Assembly (NCBI GenBank): GCA_045649345.1 | Contig: JAZRPS010000017.1 | Coordinates: 7,658-71,657 of the forward strand | DNA: 64,000 bases | Source of the DNA: Candidatus Enterousia sp. | Lineage (GTDB): Bacteria > Pseudomonadota > Alphaproteobacteria > Rs-D84 | Direction: 5' to 3' | Shown: positions 1 to 64,000 of the stretch, one piece after another | Position numbering within the stretch: position 1 is the first letter of the stretch | Layout: each line of letters starts with the position of its first letter | Position numbers and translations under genes: made by a program | Notes under the pieces: generated by a model | Seen by the model: the letters and a program-made list of their open reading frames with translations, nothing else | Database searches by the model: none | Told to the model about the DNA's origin: nothing

Positions 1-123
1 GCTACATAATTGCTACATACTAAAAAACAGCTATACGGCGCATACACAGATGTGTGCAAAAAGTGGCGGGAATCTGGGCCAACACGACATATCGTAAAAA
101 AAAGACCTGAAATCAAGAACTTG

Positions 124-168
124 CTGTTAATCCGTATGTCGTTGGTTCGAGTCCAGTTGCCCGAGCCA
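124..168 (+). pseudogene. tRNA-Asn(GUU) 3' half remnant (anticodon loop through CCA); the 5' half is absent
   Basis: The sequence ctgttaatccgtatgtcgttggttcgagtccagttgcccgagcca contains: anticodon loop CUGUUAA, 3' anticodon stem tccgt, 5-nt variable loop, T arm GTTGG/TTCGAGT/CCAGT, 7-nt acceptor strand, discriminator G, and CCA. It nearly matches the 3' half of canonical bacterial tRNA-Asn as I recall it. The upstream sequence cannot form the anticodon-stem 5' strand or a D arm. The complementary acceptor strand tcgggca is absent from 1-123. Confidence 0.6.
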
Positions 169-176
169 CATTTTAC

Positions 177-202
177 ACCGTCCATAAAAAGGGCGGTTTT
201 TG
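177..202 (+). terminator. Intrinsic terminator after the tRNA-Asn remnant
   Basis: Hairpin caccgtcc-ataaaaa-gggcggt followed by a T-run. Confidence 0.55.
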
Positions 203-284
203 TTTGGATTTCTGAGGATTTTCACAGTTCGATAATATAGGTTATAAAACAGGCTATTTTTCAGGCATTATCGAACTGCATAAT

Positions 285-313
285 AAAAAAGGCTAGAAAT
301 CTAACCTTTTTTA
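285..313 (-). terminator. Bidirectional hairpin terminator downstream of tyrS
   Basis: aaaaaaggctagaaatctaacctttttt: 7-bp stem (one G-U pair) flanked by an A-run and a T-run, about 20 nt past the tyrS stop. Confidence 0.6.
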
Positions 314-332
314 TTAGATCGAGTAAATGTAC

Positions 333-1532
333 TTATTTAGCAAGGACTTTAAAGAAAGTCTTGCGACCGACACGCACACATAACGGTTTATCAGTAATGA
401 ATGTTTGATTTAGGTCAGATACCCTGTCATCATTTATTGTGACTGCGTTTTGAAGAATCAATCTGCGCAATTCACTGTTTGATGCATCCGGCATACCTAA
501 TTTCAAGGTTTCCATTACGGATAATGATTCTTGATCGGTTTTTATTTCTGGCGCATTGTCTGGAAAAGTGTGTTCTGAAAAAGTTTTGCGCCAGTTTTCC
601 AATGCTGCAACAGCCGCATCCGCACCATGGAAGATTTCTGTTATTTTCTGGGCAGCAAACAGTTTTGCTCGCATTGGCTCGTTGTCAATATCCAACGCAT
701 CAATTTCCGACAATGGAACACGAGTATTATTCACCAACAAAATACGTATCATTTCATCGGGCTGCGCCATAATCTGGGCAAACATGGTATCTGCGGTTTC
801 ATTCAAGAAAACGCCTGTACCACGCGATTTTGACATCAATTCACCCGTCACCGGATTTTCCATCAAATTGTTGCAAACAATAAACTTTTCCTTGTTCTTT
901 AATTTGCGCAACAAAGTACGCCCCATCAGCGCATTAAACGTCTGGTCTGTGCCACACAATTCAACATCCGCATCCAACGCAACTGAATCAAAGCCCTGGA
1001 AAATCGGGTACAGGAATTCGTGCAGATGGATTGGTCGGTTTTCAGCCATGCGTTTCTGAAACATATCGCGTTCCAGCATATGCTGAACAGTTGTGTTTGA
1101 AGTCAATTCAATCAAATCATGCATAGATAGTTTGTTTAGCCATTCGCCATTAAATACCACTTTGGCCGGATTGTTTGGGTCGTTAAAGTTGATAATTGGT
1201 GAGATTTGGCGTACCCAGTCAGCGGAAAATTCGTGTACTTGTTCCGGTGTTAATCTTGCACGGGCAGAATTGCGGTCGCTGGGGTCACCAATGCATGCGG
1301 TAAAGTCGCCAAACAAGACAAATACTTCGTGTCCCAGTTTTCTGAATTCTTCCAACAACATAAAGTTTTTCGCATGCGACAAGTGCAACGACGTATTTGT
1401 CGGGTCTGCCCCAATAAAAAAACGCAGTTTTTCTGTCAGCAGTTTTTTCTTGAATTCTGCACGTGAGGGCAAGATGTCGACAATTATGCCCCTGTCCAGA
1501 ATTTCATCAATAATTTGTTCTTTGGTTTTCAT
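333..1532 (-). CDS. tyrS: Tyrosyl-tRNA synthetase
   Basis: 399-aa ORF. Class I HIGH-like motif 'SLHLSH', 'GTDQTFN', KMSKS-like motif 'LMSKS', and a C-terminal S4-like RNA-binding tail (LRRLILQNAVTINDDRV). Confidence 0.88.
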   Translation of the reverse strand: MKTKEQIIDEILDRGIIVDILPSRAEFKKKLLTEKLRFFIGADPTNTSLHLSHAKNFMLLEEFRKLGHEVFVLFGDFTACIGDPSDRNSARARLTPEQVHEFSADWVRQISPIINFNDPNNPAKVVFNGEWLNKLSMHDLIELTSNTTVQHMLERDMFQKRMAENRPIHLHEFLYPIFQGFDSVALDADVELCGTDQTFNALMGRTLLRKLKNKEKFIVCNNLMENPVTGELMSKSRGTGVFLNETADTMFAQIMAQPDEMIRILLVNNTRVPLSEIDALDIDNEPMRAKLFAAQKITEIFHGADAAVAALENWRKTFSEHTFPDNAPEIKTDQESLSVMETLKLGMPDASNSELRRLILQNAVTINDDRVSDLNQTFITDKPLCVRVGRKTFFKVLAK

Positions 1533-1560
1533 TACTTAATCCTTTGTTAGTTTTATGAAT

Positions 1561-1630
1561 AAAAAATTGGCTTTGACATATACCCCTTATGGTGCCAAAG
1601 CCAATCAAACCCATAACACCATAAGGGGTT
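1561..1630 (-). promoter_or_regulatory. Attenuator-like or pseudoknotted leader of tyrS
   Basis: On the minus-strand RNA, ccccttatggtg pairs with caccataagggg (12 bp). Interleaved with that, attggctttg pairs with caaagccaat (10 bp), followed by UUUUUU, about 30 nt before the ATG. Confidence 0.35.
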
Positions 1631-1832
1631 AATAGGCGTAATAAAAACCACGTACGCAAATCTGCGCACATTCTGAAATCTGATTAAAATGCAAACTATT
1701 TCTTGTCATTTCCCATTCATTATAGAGAAACTTGTTGTTTTTGTCAACTTTATTGTTTTAAGACCATTTTGCAAAGTGTGGCAAAGTGCGCGAATTCATT
1801 CGGCTTTTCAACCCGATAGGTGCAAGTTATAT

Positions 1833-1994
1833 CGAGCCACATTTTACACCGTCCTTAAAAAGGGCGGTTTTTCTTTGGATTTCCAAGCTTTTTCAGAGTT
1901 CGATACTGTTGGTTGTAAAACGGGCTATTTTTCAGGCATTATCGAACTGCATAATAAAAAAGGCTAGAAATCTAACCTTTTTCTTAGTTCGAGT
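1833..1994. repeat. Direct repeat copy 2
   Basis: Starts with cgagcca, then the same hairpin terminators as 162-324. There is no T arm upstream of it. Confidence 0.8.
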
Positions 1995-2022
1995 CCGCTT
2001 TGCTTATTTGTAAAAACTTATT

Positions 2023-2051
2023 TTGACAACAAAAGTTTGGTGATATATAGT
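2023..2051 (+). promoter_or_regulatory. Sigma70-like promoter of the PPase-like/Nudix/S51 operon
   Basis: TTGACA-N17-TATAGT, about 35 nt upstream of the ATG at 2087. Confidence 0.45.
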
Positions 2052-2086
2052 TGGATTATATCATTTTTTGCAAAAAGGATTTAATC

Positions 2087-2443
2087 ATGTCCGCAAATTC
2101 CAACATCGTCAATGCGCGTGATTTTCTGGGTAAAATCGTCAATGTACAAATGGACAGACCACTGGGCAGCAAACATCCAAAGCATGGTTTTACATACGAA
2201 GTGAACTATGGATTTATTCCGAACACAGTATCGGGTGACGGTGAAGAATTAGACGCATATGTATTGGGTATTGATACGCCATTGGCAACCTTTACCGGCA
2301 AATGCATTGCGATTATTCATCGCACAAATGACAACGATGATAAACTGATTGTTGTACCAGATGGACAAAATCCAACAAACGAATATATTGAACAAAAAAC
2401 CGCTTTCCAAGAACAGTGGTTCAAGCACACGACTATAAGATAA
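2087..2443 (+). CDS. Short inorganic-pyrophosphatase-like protein (about 118 aa)
   Basis: ATG at 2087 with SD aagga (the ORF track starts at TTG 2051). Motifs 'DRPLGSKHP', 'NYGFIP' and 'DGEELDAYVLG' resemble the family I PPase metal-binding signature. Confidence 0.6.
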   Translation: MSANSNIVNARDFLGKIVNVQMDRPLGSKHPKHGFTYEVNYGFIPNTVSGDGEELDAYVLGIDTPLATFTGKCIAIIHRTNDNDDKLIVVPDGQNPTNEYIEQKTAFQEQWFKHTTIR

Positions 2444-2461
2444 AATCAAGGGGGGATAGTC

Positions 2462-2878
2462 ATGCGAACACAAACAACAAGCAGATGTTTAATTGTTCAA
2501 GGTGATAGCATCGTTTTATGCAAGCACTTGGCTGGCGGTTATTATTTCTTGCCTGGTGGCGGATTGGAAATTGGCGAAACATTGAATCAGTGCATTACAC
2601 GTGAACTGAATGAAGAAATGGGTGTTGTAGAATCTGACATCACTATTCATGATGGCATCTTATTGGCTATTGAAAATCAGGGCTATGATTCCAATGGAAA
2701 TTTCCTGTACGGGATTGAGGTTGTTAAACGTGTGGATATAAACACCGAAAACATTACCAGCCAGGAAGATTTAATCGGATTTGAAAAAGTAAAAATATCG
2801 GAACTGGCCGACACAAAACTGTATCCAACCGTTATAAAAAATTGGGTTATAGAAACACTAAACAAAGGGAAACAATAA
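2462..2878 (+). CDS. NUDIX hydrolase
   Basis: Nudix box 'GGGLEIGETLNQCITRELNEEMGV'. SD aagggggg lies upstream. Confidence 0.78.
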   Translation: MRTQTTSRCLIVQGDSIVLCKHLAGGYYFLPGGGLEIGETLNQCITRELNEEMGVVESDITIHDGILLAIENQGYDSNGNFLYGIEVVKRVDINTENITSQEDLIGFEKVKISELADTKLYPTVIKNWVIETLNKGKQ

Positions 2879-3591
2879 TGCATATAATACTTGGCGGTGG
2901 TGGCAGCGACGAACAAACCATTATTTCAAATAAACTGTTTGAAAGCCTAATCGACCCAACAAAGCCCATTTTATACATCCCATTGGCTATGGAACCGCAC
3001 AGGTATGACGGGTGTCTGGAGTGGATAAACGGCGACGAATTTAGCAATATTAAACATGGCGAATTCGTTATGGTGCATGATGCAGACGAAATATGTAAAC
3101 ACAACCTGGGCGATTATGCGGCCGTCTTTATTGGCGGTGGCAATACATATCACCTGTTGCAACGATTAAAGGACAGCAGTGCATTCCAACAGATAAAAGA
3201 ATATTTGAACAATGGTGGGGTTGTATATGGTGGCAGTGCCGGCGCAATTATTTTTGGTAAAGATATTGATGCATGTCTGTATATGGATACAAACGATTTA
3301 AATTTTGGTGACACGGGTGGTTTTGATATGTTGTTTGGCTGTTCTTTTACAGCACACTATACAAACCAATATGCCGAAAAACACAAAGTCGCAACAGATT
3401 ATTTAACACAATATTCAACAAAAGAACCTGTTGTCGCCCTGCCCGAAGAGAATAGCCTGTATACAGATGGCAATATTATAAAAGTTGTTGGCACACGCCC
3501 ATGGTATGTAGTTAATGGAGGTGTCATGAAACAATTTAAACCAAACACCGAATACACCAAAGATGAATTCTTGGCGGCAATAAAAATATAA
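2878..3591 (+). CDS. Peptidase S51 / dipeptidase E-like (class I glutamine amidotransferase-like fold)
   Basis: ATG overlaps the previous stop (TAATG). Motifs 'MHIILGGGG', 'FIGGGNTYHLL' and nucleophile elbow 'GGSAGA'. Confidence 0.65.
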   Translation: MHIILGGGGSDEQTIISNKLFESLIDPTKPILYIPLAMEPHRYDGCLEWINGDEFSNIKHGEFVMVHDADEICKHNLGDYAAVFIGGGNTYHLLQRLKDSSAFQQIKEYLNNGGVVYGGSAGAIIFGKDIDACLYMDTNDLNFGDTGGFDMLFGCSFTAHYTNQYAEKHKVATDYLTQYSTKEPVVALPEENSLYTDGNIIKVVGTRPWYVVNGGVMKQFKPNTEYTKDEFLAAIKI

Positions 3592-3615
3592 CGGGGGAAT
3601 GATACAGAATATGGC

Positions 3616-4401
3616 TTAGCCTATAACCTCTAATTCTATCCCCACAATACCGTATTTAGATTCCATTTCGGCATCGTAAAATTTTGAAACAACAGACATC
3701 AGTGCATTTAGCGATGCGAAACCGGTTCGGGGCATGCTGATTTTTGTCGCCAGGTCTGCAAAACTGCGCGCGATATGCAGGCGCATGATTTTGGCACGAA
3801 TATAATCATTGCGATTTTGCGCGTCATATATCAGAATAATGTCACCGTTGTGCATTCTGCGACGTTTTTCATCATACAGACGCAGTTCGATATCCTTTTC
3901 ACCAGAACGCACCATTTCATAGTATTCGGGACGCAAACTCATTGAAAATTTACAACCCAAGTTTGGCAGGATGTGCGACATAAAAAATTCACGCATATCA
4001 TCAAATGGTGTGATTTTTGGGTTTAATAAGTCGTCGGGGGCAACCCATGCAACCGATATTTCTTCGGGGCGGTTTTCGCAGAAATTCAATTCCATATCAT
4101 CTGGGACGTGAACGATATAAAAGCGATGTTCTTCGACCCATGCGCCACGTTTTTGCGCACGTTCGGGGGTTGGGTGACGAAATGCATATGGCACCGGAAT
4201 TTCAATCGCACTGTCTGCCAGCGCAGATACAGATTCGCCCAGTTCTTCGGTCAGTTCACGCCGCAGCGCAGTCAAAAAATCTTCGCCATCATCCAGTCGT
4301 CCGCCAATTGGTCCATATCCGTTTTCGCCGTATTTTAATAGCGCAACCTGTCCATCACGCACCGGCAAAATATATGCAGAATAACTGATGTCTTTTATCA
4401 T
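3616..4401 (-). CDS. NUDIX hydrolase fused to a C-terminal ASCH-like domain
   Basis: N-terminal Nudix box 'GGRLDDGEDFLTALRRELTEELGE'. The C-terminal ~110 aa ('RPEYYEMVRSGEKDIELRLYDEKRRRMHNGDIILI') are ASCH-like. The start overlaps the upstream stop (ATGA). Confidence 0.65.
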   Translation of the reverse strand: MIKDISYSAYILPVRDGQVALLKYGENGYGPIGGRLDDGEDFLTALRRELTEELGESVSALADSAIEIPVPYAFRHPTPERAQKRGAWVEEHRFYIVHVPDDMELNFCENRPEEISVAWVAPDDLLNPKITPFDDMREFFMSHILPNLGCKFSMSLRPEYYEMVRSGEKDIELRLYDEKRRRMHNGDIILIYDAQNRNDYIRAKIMRLHIARSFADLATKISMPRTGFASLNALMSVVSKFYDAEMESKYGIVGIELEVIG

Positions 4402-4871
4402 TTTGTATCCTTTGATTCACTGCGATATGATTTACATTCTGAATATATTTCGCCACGGGCCAATCCAGCCAATGATATGCGTGTGGTTGAAACAACGTTC
4501 TTTAGATTTGCAAGCTCATCCAATGTAAAGTATTGCATATCTGCACACTTGTCCCCCTCGCAATTACGAATTGTGCCGGTGTATTTTGATACCTCGAAAA
4601 AGAAATCAAAAGATTCTGTGCGACTGGCCAAATTGCTGGTGACGTGTACGCACTTGATGTCGTCGGGCGCAATGTCGATATCCAGTTCTTCTTTGGCCTC
4701 ACGTATGGCTGCTGCCATGGCAGTTTCGCCTTGTTCAATGTGTCCAGCCGGCAAGACCCACCAACCACCATCATAATTAAATAAACCATCGTTGCGGAAG
4801 AATAATAAGACCCGGTCGTCTTGCTTTATAATCAGGTTTATTACACCCTTGAACATTGCACGTTCAGCCAT
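4398..4871 (-). CDS. NUDIX hydrolase
   Basis: Nudix box 'AGHIEQGETAMAAAIREAKEELDI'. ATG at 4871 is preferred over the TTG at 4922. Confidence 0.72.
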   Translation of the reverse strand: MAERAMFKGVINLIIKQDDRVLLFFRNDGLFNYDGGWWVLPAGHIEQGETAMAAAIREAKEELDIDIAPDDIKCVHVTSNLASRTESFDFFFEVSKYTGTIRNCEGDKCADMQYFTLDELANLKNVVSTTRISLAGLARGEIYSECKSYRSESKDTK

Positions 4872-4964
4872 TTCTTGTCCTTTTCTTTCTTGAATTGTGC
4901 CATGAATGTTTTCAATTCGCAATCCTATTGTTTACAACATATGGTGCATTTGCATAATCTTTTA

Positions 4965-5078
4965 GAAAGATTTCACAAAGTCTAGTAATGATTGTAAATT
5001 CTGTTGGATTTTCGTGCCAGCACGAACAAGCCGCGCCGAGCCACGAATTTTCCGCAGATTTCTGCGGATTTTTATTGT
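4965..5078 (+). ncRNA. Candidate small RNA (promoter plus intrinsic terminator, no ORF)
   Basis: TTTACA(4931-4936)-N16-CATAAT(4953-4958). About 100 nt downstream, the hairpin ccgcag-attt-ctgcgg is followed by tttttattgttttt. The internal ttcgtg can pair with either of two cacgaa copies. Confidence 0.25.
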
Positions 5079-5199
5079 TTTTAGGGATATTAATACCCCT
5101 TAACAAAACTACCCCAAGGCACCAAAAAAGCGATATAAATTGACCATAAAAACATACCATTGACATACGGTATGTTTCGAAACACCATTTTTTACACCC

Positions 5200-5227
5200 T
5201 TGATTATTTCTAAAAACCGTGTATAAT
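5200..5227 (+). promoter_or_regulatory. Sigma70-like promoter of the metK-like gene
   Basis: TTGATT-N16-TATAAT. Confidence 0.5.
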
Positions 5228-5233
5228 ATAAAA

Positions 5234-5408
5234 CAATCAAGGTGGATTTAACCTGACTTGTCCTACCTCTAAATGGACTAAACAAGGAGTTGTTATATGC
5301 AAATTTTCCTATACTTTATGCCGCATTTTGCACAGTGCAATTCTGCCTGTGTTGGTAGCTACATGAATCCACCTTTGGTTCTTACTGCAAAAACCAAAGG
5401 AGTGAATT
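5234..5408 (+). promoter_or_regulatory. Structured 5' leader (riboswitch-like) with an SD-sequestering hairpin
   Basis: A 10-bp closing helix (aaggtggatt 5239-5248 with aatccacctt 5366-5375) encloses two hairpins. cctttggtt (5372-5380) pairs with aaccaaagg (5392-5400), which overlaps the SD aaggag. Confidence 0.4.
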
Positions 5409-6428
5409 ATGCAAAGAACAGCAGAAGCAGTGTCTTTGGGACACCCAGATAAAGTCGCCGATTATATTTCCAGTTACATTTTGGATCGGTTAATAGAACA
5501 AGACCCACAAGTCAAATATGCCGTTGAGGTAATGATCAAGGACAACAATGTTGTCCTTGGGGGCGAAGTGACTACCTCTGCCCCACTCGGCAATTTGACC
5601 GCCTATGTTAAGGCTGCCCTTGCTGAAATCGGCTATGATGACCGGTACACATCAATATGGGGCGAATTGGCCATTAACCCAGCGCAAATAAATGTTACCA
5701 ATTTGATCGGCATACAATCCGCAGATATCAATCGTGGTGTTGCTGCTGACGGCTGGGGCGATCAAGGTGTTTTCGTTGGATATGCCTGCCAAGGCGAAGG
5801 AAAGATAAACAGGGAATTATTCCTAGCAAAAAAGCTGAATAAAGCCCTGTACGATAAAGCCCGTAAATCCGACAATCTTGGCATAGATATCAAGACACAA
5901 ATCACATTGAATGACGATAAGATTGAAACCGCTATCGTGGCAATACCAATGCTGCACGATGAAGATCTGACGGAATTTGTGATTTCTGTCCTAGGCGAGA
6001 AGCCAGCGCACATTATCATAAATGGCACCGGACGTTACACATACCATGGTTCCATCGCAGACTGTGGCATTACAGGACGTAAATTGGCCTGTGACTTTTA
6101 TTCAACCGCCTGTCCGATTGGTGGTGGCAGTCCATGGACAAAGGATGCTAGCAAGGCAGATTTGACCCTTAATGTCTATGCCCGTATCTTAGCTTGCGAA
6201 AATCTGGCTAACAACGACGAATGTTTTGTTTACCTGTCTTCGTGCATCGGACGTGCCGAACTGCCCAGTGGTCTGATAAAAACGATTAAGAACGGTATTG
6301 TTTCCTATCATGACTTATGGTGCAATCAGAAACCAAGCAACCTGATAAAGGCATACGGTTTAGATAAACCGATCTATGCAAAATTATGCGACAAAAGTAT
6401 ATCTGGTATTTTAGAAAATGCAAAATAA
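5409..6428 (+). CDS. Compact, divergent S-adenosylmethionine synthetase-like protein (339 aa)
   Basis: MetK motifs are present: 'GHPDKVADYIS', 'GDQGVFVGYA', 'ADCGITGRK', 'GGGSPWTKDASKAD'. It lacks the usual C-terminal GHFGR region and is about 45 aa shorter than E. coli MetK. Confidence 0.7.
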   Translation: MQRTAEAVSLGHPDKVADYISSYILDRLIEQDPQVKYAVEVMIKDNNVVLGGEVTTSAPLGNLTAYVKAALAEIGYDDRYTSIWGELAINPAQINVTNLIGIQSADINRGVAADGWGDQGVFVGYACQGEGKINRELFLAKKLNKALYDKARKSDNLGIDIKTQITLNDDKIETAIVAIPMLHDEDLTEFVISVLGEKPAHIIINGTGRYTYHGSIADCGITGRKLACDFYSTACPIGGGSPWTKDASKADLTLNVYARILACENLANNDECFVYLSSCIGRAELPSGLIKTIKNGIVSYHDLWCNQKPSNLIKAYGLDKPIYAKLCDKSISGILENAK

Positions 6429-6646
6429 GGAGTTTAAGATGAAAAAAACAAAAAGCGTTTAAAAAAATGATATTAAACCTGACCAGGGTGACAGTTTTTG
6501 AATTTAAATCGAAATACAAACAAATATTAGAAAAAAGCCAGAACGATATTATAAACCGCGCCAATACAAAGCAACAAAATCAAGCATTAGGCTTATGCGA
6601 ACACGAATAAAATGCCATCAGAATATGATGTAAACTGTTTTTGCGG

Positions 6647-7693
6647 TTAATGCAATTCGTCCGCCAGTGTTGCAATTGCAATCGCATACCAGTTTGAATT
6701 ATTCCAACGTTTAATACGATAAAAATTAGGATATGTTAAATATGCGCTTATAACTGGCATTGGCGCAATGTCCGCATCTGGTGTGGCAATCGTCTTGGCT
6801 TCGTCACGGACGCGTTCTATGTGCGCAACGTCTGCAACCAGCCCCGCAATCATGTCTGTTTGCGGCAACTGTGAGCCGTCTGGATTTGTGATTCCCATCG
6901 CTGACCATTCGGGCAAAGACTTTTTTGTTTTGCCGTCCAACAGCCCTAAATCAAAATCGGCAGGCAGCACAACGCGTCTAACAATGCGTTGCCCTTTGTC
7001 CCAGCCTAGTTTGTTTAGATAGTTTCCTGCACTGTGCATGGCGTCGCCAACATTGTTTATTATATCAACACGACCGTCGTTATTACCGTCAACCCCATAT
7101 TGTGCCAATGTAGTTGGAATAAACTGAAAGTGTCCCATTGCACCCGCCCAAGAGCCGTAAATTTTGTTTATGTCCAACGAATTTTTATCGGCAATCTTCA
7201 TTAACGCAATTAATTGATTCCCAAAAAATGTTTCACGACGCCCGTCATACATCAATGTTAAAAAAGCATCGGTTAATTTATGTCGTGCCTTTACATCACC
7301 GTAATTTGATTCCATGCCCCAAAATGCCAAAACAACATGTGGTGGAATGCCATATTTTTTTTCAACACGTGTTAACATTGTTGGGTATTTTTGTCGCATC
7401 TTTTTTCCCTGGGCAATACGGTTTTGGTTCACAGTACGTGCCAGATAATCATTCAAAGTTAACTTAAATTCAGATTGATTTTTATCGCTTTTTACAATTG
7501 ATGGAATAAAGACAGGAGAATGCAGGGTGGATTTAATCATTGTGTCTGAAATGTTTTCTGACGCTGCACGCGTGCGTACGGAATCCAACATATTATACCA
7601 GCGATCCATATCAAACGCGCCCTTGTCTGCAAACGCAGAAAAAGGGACCGCAAACAGCGTGGCAACCAGCCATGATATCATTCGATTTTTCAT
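6647..7693 (-). CDS. mltB: Lytic murein transglycosylase (MltB/SLT_2 family)
   Basis: Signal peptide. Motifs 'FWGMESNYG' and 'GAMGHFQFIPTT'. C-terminal PG-binding-like region. Confidence 0.8.
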   Translation of the reverse strand: MKNRMISWLVATLFAVPFSAFADKGAFDMDRWYNMLDSVRTRAASENISDTMIKSTLHSPVFIPSIVKSDKNQSEFKLTLNDYLARTVNQNRIAQGKKMRQKYPTMLTRVEKKYGIPPHVVLAFWGMESNYGDVKARHKLTDAFLTLMYDGRRETFFGNQLIALMKIADKNSLDINKIYGSWAGAMGHFQFIPTTLAQYGVDGNNDGRVDIINNVGDAMHSAGNYLNKLGWDKGQRIVRRVVLPADFDLGLLDGKTKKSLPEWSAMGITNPDGSQLPQTDMIAGLVADVAHIERVRDEAKTIATPDADIAPMPVISAYLTYPNFYRIKRWNNSNWYAIAIATLADELH

Positions 7694-7712
7694 CCAAGCG
7701 TCCTAAGTTTAA

Positions 7713-9242
7713 TTAAAATGCGTATTTAAAGCCCAAGTGCAAACCAAATGATTGCCATGTTGCCTGCTTTAATGAGTCGCTAACTTTTTCTGTGTATGCC
7801 GCGACGGTTTCCAACAACGGGACATAGTATACATTTCCGTCTTCGCCAATAATTTCCTGCATCACATATTGACCATTTTCGTCCATGACGTATTGGCTGT
7901 ATTCTGCAATATATAGTTCGCCACCAATTTTACCAACGTGGAACAAGTTTGTATCAACCTTTAATGATAATTGCATACGATCGGAAATCTTATAATTATA
8001 CTCTAATTCTGCTGAATATGAATATGCGCCATTGCTGCCCTCATCTAAAAAGGATGGGTTTTGTTGCCAGTCGGTACGATTTGGCCATATCCCCTCAGAC
8101 GAATACTTTGGCAGACCAAATTGAACATACAAACGCAACTTGTCTTTTAGCGTCATTTGTTTTTCAACTTCCAGTCCGACAAAGAACCCAGACCATGTTG
8201 TGTTGTATTTGTGCGTTGTGCCTTCTACTATAACAGGACCGTCGCCGCCGATAATAACACATTCGCCGGCACTAACCCCCCACGGTATTGTCCCCATCGC
8301 AATTTCATAGTCGCCCGTCATCAGCGAATCGCCCAATACACCAAATCCTTCGTAATATCCAGATGGTGAATTTGTGACAATTTTAATGTCTTCTGGACTC
8401 ATACAAACCTGGTACCAGTCATCTGGTGCCTCTACCCCCACAGGGACAGAATAATAATTCCCCAGTTCGTCACCAAAAACATATTCGCCCAAATCTGTCA
8501 TCAAAGGCAAATATATACCAGGATTCGGGTAATAGTGATTTGACATTTCCAGGTTGTGCTTAAATATTTCATAACCAAATGTTGGCGACAATTTCCAACC
8601 ACCGATGTCCCAAATATGATGTGCAGATATGCCAAAGCGGAAATAGTTGCTGCGACCAGATTGATCACCCATTGAAATTGTAAATATTCCATACGCAGGG
8701 TCTGCATCGTCAAATGGTTTTAGGTCATAGTCCATGGATAAACCACCATGCGACATGCTGCCATAGGCATATTCGCCAAATACAGATAAGTCAAAACTGC
8801 GCAGGCTGAAATTATGGCGGGCGCCAACATGAATTTCGTTCCAAATCATGTCGTCCCATTCCAGTATGGAATTTACACCTGTTTCAAATTCAAAGTCTGC
8901 AAATCTGCGCGCATATTCTGCATACAGGGTCGTGGCAGGTTCTGCCGTTGTGGGCAACGCGATTCCATTGGCTGTCATTGTGCCTGATATTGTTGGCATT
9001 TGTGCGCGCGGAACCTGATATGAATAAGTCCGCGAACCAACAACCTGTTTGTTGCCAGATTTGCCAACATATTTTGTATAACCTTGGTCTGCATATCGAC
9101 CATAACCGGATTGATTTGCGTTTGGCGCAGATGATGTTTGATAATATGTCGGCACCCCTTCGTTTGCAGCAAATGCCACCAACGGCGCAAAAATCCCCGA
9201 TAAAAATGAAATTGTCCTTGCCTTCATCGTATAACGTTGCAT
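7713..9242 (-). CDS. Outer-membrane beta-barrel protein, family unassigned
   Basis: Signal peptide 'MKARTISFLSGIFAPLVAFA'. Alternating amphipathic strands. C-terminal 'GFKYAF' aromatic terminus. Confidence 0.6.
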   Translation of the reverse strand: MQRYTMKARTISFLSGIFAPLVAFAANEGVPTYYQTSSAPNANQSGYGRYADQGYTKYVGKSGNKQVVGSRTYSYQVPRAQMPTISGTMTANGIALPTTAEPATTLYAEYARRFADFEFETGVNSILEWDDMIWNEIHVGARHNFSLRSFDLSVFGEYAYGSMSHGGLSMDYDLKPFDDADPAYGIFTISMGDQSGRSNYFRFGISAHHIWDIGGWKLSPTFGYEIFKHNLEMSNHYYPNPGIYLPLMTDLGEYVFGDELGNYYSVPVGVEAPDDWYQVCMSPEDIKIVTNSPSGYYEGFGVLGDSLMTGDYEIAMGTIPWGVSAGECVIIGGDGPVIVEGTTHKYNTTWSGFFVGLEVEKQMTLKDKLRLYVQFGLPKYSSEGIWPNRTDWQQNPSFLDEGSNGAYSYSAELEYNYKISDRMQLSLKVDTNLFHVGKIGGELYIAEYSQYVMDENGQYVMQEIIGEDGNVYYVPLLETVAAYTEKVSDSLKQATWQSFGLHLGFKYAF

Positions 9243-9318
9243 GTATTATAACACAAAAAAATATTATTGAAAAGCATTTTCATTTATCACTTGCGTGAAC
9301 GAAATCAGTTTGTAAAAT

Positions 9319-10386
9319 ATGCACGATATGAAATCCGTTGCACATAATATTTATATTCATGTCCCATTTTGCATGTCAAAATGCAACTATTGCGCTTTTT
9401 TTTCACACGCCTGCGCGTCGCCAGACTGGGGTAAATACACAAATGATATTTGCAGGGAAATTGTAAATTGGGGCGACAGGCTGGGACATTGTGATGTGCC
9501 GACGGTTTTTTTTGGTGGCGGAACACCGTCCTTGATGTCGGTCGATACATTCGATACGATAATGCGCACAATCCGAAAAAACTTTAACCTGATGCCAGAT
9601 GCAGAAATAACGCTGGAATCAAATCCTGGAACATTGGATAATGCGCGTTTGGCGAATTTTATAAATTTAGGTGTAAATCGTCTGTCAATCGGGGTTCAGA
9701 GCTTAGATGACAAAAAACTGCAATTTTTGGGACGCAGACATAGCGTTCGCGACGCGTTGAAATTAATAGATATTGCAAATCAGAAAAAAATTCGCATATC
9801 AGGCGACTTTATTTATGGATTGCCGCACGAAACACCTGATGATGTTGTACGAACATGCGATCAAATAAATGCATTGGGGTTATCGCATTGTTCAATGTAT
9901 GAACTGACTATCGAAGAAAACACACCTTTTGGCAAAATGAACTTGGAAATGCCGGACAATAATACCATGGCGCAAATGTATATTGCAATTGGTGATACAT
10001 TAAAATTGCCACGGTACGAAGTTTCTAATTATGCCATAACCGGACACGAATGTAAACACAATCAGAATGTCTGGAATGGTATGCCGTATGTTGGGATTGG
10101 GAATGGTGCCGCCGGACGCGTATACATTGATAATCAATGGTATGAACAGCGGGGCAACAATGCGCAATTTGAAAAAATATCAGATGATACGCGCGCTGTT
10201 GAAATTTTAATCACAGCTATGCGAACGGTTTGCGGTTGCGAATTGACAGATGCAATAAAAAACGTTATTGATATGGATTGGGTTCATCAGAATCCAGAAC
10301 TAATCAAAATACAAAACAATCGCATTATGACAACTAAATCAGGTATGTTGATTTTAGATGACATAATGTTAAGCTTAATAAAGTAA
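9319..10386 (+). CDS. hemW: Radical SAM heme chaperone HemW (HemN-like)
   Basis: 'HVPFCMSKCNYCAF' CxxxCxxC cluster. HemN-type C-terminal domain. Confidence 0.85.
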   Translation: MHDMKSVAHNIYIHVPFCMSKCNYCAFFSHACASPDWGKYTNDICREIVNWGDRLGHCDVPTVFFGGGTPSLMSVDTFDTIMRTIRKNFNLMPDAEITLESNPGTLDNARLANFINLGVNRLSIGVQSLDDKKLQFLGRRHSVRDALKLIDIANQKKIRISGDFIYGLPHETPDDVVRTCDQINALGLSHCSMYELTIEENTPFGKMNLEMPDNNTMAQMYIAIGDTLKLPRYEVSNYAITGHECKHNQNVWNGMPYVGIGNGAAGRVYIDNQWYEQRGNNAQFEKISDDTRAVEILITAMRTVCGCELTDAIKNVIDMDWVHQNPELIKIQNNRIMTTKSGMLILDDIMLSLIK

Positions 10387-10391
10387 AGAAA

Positions 10392-12374
10392 ATGGAAAGT
10401 AAATTTTGGAATATTGTTGGTGTTGTCGCGGTTGTCGCTGCGATGATTTGGGCGCATTCTGTACACAGGGGAAAAACAATGAACACAGGAATAAAAATTG
10501 AAAATATGGATACAAGCATTAAACCAGGCGATGACTTTTATGAATACGCAACGCGTGGTTGGCAGGTTAAAAATCCAATCCCAGACGATTATTCCAGATA
10601 TGGCGCATTCGAAGTTTTGCGAAATACAAATTTAGAACGCACGCGTGAAATTGCAGAAAAAGACACTGGCAAAATAGGCACACTATATAATATTGCCATG
10701 GATGAAAAAAAGTTAAATGCCGATGGTGTTGAACCTGTTAAACCGCTGTTGGCTGAAATTGATAATTTGACGCGTGATGACCTAGAAAAATATTTAGGCA
10801 ACATGCATAAGTTTTCATCTGCGTTTTGGGGTGATGGTGTTGCGTTGGATGAGATGGACAGCGAACATTTCCTGTACAATATTGGTCAAGGAGGACTGGG
10901 GCTGTCGCGTGATTATTATTTTGACGCGGACGCCAAGACAATTGAAATTCGCAAAAAGTATAAAGAATTTATAAAAAAGCAAATGGCAAATTTCGGCATC
11001 GACGCTGATGTTGAAAAACTGTATAAATTCGAAGAACGTATGGCAAAATCGTTTTACCCAAAAGAAAAACTGCGCGATCCGCACGCGAATTATCATAAGA
11101 TGAGCATTGACGAAATAAAGTCAAAATTCATTGGTTTTGATTGGGATGCATATTTGTATGCACGCGGTGCGTCACACGCGACGCATATCAACATGGCACA
11201 GCCAGAAGCAATTGCTGAATCAATTGCAATTATGAACGATACAGATTTTGAACTAATTAAAACATATTTGAAATATCGTATTGTCAGTGGCGCAGATACT
11301 GTTCTGGACGACAAAACATATGATATATCTTTTGATTTTTATAATCGTACAATGGCAGGACAAAAAGAACCAAAACCACGTTGGAAACGCGCCGTATCAA
11401 TGATTGACGGTTCGTTGGGCGAAATGGTTGGTCGACTGTACGTTGATAAATATTTTTCGTCTGACGCAAAAAAACGCATGCAAACATTGGTAAAGAATTT
11501 ACAACGGGCATATGCATTGCGCATCGAAAATTTGGACTGGATGTCTGATACAACAAAACAAAAAGCGCTGGAAAAATTATCAACATTCAAGGCAAAAATT
11601 GGATACCCGGATAAATGGCGCGATTATTCAAAACTGGAAATCAAAGACGATTCATTATGGTCAAACATGGTGCGCGTTGCAGAATTCGAAGATGCGTTTT
11701 GGATTGAAAAAATCGGTCAAAAAAAAGATCCAACAATTTGGTACATGAACGCACACGAAGTTAATGCGTATTACGACCCATCAACAAATGAAATTTGTTT
11801 CCCTGCGGGAATCTTGCAGTACCCATTTTTTGATATGGGGGCGGACGACGCATTTAACTATGGCGCGATTGGTGCAGTTATCGGTCACGAAATGACGCAT
11901 GGATTTGATGATTCTGGACGTCACTTTGATAAAGATGGAAATATGAAAGATTGGTGGACGGAAAAAGATGCAAACAGATTTAACGAACGTGCAAATGTCA
12001 TGAAAGAATATTTCAATGGCATAAAGATTAACGACGAAGTTAATGCCAACGGCGAATTTACACTGGGGGAAAACCTGGCGGATTATGGTGGCGTATCGAT
12101 TTCGTTTGATGCATATAAAAAATTTGGAACACCGTCTAATGATGTAAACGGTCTGACATCTGATATGCGATTCTTTGTTGCATATGCAGGCGCATGGGCG
12201 CAAAATATTCGTGCAGACGAAGAATTGCGTTTAACCAAAGTTGACGAACATTCATTGGGCAAGAATCGCGTAAATGGAATCTTGCCGCACATCGGCGCGT
12301 GGTACAACGCATTTGGTATAACTTCTGATGCGCCAATGTATATATTACCCGGCGAACGTGTAAAACTGTGGTAA
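10392..12374 (+). CDS. pepO: M13 family zinc metallopeptidase (PepO / endothelin-converting-enzyme-like)
   Basis: 'NAYY', 'HEMTHGFD' (HExxH) and 'GENLADYGG'. N-terminal membrane anchor. Confidence 0.85.
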   Translation: MESKFWNIVGVVAVVAAMIWAHSVHRGKTMNTGIKIENMDTSIKPGDDFYEYATRGWQVKNPIPDDYSRYGAFEVLRNTNLERTREIAEKDTGKIGTLYNIAMDEKKLNADGVEPVKPLLAEIDNLTRDDLEKYLGNMHKFSSAFWGDGVALDEMDSEHFLYNIGQGGLGLSRDYYFDADAKTIEIRKKYKEFIKKQMANFGIDADVEKLYKFEERMAKSFYPKEKLRDPHANYHKMSIDEIKSKFIGFDWDAYLYARGASHATHINMAQPEAIAESIAIMNDTDFELIKTYLKYRIVSGADTVLDDKTYDISFDFYNRTMAGQKEPKPRWKRAVSMIDGSLGEMVGRLYVDKYFSSDAKKRMQTLVKNLQRAYALRIENLDWMSDTTKQKALEKLSTFKAKIGYPDKWRDYSKLEIKDDSLWSNMVRVAEFEDAFWIEKIGQKKDPTIWYMNAHEVNAYYDPSTNEICFPAGILQYPFFDMGADDAFNYGAIGAVIGHEMTHGFDDSGRHFDKDGNMKDWWTEKDANRFNERANVMKEYFNGIKINDEVNANGEFTLGENLADYGGVSISFDAYKKFGTPSNDVNGLTSDMRFFVAYAGAWAQNIRADEELRLTKVDEHSLGKNRVNGILPHIGAWYNAFGITSDAPMYILPGERVKLW

Positions 12375-12488
12375 AATATCGCCGTCCGTTTGGGCGGCGT
12401 GTTGTTATTGAATTTGTAAACAAAACGATTGCCAATTGTCGGTTTGTTTGGTATTCTTGCCTGTATAATTTATCAAAGGATATATCTA

Positions 12489-13448
12489 ATGGCAATTAAA
12501 GTCCGTGATTTTGAAGTGCGTTTGACTCGCAACAAAGAAGAACGCAAACAGGTGCGTCAGTTGCGCTATGCTGTATTTGTCGAAGAAGAAGGTGCCGGTG
12601 CGACCGAAGAACAACGCGCGTTGGGCGAAGAGTATGATGCATATGACAGATACGCAGAATATATGGCTGTTTTTCATCAGGGACGTGTTGTCGGAACGTA
12701 TCGTATCATCGACCGTAATGCCGCAGAAAAAATGGGTGGTTTCTATACGGAAAATGAATTTAATATATCTAAGATAAAAAAGTATCGTGGCAATATTGCA
12801 GAAATGTCACGTGCATGCGTTGAAAAATCATATCGCGACAATGCATTGGTTATGCGTATGTTGTGGGCTGGTTTGGGCGAACTGATTGTGCGCCGTAAAA
12901 TCGGCGTCTTATTCGGGGTCGCGTCATTTGTGGGGACCAAGCCTGCACGTTCTGCCCAGGCGATATCTTATTTGTGCTATAACCATTTAACACCGCTACG
13001 TTTGCGCGCAACTGTATTGCCAGAAAAATTCGCAGACGGGGCAAATCCAAAACTATCACGCATGAATATCTTGCCTCGTGAATTTGTTGATGAGGCCGAT
13101 GCCAAGGCAGAAATGACACCTTTGATAAAAGGGTACTTGCGTCTGGGCGCCACATTTGGCAAGGGCGTATTCGTTGACACGCCATTTAATTCGTATGATG
13201 TTTTTGTTATGGTTGAAACACGCAAGATGAATGCTGCGTATCAAAAACATTTCTTGGGTCGTGAAAACGCATTGGGCAATCCAGATGATGACAAAGAAAA
13301 CATTATGAAAACCGTTGGTAAAATTATGACATTGCCTGTGGTTGGACCATTCAAGGTTGTGCGCGCATTTGTAGATTTCCTGTTGCGCGAAGATGCAGCG
13401 GATGCGGAATACGTCGAAGAATCAGACAAAGCAGATAATGAAGAGTAA
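12489..13448 (+). CDS. olsB: Ornithine-lipid N-acyltransferase OlsB-like (GNAT)
   Basis: 'FEVRLTRNKEERKQVRQLRYAVFVEE', 'VVGTYRII', 'GFYTENEF'. Followed by a PlsC-family gene. Confidence 0.72.
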   Translation: MAIKVRDFEVRLTRNKEERKQVRQLRYAVFVEEEGAGATEEQRALGEEYDAYDRYAEYMAVFHQGRVVGTYRIIDRNAAEKMGGFYTENEFNISKIKKYRGNIAEMSRACVEKSYRDNALVMRMLWAGLGELIVRRKIGVLFGVASFVGTKPARSAQAISYLCYNHLTPLRLRATVLPEKFADGANPKLSRMNILPREFVDEADAKAEMTPLIKGYLRLGATFGKGVFVDTPFNSYDVFVMVETRKMNAAYQKHFLGRENALGNPDDDKENIMKTVGKIMTLPVVGPFKVVRAFVDFLLREDAADAEYVEESDKADNEE

Positions 13449-13453
13449 TATAT

Positions 13454-14278
13454 ATGGCAAAATTACGTAAACAAAATATCTTTAACACAACAACTGCCAC
13501 GATAAAGTTTGTTTTATTTTGGATTGCGGTGGTTGTGCAGTTGCCTATCATTTTCTTGTTGCCCAGTGGTGGCAAATGGTCGGTACGATATATGCCGATA
13601 TTTATGTGGTTCTTGGTAAAACTGGGGGGTATAAAAATCGTTGTGCATGGAACGCTGTCTGATAAGCGGCCGCTGATGATTGTTTCTAATCATATATCTG
13701 TGTTCGAATTGGCAACATTTCCAACCGCATTCCACGGCAGTTTTATTGCAAAAAAAGAAATGGAACACTGGCCATTGGTCGGCTGGGTTGCAAAAAAATT
13801 TGGCGTTATATTTGTTGACCGCCGTCCATCACACGCACGCGATGCGTTGCGCGTTGTGCAAGAAACGGTCAAGAATGTTAAATATCCAATGATACTGTTT
13901 CCAGAAGGAACAACAACAAACGGTGCGTATGTCAAACCGTTTAAAAGCACACTGTTTAACTTTGTTGAAAATTCCAATGTCACGGTTCAGCCAATGGCGA
14001 TGCATTATCGCTACAAAGACGGCAGTCCAATTGATGAACAAACCATGGCAGATCACTTTGCGTATTTTGACAATAAAAAAATGGACATGGGGCCATTGTG
14101 CAAGCGTGAACGCAGTGCGTTTGGTCAAGTGTTTCATATTATGATGCTGGGTGGATTTACGGTTGAAATCACATTATTGCCACCACCGCCCCTGGCGGGT
14201 ATGGACAGAAAGCAGATTGCTGAAACACTGCACAAAATCGTTTCAGATAAATACATGGAATTAAAAGATAAAAAATAA
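13454..14278 (+). CDS. olsA: Lyso-ornithine lipid O-acyltransferase / PlsC-family acyltransferase
   Basis: 'SNHISVFE' (HX4-type acyltransferase motif) and 'FPEGTTTNG'. Adjacent to olsB. Confidence 0.68.
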   Translation: MAKLRKQNIFNTTTATIKFVLFWIAVVVQLPIIFLLPSGGKWSVRYMPIFMWFLVKLGGIKIVVHGTLSDKRPLMIVSNHISVFELATFPTAFHGSFIAKKEMEHWPLVGWVAKKFGVIFVDRRPSHARDALRVVQETVKNVKYPMILFPEGTTTNGAYVKPFKSTLFNFVENSNVTVQPMAMHYRYKDGSPIDEQTMADHFAYFDNKKMDMGPLCKRERSAFGQVFHIMMLGGFTVEITLLPPPPLAGMDRKQIAETLHKIVSDKYMELKDKK

Positions 14279-14303
14279 AAACAAAAATAAAGAGATTTAG
14301 GAT

Positions 14304-15584
14304 ATGAAAATTGAAAATTTATGCGTTCGTCGTTTGATTGGTGATGTTGCAGGCGCAACAACACATGGTCATAAAATGGCGGTAAAAGGTGGTTATATAT
14401 ATCAAACCTTCCAAGGCGGTTATACATTGTCGCCATTGGGGTGGCGTGTTGTTCGTAACATTGAAAATATCATCAGACAAGAAATGGATGGTATTGACGG
14501 ACAAGAAATCTTGATGCCTGTTGTATCTGGCGCAGATATTTGGCGCGAAAGCGGACGTTATGATACAGTTGATGTTCTGGCAAAATTCAAAGGACGTTCC
14601 GGAACAGACTATGTTTTAAATCCAACACACGAAGAAGTTGTTGTTGATTATGTTAAGTCTGTTTTGGAAACGTATCGCCAAATGCCATTTATGGTTTATC
14701 AAATTCAGACAAAATTCCGCGACGAATTGCGCGCGCGCGCTGGGCTCATTCGTACACGCGAATTTATTATGAAAGACGCATATTCATTCCATGAAACCCA
14801 GGACGACTTGGAATTATATTATAATCGCTGTCACGATGCGTACGAACGTATTTTTTCACGTTGCGGTCTGAAAAACGTTGTCAGCGTATTGTCATCAACT
14901 GGTGATATGGGTGGCAGTGTCGCGCATGAATTTCAGCTGATAAACGACATGGGCGAAGATACAATCTTTTTATGTGAATGTGGTTTTAAAACAAATAAAG
15001 AACTGATTGACGAAGAAACAGAAACTTGCCCAAAGTGTGGCAAGAAGATGAATAAAGTTCGCGGTATCGAAATTGGTAATATTTTCCAATTGGGAACCAA
15101 GTATTCTGTTTCTATGAATTTGACATATACTTCTCCAGATGGCGAACAAAAAAATCCGATTATGGGCTGTTATGGGATTGGTGTCGGTCGCACAATGGCG
15201 GCAATTATGGAAGAAAGCGCAGATGACAAAGGACCAATTTGGAATATGGCAACAGCACCATTTGCAGTCGAAGTAATTGGCCTGCCAGATAAAGAGGGCA
15301 AGACATTGCCATTGGCGGAAAAAATATATAACGATTTAAAGTCTGCGGGCATTGAAACTATTCTAGATAATCGTGATGCACGTGCCGGTGAAAAGTTTGC
15401 AGATGCAGATTTGATAGCCGCACCAATTCGCTTGATTGTTTCTGCCAAGAATTTAGCGAACAATGCAATTGAAGTAAAATATCGCGTTAACGATATAGAC
15501 ACATCTGAATATAAAACAAGTTTTGGCTTGGATACATATATGTCAGAAACAGTCGATACAATATTAAAATTATTGGGCAAATAA
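14304..15584 (+). CDS. proS: Prolyl-tRNA synthetase (short type lacking the INS editing domain)
   Basis: Class II motifs 'FRDELRARAGLIRTREFIMKDAYSFH' and 'RGIEIGNIFQLGTKYS'. The INS position holds a CxC...CxxC mini zinc ribbon. Confidence 0.9.
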   Translation: MKIENLCVRRLIGDVAGATTHGHKMAVKGGYIYQTFQGGYTLSPLGWRVVRNIENIIRQEMDGIDGQEILMPVVSGADIWRESGRYDTVDVLAKFKGRSGTDYVLNPTHEEVVVDYVKSVLETYRQMPFMVYQIQTKFRDELRARAGLIRTREFIMKDAYSFHETQDDLELYYNRCHDAYERIFSRCGLKNVVSVLSSTGDMGGSVAHEFQLINDMGEDTIFLCECGFKTNKELIDEETETCPKCGKKMNKVRGIEIGNIFQLGTKYSVSMNLTYTSPDGEQKNPIMGCYGIGVGRTMAAIMEESADDKGPIWNMATAPFAVEVIGLPDKEGKTLPLAEKIYNDLKSAGIETILDNRDARAGEKFADADLIAAPIRLIVSAKNLANNAIEVKYRVNDIDTSEYKTSFGLDTYMSETVDTILKLLGK

Positions 15585-15591
15585 AAACCAC

Positions 15592-15616
15592 ACCGCCCGG
15601 TTGGGCGGTTTTTTTA
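15592..15616 (+). terminator. proS intrinsic terminator
   Basis: accgcccggttgggcggt followed by ttttttt. Confidence 0.75.
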
Positions 15617-15938
15617 TCTTAGGTGCAGTCAGGATGTTGATAAATCGTACTGCCGTTGATTCCATTGTTCTTTCGACGGGGTCGTGTTGTATATAACAAT
15701 GGCACCCCGATTACATACGTAATCAGGGGATAAAAATATAACGACATAAAGCAAAAAAATCTTTTGTGCCAGGCAGTTTAGGTCTATCAAACCCCATCAG
15801 ATTCCCTTTTATCCCGACAGAAACCTGACGTTAAAAATTATACGAACCTAAACAATAAAAGTCGAAAGATTTTAATCCGCAGTACTGTTTTTAACCAAGA
15901 ATTCAACCTGTAGTAGAAGTTATTTGTAAACACCACCA

Positions 15939-16184
15939 TTATTTTTTACAACCGAGTTCATCACAGATTTTGCCGAATTCACTCATTGTGATATTTGCAT
16001 TGTTTAAAACCTTGGTCACGGTACGCAGTGACGGATAACGATTTTTACCATAACAATTCACGCGCTTTGATTTATTAAAAGTAGTTGCATCCAAGCCACT
16101 GTTTAACGCCATTCTTGACGGGCTGACTGCATTTGTTTTAGCAATAGCGTCCAGCGCGCCCCAAATCTGGTCGTGTGTAATCAT
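15939..16184 (-). CDS. XRE-family HTH regulator (PraR/PhrR-like)
   Basis: 'MITHDQIWGALDAIAKTNAVSPSRMALNSGLDATTFNKSKR' matches the alphaproteobacterial PraR/PhrR-type N-terminus from memory. The internal ATG is preferred. Confidence 0.55.
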   Translation of the reverse strand: MITHDQIWGALDAIAKTNAVSPSRMALNSGLDATTFNKSKRVNCYGKNRYPSLRTVTKVLNNANITMSEFGKICDELGCKK

Positions 16185-16404
16185 GTAGAGTTCTCCTTTG
16201 TTTTGTGATTGTTTTCTGGTGTAAAATTCAGTGACAGATTTCAACTATGACACGATTCATAAATAAAAATCAATCATTATTTATAAGTTTATGTTCCTAA
16301 GTAATCAACACAGACAAAATAAGAACAGTGTCCTAGTGCATACATCAAAAAAGCAGGCTATGGTATTAAGAAAAAATACCGATTGTTTTTATTATGGGGT
16401 CACT

Positions 16405-17346
16405 ATGATGAAGCGCTTATTCTTGTTTGCAGCCTATGACAAAGATGGAATCGTTGACGATACACTGATACACTACTTATCAGAACTATCAAAGTTGGGT
16501 GATATTGTGTTTGTTATGGACAATGACGCAAGCGAAACCGAATTAAACAAAATAAAACAAATTCCACATGTCTTATACGCGCATGCCGAACGACACAATG
16601 AATATGATTTTGGATCATATAAACGCGCATACATTTGGGCGCGCGACAACAAACTGTTAAAAAAATACGATTGGATTTATTTAGTAAACGATTCCGTTCT
16701 GGGACCACTGTTTGACACCAAACCAATTCTGAAAGATTTGGAATCTCGTGAAGTCGATTTAACAGGCATGATTTCGTATGGCGAAAAGTATATCTGTGAA
16801 CACATTCAGTCATGGTTTGTAGGCCTATCACAACGTGTTGCAACAGAGAATTTTTTTGAAGATTTTATTTGCAGCGTTAAACACGAAAACAACAAAGCCG
16901 TTATTTGTGCGAAATATGAATTCCAACTGACAAATCGCATTGTTCACAGAGGTTATAAATATTCTTCTTTTTTAGATACAGAAAAATACTTAACTGATCG
17001 CTGTCATTTAATGTATCATGAACCATTATTAGCGCTAAAATTAGGTTGTCCTTTTATTAAAAAATCTGTCGCGCAAAAGGTTTTAAATAAAGAATTCTTA
17101 TTACAACATATTGAAGATGAAAAATTGTTGCCCATTTTAAAAAAATGGTCCCATAGGATGCCACAGATACCAGAAAAGAAATTACTTTACAAACCTGTTT
17201 TCAGATTACGAATATTTGGATTGCAAATTATAAAAATATACAAAGTCGCTGACACGTTTGGTGGTGCCGCAGAATCAAAATACCGTATTGAAGCATTTGG
17301 ATTTCTGCCAGTTGGGTTTGTTCATCGTACAAAACACGCAAAGTAA
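16405..17346 (+). CDS. Rhamnan-synthesis protein F (RgpF)-like glycosyltransferase
   Basis: 'LFLFAAYDKDGIVDDTLIHYLSEL...VFVMDN' and 'LVNDSVLGPLF'. AT-rich. ATG at 16405 is preferred to the upstream extension. Confidence 0.55.
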   Translation: MMKRLFLFAAYDKDGIVDDTLIHYLSELSKLGDIVFVMDNDASETELNKIKQIPHVLYAHAERHNEYDFGSYKRAYIWARDNKLLKKYDWIYLVNDSVLGPLFDTKPILKDLESREVDLTGMISYGEKYICEHIQSWFVGLSQRVATENFFEDFICSVKHENNKAVICAKYEFQLTNRIVHRGYKYSSFLDTEKYLTDRCHLMYHEPLLALKLGCPFIKKSVAQKVLNKEFLLQHIEDEKLLPILKKWSHRMPQIPEKKLLYKPVFRLRIFGLQIIKIYKVADTFGGAAESKYRIEAFGFLPVGFVHRTKHAK

Positions 17347-17355
17347 AGACAATAA

Positions 17356-18552
17356 ATGAAAAACGCACTAATAACCCTTATGTATGCAGATGGTTTACAT
17401 GGAGGCGTAAAATATTCCGCTGAACTGGGACAGTATTTAAACACACTTGGGTATAACGTATATATGTGTGGTGTTGTCACAAATGATAAAATAAAAAATT
17501 TTTTAAAACAAAATGATATAAAATTGTTTAATGTGTCGGAAATGCCTACGGATATATATTTTGATTTAGTATGGGCGCATCATTGGCCGATATTACCATA
17601 TCTTATAAAACGTGGCATAAAATACAAGTATCTAATCAATTCCTGCATTAGTCGTATTTTACTTGTAGAGCGTCCAATATGGTTTTGGGAAAATATTGAT
17701 TTGTGTTTAACATTGACACAAGAAGCGAAAGAACTATTTTGCGAAAAATACGATATACCAAACAATAAGATAGAGGTTTTACCCAATACTGCACCAGACA
17801 TTTTTTTCAACTATAAAACCACGATAAACGATACGCCAAAAAAAATAGCGGTTGTATCAAATCATATTCCAGAAGAAATTTTTGAAGCGATAGAATTACT
17901 TAAACAAAAAAATATTGATATTGCAATATATGGTTCTCAAACACAAAGTGTCGACATTACACCGAACCTATTATCAAAATACGATGTCGTTATAACTATA
18001 GGCAAAACTGTACAATATTCTCTTGCTATGGGGATACCTGTTTATAATTATGACCACTTTGGTGGCAATGGTTATATAACAATTGACAATATATACACAG
18101 AAGAAAAATTTACGTTTTCTGGCAGAAGTTCTTTTTGCAAAAAAACACCACATTCAATCGTAAATGAAATTTTTTCACACTATGACTCAGTAAAAAAACA
18201 ACGAAAAAAATTACACGAAATCGCCAAGGAAAGGTATCAATTATCAACAAGAATAAACCAGATTCTAAATAAAATTTACTCTAGCCCCCCAGTAAAACAC
18301 GTAGAAATTAATGGAAACAACAAACTATTGTTTGACTATTGCGAATTTGTAATAGACTTGGTTGCACATCATAATAATATCAAAAAAAATATAACAAGAT
18401 ACCAGGGTTTAAAATCTAAAACAAGACAACAACCAGAAGCCTTTAATCTGATAAGCTATCTGAAACTAAGAATCTTCTGCTCTTTGATTCCTGTAAAAAA
18501 GTGGCGGAGGAATGCACGACGACATATACAGAGACGCATCATAAAACAATAA
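17356..18552 (+). CDS. Putative GT-B fold glycosyltransferase with a basic C-terminal tail
   Basis: 398-aa AT-rich ORF, 10 nt after the previous gene. Rossmann-like halves. The family is not resolved by eye. Confidence 0.45.
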   Translation: MKNALITLMYADGLHGGVKYSAELGQYLNTLGYNVYMCGVVTNDKIKNFLKQNDIKLFNVSEMPTDIYFDLVWAHHWPILPYLIKRGIKYKYLINSCISRILLVERPIWFWENIDLCLTLTQEAKELFCEKYDIPNNKIEVLPNTAPDIFFNYKTTINDTPKKIAVVSNHIPEEIFEAIELLKQKNIDIAIYGSQTQSVDITPNLLSKYDVVITIGKTVQYSLAMGIPVYNYDHFGGNGYITIDNIYTEEKFTFSGRSSFCKKTPHSIVNEIFSHYDSVKKQRKKLHEIAKERYQLSTRINQILNKIYSSPPVKHVEINGNNKLLFDYCEFVIDLVAHHNNIKKNITRYQGLKSKTRQQPEAFNLISYLKLRIFCSLIPVKKWRRNARRHIQRRIIKQ

Positions 18553-18597
18553 AACATCTAAGCTGTGCAAACAATTTTGGCAACGCGAGAATTATAT

Positions 18598-19236
18598 CTA
18601 TCTAACCTTTTCAAATATTGTGCGGAGGGTGGGGACACTGTCGCGTATCTTTTTTAATCCTTTGTCCGCGACAATCGCACCAGACGCAACAGATACGCCA
18701 GCCAATGGATATACAATAATGCCGGGATACATGCCAGGCTCTGACACCAAATTATAACAAAGCATAAATAACAAGCACGCCATACCAGTCATATATGAAT
18801 ACTTTGCAAACTTACGCATTTTTGTAATACTTGATAACATGTTATTCAACTGTTCAAATTGCGCCTGAATTTTGGCCTTAGATTCGCGTTCTGCACGCAT
18901 TTGCGCCATTTTGATAAATGTTGTAAATGCAACAAAAGAACCTTTTTCTGCACCAGATAAAGCCATCGCTAAAATAGTCACTTCCGTATGATCACGCATT
19001 TTTTCTGCAAAATCTGCCATGTTTGCATACGAAGATGACGACGCAGTTTGATTACCACGCCCATTTAAAACATCGTACGCCATAGTTATTTGATGAAAAC
19101 GATCCGCAGCAGCTTTGTCATTTGGATTTTTATCCGGATGATATTTATGCGCCATACGACGATAGGCACGCTTTATTTCATCAGGCGTGGCGTTTGGCGA
19201 TAATTCTAGTACTTTTAGGGCTTCTTGGTATGTCAT
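18598..19236 (-). CDS. J-domain (DnaJ-like) membrane protein
   Basis: '[35 protein letters not shown]' with HPD. Hydrophobic C-terminal helices. Confidence 0.7.
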
Positions 19237-19354
19237 AGTGCGCAAAGACTAAAACACAAATTTAGGGTTGTCAAACAAATTCTATGTTGCAAAATACTAA
19301 AATCAGTATAATATATCACTGTTCTATAAAAAAATTAATATTTAGGGGTAAGAT

Positions 19355-20716
19355 ATGCCAGCAAAAACAGTTAATGATATTGTCGCACTGTGCAAGCGAC
19401 GCGGTTTTATTTTTACAGGTTCTGAGATCTATGGCGGATTGGGCGGCGCATACGATTATGGTCCATACGGCGTCGAACTGATGAAAAATATTCGCAACGC
19501 ATGGTGGAACGCCATGATTTATTCACGTGATGATATTGAAGGACTGGACGCGGCACTGATTTCTAATCGTTTGCTGTGGAAATATTCTGGACACGAGGCT
19601 GGATTTTCAGACCCGTTGGTCGAATGTAAAAAATGCGGCACACGTATGCGCCAAGACAAGATGAAAGACCAGACAAAGTGTGATAACTGTGGCAGCACAG
19701 AAATCACAGAACCACGTGCATACCAATTAATGATGGGACTGTCAATCGGTGCGACTGCGGATGGTGCAGTCAATGCATATCTGCGCCCAGAAACAGCGAC
19801 AACAACATACACTAACTTTAAAAACGTGTTAGATGCAAAACCACATAAATTGCCATTTGGTATCGCCCAGATTGGCAAGGCGTTTCGTAACGAAATTTCC
19901 CCACGCGGCTTTGTATTTCGTATGCGCGAATTTGAACAGGCAGAAATGCAATACTTTGTAAACCCAGCCGATGACGAAAAATTCCACCAAATGTGGATGG
20001 AACAACGCATGGCATGGTGGATTAATGCATTGGGGATTCCTGCTGAAAAATTACGCTTTATGCCACATGAAAAGTTGGCACACTATGCCAAGGCAGCTGT
20101 CGATATCGAATACCAATTCCCAGACGGATTTGATGAGGTTGAAGGTATTCATAACCGCCAGGACTTTGACCTGGGGTCACATACCAAGGGTCAAAAAGAC
20201 TTTAAAATCAACGCAAACGTTTTGGAAAACAAAGACAGTACAACCAAATTGTCTTATTCTGATCCACAGAGTGGTCAAAACTTCTTGCCGTATGTAATCG
20301 AAACAGCAATGGGCGTTAACCGTGCAATGCTGGCAGTTATGATAGAAGCATATGAAGAAGAAGACCTGGGTGACGGAAAAACACGAACTGTATTAAAACT
20401 GAAACCACAACTGTCACCAGTAAAGGCGGCTGTCATTCCACTGGCGCGCAATGTTCCAGAATTGTTGAACATATCAAACGACATTGTTGCAAAATTGCGC
20501 AAAATGGCAATTGGACGTATCGAACTGGAAAATTCTGGAAACATCGGTAAAAACTATCGCAGACACGATGAAATCGGAACACCAGTATGTATCACTGTTG
20601 ACCACCAAACAATGGAAGACGGTACTGTGACACTGCGCCATCGCGATACAATGGAACAAGAACGCATCGCAATCGACGCGGTTCCTGCACGTATCTTGGA
20701 AATTGTAAACGGATAA
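19355..20716 (+). CDS. glyQS: Glycyl-tRNA synthetase, homodimeric alpha2 type
   Basis: 'CKRRGFIFTGSEIYGGLGGAYDYGPYGVELMKNI', class II core, C-terminal anticodon-binding domain. Confidence 0.9.
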   Translation: MPAKTVNDIVALCKRRGFIFTGSEIYGGLGGAYDYGPYGVELMKNIRNAWWNAMIYSRDDIEGLDAALISNRLLWKYSGHEAGFSDPLVECKKCGTRMRQDKMKDQTKCDNCGSTEITEPRAYQLMMGLSIGATADGAVNAYLRPETATTTYTNFKNVLDAKPHKLPFGIAQIGKAFRNEISPRGFVFRMREFEQAEMQYFVNPADDEKFHQMWMEQRMAWWINALGIPAEKLRFMPHEKLAHYAKAAVDIEYQFPDGFDEVEGIHNRQDFDLGSHTKGQKDFKINANVLENKDSTTKLSYSDPQSGQNFLPYVIETAMGVNRAMLAVMIEAYEEEDLGDGKTRTVLKLKPQLSPVKAAVIPLARNVPELLNISNDIVAKLRKMAIGRIELENSGNIGKNYRRHDEIGTPVCITVDHQTMEDGTVTLRHRDTMEQERIAIDAVPARILEIVNG

Positions 20717-20746
20717 AAAAATCCCCCAATCGGGGGATTTTTTTTT
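20715..20746. terminator. Bidirectional terminator between glyQS and mraZ
   Basis: aaaaaa-atcccccaatcgggggat-ttttttt. Confidence 0.75.
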
Positions 20747-20767
20747 ACCAAGAAAGAAACTGATTAT

Positions 20768-21217
20768 TTATTCGCCTATTTTTAAATTTGGACGTGCGTG
20801 ACGTAAATTCTTTAATGCACGTTCCTGGGCCACACGAAACGCGTCAGGATTCCAGATTTGAAAACTGTTGCCACGCCCAACAAAAATCGCCCTATCCGTA
20901 ATACCAGCATGAAACAACAAATCAGACGGAATTATAACGCGCCCTGTCACATCAAATGCCAATGGACGCGCATCTGCAAATAGCATCGCAGACAAATCAT
21001 CCAAACCACTGTCAAAAACGCCAATTTTATCGGTTGCAGACGCCATTTGTTCCATACGTGACATAGTCACCCCTTCAATACAATCATTTGTAAAAGAGCG
21101 ATATAAAACAACGCCTGGAAATTTTTCATTTGATACCGAAGCCCGGAAAGAGGCCGGCACAGAAATTCGCCCCTTGGTATCCAAACGATTTTCATAAGAT
21201 GAGAGAAACAATGACAT
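20768..21217 (-). CDS. mraZ: Transcriptional regulator MraZ
   Basis: 'LDTKGRISVPASFR' and 'VTGRVIIPSDL' duplicated SpoVT/AbrB-type halves. 149 aa. Confidence 0.85.
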   Translation of the reverse strand: MSLFLSSYENRLDTKGRISVPASFRASVSNEKFPGVVLYRSFTNDCIEGVTMSRMEQMASATDKIGVFDSGLDDLSAMLFADARPLAFDVTGRVIIPSDLLFHAGITDRAIFVGRGNSFQIWNPDAFRVAQERALKNLRHARPNLKIGE

Positions 21218-21283
21218 TTTATGATCTTCTTTTTAGAGGTCCTTTTTTGCGGTTCCCTTTCCTGCTTCGACTTGAATGTAGCA

Positions 21284-21338
21284 TGGGATTTTATGGTTGT
21301 CAATGACATTATATAAAATCACCTTGGGAATTTATGGT
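21284..21338. promoter_or_regulatory. Two copies of TGGGAWTTTATGGT upstream of mraZ (candidate operator)
   Basis: tgggattttatggt (21284-21297) and tgggaatttatggt (21325-21338). Confidence 0.3.
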
Positions 21339-21379
21339 AAAAAAAATTCAAACAAAATTAAAATAAATACATTTTATGC

Positions 21380-21409
21380 TTGACCTGCGATTCGTTTTTG
21401 TTCTAAGAT
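21380..21409 (+). promoter_or_regulatory. Sigma70-like promoter of the 21591-22842 cassette
   Basis: TTGACC-N18-TAAGAT. Confidence 0.4.
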
Positions 21410-21590
21410 ATTTGTATAGACAAGGAAGAAAGAATAAAAAAGCTTAAAAAACCGCAGAAAACTTGGATTTTTTAAGCAGAACAAAAAACAACAAATGATG
21501 TCTATCTTTGATTTTTGTAAATACAGCCGTATTTACAATAAACACAAGAAAAACATCACAACATACGCCCAGAAAGGAGGGGAAACGCGC

Positions 21591-21926
21591 ATGCCAAAGA
21601 ATATCAAAGAAATTATGATTGCATTAAACCAAGTCCTGACAACAACCGTTTGGGTTAACGAAGATCGCCAAATTATATCACTGGCAGACGAATTAAAAAT
21701 CGGTCAGAACAATACGCCACGCTCTATCGAAGATTTAGAACGCACTTCTTTGGTTGGCGCATATGTTTCTCTGCAAATCCGCACAGATAATTTTGACATT
21801 TCTGCAGAAAGCATGGACACAAAAACATTGTCATTACGCGTAAAAGAAATGGTATTTGCAGAAGCCAAGAAAATCATGGACAATGCAGATAATTCAGTTC
21901 AGTCCAATATCGCAAAAGCTGCATAA
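21591..21926 (+). CDS. Hypothetical protein (111 aa)
   Basis: ATG preceded by a strong SD (aaaggagggg). No recognizable motifs. Confidence 0.45.
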   Translation: MPKNIKEIMIALNQVLTTTVWVNEDRQIISLADELKIGQNNTPRSIEDLERTSLVGAYVSLQIRTDNFDISAESMDTKTLSLRVKEMVFAEAKKIMDNADNSVQSNIAKAA

Positions 21927-22059
21927 AACACAGGCAGTGCGCATATCAGGACAAATAGTTTCTGGTTATCCAGAAGGAAGGGAGCGACCGTCGTCAAGTA
22001 ATTGTCGACGGTTCTTGTTTGAATATTTATCAATTGACAAGATAACAAACCATGATAAC

Positions 22060-22842
22060 ATGAAAACCATGAAAAAAGATTACTATGATTTAAAATACCC
22101 TGTGTGGTACCCATACAGCAAACCAAATGGCGAGCGTGGGATTATGTACACTATTCCTGTCAAGGAACTGGTTAAAATTTATTCTAAACACACAAACCAT
22201 ATGCCAAAAACATTTTTTGATTGCGGTGCCGCGAATGGTCAATTGTTGCTGGAAGCCGAAAAAATGGGAATCGATGCAAGTGGTGTCGAAAAAGAAAAAT
22301 ATATCCTAGCAAGTCAGGCACAACGCAATTTAGTTAAACAAGGAAAACTGCAAATTAAACCGATTGAAAAATGTCCACCGGTTAAAGCAGATCTTGCGTA
22401 CTGCAATGGCGTGTTAACATATATGGACACCACACAATTGGCACTGACGATGTCCAAATTCGCCAACACAGACATGGTAATTGTATCACTTGACACAATC
22501 GACGATGCCCTTGACGCCAAAGAAAAAAATGCAATCTTGCCAGTAGAAAAAGAACAAAAACTGAAACCTATTATTTGGTGGGTTGCATATTTCCAGGCAA
22601 CTGGATTTGATGCCGGATATAACTTTGAACACCAATGCTTTGTTTTGACGCCGATGACACTAAAAAACAAGATGAAAAGTCAGATAAGACAAAAGCCAAA
22701 AAGGAAATTACGCGTTTATCCGACAGTTGATTTGCAAAAAAAACGCCGGACAAAAAAAGTCCCACAAAGACAACGTCAGATAGAAATGCAAGAAAAGGCA
22801 GAAAATCGAATTCTGCGTGATTTGAAAAATAGAACACGGTAA
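22060..22842 (+). CDS. Class I SAM-dependent methyltransferase-like protein with a highly basic C-terminal tail
   Basis: 'FFDCGAANGQLL' motif I-like. The last ~60 aa are rich in K/R (KPKRKLRV...KKRRTKKVPQRQRQ). A hairpin terminator lies upstream at about 21985-22020. Confidence 0.5.
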   Translation: MKTMKKDYYDLKYPVWYPYSKPNGERGIMYTIPVKELVKIYSKHTNHMPKTFFDCGAANGQLLLEAEKMGIDASGVEKEKYILASQAQRNLVKQGKLQIKPIEKCPPVKADLAYCNGVLTYMDTTQLALTMSKFANTDMVIVSLDTIDDALDAKEKNAILPVEKEQKLKPIIWWVAYFQATGFDAGYNFEHQCFVLTPMTLKNKMKSQIRQKPKRKLRVYPTVDLQKKRRTKKVPQRQRQIEMQEKAENRILRDLKNRTR

Positions 22843-22870
22843 AAAACACGCCCAGTTGGGCGTTTTTTTT
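22841..22870. terminator. Bidirectional terminator
   Basis: aaaaaac-acgcccagttgggcgt-ttttttt. Confidence 0.75.
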
Positions 22871-23801
22871 ACTCTACCATCGTATAATTCTTGTGAATTA
22901 TTTTTGCACTGCGACGCAAGGCGCCCAACTCTGAACTATCCATCTTTGGCGTCAAAGTTGCCAAGACACCTGCATTTCCAACAACACGTGGCATAGATAA
23001 CGCCGTATCTTTTACAATAACACCGTCAACAGTGCTGACAGTTAGGATGCGGCGCTCGTCATTTATTATACAACGAACCAGGTCTGCAACCGCACCGGCA
23101 ATGCCATCCCATGTTGCGCCACGCCCCCTGATAATTTCATATGCAGAATTATGAACACGATGTTCTATGGTCTTGCGCGTTGTGGCGGGCAATGAGTTTT
23201 TAGTCTGACGGCAAAACGTATTTAAATCAACACCACCAATACATGCAGACGACCAGTTAATCATACTGCTGTCACCATGTTCGCCCAAGACATATGCATT
23301 AATAGACTGCGTCGATACCGACAATTGACGTGATAAAATTGTACGCAAACGCGCAGAATCCAACATTGTTCCTGTCCCAATAACGCGCGCAGGTGGCAAT
23401 TTTGATAATTTTTGCGCAACCATAACCATAACATCCAACGGATTTGTGACAACAATTAATTTGACATTCTTGGAATCTACGTTTGCCATAACACGCGGAA
23501 CAATATCGTTAATAACCGCCGTGTTGGCGTGTAATAAATCAGTACGCGTTTGCCCCGGTTTTTGATTTGCACCAGCGGCGACAATAACAATTTCACTGCC
23601 CCGGATGCCACGATAATTGTTTATTGCCGTAATTTTTACATCGTGTGAAAATGCAGTTGCATGCCCCAAATCTTCGGCAGTTGCACGTGCACGAATCCCA
23701 TCACGATCAAACAAGGCAATTTCATGCACTAAACCAGTATTCTTTACAGCGGTTGCAACAGCAGAACCAACCGACCCCAAACCAATAATTGCGACTTTCA
23801 T
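22869..23801 (-). CDS. ldh: L-lactate dehydrogenase (LDH/MDH superfamily)
   Basis: 'MKVAIIGLGSVGSA' Rossmann motif. 'GANQKPGQTR' with Gln at the substrate-discriminating position. 'GEHGDS'. Confidence 0.78.
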   Translation of the reverse strand: MKVAIIGLGSVGSAVATAVKNTGLVHEIALFDRDGIRARATAEDLGHATAFSHDVKITAINNYRGIRGSEIVIVAAGANQKPGQTRTDLLHANTAVINDIVPRVMANVDSKNVKLIVVTNPLDVMVMVAQKLSKLPPARVIGTGTMLDSARLRTILSRQLSVSTQSINAYVLGEHGDSSMINWSSACIGGVDLNTFCRQTKNSLPATTRKTIEHRVHNSAYEIIRGRGATWDGIAGAVADLVRCIINDERRILTVSTVDGVIVKDTALSMPRVVGNAGVLATLTPKMDSSELGALRRSAKIIHKNYTMVE

Positions 23802-23928
23802 GTTTTATTCTCTCTCTATATATTATTCAAGGTCATTATAACATAAAAAGAGGGACTTTGCGACGATATTATAAATTAAATACCGCCAATATGGGATAGG
23901 CGGTATTTTACGACACAAAAGAACTTAA

Positions 23929-24993
23929 TTATTCGGTCTTGATTCCGGCACGTATTTCCGCCAAGGCGCGCGCACGTTCTTCTATCATACCATTCAAATT
24001 TGCACCCGCTAAATTTGCCGTATATGCAATAGAATTTGCAAATGCCAGCGCATCACTGTTTCCATGCGTTTTGACAGAAAAACCACGAAGCCCCAAAAAT
24101 GTTGCACCAGCATATGAACGTGGGTCAATTTTGTGCTTTAAACGTTTGAACACATGAATCAAGAAAAACGCACCAATCATTGCCAGTACAGATTTTTTAA
24201 AGTTCTCTACGACAACGCGCTTGATTAACTTTGCGGTTCCTTCGACTGTTTTTAATACGATATTCCCGGTAAAGCCATCAGTGACGACAACCTGAACCCG
24301 CCCTGCCCCAATGTCATTACCTTCGACAAAGCCGATATATTCATAGGGCAAACTATCTTTATTTTCTGTCAGAATCTTGTTCAGATGAACCAATGTTTCG
24401 TTCCCCTTGGTTTCTTCAGAACCAATGTTTAACACACCCAATTTTGGTCGTGGCATTTTACCGACAACTTCGGCATAAACACTGCCCAAGACGGCAAAAT
24501 CAAACAGGATTGTTTCATCACACTGAACATTTGCCCCTAAATCCAGCACAACCACACGGCTGTCACCGGCACCAGACGGCAACATAGTTGTGATTGCAGG
24601 GCGCGAAATCCCATCAATTGTTTTCAGCGCTAACTTTGACAAAGACATCAAAATACCAGTGTTCCCTGCACTGATGACCGCCATAGAATTACCTTCGCGT
24701 ACATCCTTTATCGCCATATACATTGACGTATCTTGGGCATGACGCAGAACATCCATAACCTTGTCCGTGGGTTTGATTACATTTGGCGCATGGATAATTT
24801 TTGTATTACGGGCAACACGTGGATATTTTGCCAATAATTTACGCAATTTTTTTTCATCACCAAACAAACGAAAGAATACGTTTCCTTCGCCATTTTGATA
24901 TAAATACTGATTCATACCACCCAGAACCGCATTTGGTCCCTTGTCCCCCCCCATGGCATCAATCGCAATTATCTTTTTATTTTCGTCTGACAT
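23929..24993 (-). CDS. plsX: Phosphate acyltransferase PlsX
   Basis: 'IAIDAMGGDKGP'. Follows rpmF as in the conserved rpmF-plsX arrangement. Confidence 0.9.
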   Translation of the reverse strand: MSDENKKIIAIDAMGGDKGPNAVLGGMNQYLYQNGEGNVFFRLFGDEKKLRKLLAKYPRVARNTKIIHAPNVIKPTDKVMDVLRHAQDTSMYMAIKDVREGNSMAVISAGNTGILMSLSKLALKTIDGISRPAITTMLPSGAGDSRVVVLDLGANVQCDETILFDFAVLGSVYAEVVGKMPRPKLGVLNIGSEETKGNETLVHLNKILTENKDSLPYEYIGFVEGNDIGAGRVQVVVTDGFTGNIVLKTVEGTAKLIKRVVVENFKKSVLAMIGAFFLIHVFKRLKHKIDPRSYAGATFLGLRGFSVKTHGNSDALAFANSIAYTANLAGANLNGMIEERARALAEIRAGIKTE

Positions 24994-25067
24994 TTCATAA
25001 AAAAAGCAGATTAGGCACAAAACGCGCCCAGTCTGCCCCCTTGTTTCCTATGATAATAGGTTAATAA

Positions 25068-25217
25068 TTATTTTGCACCGCATGCAGGACAAACGTGATG
25101 TGGGCGTTTCTTTTCGCCACATGTTTTGCATACACCACATGGCATTACAGACAATGCATCATGTGAACGACGTTGTGCAGAACGTGCTTTACTTGTTTTA
25201 CTTTTTGGCGTTGCCAT
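25068..25217 (-). CDS. rpmF: 50S ribosomal protein L32
   Basis: 49-aa ORF (below the track cutoff) translated by hand: MATPKSKTSKARSAQRRSHDALSVMPCGVCKTCGEKKRPHHVCPACGAK. Confidence 0.85.
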   Translation of the reverse strand: MATPKSKTSKARSAQRRSHDALSVMPCGVCKTCGEKKRPHHVCPACGAK

Positions 25218-25271
25218 TTTACTATCCTTTTTATTTATGACTGCTATATTCTATTCAATTCCACAGCATTT

Positions 25272-25311
25272 GCAAGAAAAACTTTCCTTGGCATGTCTTT
25301 TCATGCCAAGG
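25272..25311 (-). terminator. rpoC terminator
   Basis: ccttggcatg-aaaaga-catgccaagg followed by aaagttttt on the minus strand. Confidence 0.65.
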
Positions 25312-25318
25312 AGTGTTT

Positions 25319-28300
25319 TTAGATGTCCAACAACTGTTGTTGGCCATTGCCTTCGCGTGCCAATTTTTCTGCTTTTTCTTCTTCTTTGGCAATTTCGCGA
25401 ACGCGACGTACATATGCACCTGTTCCAATTGGTATCAAACGACCAACAATCAAGTTTTCGTTAATACCAACCAATTTATCTGTTGAACCGCTGATTGCAG
25501 CGTCAACCAATACCTTGGTTGTCTGTTGGAACGATGCGTTCGAAATAAATGAACGTGATGTCAATGATGCACGGGTCAAACCAACCAAGACCTGAGAAGC
25601 CTCTGCCAGTCTGCCACCATCACGTGCAACACGAGCGTTTTCTTCTTCGAAATCAACACGATCAACAACCTGGCCCATCAAGAAGCCTGTGTCACCTGGG
25701 TTTGTGATTTCAACACGACGTGTCATTTCACGTATCAAAATTTCAATGTGTTTGTCATTAATCGTCACGCCCTGCAAGCGATAAACCTGTTGAATCTGGT
25801 CAACCATAAATGTTGCCAAGGCCTTCTGCCCCAAGATACGCAAGATATCTTGTGGAACAGGATCACCGTCAACCAGTTTTTCCGCTTTTTTAACGACATC
25901 ACCACTGCGAACCAACAGGTTTGTGCCCTTTGGTACAGCATATTCGACAGGAGCAGTACCATCGTCTGGTTCAATGCGAATAATGATTTTCGATTTCGCA
26001 TCTTCCAAATCGATTGTACCATCGATTTCAGCCAACAGTGCAGGGTTTGATGGACGACGAACTTCTAACAATTCGTTAACACGTGGCAAACCACCGGTAA
26101 TGTCGCCTGTACGCTTTGCCTGAACAGGGATACGGGCGATAATGTCACCGGCAACAACCTTGTCACCATTGGCAACGTTCAGCACGGAATAAATTGGCAA
26201 CAGATATTCTGCAATCTTTTTCCCGCCCAAAGATATAACTTCGCCCTTGGCATCGACCAATGTGATGGCCGGTTTCAACGCCTTTTTCGTGTTTGTTTTC
26301 CAGTTAATAACCTTGCGAGAAACGATACCAGTCATAGAATCAACTTCTTCCTGATAAGAAACGTTTTCAATCAGGTCATTAAAGTTAACGATACCGTCTT
26401 TTTCAGCGATAATTGTGTTGGAATATGGATCCCATTCTGCCACTTTCGCGCCCTTTTCAACGCTGTCGCCATCGTTAACAATCAGCATAGATGCGTATGG
26501 CAGGCTGCTGCTGAATAATTCTTTGCCTTCGCCGTCAACAACCGCCAATTTACCATTACGGCTTAATACAACGATACGACCTGCGCTGTTCTTAATTGTG
26601 TTAACGCCGGACAATTTGATTGTACCTGCAACTGGTACTTCGATAAAGTGACTTTCGGCACCACCAGATGCAACACCACCAATGTGGAAGGTACGCAACG
26701 TCAACTGGGTACCGGGTTCACCAATCGACTGACCTGCGATAACACCAACCGCTTCGCCGACGTGTACCAATGCATTACGTGACAAGTCCATACCATAACA
26801 TTTCGCACACAGACCATCTGAACAGCATGTCAGAACACTGCGTACATCAACGCTTGGCAGACCAGATTCATTAATCGCCTTGGACGCCGCCTTGGTGACC
26901 AATTCGCCTGCTGGGACAATAATTTCCTTGGTAATTGGATGCACGATATCATGTGCTGCCGTACGTCCCAATACAACATCACCCAATGGAACAGACAATG
27001 TCGAACCAGTATACACAGGTTTTGCAGTAATAAATTCCGTGGTACCGCAATCATGTTCTGTGATAACCGTGTTCTGTGCCAATTCAACCAAACGACGTGT
27101 CAAATAACCCGCGTCAGCTGTTTTCAACGCCGTGTCAGACATACCCTTACGCGCACCGTGGGTTGACGTAAAGTATTCGGACATGGTCAAACCTTCTTTA
27201 AAGTTCGAAATAATTGGAACTTCGATAATCGAACCGTCTGGTTTCTGCATCATACCACGCATACCTGCCAACTGTTGAATCTGACGTTTGGAACCACGCG
27301 CTTCGGACAAAGCCATCATGTATACAGAATTCCATTTGTCACCAGTTGATTTACCCAGCGCAGCATACGCCATGTCACCCAATTTATCTGTTGTACCATG
27401 CCACAAGTCAATCAATTTATTGTGACGTTCACCACCAGACAACAAACCGTTTTGATATTGTTCTTCGATTTCTTCAGCAGCCTTTTCAGACTGGGCAATA
27501 ATGTCTTTCTTTTCGTCTGGGATGACAATGTCGTCATAACCAATGGAAATACCACTGAATGCCGCCTGTTCAAAACCAGTATCTTTCAATGCGTCGGCCA
27601 ACAGAATCATGGCCTTGTCACCACAACGTTCGTATGTTGTTGCCAACAATGATTTAATTGCGCTGCGTGGCATAACCTTGTTAACCAAATCAAATGGCAT
27701 ATTGTCAGATTTTGGTAACAATTCACCCAAAATCATACGACCAGCCGTTGTTTGATATGTCTTGCCGTTGATACGTGCAATAATTGGTGTATGCAATGTG
27801 ATTGTCTTGTTTTCCAACGCCAATTTTACTTCGTCCATGTTCGCAAAACGTGGTGATTTTTCATTGTGTTCACCATTAATCAAAGAGATATAGTAAACAC
27901 CCAAAACCATGTCTTGTGATGGAACAATCATTGGCGCACCGTTCGCAGGTGACAATACGTTGTTTGATGACAACATTAATGTACGTGCTTCTAACTGTGC
28001 CTCTAATGAAATAGGAACGTGAACAGACATCTGGTCACCGTCAAAGTCAGCATTAAAGCCCGAGCATACCAATGGATGCAGACGGATCGCCTTGCCTTCA
28101 ATCAAGACCGGTTCAAATGCCAACAGTGACAAACGGTGCAATGTTGGCGCACGGTTCAGCAATACTGGATGTTCGTGAATAACCTTTTCCAGGATTTCCC
28201 ATACAACATCTTCGCCGTTTTCAACCATTTTGCGTGCAGTCTTTAATGTGTTTGCATAATCGCCCGCCATCAAACGTGCAAATACGAATGGTTTAAACAA

Positions 28301-29428
28301 TTCCAATGCCATTGTCTTTGGCAAACCAACCTGATGCAATTTCAATGTTGGACCAGACACGATAACCGAACGACCAGAATAGTCAACACGTTTACCCAAC
28401 ATGTTCATACGGAAACGACCAGATTTACCGCGCAAAGAATCAGACAATGATTTCAATGGACGACGATTCTGGGAAACCATTGGACGTGCCTTGTGCCCAT
28501 TGTCGAACAATGAATCAACCGCTTCCTGCAGCATACGTTTTTCATTGCGGATAATGATGTCTGGTGCATGCATTTCCATAAAACGTTTCAAACGATTATT
28601 ACGAATAATTACACGACGGTACAAATCATTCAAGTCGGATGCGGCAACGTGACCGGCATCTAACGTCACCAATGGACGCATATCTGGTGGGATTACCGGG
28701 ATAATATCTGGCATCATCCATGCAGGGTCTGTCTTGGAATCCAAGAAAGCTTCGACCAGTTTCAACTGCTTAATTAATGCCTTGCGCTTTGTTTCAGACT
28801 TGGTTTCTGACAATTCTGCACGCAGACGTGTGCGTTCGTCGCCCATGTCTAAATTTGCGATAATGGAACGTACACCTTCGGCACCAATACCAACATGGAA
28901 TGCGTCTGCACCAAATTCTTCGACCGCGGCCTGATATTCATCTTCGCTGATGACATCGTATTGTTTCAAGTTTGTTAAACCTGGTTCAATTACGATGTAT
29001 GCATCGTATGAAATAACCTGTTCCAATTTCTTTTGTGGCAGATTGTTTAACAATGTTGCGATTTTACCTTCGCGCAGGAACCATGTGTGCGCAACAGGCA
29101 TCGCCAATTTAATATGTCCCATACGTTCACGACGAACAGATGCCGAACCAACTTCGACCCCACAACGTTCGCAAACAACGCCACGGAACTTGATTCTTTT
29201 ATACTTACCACATGCACATTCATAATCCTTGACCGGACCAAAAATCTGCTGGCAGAACAAACCTTCTGCTTCTGGTTTCATGGAATGATAGTTAATGGTT
29301 TCTGGTTTTTTAACCTCGCCATGGGACCAGGACAGAATTTCTTCGGGGGATGCAATTGTGATGCGCAGGGCGTCAAACTGTTCCTTGGTTTCAATTTGTC
29401 CAAATATCTTTTGCAACATATTGCTCAT
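25319..29428 (-). CDS. rpoC: DNA-directed RNA polymerase subunit beta'
   Basis: 1369 aa. Contains the 'NADFDGDQM' catalytic motif. Confidence 0.98.
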   Translation of the reverse strand: MSNMLQKIFGQIETKEQFDALRITIASPEEILSWSHGEVKKPETINYHSMKPEAEGLFCQQIFGPVKDYECACGKYKRIKFRGVVCERCGVEVGSASVRRERMGHIKLAMPVAHTWFLREGKIATLLNNLPQKKLEQVISYDAYIVIEPGLTNLKQYDVISEDEYQAAVEEFGADAFHVGIGAEGVRSIIANLDMGDERTRLRAELSETKSETKRKALIKQLKLVEAFLDSKTDPAWMMPDIIPVIPPDMRPLVTLDAGHVAASDLNDLYRRVIIRNNRLKRFMEMHAPDIIIRNEKRMLQEAVDSLFDNGHKARPMVSQNRRPLKSLSDSLRGKSGRFRMNMLGKRVDYSGRSVIVSGPTLKLHQVGLPKTMALELFKPFVFARLMAGDYANTLKTARKMVENGEDVVWEILEKVIHEHPVLLNRAPTLHRLSLLAFEPVLIEGKAIRLHPLVCSGFNADFDGDQMSVHVPISLEAQLEARTLMLSSNNVLSPANGAPMIVPSQDMVLGVYYISLINGEHNEKSPRFANMDEVKLALENKTITLHTPIIARINGKTYQTTAGRMILGELLPKSDNMPFDLVNKVMPRSAIKSLLATTYERCGDKAMILLADALKDTGFEQAAFSGISIGYDDIVIPDEKKDIIAQSEKAAEEIEEQYQNGLLSGGERHNKLIDLWHGTTDKLGDMAYAALGKSTGDKWNSVYMMALSEARGSKRQIQQLAGMRGMMQKPDGSIIEVPIISNFKEGLTMSEYFTSTHGARKGMSDTALKTADAGYLTRRLVELAQNTVITEHDCGTTEFITAKPVYTGSTLSVPLGDVVLGRTAAHDIVHPITKEIIVPAGELVTKAASKAINESGLPSVDVRSVLTCCSDGLCAKCYGMDLSRNALVHVGEAVGVIAGQSIGEPGTQLTLRTFHIGGVASGGAESHFIEVPVAGTIKLSGVNTIKNSAGRIVVLSRNGKLAVVDGEGKELFSSSLPYASMLIVNDGDSVEKGAKVAEWDPYSNTIIAEKDGIVNFNDLIENVSYQEEVDSMTGIVSRKVINWKTNTKKALKPAITLVDAKGEVISLGGKKIAEYLLPIYSVLNVANGDKVVAGDIIARIPVQAKRTGDITGGLPRVNELLEVRRPSNPALLAEIDGTIDLEDAKSKIIIRIEPDDGTAPVEYAVPKGTNLLVRSGDVVKKAEKLVDGDPVPQDILRILGQKALATFMVDQIQQVYRLQGVTINDKHIEILIREMTRRVEITNPGDTGFLMGQVVDRVDFEEENARVARDGGRLAEASQVLVGLTRASLTSRSFISNASFQQTTKVLVDAAISGSTDKLVGINENLIVGRLIPIGTGAYVRRVREIAKEEEKAEKLAREGNGQQQLLDI

Positions 29429-29514
29429 TATATTTTGCTCCTTATAAGATAGTTTTTAGTTGTTAGTGGCTAGTGGTTAGGGTGTGGGGATACGCCCCAC
29501 ACCAATGCTAACAA

Positions 29515-32500
29515 CTAATCTACTTTCTTTGGTGTCATTGCCAGACCCAATCCACGCAATTCGCGAACGAATACGTTGAAAGCTTCTGGTGTGCCGGTCT
29601 GGATATCATTGCTGCCGCTGATGATGGATTCATACATCTTGTTTCGGCCGGTGATATCGTCAGATTTTACCGTCAACATTTCGCGCAACAGGTGGGCGGC
29701 ACCGTGGGCTTCCAGCGCCCACACTTCCATTTCACCCAAACGCTGGCCACCCATGTGGGCCTTACCAGACAATGGCTGTTGCGTGACCAATGAGTAATTA
29801 CCAATTGAACGTGCGTGAATCTTTTCATCAACAAAGTGATGCAGTTTCAGCATGTACATAACACCAACTGTGACCGGACGGGCAAACTTTTCACCAGTCA
29901 TTCCGTCATACAAGTCAAACTGACCTGTTTCTGGCAAGCCCGCCAATTTCAACATTGAACGAATGTCTTCGGATGTCGCACCGTCAAATGTTGGCGTCGC
30001 CATTGGAACACCGTCACGCAGTAATGCTGCCTGGGCACGTACGTCTGTATCGGTCATTTTTTCCAGTTTTTCAGCGACATCGGCACCATAAACCTGTCCC
30101 ATGATGTTACGCAAATCATCTGTGACAGCACGTTTTGCCTTTACTTCGTCCAGAACTGCACCAATCTGGGCACCCAATGTGCGCGCCGCCATACCAAGGT
30201 GAGTTTCCAAAATCTGACCAATGTTCATACGTGATGGCACGCCCAATGGGTTCAACACGATATCAACCGGTGTACCGTCCGCCAAGTGTGGCATATCTTC
30301 GACAGGGACGACCTTGGATACAATACCCTTGTTTCCGTGACGACCCGCCATTTTATCACCTGGCTGCAATTTCATTTTGTGTGCGATGTATACTTTTACT
30401 TCTTTTAATACACCGGCATTCAAAGAATTGCTTTCTGTTGCCTTGGATACTTCGGCGTCCGCCTTTTCGTTCAACTGTTTCAATTTCAAAACATGTTGTT
30501 CGCGCAGTTCATCGATTTTTGCCTGGGCTTCTTTGTTCTTGACCACCAACTTTTTAACGTCAGAAGGTTTGATGCCCTCGAATACTTCACTGGTCAACTT
30601 TTTACCAACGAATGGTTTTAAGCTGCCTGTGCCTGCTTCGATAACCAGGTTTTCTGCGATTTGGAATATCTGGTCGGCAAAGCCCTTTTCGATAATTGCA
30701 ATTTCTTCTTCACGATCTTTGTTAATCTTTTCGATTTTTTGCAGTTCAATCATCTGGGTGCGTTCGTCTTTCTTAACACCATGACGTGTCAAGACGTTTA
30801 CACCGATAACTGTGCCTTCTTCGTTCGGACCAACACGCAAAGATGTATCTTTGACGTTCAACGCCTTTTCACCAAAGATGTTGCGCAACAGCGCCTCTTC
30901 TGGTGTCAACAAGGTTTCAGATTTTGGTGTCACACGACCAACCAAGATGTCGCCCTGTTTTACACGCGCACCAACATAGATGATACCAGATTCGTCCAGA
31001 TTCTTTAACGCTTCTTCGCCAACGTTTGGAATGTCGCGTGTCAATGCCTCTGGCCCTAACTGGGTGTCGCGAACCTTGAATTCTTTTTCAACGATTTTTA
31101 CAGATGTAAATACGTCATCACGTGAAATCTTTTCAGAAATAACGATAGAGTCTTCGTAGTTATATCCACGCCATGGCATGAATGCAACCAATACATTGCG
31201 ACCCAACGCCAATTCACCATAGTTCATAGATGAACCGTCGGCAATGATGTCGCCCGCAGAAATGCGATCGCCAACCTTTACCAATGGTTTCTGGTGAATG
31301 ATTGTTTCACTGTTAGAACGTTCGAACTTTTCCAGGTTATAGATATCAACACCTGTCACAACGTTGCGACTGTTCATACATTTTACCACGATACGGTTCG
31401 CATCCACAGATTCAACAATACCACTGTGTTTTGCAACCTTACCCGTGCGTGAGTCACGTGCCACTTCGCGTTCAATACCAGTACCAACCAATGGTGCCTG
31501 AACACGCAATAATGGAACGCCCTGACGTTGCATGTTTGAACCCATCAATGCACGGTTCGCGTCGTCGTTTTCAACGAATGGAATCAAACCAGTTGCAATT
31601 GATACCACCTGACGTGGTTCAACGTCAATAAGGTCAATTTCTTCTTTTGGAACCATGGTAAATTCGCCGTCAACACGGGCCGTCACCATGTCTTCGCCCA
31701 AATGACCTTCTTTTGTTGTTGGGGTATTACCCTGGGCAATCTTGTGACCCAATTCTTCGTCCGCGGTCAGATAGACCATCTTGTCTGTGACACGGCTGTT
31801 TTCGACAACATAATATGGCGTTTCAATAAATCCATACGGATTAACACGCGCATATGATGACAAGTGGTTAATCAGACCAATATTCGCACCTTCGGGGGTG
31901 TGAATTGGGCATAAACGACCATAGTGTGTTGGATGAACGTCACGGACGTCAATACCTGCGCGGTCACGGTTCAGTCCCCCTGGCCCCAACGCGGAAATAC
32001 GACGTTTGTGTTCCAGTTCAGACAATGGATTGTATGCATCCATAAACTGGGACAATTGTGATGTTCCCAAGAATTCAGACACCAGAGACATCAATGGTTT
32101 TACATTGATAACATCCTGGGGTTGCATGTTTGCAATGTTTGGTGACGACAGGCTTTCACGAACCAGGCGCTCAATACGAACCATACCAGTGCGGAAATTC
32201 TGTTCCAACAATTCACCAACCGTGCGAACACGACGATTTGACAAATTATCAATGTCATCAACCGTGTCTTTGCGATCAATGATATTTGTTAATGTCTTTA
32301 ATACCGCCAAGAAATCAGATTTGGTCAACAAACGTTCGTCTTCTGGTCTTTTGCCAGAATCAATTTTCAAGCGCTTGTTCATCTTGAAACGACCAACCGC
32401 AGACAAATCATAGTACGCAGGTTCAAAACCCTGACGCAAGAACAGATTAATTGCCGCTTCCAGTGTTGGACGTTCACCCGGACGGATGATGTTATAAATT

Positions 32501-33651
32501 TCGATTAATGCTTCTTCGCGATTTGTTGTTTTGTCTGCCATCAAAGTATTGCGCATATGTGCAGTAATTGTGGCATTATCGATAGAAATCAAACTGATTT
32601 CTTTGACATTCATTTTGTCCAAATCGTTCAGAACTTCTTCGGTAATTTCTGTACCTGCTGGGAATACAACTTCGTCGCCAGACATAACAGGATCGAATAA
32701 ATATTCACCAATCAAAGATTCTGGCAACATACCAAACTTCTTGGACGTGTCCATAATCTTTTTCATGCGTTTCGCGTTCAGACGATCGCCCTTGGACGCC
32801 ATGACTTTTTTATCTTTTGGATTGATAATGTCATAGTTCAAGCGGTATTTATCCAAACCTTCGAAACTAGATGTTTCGCCCGTCCAGAATTTACCATCAA
32901 ATGATAATGGAATCCGTTTATAAAATGCCGACAGGATTTCTGTATCAGACATACCGCGGATTGATGGTTTGCGTGGGTCTGCCAACCATTTCTTTTCATC
33001 GTCGGCACTTGGCAAACAGCGCAACAGAACAGTCGCAGGAATCTTGCGACGACGGTCAATGCGAACATAGATTACGCCCTTGGATTCTTCGAAATCGATC
33101 CAAGAACCATGTTCTGGAATAATACGCGCAGTATATGTGATTGGGTTTCCAGCAACTTTTGATTCTTTGGTTGTTGCAAACACAACGCCCTGGGCGCGAT
33201 GCATCTGGGAAACGATAACACGTTCAACACCCGATGCGATAAAGCTGCCGCGCTCTGTCATTAACGGCACTTCGCCCATAAATATTTCTTGTTCTTTGAT
33301 GTCGCGCAAAGTCTTTTTGCCATCTTCGGCGACGTCCCATAAAATCAATCTCAGCTTCAATCTTAACTTGCTGGAATATGTCATGTTGCGCAACATGCAT
33401 TCTTTTACATTGTAAACAGGTTTGTCCAATGTATATTCCACAAATTCCAGGTCGGCAATGCCGGCATAGTCTTTGATTGGGAACATAGAAGAGAATACAT
33501 TTTGCAATCCCATATTTTTGCGGGATTGTGGGTCAACATCTGCCTGCAAGAAATCTTTGTAGGAATTAAATTGAATTTCAACCAAATCAGGAAGCGGAGT
33601 TTGCAAAATACTTTTACGAAAAGATTTTCTAAGTTTCTGGATAACTGCCAT
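29515..33651 (-). CDS. rpoB: DNA-directed RNA polymerase subunit beta
   Basis: 1378 aa. 'GPGGLNRDRAG', 'HPTHYGRLCPIHTPEG', 'MGSNMQRQ'. Confidence 0.98.
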   Translation of the reverse strand: MAVIQKLRKSFRKSILQTPLPDLVEIQFNSYKDFLQADVDPQSRKNMGLQNVFSSMFPIKDYAGIADLEFVEYTLDKPVYNVKECMLRNMTYSSKLRLKLRLILWDVAEDGKKTLRDIKEQEIFMGEVPLMTERGSFIASGVERVIVSQMHRAQGVVFATTKESKVAGNPITYTARIIPEHGSWIDFEESKGVIYVRIDRRRKIPATVLLRCLPSADDEKKWLADPRKPSIRGMSDTEILSAFYKRIPLSFDGKFWTGETSSFEGLDKYRLNYDIINPKDKKVMASKGDRLNAKRMKKIMDTSKKFGMLPESLIGEYLFDPVMSGDEVVFPAGTEITEEVLNDLDKMNVKEISLISIDNATITAHMRNTLMADKTTNREEALIEIYNIIRPGERPTLEAAINLFLRQGFEPAYYDLSAVGRFKMNKRLKIDSGKRPEDERLLTKSDFLAVLKTLTNIIDRKDTVDDIDNLSNRRVRTVGELLEQNFRTGMVRIERLVRESLSSPNIANMQPQDVINVKPLMSLVSEFLGTSQLSQFMDAYNPLSELEHKRRISALGPGGLNRDRAGIDVRDVHPTHYGRLCPIHTPEGANIGLINHLSSYARVNPYGFIETPYYVVENSRVTDKMVYLTADEELGHKIAQGNTPTTKEGHLGEDMVTARVDGEFTMVPKEEIDLIDVEPRQVVSIATGLIPFVENDDANRALMGSNMQRQGVPLLRVQAPLVGTGIEREVARDSRTGKVAKHSGIVESVDANRIVVKCMNSRNVVTGVDIYNLEKFERSNSETIIHQKPLVKVGDRISAGDIIADGSSMNYGELALGRNVLVAFMPWRGYNYEDSIVISEKISRDDVFTSVKIVEKEFKVRDTQLGPEALTRDIPNVGEEALKNLDESGIIYVGARVKQGDILVGRVTPKSETLLTPEEALLRNIFGEKALNVKDTSLRVGPNEEGTVIGVNVLTRHGVKKDERTQMIELQKIEKINKDREEEIAIIEKGFADQIFQIAENLVIEAGTGSLKPFVGKKLTSEVFEGIKPSDVKKLVVKNKEAQAKIDELREQHVLKLKQLNEKADAEVSKATESNSLNAGVLKEVKVYIAHKMKLQPGDKMAGRHGNKGIVSKVVPVEDMPHLADGTPVDIVLNPLGVPSRMNIGQILETHLGMAARTLGAQIGAVLDEVKAKRAVTDDLRNIMGQVYGADVAEKLEKMTDTDVRAQAALLRDGVPMATPTFDGATSEDIRSMLKLAGLPETGQFDLYDGMTGEKFARPVTVGVMYMLKLHHFVDEKIHARSIGNYSLVTQQPLSGKAHMGGQRLGEMEVWALEAHGAAHLLREMLTVKSDDITGRNKMYESIISGSNDIQTGTPEAFNVFVRELRGLGLAMTPKKVD

Positions 33652-33848
33652 CGGTTTTAATCCTTTATTTTATGCGTTTTGCAAACATGACAGGGCAAAA
33701 AGAAAATTCTTAAACAAATTGCGAATATGTTTTTTTCAAAAGATATAAGATAATTTTTTTATTATCTTGCCACAATTTATTTAACAATCTCCTTTTTGCC
33801 CTGCACTTGTCTTGTATATATTTTGACTTACGTCTTTTACGCCTTTGT

Positions 33849-33876
33849 GCCCACATGGGAAAAATCCCACGTGGGC
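33849..33876 (-). promoter_or_regulatory. Hairpin in the rplL-rpoB spacer (attenuator or processing-site position)
   Basis: gcccacatggga/tcccacgtgggc 12-bp stem with one mismatch, about 65 nt after the rplL stop. Confidence 0.35.
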
Positions 33877-33939
33877 GGCGTTTTGTCACACTTTAATGCG
33901 ACTTATTTTTTTAGAACCAATCGGTTCCAAGATATTGAA

Positions 33940-34305
33940 TTATTTCAATTCAACCTTGGCACCTGCTGCTTCTAATGCTGCTTTCAATTTGTCAGCTTCG
34001 TCTTTGCCAACGTTTTCTTTGACAGCCTTTGGTGCAGATTCAACCAAAGCTTTTGCTTCGGTCAAGCCTAAGCCTGTTGCTTCTTTTACAGCCTTGATAA
34101 CAGCCAATTTGTTTGCGCCGATTTCAGCCAAGACAACGTTAAATTCTGTCTTTTCTTCGGCCGCAGCGGCAGCAGGACCAGCAGCAACTGCAACAGCAGC
34201 AGCAGCGCTAACGCCCCATGTTTCTTCCAATGCTTTGGACAGTTCAACTGCTTCCAAAACAGTCAATTTTGACAATTCTTCAACTAATTTCTGAATGTCT
34301 GCCAT
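33940..34305 (-). CDS. rplL: 50S ribosomal protein L7/L12
   Basis: 121 aa. Ala-rich hinge and conserved C-terminal domain. Confidence 0.95.
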
Positions 34306-34354
34306 TTTATTACTCCTAAGTTTTGTTTTAGGTCAGAATAAAAATATTCTGATT

Positions 34355-34834
34355 TTATTGTTCTTTTTTTCCATACTCTGCAGAAACGCGCGCAAGACGT
34401 GAACCTGGTTCGACCAAGATACGTGCGATAGTGCCACGGATTTCCAACAGGGAAGGAAGCTTGGATAATTGCAATACGCCGTCTGTGTCCAGAACGTCCG
34501 CGTCCATTTTACCACCGATGATTGTCAAATTTGGATGTTCATCTGCAAATTTGGCCAATACTTTGGTGACCGCCAAACCATCTGTCGCAACAGCAACAGC
34601 AGTCGGACGTTTCAACATGTCAGATACAGGTTCAAATTCAGTATCTTTTAACGCCAACTTCATCAAACGGTTTTTGACAACTTTGAATACAGAAACCAAT
34701 GGGCGCAATTCGTTGCGCAGTGTTTCGAATTCTTTTACTGTCAAACCATGGTTTTCAATGATGAAAACACCGTTTGCATCTTTCAGGGACGACTGCAACG
34801 CTGAAATCAGATCTGATTTTTCTTCGCGTTTCAT
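34355..34834 (-). CDS. rplJ: 50S ribosomal protein L10
   Basis: 159 aa. Its position between rplA and rplL is conserved. Confidence 0.9.
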   Translation of the reverse strand: MKREEKSDLISALQSSLKDANGVFIIENHGLTVKEFETLRNELRPLVSVFKVVKNRLMKLALKDTEFEPVSDMLKRPTAVAVATDGLAVTKVLAKFADEHPNLTIIGGKMDADVLDTDGVLQLSKLPSLLEIRGTIARILVEPGSRLARVSAEYGKKEQ

Positions 34835-35017
34835 CTATTTTTCCTTCAAGCTTCTGTTTTGTTAAACTTTCCATCCGGGGTTCCCCGGGTGGGGCTTTGT
34901 TTCCTGCCCCAAAGAATTTTCTCTTTGTCTATGATGGAAATTAAGTGTTGCCACACCATCAGTCTTGGACAGAAATCTGTTTTTGCGACCAAGAATTTTG
35001 ACCATGGTCGCAACTAA
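34835..35017 (-). promoter_or_regulatory. rplJ leader region (position of the L10 autoregulatory leader)
   Basis: 183-nt structured spacer with GC-rich hairpins (ccggggttccccgg; gcgacca...tggtcgc). Confidence 0.3.
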
Positions 35018-35692
35018 TTATTTTGCGTCCACTTTCAGACCAGGACCCTGGGTTGTCGCAACAGAGATACCCAAGATATACTGACCCTTGGCAGATGCAG
35101 GTTTTACCTTTTTCAACTGGTCAATCAAGGCATTTGCATTTTCAACCAACTTTGCAGTTTCAAATGACATTTTACCAATACCCGCGTGAATGATACCCTT
35201 CTTTTCTGCGCGGTATTCAATCTGACCAGCCTTGGCCGTCGCAACAGCGTCAGCAACGTTGTTTGTGACAGTACCCAATTTTGGATTCGGCATCAGACCC
35301 TTTGGTCCCAATACACGTGCAATCTTTGACATTTTTGGCATCATGTCTGGTGTTGCAATAACGCGATCAAAATTGATTTCACCAGCTGCAACACGGTCAA
35401 TCAAATCTTGACCACCAACAACGTCTGCACCAGCCTTTTTCGCATCGTCCGCAGCATTTTCAGTAAATACTGCAACGCGAACAGTTTTGCCTGTGCCATT
35501 TGGCAAAGACAACATACCACGAATGTTCTGGTCAGCCTTTGTCACATCGATACCCAAACGGATTGCGATTTCCAATGTTTCATCAAACTTTTTGGACGCA
35601 TATTCACGCAATGCATCAATCGCATCAGCCAAAGCATACACTTTGTCTGTGTCCAAGTTTTTCCAAGTCTGCTGTTTCTTTGTCAGTTTCAT
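35018..35692 (-). CDS. rplA: 50S ribosomal protein L1
   Basis: 224 aa. Conserved order rplK-rplA. Confidence 0.95.
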   Translation of the reverse strand: MKLTKKQQTWKNLDTDKVYALADAIDALREYASKKFDETLEIAIRLGIDVTKADQNIRGMLSLPNGTGKTVRVAVFTENAADDAKKAGADVVGGQDLIDRVAAGEINFDRVIATPDMMPKMSKIARVLGPKGLMPNPKLGTVTNNVADAVATAKAGQIEYRAEKKGIIHAGIGKMSFETAKLVENANALIDQLKKVKPASAKGQYILGISVATTQGPGLKVDAK

Positions 35693-35696
35693 GATA

Positions 35697-36128
35697 TTAC
35701 TCCCCTACCTTTACGCCCATAGAACGACATTGACCTGCAACAATATTCATAGCAGATTCAATGGAAGAGCAATTCAAGTCCGGCATCTTTGCCTCTGCAA
35801 TCTCGCGGATTTGATCCTGAGAAATTGTGCCAACGAAATCACGACCAGGTTTATGAGAACCAATCTTTAATTTCAATGCCTTTTTAATATAATACGACAC
35901 AGGTGGCAATTTCATAATAAATTCGAAACTGCGATCTGTATAAACAGTGATAATACATGGAATTGGCATCCCAGGTTCTTTATCAGATGTTTTGTCGTTA
36001 AACTGTTTGCAGAATTCTGCGATGTTTACACCAGCAGCACCCAACGCAGGACCAATAGGAGGCGCAGGATTTGCTTGTTTTGCAGGGACGACCAATTTAA
36101 CCAATCCCTTAACTTCTTTTTTTGCCAT
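35697..36128 (-). CDS. rplK: 50S ribosomal protein L11
   Basis: 143 aa. Contains the 'PPIGPALG' motif. Confidence 0.95.
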
Positions 36129-36234
36129 TTTTTCACTCCGTTTTTTTCGTTTGTGTCGTGGTACGATATGGCGTATCTACCACGGTTTGCTGTGATTTTA
36201 CATGATATTTTTCAGAAAACCACAAAAATCTTTT

Positions 36235-36408
36235 TTACTTTTTGCGCGCCCTGTGCATTTCCATCGCCGCATCCACAACTGCTTTGCGATTTTCATCAAT
36301 CATCTTGCACAATTCAGGACTCATTTTGTATTCATGATTGGCCTTACGAATATCTTGTATCGTAACCTCTACACGAATTTCGCCAAAAGCATCCCTTGTT
36401 ATCTTCAT
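36235..36408 (-). CDS. Unannotated 57-aa ORF between nusG and rplK
   Basis: Hand translation: MKITRDAFGEIRVEVTIQDIRKANHEYKMSPELCKMIDENRKAVVDAAMEMHRARKK. The ATG is 3 nt after the nusG stop. Below the ORF-track cutoff. Confidence 0.3.
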   Translation of the reverse strand: MKITRDAFGEIRVEVTIQDIRKANHEYKMSPELCKMIDENRKAVVDAAMEMHRARKK

Positions 36409-36411
36409 ACA

Positions 36412-36945
36412 CTAGACCCGTTCAACCTGTTCAAATTCCAATTCCATGCTGGTTTCACGACCAAACACCAGAACCGTCACAGTCATCTTCTGTTTTACAT
36501 TATCAACCTCTGACGCGACACCGTTAAAGCCAGCAAACGGCCCATCAATAACATGAACTTCTTGACCAACTTCGTACATAACATCTTCGGTAACAACAGA
36601 GCCTTCTTCGACCTGTTTTAACAGACGGCGCGCTTCTTCTTCACTAACCGCAATTGGCTTATTCTTGGCACCCAAGAACATAACACCCTGAGGTATTTGT
36701 TTTACCAAGGTAAATGTTTCATTATTCAAAACCATTTGAACGACAATATACCCAGGAAAAAATTTCTTTTCACTTTTTACACGTTTGCCAGCCTTGATTT
36801 CTGTGACCTCACGCGTGGGGACCAAAATTTCGCCAAACAGCGCATTCAAACGACGTTTATCAATCTGTTCACGCAAACCGCGCGCAACCTTGTCTTCACA
36901 CCCAGTATGAACATTCACGACAAACCACTGCATTTTTTCTTCCAT
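36412..36945 (-). CDS. nusG: Transcription termination/antitermination factor NusG
   Basis: NGN start 'MQWFVVNVHTGCEDKV' and a C-terminal KOW domain. ATG at 36945 has SD aaaggaag. Confidence 0.9.
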   Translation of the reverse strand: MEEKMQWFVVNVHTGCEDKVARGLREQIDKRRLNALFGEILVPTREVTEIKAGKRVKSEKKFFPGYIVVQMVLNNETFTLVKQIPQGVMFLGAKNKPIAVSEEEARRLLKQVEEGSVVTEDVMYEVGQEVHVIDGPFAGFNGVASEVDNVKQKMTVTVLVFGRETSMELEFEQVERV

Positions 36946-36967
36946 TTTATGCTTCCTTTGCCTGTTA

Positions 36968-37147
36968 TTAGAAAACCCAACCAACAATCGCGTTCAGCAC
37001 ACTGTCAACAACAAAAAAGAACAATGCCGCCAAACCAGAAAATACCAATATCATTATTGTTGCACGAATAACACTGTCGCGCGACGGCCACACAATCTTG
37101 AACCATTCACGACGCACAGATTTAAAAAATTCCAGTATTTTCTTCAT
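36968..37147 (-). CDS. secE: Preprotein translocase subunit SecE
   Basis: 59-aa hand-translated ORF: MKKILEFFKSVRREWFKIVWPSRDSVIRATIMILVFSGLAALFFFVVDSVLNAIVGWVF. Conserved position. Confidence 0.8.
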   Translation of the reverse strand: MKKILEFFKSVRREWFKIVWPSRDSVIRATIMILVFSGLAALFFFVVDSVLNAIVGWVF

Positions 37148-37205
37148 AAAAAACTGCCTAAATTACATAATTTAACCACAACCACGAACGATACATCATC
37201 TATAT

Positions 37206-37260
37206 TTCAAAACACGCCCACGGCTGTGTTTTGAAAAAAATTGGCAGGGGCAGAAGGAAT
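37206..37260. repeat. Displaced copy of the tRNA-Trp 3' end (T loop to CCA) plus downstream hairpin
   Basis: ttcaaaacac-N10-gtgttttgaa-aaaaaat-tggcaggggcagaaggaat. Matches 37376-37430. Confidence 0.75.
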
Positions 37261-37375
37261 GTTCGCTTTCGCTCACCACGCGTACCGGTTTCGTTGCGCA
37301 TACGCTTACAAAACCGAACTTGTATGCGAACCCAACATCTTATTTATTCGGGTTCAATTCCACCGCCCCACTTTT

Positions 37376-37430
37376 TTCAAAACACACATGCAGTGCGTTT
37401 TGAAAAAAAATTGGCAGGGGCAGAAGGAAT
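37376..37430. repeat. Proximal copy (3' end of the intact tRNA-Trp plus downstream hairpin)
   Basis: ttcaaaacac-N9-gcgttttgaa-aaaaaaat-tggcaggggcagaaggaat. Confidence 0.75.
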
Positions 37431-37485
37431 CGAACCCTCATCCGCGGTTTTGGAGACCGATATTCTACCGTTGAACTATGCCCCT
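37412..37485 (-). tRNA. trnW: tRNA-Trp (anticodon CCA)
   Basis: Reverse complement: AGGGGCATAGTTCAACGGTAGAATATCGGTCTCCAAAACCGCGGATGAGGGTTCGATTCCTTCTGCCCCTGCCA. Cloverleaf folds, anticodon loop CUCCAAA, encoded CCA. Conserved position upstream of secE. Confidence 0.92.
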
Positions 37486-37650
37486 GAGACCGTACTTTAC
37501 ATGCACATACCGTCACATAGTCGGCGACAGGATAGCATAAAGATACGAAAAATCAAGTCAAAATATTATAATACTTTTTGTTTTTTGTCGCAAGAATTAT
37601 TTTATGCAACACAAAACATAATTTATTGATAAATTCAGATAATTTTTCAC

Positions 37651-37680
37651 TTGCACCCCCTGGCATTTTTTGTCTACAAT
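37651..37680 (+). promoter_or_regulatory. Sigma70-like promoter of the virB8-10 operon
   Basis: TTGCAC-N18-TACAAT, about 25 nt before the GTG start, which has SD aagggggag. Confidence 0.4.
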
Positions 37681-37705
37681 CAACATAATCAAGGGGGAGA
37701 AAGTC

Positions 37706-38413
37706 GTGAAAAATCGCGTAGAACCGCCAATTTTAATATCAAGACTAATGACGTTTGTGTTGGCAGCGTCACTGGTTGTGTTGGGGGTGCTGGGCATGAC
37801 GATTATAAAAATGTTCCCATTAAACCGTCCAGAAGTTTTCTTTTTAACAACAGAACTTCGTGACAACCAAACTGTAAAGTTGGTTGAGATGCCGACAAAC
37901 GACTCTAATTTTGATTTGTATAAACAAACCTTTGTTCGCGAATATGTTAGACACAGAAACGACATATTTCCAAATGCAAAAGTTATGAACAAGAAATGGA
38001 ACGGCGTCGACGGGTTTGTTCGCATAACATCTTCGGACGATGTGTACAGTGACTTTACCAACACAAACATGTTTGTCGCAATTACCGGTGGTATGCCCGA
38101 TTTTGAATTTAGATGCGTTTCACAATTTGAAGGTGCGCCAGCATTATTAGAACGCGACGACAGGACACACGATGTATATCAAGTAAAAATGCAATATTTT
38201 TGTTCAGATAATACTGGACGTACACCACGAAAAGATTATACAATAAAAATAAAGTTAGCCGCAGACACAGATGCAAACGTTGTTTGGAAAGACCGCATTA
38301 GCAATCCATTAGGTTTGCGCGTAGAAGAATACGAAGTAACAAAAGTCACATCACAGGATGGTGACACACTTCAAACAGGCGATCCGTTGGACACGGGTTA
38401 TTTGCCGGAATAA
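37706..38413 (+). CDS. virB8: VirB8-family type IV secretion protein
   Basis: Short N-terminus, one TM helix (LMTFVLAASLVVLGVLGMTII), periplasmic domain with 'FVREYVRHRNDI' and the VirB8-typical 'NPLGLRVEEYEV' (NPxG) motif. The GTG start has a strong SD. Confidence 0.7.
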   Translation: MKNRVEPPILISRLMTFVLAASLVVLGVLGMTIIKMFPLNRPEVFFLTTELRDNQTVKLVEMPTNDSNFDLYKQTFVREYVRHRNDIFPNAKVMNKKWNGVDGFVRITSSDDVYSDFTNTNMFVAITGGMPDFEFRCVSQFEGAPALLERDDRTHDVYQVKMQYFCSDNTGRTPRKDYTIKIKLAADTDANVVWKDRISNPLGLRVEEYEVTKVTSQDGDTLQTGDPLDTGYLPE

Positions 38414-38440
38414 ACAAGAAAGAATAGAAGGATTGGTAAA

Positions 38441-39976
38441 ATGTTTGCAAAAGCCTTTAAGTTAAATATATCTATATTCTGCTTAGCAGGATTGTTGTGT
38501 ATGCCTGCATACAGCGCCGATGATATAGGTATGGCAGGTATACAAGAAGCATGGGACAACCCAACTGCAAACATGGCAGCCGGAAGTACAAAACCAGGAT
38601 ACGCACAATTGTCTTGGTCACCGGGTTCGGTTATACCGATTAAGTTGCGCAACGGTATGGTGACAATGCTGACGTTGCCAAATGGCGAACAAATTGCAGA
38701 TGCAATCATGGGCAACCAGGGATTATTTGATGTTGACGCAACACAGGGCGAACGTACAATGTTTTTGTCCCCTGTGGGCAGCAACCAAGGATCTGATACA
38801 AATATGATTGTGACAGGCAAATCAGGAAACAAATATATATTTTATCTGCGTGCAGAACCATCTAATTCCAGCGAAATTACATATTCCCAGGTTGATGTTA
38901 TATTAGACGGGAATGGTGTGTTGCCAAACGCAGGCACGACCGCAACAACATCAGGTGGCGCAAAATCTATATTTCAAAAATCTGCGCCTGCGTCCACAAT
39001 GGTTGGTTCCGATGGCGAAGATTACGGATGGATAAAATCAATGAAAATCGATCCATCTGAATTCAGATTTGACCTGGACATATTTGTTCCAAATCCAGAT
39101 GACTATGTAATTGCACCAGAACGCGTATGGCGCGATCGTATCTTTACATACATCGACTTTGGTGACAAGGTTATATCGATGACGCAACGCCCGGTGGTAT
39201 CACTGATGGTCGAAGGTGGCGAATCGCCCGTTGGATTCCGCACAGATGGCGAAGACGGCAGATTGTTAATTGTAGAGGCAGTTGGTGACATGGTACTGCG
39301 CAGTGGGCAACGTATTGTTTGCATCAAAAAACGTGAAAAACCATTCTTAATCGCAGACACAGCATCTGTTATGGCACTGGCAGAGGCAAACGTTGCGCAA
39401 AGCATGCTATCAGGTCAGTCGCTGAACAACATTGCATACACAGACAGTATGGCCGCGATGAGCATGGGAACAAACTATACAGGAACACCTGTGTTTGTTG
39501 GCAACAATACAACGGTCAATCAGACAACAGGCGCCGGATACTATATGCCGGCAGGATACGGCATACCACAGACAACACCGTCATCTGGCAGCGTTGTTAA
39601 CATGTTGCCAACACAACGTAATACGGCAGGGGCATATTTACCGCAAACAAATATACCACTGATTTCCAGCAACCAATCAGGCGTTGCGGTTGAATTAAAA
39701 TCTGATACGTCCGTCAAGGCGCTGAATGATTATTGGACGAATCTGTTGGCGAAATTTAGTGGCGAAGAAGGTCAAGGTTTGTTAACGCCATACAAGGATA
39801 TGGTATTCTTTGCAGTTGATGAACAAGGTGTCGGTGACCTGGGGGCAGATTCAAAAACAGCACGCCAATACCGCTTGCGCATTGGACCATTGGCAGATAT
39901 CGATACAGCGCAAACGCTGTGCGACAAGCTGTTAAAGTTTAGTGGCGTCAGTTGCAACGTTGTAAGAATGCAATAA
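38441..39976 (+). CDS. virB9: VirB9/CagX/TrbG-family protein with a low-complexity linker and a C-terminal SPOR domain
   Basis: Signal peptide. N-domain: 'IPIKLRNGMVTMLTLPNGEQIADAIMGN...TNMIVTGKSGNKYIFYLRAE'. C-domain: 'PERVWRDRIFTYIDFGDK...PVVSLMVEGGESPVGFR'. Residues 413-511 are SPOR-like: 'YRLRIGPLADIDTAQTLCDKLLKFSGVSCNVV'. Confidence 0.75.
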   Translation: MFAKAFKLNISIFCLAGLLCMPAYSADDIGMAGIQEAWDNPTANMAAGSTKPGYAQLSWSPGSVIPIKLRNGMVTMLTLPNGEQIADAIMGNQGLFDVDATQGERTMFLSPVGSNQGSDTNMIVTGKSGNKYIFYLRAEPSNSSEITYSQVDVILDGNGVLPNAGTTATTSGGAKSIFQKSAPASTMVGSDGEDYGWIKSMKIDPSEFRFDLDIFVPNPDDYVIAPERVWRDRIFTYIDFGDKVISMTQRPVVSLMVEGGESPVGFRTDGEDGRLLIVEAVGDMVLRSGQRIVCIKKREKPFLIADTASVMALAEANVAQSMLSGQSLNNIAYTDSMAAMSMGTNYTGTPVFVGNNTTVNQTTGAGYYMPAGYGIPQTTPSSGSVVNMLPTQRNTAGAYLPQTNIPLISSNQSGVAVELKSDTSVKALNDYWTNLLAKFSGEEGQGLLTPYKDMVFFAVDEQGVGDLGADSKTARQYRLRIGPLADIDTAQTLCDKLLKFSGVSCNVVRMQ

Positions 39977-39994
39977 AAAAGTACTAAGCACAGT

Positions 39995-42406
39995 GTGGGT
40001 TCAAAAAAAATGAAAAAAAATTTAAAACAGCAGTTTTCAGAATTGCGCGAAACAACACCAAAGTATATCCAATGGCTGTTGCTGGGGGTTGCGTTTATTG
40101 TGGTGCTTATACTGCTGACGTTGTTATTAAGTGGTGACGACAATGATGCACAAGCAGAAGTCGAAAAAACTGATACCAAGATTCCAGAACTGACCATTGA
40201 ACCCGCACAAATAAAGTGGACAGATATTGTTGTTGGAACCAAAGAAACACAAGTCATACGTATCGTATCAAATATTCCTGTCACAATACTATCAACCGGT
40301 CAAAACAAACAGGTTGACGGTTTTTCAATGAAAGAAACATGCACAGGAATAAAACAAATAAACAAAGGCATCGGATGTCAAATTAACGCAACATATCAAC
40401 CAACAAAAGCACAGGAAAATGTCGAAATAGATTTATTAATCGAATGGCATAATGCAAGCACAAAAAAAGAAACAGCGCATACAACCAAGGTGCCTGTTGT
40501 GTTGAGCGCAAAAATGCCGCCAGAAGAAAAAAAACCAGAACCTGTTGTTGTACCAGAACCAGTCGTTGAACCGGAACCAGAGCCTGAACCAGAACCTGTT
40601 GTTGAACCGGAACCAATCAAAGAAGTGGTCGAAATAATCGCGCCACCGATTGTTATCCCTGAACCAGAGCCAGAACCAACACCATCAGAGGCATGTTCAG
40701 ATTTTGCGTTCCCTGGGTATAATCTGTCGGGGCGTCAGATTGGTTGGATAAAACCATCTAGGGGGGCATATAAATTTCATCCATTTTCAGACAAAAACTG
40801 TGAAGATCCAACAGGAACATACAATCCTGATAACGGCATTATAACGGATGAAGCCGGCAAAAAAATCGGAACCGATGCAGACCACATTGGTTATGCGGCG
40901 TTCAATGGTGGCGTATTGCCAGAATTGTCAAACACACCTGCAATCCGCAAGGTCAATCGTGCAAGACAATTGGACGCCCCAACTAACAGTGGTGGCATGG
41001 GACGCGTCGGTCCAAGCGGTCAAGGGTTAGTAAAACCAACCACGAAAAAAGATGTCACATTTGACACAACCGGTACCGCTGTTGTTTCAACACAGCCATA
41101 TGACCGCAGCTTTGTTTTACGTCAATTTAAACCGATTCCAGCCACAATCGTATCTGATGTACGCGCAGATATAGAAATGTTGAAGAGCGAGGGTTCATTG
41201 CCGGTACGCGCAACCGTCGACAGAAATGTGTATTCAGATAATGGCCGCACCGTTATTATCCCAACAGGTACATTGTTGATGGGATATGTGACAGGCAAAA
41301 TCCCGGGGCCATACAAGACAATTGGACGTATGGAAATCAAATGGTATCAGTTTATATTACCAAACGGTGTTGAATTTAACTTTGAAGAAGGTCAGGATCC
41401 ATTTTCAGCCGATGCACAGGGGCGCGTGGGCGTACCGGGGCGTGGCAGTTCGGATTATCTGGAACAGTTTGTCATGCCAATGCTGACCGCGTTTGTACCG
41501 GCAACAATTAACCTGATTAATCCGGTTGCGGATGCATTCGTAAATCAGATTGATTTGGACAACAATACAGTTGTTCAAAGTGGTACAATGCGTTCTTCGG
41601 AATTAGCGAAAAATGAAATTATTACGGCATGGAACAGTGTTGCACAGAAATTGATGGTTGATATGATGGATAACACCGTACCGCCATTTACAATTCCGGC
41701 GGGCACACGTATAACCGTTTATTCACCGGTGGATTTGCAGGTTGCATGTGAAGAAGATGAAAAAGATTGTTCTTTGAAAAAATTAGGAAAGGAGCCAAAT
41801 AACAGACGTCGTGATTGGGGTGCAAATGGCACTAATAATGCAAATGTAGTGGCATCGGATGACATATCATCATGGGTTGGGCAGGCACGTTCATGGGCAA
41901 CAGCGTCCGGATTTCAGCAGTTCTGTAACAACAAAGACAACGGAATATGGCGCGTCAATCCTGAATGTGCCGGTCTTTCAAGTGACGGCACTAGTGCCAC
42001 GGGGGAATTAAATAGTTGTGGTGGTTATTCGTATAGCACACTGAAATTATTGTGTGAATCATTAAACTATCAATCGAAAAAGGCGTTGCAATATGATGCA
42101 TATCGCGAAGATCAAACGCAACAGTATCAAGAACAGTATGGGACAAAAGACAACAGGACAGAAGAACAGCAGACCGCATACAATGAAATGATTGGAATTA
42201 AATATGATGACGAAGGTCACGTTGTAAATCCATACGCCAGTACGTCAACAGAAAAGGTTGTGGAAGAAGTTGGTCTGTTGTGCGAGGACGGCACACCACC
42301 AGATGGCAACGGTTGCTGTACAGGTGAAATTTACACCGATATGGGCGAACAAGGATTTAACTGTTGCCCACAGACGGGTGGTGACTGCTTCCCACCGTTG
42401 ATATAG
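39995..42406 (+). CDS. virB10: VirB10/TrbI-family protein with an N-terminal Ig-like module, a PE-rich linker and a 220-aa Cys-rich C-terminal extension
   Basis: TM helix. A predicted beta-rich module spans about residues 65-165. Linker 'PEPVVVPEPVVEPEPEPEPEPVVEPEP'. TrbI core 'VRATVDRNVYSDNGRTVIIPTGTLLMGYV...RMEIKWYQFILPNGVEF...DAQGRVGVPGR'. The tail has 12 Cys. GTG at 39995 or ATG at 40010. Confidence 0.8.
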   Translation: MGSKKMKKNLKQQFSELRETTPKYIQWLLLGVAFIVVLILLTLLLSGDDNDAQAEVEKTDTKIPELTIEPAQIKWTDIVVGTKETQVIRIVSNIPVTILSTGQNKQVDGFSMKETCTGIKQINKGIGCQINATYQPTKAQENVEIDLLIEWHNASTKKETAHTTKVPVVLSAKMPPEEKKPEPVVVPEPVVEPEPEPEPEPVVEPEPIKEVVEIIAPPIVIPEPEPEPTPSEACSDFAFPGYNLSGRQIGWIKPSRGAYKFHPFSDKNCEDPTGTYNPDNGIITDEAGKKIGTDADHIGYAAFNGGVLPELSNTPAIRKVNRARQLDAPTNSGGMGRVGPSGQGLVKPTTKKDVTFDTTGTAVVSTQPYDRSFVLRQFKPIPATIVSDVRADIEMLKSEGSLPVRATVDRNVYSDNGRTVIIPTGTLLMGYVTGKIPGPYKTIGRMEIKWYQFILPNGVEFNFEEGQDPFSADAQGRVGVPGRGSSDYLEQFVMPMLTAFVPATINLINPVADAFVNQIDLDNNTVVQSGTMRSSELAKNEIITAWNSVAQKLMVDMMDNTVPPFTIPAGTRITVYSPVDLQVACEEDEKDCSLKKLGKEPNNRRRDWGANGTNNANVVASDDISSWVGQARSWATASGFQQFCNNKDNGIWRVNPECAGLSSDGTSATGELNSCGGYSYSTLKLLCESLNYQSKKALQYDAYREDQTQQYQEQYGTKDNRTEEQQTAYNEMIGIKYDDEGHVVNPYASTSTEKVVEEVGLLCEDGTPPDGNGCCTGEIYTDMGEQGFNCCPQTGGDCFPPLI

Positions 42407-42426
42407 TGGCACGACAAATATAAACG

Positions 42427-42453
42427 CCCCACCATCTGGTGGGGTTTATTTTT
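42427..42453 (+). terminator. virB10 intrinsic terminator
   Basis: ccccaccatctggtgggg followed by tttattttt. A second GC hairpin (gcgcgc-aatgtg-gcgcgc plus a T-run) lies at about 42506-42535. Confidence 0.7.
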
Positions 42454-42570
42454 AATAAGCAAAGGATTGTTTATATCATGAAATGTTTTTATTTATATTC
42501 TTTTTTGCGCGCAATGTGGCGCGCTTTTTTTTATCAAATGGTTGATATAGCGAACTGGGATTATGGTTAA

Positions 42571-42680
42571 TTTTTCGATTCGAAAACAAAAACGAAAAAT
42601 CGCGAATTTGTTTTGTTTTTCGATTCGCAATTCAACCAAAGATTGTACTGTTTTACAGAAATCTTTTCTTAGTCTATATA
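42571..42680 (+). promoter_or_regulatory. Direct repeats TTTTTCGATTCG (x2) and imperfect palindrome, followed by promoter TTTACA-N17-TATATA
   Basis: Repeats at 42571-42582 and 42616-42627. Promoter -35 at 42652-42657 and -10 at 42675-42680, upstream of the 42721 gene. Confidence 0.35.
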
Positions 42681-42720
42681 TCAGTGTATTGAACATAAAA
42701 AACCAAAGGAGAAAGAAAAT

Positions 42721-43062
42721 ATGACATCTACGTTATCAATTACAATGCCGGAAAAATTTCAATCAGCGGAACAAATGTGGTTCTGGTTTTTATATTCAAA
42801 ATCTGTACGTAATGGTTTTTCCCGCGTACATGTGCGCCAAACGCGCAGGCCATGCGAAATTCTGGACGTTGAAACACTGATAACAAAATTGTATTTATCG
42901 GGGAAATTAACAGATGAACAACTGGCGGTTATGAAAGAATTTGGCGATAAACGACGCGCACCACATCAATATATTTGGAATGAAAATCGCGCCGCACAGC
43001 AATGGGCAACTGCAATGTCTGTTTTACACGATGCATGCACAAAACGTGGGTGGATTGAATAA
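42721..43062 (+). CDS. Hypothetical protein (113 aa)
   Basis: Strong SD (aaaggagaaag). No motif I can assign. Confidence 0.5.
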   Translation: MTSTLSITMPEKFQSAEQMWFWFLYSKSVRNGFSRVHVRQTRRPCEILDVETLITKLYLSGKLTDEQLAVMKEFGDKRRAPHQYIWNENRAAQQWATAMSVLHDACTKRGWIE

Positions 43063-43137
43063 CAAACCACTACCCCGTCATGCATGCGCATGCCACCCCT
43101 TCGCCAGACGAAGGGGGAGCTTTAAAGGATTTACAAA

Positions 43138-43482
43138 ATGATAATCGTTGCATTTTCTGATAAAACATCAAAGATTTTACCACGCGTGTTCTGTGGAAAA
43201 TGGAAACACGTTGCACCAATTGTTGCAGTAAACGACAATCTGATTATGTATCAGTTTGTACGCTGTGGGCGCGTTGAAAAAATAAGTTTAAAAATGCGTG
43301 ATATAAAAATCCTGCAATCGTATGGATGGCGGTTTGTATATTTGCCATGCGCCCTGCCCCATGATTTTAACCCAAAAGATGCGAAAACATGTGTTGAAAT
43401 GACCAAGCGCGCCATTGGAATTCAGTGCTGGCATCTGCAAACGCCGGGGGCATTATTTCGGCATTTGTTGCGATATGGATGA
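43138..43482 (+). CDS. Hypothetical protein, possibly a permuted papain-like (NlpC/P60-superfamily) hydrolase
   Basis: 114 aa. His-before-Cys arrangement ('WKHVAPIV' ... 'TCVEMTKRAIG') is reminiscent of permuted NlpC/P60 (YiiX-like) enzymes. This is a weak call. Confidence 0.4.
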   Translation: MIIVAFSDKTSKILPRVFCGKWKHVAPIVAVNDNLIMYQFVRCGRVEKISLKMRDIKILQSYGWRFVYLPCALPHDFNPKDAKTCVEMTKRAIGIQCWHLQTPGALFRHLLRYG

Positions 43483-43793
43483 TTTTGTGGACGTGTTGTG
43501 ATATTTTCGCATTCTGTAATTATTTTCACGATTAAACACATCTTCCAGCACCAACATTGTTGATTGCAATTGCAGATACGCCTAGTATACCGCGTGAATT
43601 GCATCAGCGCGTGTTGGACGACCTGTTGGTTTCTTTGGCGGTTTTGCGATATGCAGTCCCATTAAAATCCCCTTTGGTTAATATGAAAAAAACCGCCAGA
43701 GATAAAATCAAAAGCGGTTGGAGTTTTAGAACAACTAAACGAATTGCGTGCCTTATTCGGTATATTCGGCACACTCCAACCGGGGGGGGATTT

Positions 43794-45359
43794 TTATTTC
43801 GTTTTACGCTTTATCATTTCCATCTGGATAATACCGAATATGTTCGATACCGTCCAATACAATACCAAGCCCGCCGGCATCCACGCAAACATTACCGTGA
43901 ACAACAATGGCATCCAACGCATCATTCGCTGGGTCTGGGCCATGGCATCATTGCCAGATGTGTTCTTGGTATTTGATGACTGTAAACGCTGTTGCAACCA
44001 CATTGTTGCACCCATCAATACAGGCAAGATAAAGTATGGGTCCATCGCCGCCAAATCAGATATCCACAAGAAATGTGCGCTGCGCATTTGAACAGATACT
44101 AATAACGCCTTGTACAATGCAAAGAAGATTGGAATCTGAATCAACATTGGCAAACAACCCGACATTGGTGATGTCTTGTGCGTTTGATACAATTTCATCA
44201 TTTCCATTTGCAAACGCATTTTGTCGTTGGCATACAGTTTCTGGATACGCTGTAATTCTGGTTGCATTTTCTGCATTGCTGCCATTGAAACATATGATTT
44301 GCGCGTTAATGGCCACATCAATAAGCGCAACAAAATGGTCATGATGATAATTGCCAAACCATAATTCATAACAACAGAATTAATACCGTTTAATACCCAC
44401 AACATTGGACGCGCCAAGAACCAGAACCATCCGTAATCAACCGTTTCAGCAATACCGGCAATTGATTTTTCCGCCACATTTAAAACGTCTTGGTCACGTG
44501 GCCCAACAAAGGCACGCGTTGTGATTGTATGTGATGCGCCCGGTGCAATTGATACCGTAGATGCCGCAACATCTGCATGATATTTATCATCTGATTTCTT
44601 TATACGAATTGTTTGATCAGGACTGTCTAATGATACGACGGTTTCCCAATACTGATCTGTGAAACCTGCGAATCCATTCGTTGTAGAATATGCATATGAC
44701 TTTTTTTCCAAACGCGCCCATGGTTCTTGTTCGACATCAGAATTTACATATGCAATTGCACCAGTGTTTACACCAGAACTGGATTTCATGTCATTTTCAC
44801 GAACAATACGTGCATATGGCGCAAATGTCACATTGGCGCGACCGGTATTCTTAATCGTATCCGTCACGGTTATGACATAACCGTCTGTTGTGATTTTGCG
44901 TTCAAATTCAACACCATCAGAATTACGCCAAGTGTATGCGCCGTCTTGTTCTTTCCATACAGTTGTTGGAACAGGTGCCGTTGTACCGGTTGCGATGTAT
45001 CCAACCTCTATAAAATCTTTATCACCACCCAATAATGTGACCAAATCTGTTGAATCGGGTGCAACTGTAAAATTTGATAATTTTACATCATTGATACGCA
45101 ACCCTTGAACCGTGGCAGAAACCATATCTGATGAAACAGAGTGCGTTGGTACCGCAGATAAATCTTCGACCACAACGTTTTCATTTGTGACATCACGAAC
45201 GGTCTTTGGTGCCATTAACACACCAATCAACCACCAGGCCGCCATAAAGACCAATGTCCACCATAAGATACGCGAAAATGATGCACGTGGTTTCGCAGCG
45301 TCTTGTTTTGCACGCCACTGATTAAATCCAGAATTTTGATTATCCAAATATTTTACCAT
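43794..45359 (-). CDS. yidC: Membrane protein insertase YidC
   Basis: Large periplasmic P1 domain, then 'MEMMKLYQTHKTSPMSGCLPMLIQIPIFFALY'. ATG at 45359 with SD aaggtg is preferred over GTG at 45371. Confidence 0.9.
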   Translation of the reverse strand: MVKYLDNQNSGFNQWRAKQDAAKPRASFSRILWWTLVFMAAWWLIGVLMAPKTVRDVTNENVVVEDLSAVPTHSVSSDMVSATVQGLRINDVKLSNFTVAPDSTDLVTLLGGDKDFIEVGYIATGTTAPVPTTVWKEQDGAYTWRNSDGVEFERKITTDGYVITVTDTIKNTGRANVTFAPYARIVRENDMKSSSGVNTGAIAYVNSDVEQEPWARLEKKSYAYSTTNGFAGFTDQYWETVVSLDSPDQTIRIKKSDDKYHADVAASTVSIAPGASHTITTRAFVGPRDQDVLNVAEKSIAGIAETVDYGWFWFLARPMLWVLNGINSVVMNYGLAIIIMTILLRLLMWPLTRKSYVSMAAMQKMQPELQRIQKLYANDKMRLQMEMMKLYQTHKTSPMSGCLPMLIQIPIFFALYKALLVSVQMRSAHFLWISDLAAMDPYFILPVLMGATMWLQQRLQSSNTKNTSGNDAMAQTQRMMRWMPLLFTVMFAWMPAGLVLYWTVSNIFGIIQMEMIKRKTK

Positions 45360-45360
45360 A

Positions 45361-45897
45361 CTATTTTTCACCTTTGATTGATTTTAAACATTTACGACGC
45401 GCAATGTACCAATTTAGTAAATACAAACCAACGCCAATTACAATACACATGTCTGCAATATTAAATGCAGGCCAATGATAGCCACCAATATGAAAATCTA
45501 AGAAATCAACGACCGCACCGAAACGAATTCTATCAATCAAATTACCAATCGCACCGCCGGCAACCAATGCCAATGGCACACGTTCATATCCACGGGCGCG
45601 CGCAAACAAATAATGCAAGATAAATCCAATTATAAAACTGGTTGCGACAACCAATATAATCGGCGCAGATTCACCCATCGCGCGAAATAATGAAAATGAT
45701 GTCCCAGGATTCCATGTAAACACAACGTTAAAAAAGTCAAACACAGGCGCCATTAAATACGGCACGGGTACAATTGTCCAAAAATGACCGTGTAATGGAA
45801 TTGTATCTGTGATTAAATATAACAAAATCCCCTTAGACACCTGGTCCAGGATTATTGCGCCAAATATTATCGATAATATTAATGCAATTTTTTTCAT
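45361..45897 (-). CDS. lspA: Lipoprotein signal peptidase (signal peptidase II)
   Basis: Four TM helices. 'NPGTSFS' and 'FNIADMCI' motifs. Confidence 0.9.
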   Translation of the reverse strand: MKKIALILSIIFGAIILDQVSKGILLYLITDTIPLHGHFWTIVPVPYLMAPVFDFFNVVFTWNPGTSFSLFRAMGESAPIILVVATSFIIGFILHYLFARARGYERVPLALVAGGAIGNLIDRIRFGAVVDFLDFHIGGYHWPAFNIADMCIVIGVGLYLLNWYIARRKCLKSIKGEK

Positions 45898-45952
45898 ATG
45901 TCTGCCTTCCCATATTAAGTATGATAAAATATAACAAGTTGTATTATCAAAA

Positions 45953-45981
45953 GCAAATAAAAAGTCCCCAATTCGGGGACC
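45953..45981 (-). terminator. kefB terminator
   Basis: gtccccgaattggggac followed by tttttatttg on the minus strand. Confidence 0.6.
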
Positions 45982-45988
45982 TGTTTAA

Positions 45989-47698
45989 TTAATCATTTTT
46001 ATCAGAAACAATCGTTGCCAGCGCCGAATAATTATCGTCACGCATATCATATAACATACCTTCTATTCTATGTTCCGAAATGCCCAAATAATCCAGTACA
46101 CTGTAGCCTAAGAAGAATGACGATTCAATTGTTTCTGGCATGGCGGTTTCAATACCTTCACGCATTAACATTTGGGAATCTGCCAAATTACGCGCACGGG
46201 CAAAAATCTTGACCCGGGGGGCAATTTCTTTGATTGTTATAATTGTTTTACGTGCAGTATTTGCATTGTCCAATGCAACAACCACCGCACGCATTTGACG
46301 TGGTGCCAGACCAAATTCACGCAACACGTCGCCATTTGTGCAATCGCCATAAACAACATTAAAACCACGTTCACGCCCCATCATAACCGAACTGACGTCC
46401 AAATCAATTGCAACATATGGAATTTTTTGCATGTCCAACATCTGACAAATAATTTGACCAACGCGACCAAAGCCACAAACGACAACTTCTGGCTTAATGC
46501 TTTCGTCTGCATCGTCCAAGGTACGTGGATGACGTTGGGGAAACAATTTGCCCTTGCGCTGTAAATAATCGTGCAGACACATCAACAATGGCGTCGCCAT
46601 AATAGACAATATTATTATTGCAGTTAGAACTTCGTCATGCCCCGCAGGGATTGCGTTTATTCCGCTGGTCTTCATCGTCTGCAACATCAACAATGCAAAT
46701 TCACCGCCCTGTGCCAAAATCAGGGAAATCATAACCGCATCTGGTGTGGTAACACCACGAACGCGCGCAACCATAAATATTGCAAAGAATTTTATCGCGA
46801 TTAAACCAACCAGCCCCAAGCCAACCATATACCAGTGTTGTCCCAAGAATGGTAAATTCAATCCCATACCCAACGAAATAAAGAAAAACGCCAAGAACAA
46901 TGTCGCATACGGTTCAATGCGCGCAGTTATCTGGTGACGGTATATTGTTTCAGACATTAACATACCAGCCAAAAATGCGCCAAGTCCAGCCGGCAAACCT
47001 AATAAATCCAACAGCACCGCCCAGATTACAATGTTTAACATGACAGCCAGTAAAAAAGCCTCTTTGGATTTTAATTTTGCGACATGACGAAACAATGGCG
47101 TCATAATAAAACGACCAATAACAACCACAGACAAAACCAATGTCACAGATATTACTGCAACATCAATCGCCGTGGCACCCAAACTAAAAGACCGACCAGC
47201 AAACGCAGGCAACATTGCCAGCAATGGAATAGACAACAAATCTTGGAATAACAATATAGAAAAAGTCTGACGCCCCATTGACGTGTTTAACTGATTTCTG
47301 TCTGTTAATATTTGCATATCGGCAGATGTGCTGGACATCGCCAACATCATCGCCACCATAATACACCCCAATGTCGTCCATGGTGTTGTTGCAAACAATA
47401 CTGGGAACAACATTACTGCGACCATTAAAACCTGGGTCGCACCAAAACCAAAAATCGTACGACGCAGACGCCACAAACGCTTTATATTGATTTCAAGTCC
47501 GATACTGAACCACAAGAACATAATTCCCAAGTCACCTAAAAAAGTCCATGTGTCAGACAATTCAAAAAAGTTAAAAACATATGGTCCGGACAAAACACCA
47601 GCCATCAAGAAAGCAACCAGCGCGCCAATCTTGGCAACACGCAATAAATAAACCAAGACGAATACAATTGCAAAAAATGCAAGCAGTGATAGTGACAT
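45989..47698 (-). CDS. kefB: CPA2-family K+/H+ antiporter with TrkA-N domain (KefB/KefC-like)
   Basis: Multi-TM N-terminal domain and 'VVVCGFGRVGQ' Rossmann motif. ATG at 47698 avoids overlap with rsmA. Confidence 0.85.
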   Translation of the reverse strand: MSLSLLAFFAIVFVLVYLLRVAKIGALVAFLMAGVLSGPYVFNFFELSDTWTFLGDLGIMFLWFSIGLEINIKRLWRLRRTIFGFGATQVLMVAVMLFPVLFATTPWTTLGCIMVAMMLAMSSTSADMQILTDRNQLNTSMGRQTFSILLFQDLLSIPLLAMLPAFAGRSFSLGATAIDVAVISVTLVLSVVVIGRFIMTPLFRHVAKLKSKEAFLLAVMLNIVIWAVLLDLLGLPAGLGAFLAGMLMSETIYRHQITARIEPYATLFLAFFFISLGMGLNLPFLGQHWYMVGLGLVGLIAIKFFAIFMVARVRGVTTPDAVMISLILAQGGEFALLMLQTMKTSGINAIPAGHDEVLTAIIILSIMATPLLMCLHDYLQRKGKLFPQRHPRTLDDADESIKPEVVVCGFGRVGQIICQMLDMQKIPYVAIDLDVSSVMMGRERGFNVVYGDCTNGDVLREFGLAPRQMRAVVVALDNANTARKTIITIKEIAPRVKIFARARNLADSQMLMREGIETAMPETIESSFFLGYSVLDYLGISEHRIEGMLYDMRDDNYSALATIVSDKND

Positions 47699-47732
47699 GT
47701 TCTCTCTCTTCTGTTTCCCGTGTACAATTTGA

Positions 47733-48557
47733 TTATAACAAATTGTCTGACAATAATGCAAATGTTTCAGGCGATAAATTTTCAGCACGTTCGGTTCCAT
47801 TCAAACCAAAACGCGACCAATCAACATTTGACATAATTGCACGTATCATTTTTCGACGCTGACCAAATAATTTTGCGGTTATTTGTTCTATCTTTTTCAG
47901 GTCTTTGATTTTTGAAATCTTGTCAATATTTGGAATGATTTGCACAATGGCACTTTGCACCTTTGGTCGTGGAACAAATGCAGTATTTGGAACATCAAAT
48001 AAAATACGCGCGTCTGCAATTAATGATGTCAAAACCGCCAAACGACCATAATGTTCGTCACCAACGTGCGCTGTTATGCGTTGTGCAACTTCGCGTTGAA
48101 ACATTAATGTTAATGATTTTATTTTTTCACCAGATGCAATCTTGTGCAACCAGCCGATTAACAATTCTGTACCAACATTATACGGTAAATTCGCACATAT
48201 TGCATATTCGGACAATCCCAATGCAGAAAAATCAACACGCAATGCATCATCATATATTACAGACAGGCGACCGTCAGACGCATCAACAATTTGTGATAAA
48301 ATCGGTTCCGTTGTTTTATCTTTTTCAATCGCAATTAATCGTGGCGCGCCCGCCATTAATATTGCACGCGTCAAACCGGCGGGACCGGGTCCAACCTCTA
48401 CCACTGGGGTGTGTTCAACATCAGGCACACTGCGTGCAATACGCCCCGTTAAATTTAAATCAAATAAAAAATTCTGACCAAATTGCTTCTTTGGTTCCAG
48501 ACCGCATTCGCGCATCATTTCAGATACAGGCGGCAAAGACATTATTTTGTTTGTCAT
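47733..48557 (-). CDS. rsmA: 16S rRNA (adenine1518/1519-N6)-dimethyltransferase
   Basis: 'FGQNFLFD' and 'VVEVGPGPAGLT'. Confidence 0.9.
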   Translation of the reverse strand: MTNKIMSLPPVSEMMRECGLEPKKQFGQNFLFDLNLTGRIARSVPDVEHTPVVEVGPGPAGLTRAILMAGAPRLIAIEKDKTTEPILSQIVDASDGRLSVIYDDALRVDFSALGLSEYAICANLPYNVGTELLIGWLHKIASGEKIKSLTLMFQREVAQRITAHVGDEHYGRLAVLTSLIADARILFDVPNTAFVPRPKVQSAIVQIIPNIDKISKIKDLKKIEQITAKLFGQRRKMIRAIMSNVDWSRFGLNGTERAENLSPETFALLSDNLL

Positions 48558-49153
48558 AATGATTTACGCCCCCCAAACGCCAACGTCAATGTACCATCAT
48601 CAATATAATCCAAATCCCCCCCCAGCGGTACGCCAGATGCCAATTCTGTAAAATTAATATTCGCAGTATCGCCGATAACAGACATTACATAATGCTGGGT
48701 TGTTTTACCTTCAACCGTGTTGGGCAACGCAAAAATAACTTCTGTTATTTTTTCATCGTTAATACGCGACGACAAGGTAGATATATTTAAATCTTGGGGC
48801 AAGACACCAGATGCACCAGATAGCAATCCACCAATTATGTGATAACGCCCATGAAACACCGATGATTTTTCCAACGTCCAAACATCGGACAAGTCGCGCA
48901 CAACGCACAACTGACCATTTTGACGCGACGCATCACGGCAAAATTCACACGCGCCAATTCCCCTGTCTGTCAGGACACCACAACGTGGACACGGCGCAAC
49001 ATTTTCAACCGCATCAACAATCGCGTTGGCCAGCGCGGTACCACGACCTGTCTTGTCCTGTAATAATGCCAAGGCGATACGTTGACCGCCACGCGCACCA
49101 ACACGTGGCAATTTTGCAAATAACTTTATCAACTTTTCAATTTTTGGATTCAT
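48554..49153 (-). CDS. recR: Recombination protein RecR
   Basis: 'LPRVGARGGQRIALALL' HhH motif, C4 zinc finger 'CPRCGVL...CEFC', Toprim domain. ATGA overlap with rsmA. Confidence 0.9.
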   Translation of the reverse strand: MNPKIEKLIKLFAKLPRVGARGGQRIALALLQDKTGRGTALANAIVDAVENVAPCPRCGVLTDRGIGACEFCRDASRQNGQLCVVRDLSDVWTLEKSSVFHGRYHIIGGLLSGASGVLPQDLNISTLSSRINDEKITEVIFALPNTVEGKTTQHYVMSVIGDTANINFTELASGVPLGGDLDYIDDGTLTLAFGGRKSL

Positions 49154-49168
49154 GATACGCACAAGATA

Positions 49169-50380
49169 CTAATGAAAAATATAACTGTCAATATTGTTTG
49201 CATCGGCGGCAGATTTAATTTCGCGCGCGCGCACCTCTGACAAACCGTATGCACGAACACGGAACATGCCGGTACCTGTTGGTTCAACAACCGCATTTAT
49301 ACCAATTTTATTTTTTATATTTTGCACATGTCTGTTTGCCGCATCGCGTGATGAGAATGCACCGAATTGAACACCAGCACCGCCCCCATTACCACCAGTT
49401 GCCACACTTGGCGCAGACGGCTGATACTGTGGCATTGCATTCGCCGTTGCAGAATTATACGCATTTGCAAACGTTGTTGTTTGCGCCGATTGTACGGGCG
49501 CCTGATACGTTGGTTGGGTGTATACAGGTTGAACCGGCACACTTTGCACAGGCGGAACATACGTTGTTTTTTCAACAGGTTGCGCACCAGTGTTTAACAT
49601 TGTAAAACCCTTGGTCAACATTTGTGCCGCGACATTTGCACGAACATCTTTGTTTTCTGCACCCAATATGACAGACATAACATGACGATTGTCACGATGT
49701 GCAGTTGCAACCAATGAATATTTAGACTTTTTAGTATATCCTGTCTTCATACCATCGCAACCATTAAAAGAACTTAACAACCGGTTGCCATTTGTATAGG
49801 TTTTGCCGTTATACGTCCAAGACTTGATACCAAAATAATGCCAATATTTTGGAAAATGTTTGTATACCGCCATTGATAGCAATGCAATATCACGCGCGGT
49901 TGACATATGATCATCATTTGGCAGACCAGACGAATTTTCAAAATTTGTATTCGACAACCCGATTTCACGCGCAACACGCGTCATCAATGTTGCAAAGGAT
50001 TCTTCCTGGCCACCTTTTAGGTTTTCAGCCAAAACACGCGCAACGTCATTTGCACTGTATACCGCGACAGCCTTTATCGCGTCTTCGACCCGGATTTTCG
50101 ACCCAGCCGGCAAGCCCAATTTTACAGGTTCGGCATTTGCCGCAGATTGTGAAACAATTAAATAATCATCAAGATTCAAACGACCATGTTCCAACGCATC
50201 GAATGTTAAATATAACGTCATTATCTTGGTTAGACTGGCCGGATAATTTAGTTGATTTGCATTTTCCTGGTATAAAACACGACCGGTATCCATATCAGCA
50301 ACCAAAACCGCACGATATTGCGCACCATACGCAGTTGCAGACATCATTACAGCAAAAAGAGGCAAGAATATTCTTCTCAT
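49169..50380 (-). CDS. dacC: D-alanyl-D-alanine carboxypeptidase (S11, PBP5/6-like) with a C-terminal SPOR domain
   Basis: 'SLTKIMT' (SxxK), 'SSGL' (SxN-like), 'KTGYT'. The C-terminus 'GVQFGAFSSRDAANRHV...MFRVRAYGLSEVRAREI' is SPOR-like. Confidence 0.85.
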   Translation of the reverse strand: MRRIFLPLFAVMMSATAYGAQYRAVLVADMDTGRVLYQENANQLNYPASLTKIMTLYLTFDALEHGRLNLDDYLIVSQSAANAEPVKLGLPAGSKIRVEDAIKAVAVYSANDVARVLAENLKGGQEESFATLMTRVAREIGLSNTNFENSSGLPNDDHMSTARDIALLSMAVYKHFPKYWHYFGIKSWTYNGKTYTNGNRLLSSFNGCDGMKTGYTKKSKYSLVATAHRDNRHVMSVILGAENKDVRANVAAQMLTKGFTMLNTGAQPVEKTTYVPPVQSVPVQPVYTQPTYQAPVQSAQTTTFANAYNSATANAMPQYQPSAPSVATGGNGGGAGVQFGAFSSRDAANRHVQNIKNKIGINAVVEPTGTGMFRVRAYGLSEVRAREIKSAADANNIDSYIFH

Positions 50381-50469
50381 ACGTGGTATGTTAGTAAAAA
50401 AACGCGCAGTGGGTCAATACCTTTATTTCTTGGTTGCGACAATGGCGCTTTAAATCCTATACTAAAAAC

Positions 50470-52380
50470 ATGCGCGATTGGTTTGAAAATCAGTATCAAA
50501 ATATATTTCTGTACGTGCCATTTTTATTGGCAGGTGGTGGTGCGTTATATTTTTCAATCGCAAACGAACCAAGTTTAATTCTGGCACCATTTGTGTTCAC
50601 AGCAATGATTGCATCACTGTTTATAAAACGAACACCAAAGATTATTCGTGGAATCTTAATATTTCTGTTTGGATTTTATTATGCGGCAATTTTTACACAC
50701 GCAATAAATACACCACAACTGAAACACGACATTCATAACGTTGATATTATTGGAAATGTAAAAACAATCGACTATACAGACGATAAAATACGATTATATC
50801 TGAATACATCAGACAACATGAACGTTCGCATTTCTGTATCAGATGACACAACACAAATTCCCAAAGTTGGCGACACTGTAAAAATAAACGGCGGATTATT
50901 TAAACCAAATGCAGCCGACGCACCAGAAACATTTGACTATGCACGTTGGTCGTATTTTAATAATTTGACAGCATCGGGCTATGCAAATGAGATTGAAATA
51001 ATTTCATCGAACAAACCATCTGGGATTAATGCACTGCGTGACAATTTGCACAATAAATCAAATTCATTCTTGGCGGACAGTTTGATATTAGGCTATAAAA
51101 ATGCTGTCCCAGAAAACGATGTGTCAATATGGACCGCCACAGGCGTCGGTCACATATGGTCAATCAGCGGATTTCACATGACATTGGTTGGCGGTTGGTT
51201 GTTTGCTATATTCTATCTAATATTCCGTGCGATACCGTATATCACACGACGCATACCTGCAAAAATCCCAGCAATGGGATTGGCATGGTGTGGGTTGCTG
51301 TTTTATTTATTCTTGTCGGGCGTTGATGTTGCAACAGTTCGTGCATTCCTGATGACGACATTAATCTTTCTTGCATTTATGGTTGGACGCAGTGCGATTT
51401 CAATGCGAAATATTGCACTGGCATTTTGTTTAATATTTTTAATCAACCCACACTATGTTATGCAGGCGGGTTTTCAATTGTCTTTTTCTGCGGTATTTGG
51501 ATTGGTATGGCTATATTCCGTTATAAAACCAAAGATGCCGCAAAATAAAATACTAAAAATAATTTATGCGTGTATTCTGACATCACTGATCGCAACAATA
51601 TTTACCGCGCCATTTGTCGCAATACATTTCGGCGCAATTCCAACATACGGCTTGATTAGTAATTTGATTTTATTGCCAATATTTTCATTTGCGATTATGC
51701 CACTGGTATTAATCGGAATAATTGGCGCATTGTTTGGATTTCATGGCGCGCTGAATTTGGCGCACACAATTTACGATTACGCGTTTAATGTTGCAGAATG
51801 GATTTCACAAATGCCGTTTGCAAACATAAATGTGCCACACATACCAAATACCGCAGTCGTATGTTTTGTTATCGGATTTATGTGTCTGATACTGATTAAA
51901 AATATAAAGACACCCATAAATATTATTTTGTTTTCTGTATTCATTACATTTGGCGTATTAATTGTACACTTTGCCCCACGTCCAATATTCTATGCAACAG
52001 GTGACCACGAACTGGTGGCATTCTTGCGCGATGATGGAATTCTGGAATTTAATAAATCGCGTGCATCAAATCATTATTTTACATTTGACACGTGGAAGAA
52101 AATAAACAACCAATCTGTTGACACACCAAATCATAGACGAAAACACGTTCGTGGCGTATATAAATTTGGCAATATTGTTTATATACAAAAATTCGTACCA
52201 CTGATGAAAAATATAACCCAATTATGCAATGACAATGGTGTTAAATATATCGTTTCTTATTTCAAAATTGATTCGCCGAAATGCAATCACAAAATACTGC
52301 ATGATGGATTTGTTATATATCCCAGTGGGCGCGTAAAATATACGCCGGTTAAACGTCGCTGGCATAATCTGCGCGTATAA
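50470..52380 (+). CDS. comEC: ComEC/Rec2-family DNA internalization channel protein
   Basis: Polytopic membrane protein with an OB-like N-terminal insert and a competence-domain TM core. First ATG at 50470. Confidence 0.78.
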   Translation: MRDWFENQYQNIFLYVPFLLAGGGALYFSIANEPSLILAPFVFTAMIASLFIKRTPKIIRGILIFLFGFYYAAIFTHAINTPQLKHDIHNVDIIGNVKTIDYTDDKIRLYLNTSDNMNVRISVSDDTTQIPKVGDTVKINGGLFKPNAADAPETFDYARWSYFNNLTASGYANEIEIISSNKPSGINALRDNLHNKSNSFLADSLILGYKNAVPENDVSIWTATGVGHIWSISGFHMTLVGGWLFAIFYLIFRAIPYITRRIPAKIPAMGLAWCGLLFYLFLSGVDVATVRAFLMTTLIFLAFMVGRSAISMRNIALAFCLIFLINPHYVMQAGFQLSFSAVFGLVWLYSVIKPKMPQNKILKIIYACILTSLIATIFTAPFVAIHFGAIPTYGLISNLILLPIFSFAIMPLVLIGIIGALFGFHGALNLAHTIYDYAFNVAEWISQMPFANINVPHIPNTAVVCFVIGFMCLILIKNIKTPINIILFSVFITFGVLIVHFAPRPIFYATGDHELVAFLRDDGILEFNKSRASNHYFTFDTWKKINNQSVDTPNHRRKHVRGVYKFGNIVYIQKFVPLMKNITQLCNDNGVKYIVSYFKIDSPKCNHKILHDGFVIYPSGRVKYTPVKRRWHNLRV

Positions 52381-53092
52381 AATACAAACCAGATGCAGGC
52401 GCGGTTGGACCGGCGGCACTGCGATTGCGCGCGGCAAATATTTCATCAATATCATACGGTTTACCCAGCCCAATTTCAATTAACGTCCCGACAATATTAC
52501 GAACCATATGATGCAAAAATGAACGTGCAGAAAATTCAAAGATTATTTCATCGTCGTTTTGTGTTATATCTATCTTATCAAGTGTTTTTATTGGGGATTT
52601 TGCCTGGCATTCTGATGCACGAAAACTGGTAAAATCGTGATTGCCAATTAATTTATTCGCAGCAATACGCATTGCATTTATATCTAGTTTTCGTGGCACC
52701 CAATACACACGATTTTTTTGCAATACAGGGGACGCAGGACGATTTAATACAACATACTTATAATGACGTGCAACGCAATCAAAGCGCGCATTAAAGTTAT
52801 CGTCGACAATTTCACACCCCAATACTGCAACCGGCATATTTGCCATATAAAAATTTAGCGCGCGCAAAACCGTGTTTACATCGTATTCATTTGGCAAATC
52901 AAAATGCGCCGTCATTGCAACTGCATGCACCCCAGAATCAGTGCGACCTGCGCCAACAACATCAACACGCGCGCCACAAAATTTTTCAATCGCATCTTTG
53001 ACAATAGATTGCACAGATGGTCCCTGGCGATTTTCCTGCCAGCCAATTAAATCAGTACCATCATATTCAAGAGTGACTTTATAACGCGTCAT
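52349..53092 (-). CDS. truA: tRNA pseudouridine(38-40) synthase
   Basis: 'GAGRTDSGVHA' catalytic Asp motif. Confidence 0.9.
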   Translation of the reverse strand: MTRYKVTLEYDGTDLIGWQENRQGPSVQSIVKDAIEKFCGARVDVVGAGRTDSGVHAVAMTAHFDLPNEYDVNTVLRALNFYMANMPVAVLGCEIVDDNFNARFDCVARHYKYVVLNRPASPVLQKNRVYWVPRKLDINAMRIAANKLIGNHDFTSFRASECQAKSPIKTLDKIDITQNDDEIIFEFSARSFLHHMVRNIVGTLIEIGLGKPYDIDEIFAARNRSAAGPTAPASGLYFIRADYASDV

Positions 53093-53292
53093 TTTTGTTT
53101 TTCTGTGTTCGCCTTTAATGCATGCATTAATAGAAATCGTTTACATGTATTTGTCGGTTCTGTTGTACGTGCGCCATTCAAAAATATATCAGCCAAATTG
53201 CCATAGAAACATAAATGCTGATTACTGTGATACATATGGTATTCACAGTATATGCATTTACGTGGAAAATTTGTATTTTGTTTATCGGACAT
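53089..53292 (-). CDS. Small CxxC protein (67 aa), paralog of the upstream mini-gene
   Basis: 'MSDKQNTNFPRKCIYCEYHMYHSNQHLCFYG...CKRF'. The internal ATG at 53292 overlaps the upstream stop. ATGA overlap with truA. Confidence 0.4.
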   Translation of the reverse strand: MSDKQNTNFPRKCIYCEYHMYHSNQHLCFYGNLADIFLNGARTTEPTNTCKRFLLMHALKANTEKQK

Positions 53293-53479
53293 TTTGTTTC
53301 TTGGCAGTTGACACAACGCGTCTTTTGATTCCTTCAAACTTGTCACAGCAATCGCAACAAAGAACATTTTCGATACCAAAGTATATCGCCGACAGTGGCG
53401 ACGGCTGATAACATTGACCGCCGTCCTTGTCTACCTGTACATAATGAACACAATTCTTACATACTTTTAAATCTGACAT
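53282..53479 (-). CDS. Small CxxC protein (65 aa)
   Basis: 'MSDLKVCKNCVHYVQVDKDGGQCYQ...CCDCCDKFE'. Strong SD (aggag), 4 nt after the fmt stop. Confidence 0.6.
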   Translation of the reverse strand: MSDLKVCKNCVHYVQVDKDGGQCYQPSPLSAIYFGIENVLCCDCCDKFEGIKRRVVSTAKKQNVR

Positions 53480-53482
53480 TCG

Positions 53483-54289
53483 CTATTCTCCTATTTTAAT
53501 TTCTGCGCCACGGAAACCGTTTACAAAACTCTTCCAGTCCATGGGCTTTTTACCAGATGGTTGTAATTGCAAGATTTCCAGGTTATCACCAGACAATCTG
53601 GTTTTCAATATTTTTACATCCATGCCGTTTATTTTTGTGCGGCCCGCCCCCAATGCACGAATCTGATTATGTGCCGCGACATTACCACGCGACCAATCAA
53701 TTATTTCGTCATTCCCCGTCCATTTACGCGTAAATGTTGGGGCGCCAACCTGGGGGGTGGCAGAATACGCAGATGGATTTGATAAGTATTCAATCAGCAT
53801 ATTCGATGCAATCTGGGATACGCGACATTCTATATCATCATTTGTATCATCAATACCAATATCGAATTCGCGACACATGTAAATATCGCCCGCATCCATT
53901 TCTGGGGTCACCGCCATCAGGCATACCGCAGACTTTTCATCACCATTATAAATCGCAGTACGTATGGGTGACGGTCCACGATATTTGGGCAAAAGACTGG
54001 GGTGAATGTTTATCACAGGCGCAGAATTTAAGACATTATCACGCAATATCACGCCGTATGATATAACAACAACCATATCAGGATTGTAATTATACTCATT
54101 AACACTTGTATGAACCGTCAAACCATTTTCATTTGCCCATATATGTACCGGCGACGGCGTTAAAACCTGTTTACGTCCCATTGGTTTGGGCGCGCGTGTA
54201 AAGACCGCCAAAATTTCGTGTCCGGCATTTTTTATTGCATCAAAAATTGGAACAACAAATGCGTTTGTTCCCATTAACACCAATTTCAT
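53483..54289 (-). CDS. fmt: Methionyl-tRNA formyltransferase (short form)
   Basis: 'NIHPSLLPKYRGPSPI'. ATGA overlap with def. Confidence 0.9.
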   Translation of the reverse strand: MKLVLMGTNAFVVPIFDAIKNAGHEILAVFTRAPKPMGRKQVLTPSPVHIWANENGLTVHTSVNEYNYNPDMVVVISYGVILRDNVLNSAPVINIHPSLLPKYRGPSPIRTAIYNGDEKSAVCLMAVTPEMDAGDIYMCREFDIGIDDTNDDIECRVSQIASNMLIEYLSNPSAYSATPQVGAPTFTRKWTGNDEIIDWSRGNVAAHNQIRALGAGRTKINGMDVKILKTRLSGDNLEILQLQPSGKKPMDWKSFVNGFRGAEIKIGE

Positions 54290-54789
54290 TTTTTTAACTT
54301 CTTTACCTTGCGCATCAGCATTTCACGACGAATTGGCGACAAATAGTCAATGAACAATTTACCATCCAGATGATCTGTTTCATGCTGAACAATACGGCCG
54401 GGAACACCCGACATTTCCGCCATTTTTTTTGCACCTGTTTCATCTATCCATTCGACGACAACAGATTGCGGACGTGAAACATTTGCAAATACAGGATAAC
54501 CATCATGCCCCAAGACGGACAGACAGCCTTCTTCCATTGTGCAGACATCAGAACTGTGCGATATGATTTGTGGATTTATCATTTTATAGACCGTTTCCGT
54601 ATCTGGATCCATCATAACCAAAAAGCGCGACAACGCACCAACCTGGGGCGCGGCAAGCCCAACGCCATTTTGCGCACGCATCATTTCAACCATCTGGGTC
54701 ATTGTTGATAACAATTCTGGTGTAATATGGTCAACAGGCGCACATTTTGTACGCAAAACCAAATCACCGCAAAGTTTCATTTGCAACAT
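54286..54789 (-). CDS. def: Peptide deformylase
   Basis: 'GVGLAAPQVG', 'EGCLS', 'HETDHLDG'. Confidence 0.92.
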   Translation of the reverse strand: MLQMKLCGDLVLRTKCAPVDHITPELLSTMTQMVEMMRAQNGVGLAAPQVGALSRFLVMMDPDTETVYKMINPQIISHSSDVCTMEEGCLSVLGHDGYPVFANVSRPQSVVVEWIDETGAKKMAEMSGVPGRIVQHETDHLDGKLFIDYLSPIRREMLMRKVKKLKK

Positions 54790-54825
54790 GTTTAAATCCT
54801 CTTATAATAAATAATAGCAAAGGAA

Positions 54826-55710
54826 ATGGAAATGACAACTTATATTTTTGTATTATTATTCATAATTATTGTTTTATTGTTGGTTTTGCTGATGCGACGA
54901 CCAACGGTTGATATATCTGCACTGCGCGAAGACAACGCCAGACTGCGCGAAAGACTGGCGGAACGTTTGGGCGCGTTAAGTCAGAACGCGATTGAGTTAA
55001 AAAATATTAGTGGTGATATTGCAAACTTTAAAAATATACTGATGGGAAATAAACAGGCGCGCGGTACATTTGGTGAACGCCAACTGGAAGATTTGGTGAT
55101 GGACATTATGCCACCAGAAACATACGCATTTCAAAGCGTACTGGAAACAGGCGTGCGTCCGGACTGTATTATCCGTTTGCCATATCCGCCGGGCGATATG
55201 ATTATAGACAGTAAATTTCCACTGGAAAGCTATAACCGCATGATGGCGGACGCGAACGACGGCATGGCAAAAAAGCAATTCGAGTTAGACGTGCGCAAGC
55301 ATATTGACGCAATTGGTGAAAAATACATAATTCCAGGCAAAACGGCAGAATCTGCGATGATGTTTATTGCATCAGAGTCTATATTTGAAACACTGCACCG
55401 TGAATTTCCGGCAACAATCGAATATGCCAGTCGTCGCAAAGTGTTTATTGTATCGCCATCTACATTGTGGGCGACGTTAAACACAATTCGCGCTGTTCTG
55501 TCTGATATAAAGATAAAGCGTGTTGCAGATCAAATAAAACGCGAACTGAATTTATTACTGACTGATTTGGGACGCTTGTCAGACCGTGCAGGGAATGTAT
55601 CACGCCATTTTGCCCAGGCACAAAATGACATTGACCAATTACAGACATCAATTGCAAAAATTACACCACGTGCCGAAAAATTACGTGATATGGATTTTGG
55701 CGAAGATTAA
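54826..55710 (+). CDS. rmuC: DNA recombination protein RmuC (short)
   Basis: N-terminal TM and coiled coil. Nuclease-like core 'RPDCIIRLP...IIDSKFPLESY'. Confidence 0.78.
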   Translation: MEMTTYIFVLLFIIIVLLLVLLMRRPTVDISALREDNARLRERLAERLGALSQNAIELKNISGDIANFKNILMGNKQARGTFGERQLEDLVMDIMPPETYAFQSVLETGVRPDCIIRLPYPPGDMIIDSKFPLESYNRMMADANDGMAKKQFELDVRKHIDAIGEKYIIPGKTAESAMMFIASESIFETLHREFPATIEYASRRKVFIVSPSTLWATLNTIRAVLSDIKIKRVADQIKRELNLLLTDLGRLSDRAGNVSRHFAQAQNDIDQLQTSIAKITPRAEKLRDMDFGED

Positions 55711-55741
55711 AAAAACGCCCATTGGGCGTTTAATTTTTTTT
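55709..55741. terminator. Bidirectional terminator
   Basis: aaaaaa-cgcccattgggcg-tttaattttttt. Confidence 0.7.
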
Positions 55742-55993
55742 CGGTTTCCTTGCGCTTGCTTTTTTGCCCAGGATTTGAACCTGCATTTGCAGTATCAGGT
55801 TTTCTTTGTCTTGGACTTGTTTTAACAATTCTTCGTTTTCCAGTTTGATTTTTTCCAGGGCTTGGCGACTGATTACCAATTGATTTGCCATTTTTTTATT
55901 GCGGCTGCGATTTAATAAAAACGCAACAAATGCGCCAATAATTGCGCCAGCAGACGCGCTGATTAAATCAAAAAGTGTTTCTATTAACATCAT
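55730..55993 (-). CDS. Membrane-anchored coiled-coil protein (YhcB/ZapG-like?)
   Basis: N-terminal TM 'AGAIIGAFVAFLL' followed by 'NRSRNKK...LEKIKLENEELLKQ', similar in layout to YhcB. Confidence 0.4.
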   Translation of the reverse strand: MMLIETLFDLISASAGAIIGAFVAFLLNRSRNKKMANQLVISRQALEKIKLENEELLKQVQDKENLILQMQVQILGKKASARKPKKN

Positions 55994-56027
55994 AGAAACA
56001 CTTTAACACATGATGCAGAAAATCACA

Positions 56028-56630
56028 CTAGGCATCTTTTCGCATGCCGGTTTTTTTATCAATCCAGACCTGTTCGTCGGCGATTTCCATCATTGGCATG
56101 TCTGATTTACTGTCTGAATATGCGCGGACAACATGTGGGATTATTTTGTTTTGTTTCGCCCATTCGTCCATAACATTTACCTTGTTTTTACCCCAGCACA
56201 AGAATTCATATTTCCATGGTTTTTTGCGATTCATGCGCGAACAAAATACCGCATCAAATTTCATATCACGAACCAAATGTGGCAACAGATAATCTGCACA
56301 TGCAGAAACCATTATCACACGGCGACCGGCATCACGTTCCGCGGCGACACGTTCACGCGCCCAGCCAAAACGTTCACGTTTGTGTTGCTTAATAAACGCA
56401 GGCGCAAATTTTTTTACCATTTCCGGCGTTGTAAAGCGACGAATATTTTCGCGCCACCAGATACCGTCTGGTTTAACCCAGCGACAAACACCACAAATCG
56501 CCATCAATGGCAAGAATAACCATGGGCGCAGACTGTGTCGGAAACAGTATTTTGCAAATTCAACATTTGAATCGCGCGCGGACAATGTGCCATCAAAATC
56601 AAATAAAACAACATCTGTCTTTTTTAACAT
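56028..56630 (-). CDS. HAD-IB family hydrolase
   Basis: 'VVLFDFDGTLS' motif I and 'YSDSKSDMPMM' motif IV-like. Confidence 0.7.
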   Translation of the reverse strand: MLKKTDVVLFDFDGTLSARDSNVEFAKYCFRHSLRPWLFLPLMAICGVCRWVKPDGIWWRENIRRFTTPEMVKKFAPAFIKQHKRERFGWARERVAAERDAGRRVIMVSACADYLLPHLVRDMKFDAVFCSRMNRKKPWKYEFLCWGKNKVNVMDEWAKQNKIIPHVVRAYSDSKSDMPMMEIADEQVWIDKKTGMRKDA

Positions 56631-56734
56631 TTACATACCTTTTGTTATCTGTGTGGGCGGATTATAACAACATTTTTATTGTATCGCAAATTTTATATCG
56701 CTATACTTACAAACAACAAGGACAGGAATGCGAT

Positions 56735-57691
56735 ATGAAAAAGATTTTAACATCAGTTTTTATTTTAGCATGTTGTATGGGTGATAGTTTTGGGGCGAAC
56801 TATTGTTATCCGCAAGATATTGCCGATCTACGAAACAGCTATAGCGGCTGGACTTTTTGGATTTCTAGCAATTGCGAAAGAAATAATAATACAACTTCTG
56901 CATGCTATAATAACGAATGTTCCTCCTCAAAACAAGGTAGCGTCGACGAACCGTGTAGTAATGCGCCTGCACTCACAGCAAGAAAAAACTATTTATTTGA
57001 TACAACAACACAAAATTTAGACGAAGCTAATAAAAAAATAGACGTAAGTTGTGCATGCGCTCTAAATACAACCAACTATCTGTGTTCAGCAGGTTATTAT
57101 CGAGCTGGCGACAGCATTAAATATACATCTGATACAACGAAAAATTGTTCTACGTATAGTTCAGGCTGTGAAAAATGTCCAGACGAAAGTATGATTTCTG
57201 CTGTCGGGTCAACCGATATCAGTGCTTGTAAATGCCCAGAAAAGACATATAGGAGTACAAACGACAAAGGCAATTATATATGTAATACTTGTCCGAATGG
57301 ATCGAATACGACAGTAACTGGCGCAACAAAATTAAACGACTGCAAATGTCCTGCGGATCAGTATATGGGCAAGGACAACAATGGTAAAGATGCGTGCCTA
57401 TCCTGTCCGACAGATACAACGTCCGCGGTTGGTTCTGATGATATAGATGACTGCAAATGCCCACAAGGTTTTTATATGAAAGCAGATAAAAAAGGCTGTG
57501 CACCTTGCCCCGAATATATAAATACAAAAGATCCTGGATATGACAAAGACGATCCAGACTCAGCTAAGGCCAATACCACAACCACATCTTATGGTGCGAA
57601 ATCGATACAAGAATGTTTTATACCACAAGGTACCGAATTCTGTGATGAAAAGGGTTGTGGTACGTACACCGATAATGCCGGTCACAACTAA
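56735..57691 (+). CDS. Secreted cysteine-rich repeat protein (eukaryote-like GCC2_GCC3/furin-like CxCP repeats)
   Basis: Signal peptide 'MKKILTSVFILACCMGDSFGA'. Seven CxCP motifs (CEKCP, CKCP x3, CNTCP, CLSCP, CAPCP) at regular spacing. Confidence 0.62.
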   Translation: MKKILTSVFILACCMGDSFGANYCYPQDIADLRNSYSGWTFWISSNCERNNNTTSACYNNECSSSKQGSVDEPCSNAPALTARKNYLFDTTTQNLDEANKKIDVSCACALNTTNYLCSAGYYRAGDSIKYTSDTTKNCSTYSSGCEKCPDESMISAVGSTDISACKCPEKTYRSTNDKGNYICNTCPNGSNTTVTGATKLNDCKCPADQYMGKDNNGKDACLSCPTDTTSAVGSDDIDDCKCPQGFYMKADKKGCAPCPEYINTKDPGYDKDDPDSAKANTTTTSYGAKSIQECFIPQGTEFCDEKGCGTYTDNAGHN

Positions 57692-57700
57692 ATAAACAAT

Positions 57701-57732
57701 AAAAACACCACCCGTTATGGGTGGTGTTTTAT
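57701..57732. terminator. Bidirectional terminator
   Basis: acaccacccgttatgggtggtgt followed by tttt. Confidence 0.7.
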
Positions 57733-57743
57733 TACCCAGGAAT

Positions 57744-60700
57744 TTATTTCCCTGATTTTTTGGTAAATCGACGACGCAGATTTTCAATACCAAAGAATAA
57801 TGCAGGTGTCAGGGTAAATGTCCAGAAAAGACTTGCCAACATACCACCAATCATAACCGCACCCATTGATACCTTCATCCCGTCAACAGACCATAATTGC
57901 GGTACCATACCGGCAACAACCGCAATGGACGTCATCAAAACCATGTTCTTTTTATCCAGCAATTCTGCCCACAATGCATCATATGGACGTTCACCGGCGT
58001 TAACACGGTTAATTGTTGGTTCCAATACCAAAATGTTATTATTAACCACCAAACCAACCAACATAACGAATGCCAACATACCACCAACGTTAATGGACGC
58101 GCCCGACAAAAACAACATTATGAACACGCCGGCAAAACTGGTTAAAATAGATGTGGCAATCGTAAATGGATGCGCCAATGAATTCAATATCGCCGCCAAC
58201 AACATAAATGTTAATATTGTCGCCAACAAGAACGCAGAACCAATTTCAGTCGTCGTTTCGCCTTGAATTTCAGACATACCACCAAATTCGGCACCATAAC
58301 CGTATTGCCATTCCATATTATCCAGCGCAGATTGGATTTTTGCCTGGACCGGACCCATTGTGGATTTGCCAATATTGATATCAATTTCGGTGATACGGTT
58401 TTTATCAACACGAATGATATCAGGCGTCGCAGGCGCGGTCTTTACCGTTCCCAAGGATGATAATGGCACCATACCCTTTTGCGAATTTACGTATACATTG
58501 TCAAACAAAGACGAATTTTTAAACGGACGCGCAAATTCCAAAACGATTGGATATTCTTCGCCCTTTTCTTTGTAATTATAGTCGTCGTTGCCGTACAATG
58601 CAGCACGCAATGTCGCACCGGCATAACTGTTTTGAACGCCCCAGAAACTCATTTTCCCATCGTCTGGAATAAACTGTGTTTCGTCTGCTGGTTTTTGCTG
58701 GGCGCGAACCGCAGACTGAATTTCTGGCATTTGATTCAGCATTTCAATTACCTGGGTCGCATATTGTTCGCGCAATGCGTCATCTTCGCCCAAGATATTT
58801 AATACCAAGTCAGATGTCGATGACGACGTCACCTGGCCTGCCTTTATTTGAATTTCGACGTCCGGGATTGCCGCCAGTTTTGGCAACATTTCACGTGATA
58901 TTTCCTTGTCGGACATTCTGCGTTCGGATACGTCAACCAAGCCAACCTTTACGTCGATATTCTGTAAACCTTGGTCGCCGATTTTTACCGTCGTGTATTC
59001 AACGTCGTCAAAGTCCTGTAAGACACGTTCAATCTGTTGCGCAATTTGTTCAGACTTTTCATATGTCGAACCCATTGGTGCACGTGCAGTGATTGTGATT
59101 TCGTTTGCGTCAGATGATGGCTGGAATTCATTTCCAACAAAACGCATCAACATAGATGACGCAATCAAAACACCAATGCCAGCCAAAACAACGCGACCTG
59201 GATGACGGAACTGAACATCATACCATTTACGCAAATTCGGCATCGCAACGGATTTAACCGCATTCTTTACACGCTTGTCCTGTTCTGGTTTCTTGTTGCC
59301 CGACGACAGACGCAAGAACTTTGCAATCATCATAGGCGTCAATGTGAACGAGAACATTAATGACAGCAATGTCAGATACACAACCGTCATACCAAACTGA
59401 ACCATAAACTGACCCACGATACCGCCCATAAACGCCAGCGGCAAGAACACTACAACGTTTGTGCCAACACCCGCCAAAACAGATACGGCAACTTTCTTGG
59501 TTCCGTCAATCGCAGCATCTTCGGCATTTTTGCCGGCGCGCATTTCTTGCAAGGCTGCCTCTATCAAAATAATTGCGTTCGACACCAATGTACCCAAGGC
59601 AGATGAATACGCCAACAGCGTCATGGCATTAATACTGAATCCGTTGCCGTCTATAAAGAAGAACCCGGCAATCAATGATGCAGGAATTACAACGCCTGCA
59701 ATAATGGTTGAGCGCCAGTTGTTCGTAAACGCCAACAATACCAATACCGTCAGAATAATACCCAAGATAATACCGTTGATTGTACTGTCTGTTTCATCAG
59801 ATACCGCAGTTGATGAATCATATACAATCTGCATGTCGCCAGATTCAAAGCGCGATTTTAAATCATCCTGAAATTCTGGCAATTTTTTATGCAGTTGTTT
59901 CGAAATCTTTATCGAATTACCGTCTGATGATTTTACCACAGATGCAATTACAACAGGTTCACCGTTATAACGCGCACCGGTTTCAATATCACGCGCTGCA
60001 TCGCGTATGGTCGCAACATCTGATAATTTGAAACGATTGCCTTCGACCGTTGTAATTTGCAGGTTTGCAATTTCATCAATCGATGCAAATTCACCAACAA
60101 AACGAACGTTTGTGGAATCTGTACCGATTTCTATCTTGCCCCCGGGTACATTTAAATTGCGCGCCCCCAGTGCAGATATTATATCCATAATTGTCACACC
60201 GCCCGCAGACATCAAGTCTGGATTCATTTCAATACGTATCGCGCGTTCCAAACCACCAAAGACAGAAACACTAGCAACACCATCAATCGCAGTAATTTTG
60301 TTCGATAAAATATCATCAACGTATTCCTGTAATTCACGAGCATCAACACCACTTAACGCGATATCAACCACTGATTCTTGCAACGGATCCAGTTTTTCAA
60401 CCACAGGCTGTTCCATGTCAGATGGAAATTCAGAAGCAAGCGCGTCGATTTTTGTCTTTACCTCTGATGCTTTGTCATTAACATTTACACCCAGATTAAA
60501 TTCAGCCATAACAAATGCACTGTTTTCATAGGCGTTTGACGTAATCTTCTTTAAACCAGCAACCTGGGAAATTGCATCTTCGGCCTTTTTAACAATTTGC
60601 GATTCCATTTCTTCGGGGGATGCGCCCGGATAAATAAACGTCGCCGTAATCAACGGAAAGTCCATTGGTGGGGTACGTTCAATATTCATCTTTGGAAATG

Positions 60701-60776
60701 ATACCAGCCCCAACACAACCCAAACCAAAACAAACATTAATGTGGTAATTGGTCGACGTACAAAAAACTTTAACAT
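57744..60776 (-). CDS. RND efflux transporter (AcrB/AcrD/AcrF family)
   Basis: About 1010 aa, 12-TM RND architecture. Starts 'MLKFFVRRPITTLMFVL' with SD agggggg. Confidence 0.9.
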   Translation of the reverse strand: MLKFFVRRPITTLMFVLVWVVLGLVSFPKMNIERTPPMDFPLITATFIYPGASPEEMESQIVKKAEDAISQVAGLKKITSNAYENSAFVMAEFNLGVNVNDKASEVKTKIDALASEFPSDMEQPVVEKLDPLQESVVDIALSGVDARELQEYVDDILSNKITAIDGVASVSVFGGLERAIRIEMNPDLMSAGGVTIMDIISALGARNLNVPGGKIEIGTDSTNVRFVGEFASIDEIANLQITTVEGNRFKLSDVATIRDAARDIETGARYNGEPVVIASVVKSSDGNSIKISKQLHKKLPEFQDDLKSRFESGDMQIVYDSSTAVSDETDSTINGIILGIILTVLVLLAFTNNWRSTIIAGVVIPASLIAGFFFIDGNGFSINAMTLLAYSSALGTLVSNAIILIEAALQEMRAGKNAEDAAIDGTKKVAVSVLAGVGTNVVVFLPLAFMGGIVGQFMVQFGMTVVYLTLLSLMFSFTLTPMMIAKFLRLSSGNKKPEQDKRVKNAVKSVAMPNLRKWYDVQFRHPGRVVLAGIGVLIASSMLMRFVGNEFQPSSDANEITITARAPMGSTYEKSEQIAQQIERVLQDFDDVEYTTVKIGDQGLQNIDVKVGLVDVSERRMSDKEISREMLPKLAAIPDVEIQIKAGQVTSSSTSDLVLNILGEDDALREQYATQVIEMLNQMPEIQSAVRAQQKPADETQFIPDDGKMSFWGVQNSYAGATLRAALYGNDDYNYKEKGEEYPIVLEFARPFKNSSLFDNVYVNSQKGMVPLSSLGTVKTAPATPDIIRVDKNRITEIDINIGKSTMGPVQAKIQSALDNMEWQYGYGAEFGGMSEIQGETTTEIGSAFLLATILTFMLLAAILNSLAHPFTIATSILTSFAGVFIMLFLSGASINVGGMLAFVMLVGLVVNNNILVLEPTINRVNAGERPYDALWAELLDKKNMVLMTSIAVVAGMVPQLWSVDGMKVSMGAVMIGGMLASLFWTFTLTPALFFGIENLRRRFTKKSGK

Positions 60777-60795
60777 AATATAATCCCCCCCTGCT

Positions 60796-61398
60796 TTATT
60801 CTGCAATCTTGACCTTGGTTCCGGCATCGACATGTGACAAAATCACAATATCGCCGTCATTTAAGCCAGATGTTATGTATGCGTTTTGTGAATCTTGACG
60901 CGAAACAGTGACCGAACGACGTGTCGCGATACCATTATCGATAACAAGAACTGTGTTGTCATTGCCAACCGCATATGTTGGCACAAAATAACCGTTGCCA
61001 GCAAATTCTGCATAGTGCAAACCATCAGATACACCACGCGTCTGAACAACGTACATGCCTGTATCTAAATCAACACCAGACGACACAGACACAATTACAC
61101 CATCGTCAACAGATTGCCCTGCGCGCAATTTTTTTGCATTCGCCGCAGATACGTATGCACGATTGTTTCGAACCGCAATCGGTTCACGCACAACATCGCG
61201 TACCTTGGCGACATTGATGACCGATACAGGAACACCAGAATCCGCCGCGACACGCGTCGCATTGTATACATTTCTGGAATTTTCAGATGCGATTGCATAA
61301 AAACGATACCCAACCCAGAAAACCAACACAATTGCCAAGACAATATACGTCCACTTTTTAAATTTTTCCGATGCGAATTTGCTTTTTATTTTTTCCAT
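60796..61398 (-). CDS. Minimal periplasmic adaptor (MFP-like, 200 aa)
   Basis: N-terminal TM, then beta-rich segments. C-terminus 'AYITSGLNDGDIVILSHVDAGTKVKI' is typical of MFP membrane-proximal domains. There is no room for a lipoyl domain or alpha-hairpin. Confidence 0.55.
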   Translation of the reverse strand: MEKIKSKFASEKFKKWTYIVLAIVLVFWVGYRFYAIASENSRNVYNATRVAADSGVPVSVINVAKVRDVVREPIAVRNNRAYVSAANAKKLRAGQSVDDGVIVSVSSGVDLDTGMYVVQTRGVSDGLHYAEFAGNGYFVPTYAVGNDNTVLVIDNGIATRRSVTVSRQDSQNAYITSGLNDGDIVILSHVDAGTKVKIAE

Positions 61399-61401
61399 TT
61401 T

Positions 61402-62733
61402 TTATTCACCCAACTTTTTTATAGATTCAACAGACATTAACAATTGATATTTCATCTTTAACAAAGACATATCTAATTGATACAAACCGGTCGCAACATC
61501 CGCCAATTCAACTGCGGACGTTTGACCCGACGCAAAACGATTCTGGGACAATGTATATGTCTTGGACGCCAAATCGCGCGCCTGTTTTAATGACGATAAA
61601 TTATCACGCATAATATTATATTGCTTAATCGCGTTGTCATATTGTTCGGTGGTCACTTTTTTAGATTGCGCCAAATCTTCGCGCGCGGCGGCGGCATTCA
61701 TCGCCTCTGCTGTGGCGTTGGCACGGTTTAAACCACCACTGAAAATCGGCACCTGTAATGCCAACCCCCAATACGCGGACTGATTGCCACTTTTATCAAA
61801 CATATGACCAACATCACCAGACATGCCCATATAACTATACGATGCCATCGCAGCCAATGTTGGGTATGAATCTGCACGCTTGGACCGTGCCAAGTTTTCA
61901 TACATGCGAATTTGTTCGTCCAAGATTTCCCACTGGGGGGTGGTCTTTAATTCACCGACGTTTAGCGCGCCAAATTCTGTTGGAAAATCGTCAGTCAAAA
62001 CCAATTCTTCATTCATATCAATACCAGCCATAATTTTTAACATTCTGTGGGCAGTATCACGATTGAATTTGTTGTATTTAACATCGATTTCCTTGGTTAT
62101 TATATCAGATTCTATCTTTAACAGATTGCTGCGATTTGCGCGACCCGCCGCCGTCAATTTCTGCTTTGCGGTACGTGCATTTGCCAAATCTTGTTCAGAC
62201 AATTTTACAATTTCTTCGGTCATTTTTGCCGTCCAATACAAATCAGCCGCAGAATAGCGAACAGAACGCAACGTCATTTCGCGAGATGCCTGAGACATTT
62301 TGATTGCAGACTTTACACTTTTTACCGCATTGCCAATTTTACCAAAGGTATAAATAGGCTGTGTTAATTCAAGCCCCGCAGAAAAAATATTGTCTGGGAT
62401 TTCGATACTATCAACCTCTACCCCCAGGGAATCCGCCAAAATACCACCCAATTCTGCCGGCAATTCAACGCCCATAGATTCTGTTGGATTCTTTACATTA
62501 ACCAGGTTCATATAACTGGCGTTTGCGGTCAAATTAAACCAACGATTTGCATTGGTTGCATCTAATGATGCCTCTGCCTTTTTAACGTTCGCCTCTGCCT
62601 TTTTTAGGTCATGCGATTCCGCGACAATCTTGTCCACAGCATCATTTAATGACAAATTCAACGCAAACGAAGGCGTCACACAAACGCCGGCAATTATCGC
62701 CGACACAACAGATACCAATCTTGATTTAGGCAT
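61402..62733 (-). CDS. tolC: TolC-family outer membrane efflux protein
   Basis: Signal peptide and two OEP repeats (e.g. 'ADLYWTAKMTEE', 'LLKMKYQLLMS'). Confidence 0.85.
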   Translation of the reverse strand: MPKSRLVSVVSAIIAGVCVTPSFALNLSLNDAVDKIVAESHDLKKAEANVKKAEASLDATNANRWFNLTANASYMNLVNVKNPTESMGVELPAELGGILADSLGVEVDSIEIPDNIFSAGLELTQPIYTFGKIGNAVKSVKSAIKMSQASREMTLRSVRYSAADLYWTAKMTEEIVKLSEQDLANARTAKQKLTAAGRANRSNLLKIESDIITKEIDVKYNKFNRDTAHRMLKIMAGIDMNEELVLTDDFPTEFGALNVGELKTTPQWEILDEQIRMYENLARSKRADSYPTLAAMASYSYMGMSGDVGHMFDKSGNQSAYWGLALQVPIFSGGLNRANATAEAMNAAAAREDLAQSKKVTTEQYDNAIKQYNIMRDNLSSLKQARDLASKTYTLSQNRFASGQTSAVELADVATGLYQLDMSLLKMKYQLLMSVESIKKLGE

Positions 62734-63175
62734 TATCTAACTCCACATTCTTTAAAACTTCGTTAATTGTACGCAATGAATCGGTCATACGCAACATGTC
62801 TGTATCAGACAAATTCGCAAACATCTGTTCCACACTGGCACGAAATATATTCATTGCCTGAATTGCGCACTGGGCGCCTGCCGGCGTCACAGAATACCAC
62901 GTGTTGCGACGATCATCTTCGTCAATAACACGCAAAACCAGACCATCGCGTTCCAATTTTCTGAACACAGAACACAAATTTGGCGCAGACACATGTTCGC
63001 GACGCGCAATATCTTTCAGACGCGCACGACCACCCTGGTGCAGACGCACTAAAATCGCCATTTGTTGGCGTGGATACCCTGTACTTTCTGCCGGTTTTAG
63101 GCGCAATTTGTCTGCCAATTTGTCAATTGTCCAAATGTTAGATTCCAACAGTCTAACAATTTCCTTGCACGACAT
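62726..63175 (-). CDS. MarR-family transcriptional regulator
   Basis: wHTH 'LKDIARREHVSAPNLCSVFRKLERDGLVLRVIDEDDRRN'. ATG at 63175 with SD aggag. Confidence 0.8.
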   Translation of the reverse strand: MSCKEIVRLLESNIWTIDKLADKLRLKPAESTGYPRQQMAILVRLHQGGRARLKDIARREHVSAPNLCSVFRKLERDGLVLRVIDEDDRRNTWYSVTPAGAQCAIQAMNIFRASVEQMFANLSDTDMLRMTDSLRTINEVLKNVELDNA

Positions 63176-63296
63176 GCAAATCTCCTGTATTATATGATTG
63201 ATGTTTATAATCATTAAAAATGATAACCATTATACTTAAAAAATATTTTCATTACAAGCACTTTTTGTCCTTTTGTCTTGCCTAATGTACAAAAAC

Positions 63297-63324
63297 TTGA
63301 CTTTTGTCAATTATGTATTATAAT
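63297..63324 (+). promoter_or_regulatory. Promoter TTGACT-N16-TATAAT overlapping palindrome TTGAC-tttt-GTCAA (candidate MarR operator)
   Basis: Located in the divergent spacer between marR and the lipoprotein gene. Confidence 0.4.
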
Positions 63325-63367
63325 AAGTGATGAATTTAATATACTTATCGGAACAAGGAGCAGACAC

Positions 63368-64000
63368 ATGAATAAAATTATGACAAACATCAAATCATCT
63401 GCACTATGGTCAATCATGGCACTTTGCGCATTGGTATCATGCAAATCAGCAGACGATAAAATCCGCGAAAAAAACGCAGAAATCAAGAATATTGAATATC
63501 AAATAAACAGTATTGAATTACAAAAAATTACACTGACACTGGATTCAATCAGAAACAACGATTCTATACAAAATTTCAATACAGATTCTTTGCGCATGGT
63601 AAATGACTCTATATTTAACAAAGCGATTGAAGAATATTACGCACGACTGGAAAAAGAAAATAATTTAAAGAAATTCTTTACACCAAACCAGGTCGAAGAA
63701 ATCAGAAAAACATTGATACACGCAGTAAAAACTAGTCAAATTCGCCAAATAAATGAAGACGAATATAACGCAGCAAGACGTATTATCGCAGGCATTGGGT
63801 CAATCTATGACTTTCATTGCAGAATCAACCCTGCCATCATTGTTGCGAACAAAGATTTGGCCAATGAAATCGGAACAGAAATCGATCCTGCAACAAACAG
63901 CTTAATTTATCATATTTTAAGCCAACAGTATCGTGTTGACGCAGCCATGGCTAAACGCGATTTGACAACAGCTGGGGGTCAAGCAAAACAAATCGACACA
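63368..64000 (+). CDS. Putative lipoprotein (partial, runs off the window)
   Basis: SD aaggag. 'MNKIMTNIKSSALWSIMALCALVSC' with a lipobox-like LVSC. The frame stays open to the end of the window. Confidence 0.55.
   Translation, partial: MNKIMTNIKSSALWSIMALCALVSCKSADDKIREKNAEIKNIEYQINSIELQKITLTLDSIRNNDSIQNFNTDSLRMVNDSIFNKAIEEYYARLEKENNLKKFFTPNQVEEIRKTLIHAVKTSQIRQINEDEYNAARRIIAGIGSIYDFHCRINPAIIVANKDLANEIGTEIDPATNSLIYHILSQQYRVDAAMAKRDLTTAGGQAKQIDT

Follow-up and report, generated by a model that had tools for sequence, protein, structure and literature searches.

The rvh P-type T4SS is an alphaproteobacterial, chromosomal and vertically inherited system of reduced genomes, and its genes follow the order VirB8-VirB7-VirB8-VirB9-…-VirB10-VirB11. 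In the Rickettsiales, T4SS genes are scattered over several loci. The core complexes of pKM101 (TraN/O/F) and R388 (TrwH/F/E) contain VirB9 and VirB10 homologues, and the pKM101 complex can form across both membranes in the absence of the ATPases. H. pylori carries a comB8-9-10 operon apart from comB2-4, and its CagY protein, which is homologous to VirB10, has a variable region that recombines. Systems without VirD4 have been reviewed: H. pylori ComB, a T4SS derivative that also lacks VirB11, works with ComEC, and Bartonella Trw is a precedent for T4SS reuse in adhesion without a coupling protein. According to the review, T4SS lacking VirD4 (Ptl, ComB, Trw) still have VirB homologues including VirB4.

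We analysed a 64-kb stretch of DNA (the window) from Candidatus Enterousia, a gut bacterium of the Alphaproteobacteria, order Rs-D84. Enterousia genomes are ~0.75-1.0 Mb in size, lack the TCA cycle, respiration and standard transporters, and belong to partner-dependent bacteria (PMC12306168). ORF calls placed homologues of VirB8, VirB9 and VirB10 in the window as three tightly spaced, co-directional genes (operon 37651-42533), with the following features:

37651..37680, + strand: promoter-like site TTGCAC-18 nt-TACAAT, read directly from the sequence, plausible only
37706..38413, + strand: virB8-like gene, 235 aa from GTG 37706 (longest ORF from TTG 37670; Pfam PF04335)
38441..39976, + strand: virB9-SPOR gene, 511 aa, with signal peptide, VirB9 NTD, VirB9 CTD, linker and SPOR (Pfam CagX)
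38600..38905, + strand: VirB9 N-terminal beta-sandwich, residues 54-155 (AF2 pLDDT 74-82, Foldseek)
39026..39415, + strand: VirB9 CTD and next helix, residues 196-325 (conservation profile, invariant columns)
39677..39973, + strand: SPOR-type peptidoglycan-binding domain, residues 413-511 (Pfam SPOR PF05036, AF2, Foldseek)
39995..42406, + strand: virB10-like gene, 803 aa (Pfam TrbI; the database gene caller starts at 40010, 798 aa)
39995..40132, + strand: cytoplasmic tail and inner-membrane helix, residues 1-46 (hydropathy, TM helix from ~residue 21)
40175..40519, + strand: ASH/PapD-like Ig domain, residues 61-175 (AF2 pLDDT 77-89, Foldseek)
40520..40690, + strand: proline-rich (PEPEPV) linker (translation; 18-nt tandem repeat inside)
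41078..41740, + strand: TrbI/VirB10 barrel domain, residues 362-582 (Pfam TrbI; 80-95% conserved)
41777..42274, + strand: hypervariable segment of the VirB10 extension, residues 595-760 (comparison of loci L021 and L038)
42275..42403, + strand: conserved cysteine-rich tail, residues 761-803 (C763, C774, C775, C790, C791 and C798 invariant)
42426..42533, + strand: two intrinsic-terminator-like hairpins with T-runs, 42426-42445 and 42507-42524 (hairpin scan)

A sequence-only reading had described an operon here, with a promoter in front of three closely packed genes and a pair of terminators behind them. The gene arrangement was confirmed, with gaps of 27 nt (virB8-virB9) and 18 nt (virB9-virB10), and both terminators were recovered by the hairpin scan. 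For the promoter, TTGCAC at 37651 would be the -35 hexamer of a site located just 5' of the virB8 RBS and start, the start itself being likely GTG 37706, 3' of the RBS GGGGGAG. The promoter scan did not list this site and gave instead an overlapping, weaker one, CTGGCA-18-CATAAT at 37660-37689. As promoter-like sites were not enriched in the region compared with shuffles (19 found, 16.3 expected), a real promoter at 37651 is plausible at most.

A minus-strand tRNA-Trp gene occupies 37412-37485. All other sizeable ORFs of the window were scanned against Pfam and corresponded to housekeeping genes, including rpoBC, ribosomal proteins, nusG, yidC, lspA, recR, ksgA, comEC (ComEC encoded at 50434-52380), aminoacyl-tRNA synthetases and an AcrB efflux pump, among others. 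In agreement with the earlier statement that the window holds no further T4SS gene, the scan found no VirB4, VirB11, VirD4 or VirB6 in the 64 kb, and neither small membrane ORFs resembling VirB2, VirB3 or VirB7 nor ComB2/3/4/6/7 were present there. The proposed core-chromosomal location away from mobile elements also held. The Pfam scan revealed no relaxase, coupling protein or integrase in the window, the GC content of the operon (0.44) was not anomalous with respect to its flanks (0.40-0.45), and the gene order beside secE-nusG-tRNA-Trp was conserved. A conjugative plasmid or ICE was rejected as the identity of the operon on these grounds and because the site is the same at all loci with a readable upstream flank except one (L061). 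Like rvh, the operon is chromosomal and vertically inherited. Within the plasmid collection, the annotated VirB9 nearest to that of the window came from plasmid p1 of Sphingosinicella sp. BN140058 (39.6% identity, residues 31-298), where the order is likewise B8-B9-B10; unlike the Enterousia operon, that locus is plasmid-borne and includes a MobA/MobL relaxase, VirB11 and a VirD4-type coupling protein. The usual VirB4 position of the p1 locus is occupied by an 806-aa hypothetical protein.

The homology of the three proteins to VirB8, CagX and TrbI, on which the earlier reading depended, was upheld by Pfam profile searches, with all scores above the cut-offs. VirB9 matched PF03524 (CagX/VirB9) with 76 bits (cut-off 34.2) over residues 56-297. 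Against the P-type VirB9 equivalog, NCBIfam TIGR02781, it reached 52.1 bits, far below the cut-off of 217.7, and judged by these profiles it is a divergent homologue and not a P-type equivalog. The predicted N-terminal domain shared its fold with the R388 TrwF/VirB9 NTD in Foldseek searches (7o3t_B, E 1e-9, TM 0.78; 8rt6_v, TM 0.81), whereas sequence identity to the pKM101 and R388 proteins was very low (PDB E-values 0.014-0.2). The AF2 model of the CTD was of low confidence. Residues 201-320, which lie inside the CagX match, showed 93-100% identity across 58 aligned sequences; this near-identity indicates very strong purifying selection on the core of the trio.

The C-terminal domain of the window VirB9 scored 20.6 bits against Pfam SPOR (PF05036), just under the cut-off of 21, and the same profile was matched by 40 of 41 VirB9 homologues (best E 9.5e-6) and by 7 of 11 outgroup proteins. 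AF2 predicted the topology beta-alpha-beta-beta-alpha-beta (pLDDT 66-80), and Foldseek matched the fold to the SPOR domain of RlpA (6i09, TM 0.71) and also to DedD. Profile matches and model together identify a genuine SPOR domain, presumably peptidoglycan-binding.

VirB10 matched PF03743 (TrbI/VirB10) with 65.8 bits (cut-off 35) over residues 381-577, and it has more than 900 homologues of ~780-830 aa each. The predicted Ig domain resembled the ASH domains of CEP192 and HYDIN (Foldseek, E 3e-5 to 5e-4) and had a weak NCBIfam choice-of-anchor D match; its sequence was variable (20-39% column identity), and by its modelled fold it is a genuine ASH/PapD-like domain. The repeat inside the linker spans 40533-40615 (period 18, 4.6 copies; TRF). 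The AF2 model of the barrel was of low confidence, and its long helices at the outer-membrane antenna position (487-516 and 535-559) had pLDDT <50. Residues 583-803 form a cysteine-rich C-terminal extension of ~220 residues. Between L021 and L038, residues 601-760 of this extension were 18-44% identical per 40-residue block and 32% identical over the whole segment; the housekeeping neighbour proteins of the same two loci were 98% identical. Nearest neighbours by the hypervariable segment and by housekeeping genes did not agree. The segment looks to be recombining, and VirB8, the VirB10 Ig domain and the extension segment apparently diversify by recombination. The variable region of CagY is a mid-protein repeat array, whereas that of Enterousia VirB10 is a C-terminal segment. 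No paralogue of the cysteine-rich tail was found in the window or the related loci. Both large subunits therefore carry the extra domains that the earlier reading had noted, SPOR on VirB9 and the Ig domain plus C-terminal extension on VirB10. With respect to rvh, Enterousia adds the VirB9 SPOR, the VirB10 Ig domain and the hypervariable, cysteine-rich VirB10 extension.

These additions were compared with sister lineages of gut Alphaproteobacteria, whose T4SS loci (L068-L071, L075, L076) are not described in the literature searched. Five sister loci had the arrangement VirB4 - 4 ORFs - VirB8 - 62-aa lipoprotein - VirB8 - VirB9-SPOR - X - VirB10 - VirB11, which follows the rvh-type order. The VirB9-SPOR fusion was present in 5/5 of the examined loci, each a complete rvh-like locus, and since it occurs inside complete sister T4SS loci it is no marker of a new machine. 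The earlier reading had taken the extra domains to raise the possibility of a derived machine. For the fusion this did not survive the comparison, since relatives with VirB4 and VirB11 have ordinary components of the same architecture, which in part goes against that reading on its own terms. Its comparison with the Rickettsiales was apt with regard to this Rickettsiales-type order of the sisters, but the organism itself belongs to order Rs-D84 and not to the Rickettsiales.

The sister loci resemble Enterousia in the VirB9-SPOR with the same highly conserved CTD motifs (APERVWRD, PVGFRT) and in an ASH-domain module behind an inner-membrane anchor. Unlike the Enterousia operon, they contain VirB4, a VirB7-like lipoprotein, two VirB8 with ~45-residue tails, and VirB11; Enterousia lacks the lipoprotein, the second VirB8, an adjacent VirB11 and the VirB8 cytoplasmic tail. 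In the sisters, two giant proteins divide these modules: X (1100-2000 aa) is anchored in the inner membrane, and a second protein of 1400-1750 aa, which has a signal peptide and beta-flower repeats, holds TrbI. Enterousia joins both modules in one compact 800-aa VirB10 with a lineage-specific hypervariable C-terminal extension. With respect to rvh, Enterousia differs in its single VirB8, in the lack of VirB7 and in having neither VirB11 nor VirD4 next to the trio. The pKM101 and R388 complexes also differ: a VirB7 lipoprotein is required in them, and they are parts of complete conjugation machines. A second lineage carries the trio alone, adjoining rpsB-tsf, and a third B9-B10 alone. By gene content, the Enterousia operon is a reduced derivative of a P-type, rvh-like T4SS, and its distinguishing trait on the same comparison is reduction, not the SPOR fusion.

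VirB8 matched PF04335 with 31.2 bits (cut-off 23.2) over profile positions 17-212 of 213. Its single membrane helix is followed by the VirB8 domain in the periplasm, and the translation contains an NPLG motif. The TM helix starts at residue 7, leaving a cytoplasmic N-terminal tail of only ~6-12 residues; the ~40-residue tail typical of bitopic VirB8 is absent, while the helix itself is present. Counted from the preceding stop codon, the largest conceivable tail had a median of 26 aa (62 loci). The helix began at residue 7-13 in two trio-only lineages and at 43-53 in 8/8 copies from complete loci, a correlation that comprises just these two lineages and five loci with complete systems. In R388, the N-terminal tails of VirB8 hold VirB4 (PMC12857230).

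A VirB10-like gene was present in 63/63 Enterousia species genomes found and was full-length in nearly all, and VirB8 and VirB9 calls were obtained at almost every locus that was long enough for the trio. The order nusG-secE-tRNA-Trp / B8-B9-B10 / yidC-lspA-… was conserved, and the trio adjoined secE-nusG-tRNA-Trp at every locus with a readable upstream flank, L061 excepted. Median identity to the window VirB9 was 80% (60 related loci), compared with 65 for yidC, 78 for recR and 76 for ksgA. An incomplete gene set could also be that of a decaying, functionless remnant of a conjugative element or ancestral T4SS, and such remnants are common in genomes. This explanation is very improbable and is effectively refuted by the conservation data: the genes persist across the genomes as described, VirB9 conservation exceeds that of yidC and recR, and Enterousia genomes of ~0.9 Mb at 81-94% coding density do not retain 4.7 kb of junk. 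The absence of relaxase and integrase, the normal GC and the fixed chromosomal position point the same way.

Two readings of the trio follow: it may be a fragment of a system whose genes are dispersed, or a secretion core that was retained and reused without its motors. In the former case VirB2/3/4/6, VirB11 and possibly VirD4 would lie elsewhere in the ~0.9 Mb genome and the machine would translocate DNA or effectors to the cells of a partner or host. The dispersal of Rickettsiales T4SS genes speaks for this and against a core without motors, as do the complete machines with the same VirB9-SPOR architecture in sister lineages. Extreme core conservation would suit an essential secretion machine, and a partner-dependent lifestyle would gain from one. 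P22, Q26 and W27 in the VirB10 cytoplasmic tail are invariant and could mark an inner-membrane partner; this conservation was likewise counted against the loss of the motors. To our knowledge, a VirB4 ATPase is present in every functional T4SS described so far, so that a motor-less form would be unprecedented. On the other side, VirB11 lies directly 3' of VirB10 in the sisters and in the Rickettsiales, whereas here two terminators follow; the VirB4-binding VirB8 tail is missing, there is no VirB7, and no other T4SS gene was seen in the 64 kb or in the variable flanks of ~70 related trio loci (~10 kb each), with a visible share of ~7% of an Enterousia genome. The published Enterousia genome analyses examined do not mention such a system, which is weak evidence. 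We lean against a scattered system, while regarding it as a serious contender. The lack of an adjacent VirB7-like gene and VirB11, the short VirB8 tail, the trio-only lineages and the bare flanks argue for a core without motors. On balance, we see a roughly even chance that Enterousia lost the ATPase-driven translocation parts and kept the scaffold alone, which would then serve its partner-dependent life as a conduit, or as a structure for attachment, fixed to the cell wall. That motors are missing genome-wide, and what the trio does, are here extrapolated from these features.

ComB-like DNA uptake was also considered, in which the trio would bring dsDNA across the outer membrane to ComEC for transformation or nucleotide scavenging. 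The best PDB sequence matches of VirB10 were H. pylori ComB10 (2bhv; top match, E 5.5e-4) and CagY, some homologues are named ComB9 by JGI, and the mosaic alleles imply recombination in Enterousia genomes. Separation of genes has a parallel in H. pylori, where comB6-10 are kept apart from comB2-4. The NCBIfam ComB10 model (NF038092, 50.2 bits) scored about level with the VirB10 model (NF038091, 55.1 bits), but both were far under their cut-offs (300 and 220, respectively). ComB requires the ComB4 ATPase (review), of which none was seen here, contains ComB2/3/6/7 as well, and lacks SPOR and Ig domains. The loci most closely related to the trio are of the P-type, either rvh-like or conjugative, and possess VirB11 and VirD4. 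A role in DNA uptake would fit the ComEC encoded in the window; this protein is widespread, adjoins the trio in few loci only, and has no specific link to the operon. We regard this explanation as improbable.

The assembly of the retained core can be outlined by homology. The N-terminal helix of VirB10 would anchor in the inner membrane and the proline-rich linker would cross the periplasm, with the TrbI barrel and its two antenna helices forming a putative outer-membrane pore. VirB9 rings would surround VirB10 in the periplasm, and the SPOR domain may pin the ring to peptidoglycan, a place taken by the VirB7 lipoprotein in other systems. VirB8 would form an inner-membrane collar. Because the AF2 models of the VirB9 CTD and the VirB10 barrel were of low confidence, pore and rings follow here from homology and not from models, a point that weighs against the proposal. 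Such a derived, stand-alone envelope machine, which the sequence-only reading had raised, is possible. Bartonella Trw differs as a model in that all VirB parts are kept and its variable parts are pilus proteins.

In its widest form the proposal is that Enterousia and at least one other lineage dropped all ATPases, the pilus and the inner-membrane channel, and that VirB8, VirB9-SPOR and VirB10 form an essential, peptidoglycan-anchored two-membrane complex without a dedicated motor; we hold this to be a little short of evenly balanced. If true, the motor-less complex could function as a conduit with a gate or as an organelle for attachment to partners, and the hypervariable C-terminal segment of VirB10 could set partner specificity. 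In that case it would be the first T4SS descendant to function without a motor.

The virB8, virB9 and virB10 genes were identified by Pfam matches and an open reading frame (ORF) scan, and the features of the operon are as follows.

37651 onward, plus strand: promoter-like site (TTGCAC, 18 nt, TACAAT), from direct reading of the sequence
37670/37706-38413, plus strand: virB8 (Pfam VirB8, 31.2 bits against a cut-off of 23.2)
38441-39976, plus strand: virB9 (Pfam CagX/VirB9, 76 bits against a cut-off of 34.2)
39995-42406, plus strand: virB10 (Pfam TrbI/VirB10, 65.8 bits against a cut-off of 35)
42426-42445 and 42507-42524, downstream of virB10: two terminators, each a hairpin with a T-run

All three ORFs have the same direction and are separated by 27 nt (virB8-virB9) and 18 nt (virB9-virB10). 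The promoter proposed in the sequence-only reading agrees with the sequence at 37651 and is followed by a ribosome binding site (GGGGGAG) and a GTG at 37706. However, the promoter scan did not list this site and gave instead a weaker overlapping one (37660-37689), and promoter-like sites in the region were not enriched over shuffles, so that an operon promoter at 37651 is plausible, short of proof. None of the other sizeable ORFs in the 64 kb, all housekeeping, was a VirB4, VirB11, VirD4 or VirB6, no small membrane ORF like VirB2, VirB3 or VirB7 was found in the window, and tRNA-Trp was its sole RNA gene. The claim of a VirB8/9/10 operon with no other type IV secretion system (T4SS) gene in the window was thereby confirmed. 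Matches to the NCBIfam equivalog models VirB9, VirB10 and ComB10 were far under the cut-offs and, as judged from these scores, the VirB9 and VirB10 proteins are divergent members of their families. A main role in ComB-like DNA uptake together with ComEC is considered improbable.

As had been claimed, both large subunits carry extra domains; these are a SPOR domain on VirB9 and an Ig domain and a cysteine-rich extension on VirB10. The N-terminal beta-sandwich of VirB9 was confidently modeled by AF2 and matched the N-terminal domain of R388 TrwF/VirB9 (E 1e-9, TM 0.78-0.81). The C-terminal part of VirB9 had a beta-alpha-beta-beta-alpha-beta topology in AF2, matching the SPOR domains of RlpA and DedD; the Pfam SPOR score of the window protein (20.6 bits) was just under the cut-off of 21, and 40 of 41 homologues match. 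In VirB10, a confidently modeled ASH/PapD-like Ig domain (residues 61-175) is followed by a PEPEPV-type proline-rich linker with an 18-nt tandem repeat, then by a beta-rich segment (233-300) that is conserved, and then by the TrbI barrel. Two long helices, of low pLDDT, were modeled in this barrel at the position of the outer-membrane antenna of solved VirB10s. AF2 confidence was low for the VirB9 C-terminal domain and the VirB10 barrel, probably because the alignments are nearly invariant there, and no structural conclusion rests on these regions. VirB10 ends in a 220-residue extension with ten invariant cysteines. The idea that the cysteine-rich tail of VirB10 is a sorting signal was dropped, as no paralogue of this tail was present in the window or the related loci.

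Scanning one genome per species, a VirB10-like protein was found in 63 species-level genomes, with nearly all matches full-length. The genomes derive from the guts of ruminants, birds, mice, humans and termites and are labeled Candidatus Enterousia, "Alphaproteobacteria bacterium" or, for termite-gut metagenome assemblies, "Rickettsiales bacterium". Enterousia belongs to the order Rs-D84, has genomes of ∼0.75-1.0 Mb and lacks upper glycolysis, the TCA cycle, respiration and standard transporters, and it has been proposed to live in dependence on a partner (PMC12306168). The species share the gene order rpoB … L11-nusG-secE-tRNA-Trp, B8-B9-B10, two small ORFs, yidC-lspA-kefB-ksgA-recR-dacC(SPOR), and the GC content of the operon is unremarkable. 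This makes it a chromosomal locus with vertical inheritance. An origin from a mobile element is ruled out by synteny, composition and gene content, which uphold the non-mobile position beside core genes that had been read from the sequence. Where a species has broken synteny, its variable flanks held no T4SS genes; two species had a weak PilV-like match there.

Several other genes in and around this block were recorded. A D-Ala-D-Ala carboxypeptidase (Peptidase_S11; 49169-50380, minus strand) with a C-terminal SPOR domain is a second SPOR protein near the operon and part of the syntenic block in most species. In two Enterousia species (L008, 6584-15994, and L028; minus strand, 3′ of virB10) a cluster of unknown genes replaces the small-ORF/yidC block; among its products are one protein of 1163 aa and one of 437 aa, the latter weakly matching the N-terminal (type IV pilin-like) region of the PilV shufflon. 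The two small ORFs directly 3′ of the operon, s113 (42721-43062, plus strand, 113 aa) and s114 (43138-43482, plus strand, 114 aa), are kept in 52 and 50 related loci with median identities of 68% and 51%, respectively. They were dropped as parts of the system, since two terminators intervene, the pair is inverted in the locus L067 and missing in some species, and neither matched a family in Pfam, NCBIfam or PHROG; the two probably form a unit of their own. Two further genes of this reduced genome are candidates for envelope or surface proteins: a 394-aa protein with an ephrin-receptor-like cysteine-rich domain (56507-57691, plus strand) and a 509-aa protein matching the Protochlamydia outer membrane protein (Pom) family (7713-9242, minus strand; E 2e-10). 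The inorganic pyrophosphatase ORF (2051-2443, plus strand) has just 130 aa with its domain partly covered, and the 339-aa S-adenosylmethionine synthetase (5409-6428, plus strand) has three weak Pfam domains, two of them under their cut-offs; both may be degenerate or divergent. A 200-aa ORF with no Pfam match (60796-61398, minus strand) occupies the place between an AcrB-type pump and an outer-membrane efflux protein in which one would look for a membrane-fusion protein of ∼350-400 aa.

With the window proteins as reference, the median identity of VirB9 was 80%, compared with 65% for yidC, 78% for recR and 76% for ksgA. VirB9 evolves more slowly than these three and faster than nusG and the ribosomal proteins. 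Median identities were 52% for VirB10 and 49% for VirB8. Conservation along the trio proteins was very patchy: identity reached 93-100% at VirB9 201-320 (the C-terminal domain and the next helix; 58 sequences), 80-95% at VirB10 401-580 in the TrbI barrel, and 72-88% in the final 40 residues of VirB10, which hold six invariant cysteines. The VirB10 Ig domain (61-180), VirB10 581-760 and most of VirB8 were least conserved. That the operon is a non-functional remnant is scarcely credible.

An exhaustive VirB9 search gave 480 clusters. Outgroups at 37-52% VirB9 identity share the VirB9-SPOR architecture and the C-terminal-domain motifs, and genomic context was looked up for eight outgroup loci. 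A complete system was found in five loci of sister gut Alphaproteobacteria (L068/69, L070, L071, L075 and L076). Their VirB4 (810 aa, CagE_TrbE_VirB) is visible only at the edge of L071, as the other loci stop short upstream. It is followed by four or more unknown ORFs, one of 1280-1570 aa, and then by VirB8, a 62-aa lipobox lipoprotein (VirB7-like), a second VirB8 and VirB9-SPOR. Next come protein X (1100-2000 aa), with an inner-membrane anchor, a weak ASH domain and beta-flower repeats, and a giant VirB10 (1400-1750 aa) with a signal peptide, beta-flower repeats and a C-terminal TrbI domain. VirB11 closes the order wherever the locus or contig extends that far, which that of L076 does not, and L075 has an additional ORF of at least 592 aa. 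The VirB11 proteins of the sister lineages share 75-79% identity from one lineage to another, so that a copy in Enterousia should be readily recognised. The gene order is that of the Rickettsiales vir homologs. The function of VirB10 appears to be split in the sister loci between X, with the ASH domain, and the other giant, with the TrbI barrel. The two giants (1100-2000 aa; L068-L071, L075, L076) abound in repeats of the beta-flower, DUF3659 and RHS-like types. As the outgroups with complete loci have VirB9-SPOR in common, the SPOR fusion is a trait of the whole clade and no mark of a stand-alone machine; the extra VirB9 domain thus loses the value it had been given as a hint of a derived machine. 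The closest plasmid VirB9 (39.6% identity) lies on a Sphingosinicella plasmid, in a classical conjugation locus with a relaxase, a VirB4-sized hypothetical protein, B8-B9-B10-B11 and VirD4.

The reduced form is present in more than one lineage and in differing neighbourhoods. In one lineage (L072/L073; GCA_016735385.1 and GCA_016735395.1) B8-B9-B10 stand alone adjoining rpsB-tsf, and the trio is followed by a 135-aa protein that has a signal peptide; in the contig L074 B9-B10 stand alone, preceded by the gene of a ribosome hibernation factor. Four items of the complete sister loci are missing in Enterousia: the VirB7-like lipoprotein, one of the two VirB8 copies, a separate X gene and an adjacent VirB11. 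In its VirB10 two sister modules are joined, with residues 19-172 homologous to the N-terminus of X and 362-593 to the C-terminus of the giant VirB10, at modest E-values from a small database. The membrane helix of VirB8 starts at residue 7 in Enterousia, at residue 13 in the other trio-only lineage and at residues 43-53 in the complete loci; even with the longest conceivable upstream frame, the median tail was just 26 residues (62 loci). In the structure of the R388 system, the N-terminal tails of VirB8 hold the outer VirB4 subunits (PMC12857230). By analogy, tail loss would be expected if VirB4 were gone, and its occurrence in both trio-only lineages, a small sample, would fit such a loss. 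An ordinary T4SS with its genes scattered over the genome is an alternative that we regard as less likely than not.

The operon also shows a mosaic divergence. Compared with the closest species (L005), the flanking DNA was 96-99% identical to the window, whereas identity at 37750-41200, which covers virB8, the 5′ part of virB9 and the 5′ half of virB10, was only 60-85%. This suggests allele replacement by recombination. Species pairs with 98% identity in the neighboring housekeeping proteins were strongly different in the operon. Between L021 and L038, one such pair, identity was 86% in VirB8 and 75% in VirB10; in VirB10 601-760 it was 18-44% for blocks of 40 residues and 32% for the segment as a whole. 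The nearest neighbor by this hypervariable segment conflicts with the nearest by housekeeping genes, as the L021 segment is closest to that of L019 (73%), not L038. Divergence this large between near-identical flanks cannot be neutral mutation in place; it speaks for an exchange of alleles among lineages, for diversifying selection or for a combination of the two. All compared genomes are metagenome assemblies, in which chimeras could add to the mosaic pattern, but the pattern was repeated in several independent pairs.

We conclude that the operon is functional, is under strong selection and descends in reduced form from a P-type/rvh-like T4SS, that it encodes the counterparts of the components from which the outer-membrane core complex and its inner-membrane collar are built in solved systems, and that its VirB9 carries a SPOR domain, a putative peptidoglycan anchor. 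By homology, VirB10 would stretch between the inner membrane and a pore in the outer membrane, rings of VirB9 would encircle it, and the SPOR domain would hold the VirB9 ring to the cell wall. In the absence of a VirB7, its part may be played by SPOR or by the cysteine-rich tail of VirB10. Whether the motors are gone and the scaffold works alone, as a conduit or attachment organelle, is in our judgement evenly balanced. The stricter case, in which this motor-less scaffold is an essential complex whose variable segment sets partner specificity, is put forward tentatively.

No paper combining VirB8/9/10 with SPOR was found in the searchable literature, a T4SS is unmentioned in the Enterousia and Rs-D84 papers within it, and no papers citing the trio-only assembly GCA_016735385 were found. 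The operon, the VirB9-SPOR clade and the sister loci with giant beta-flower proteins have no description in this literature. Enterousia and its order are uncultured, are widespread in guts, have genomes of <1 Mb and are devoid of standard nutrient transporters (PMC12306168). The 4.7-kb operon with its slowly evolving VirB9 is a prime candidate for the organ of this partner dependence. If the motors are encoded elsewhere, three additions still stand: a large clade of T4SSs in gut Alphaproteobacteria, so far undescribed, whose VirB9 is SPOR-anchored; the sister systems and their giant beta-flower proteins; and a hypervariable, apparently recombining VirB10 module, which resembles CagY. If the genomes prove to be VirB4-free, the finding would be considerably more than a variant of a known T4SS: with the motors absent, a T4SS core complex can persist for a function of its own, and the operon would be a natural minimal system for core-complex assembly, VirB7-independent SPOR anchoring and VirB10 gating.
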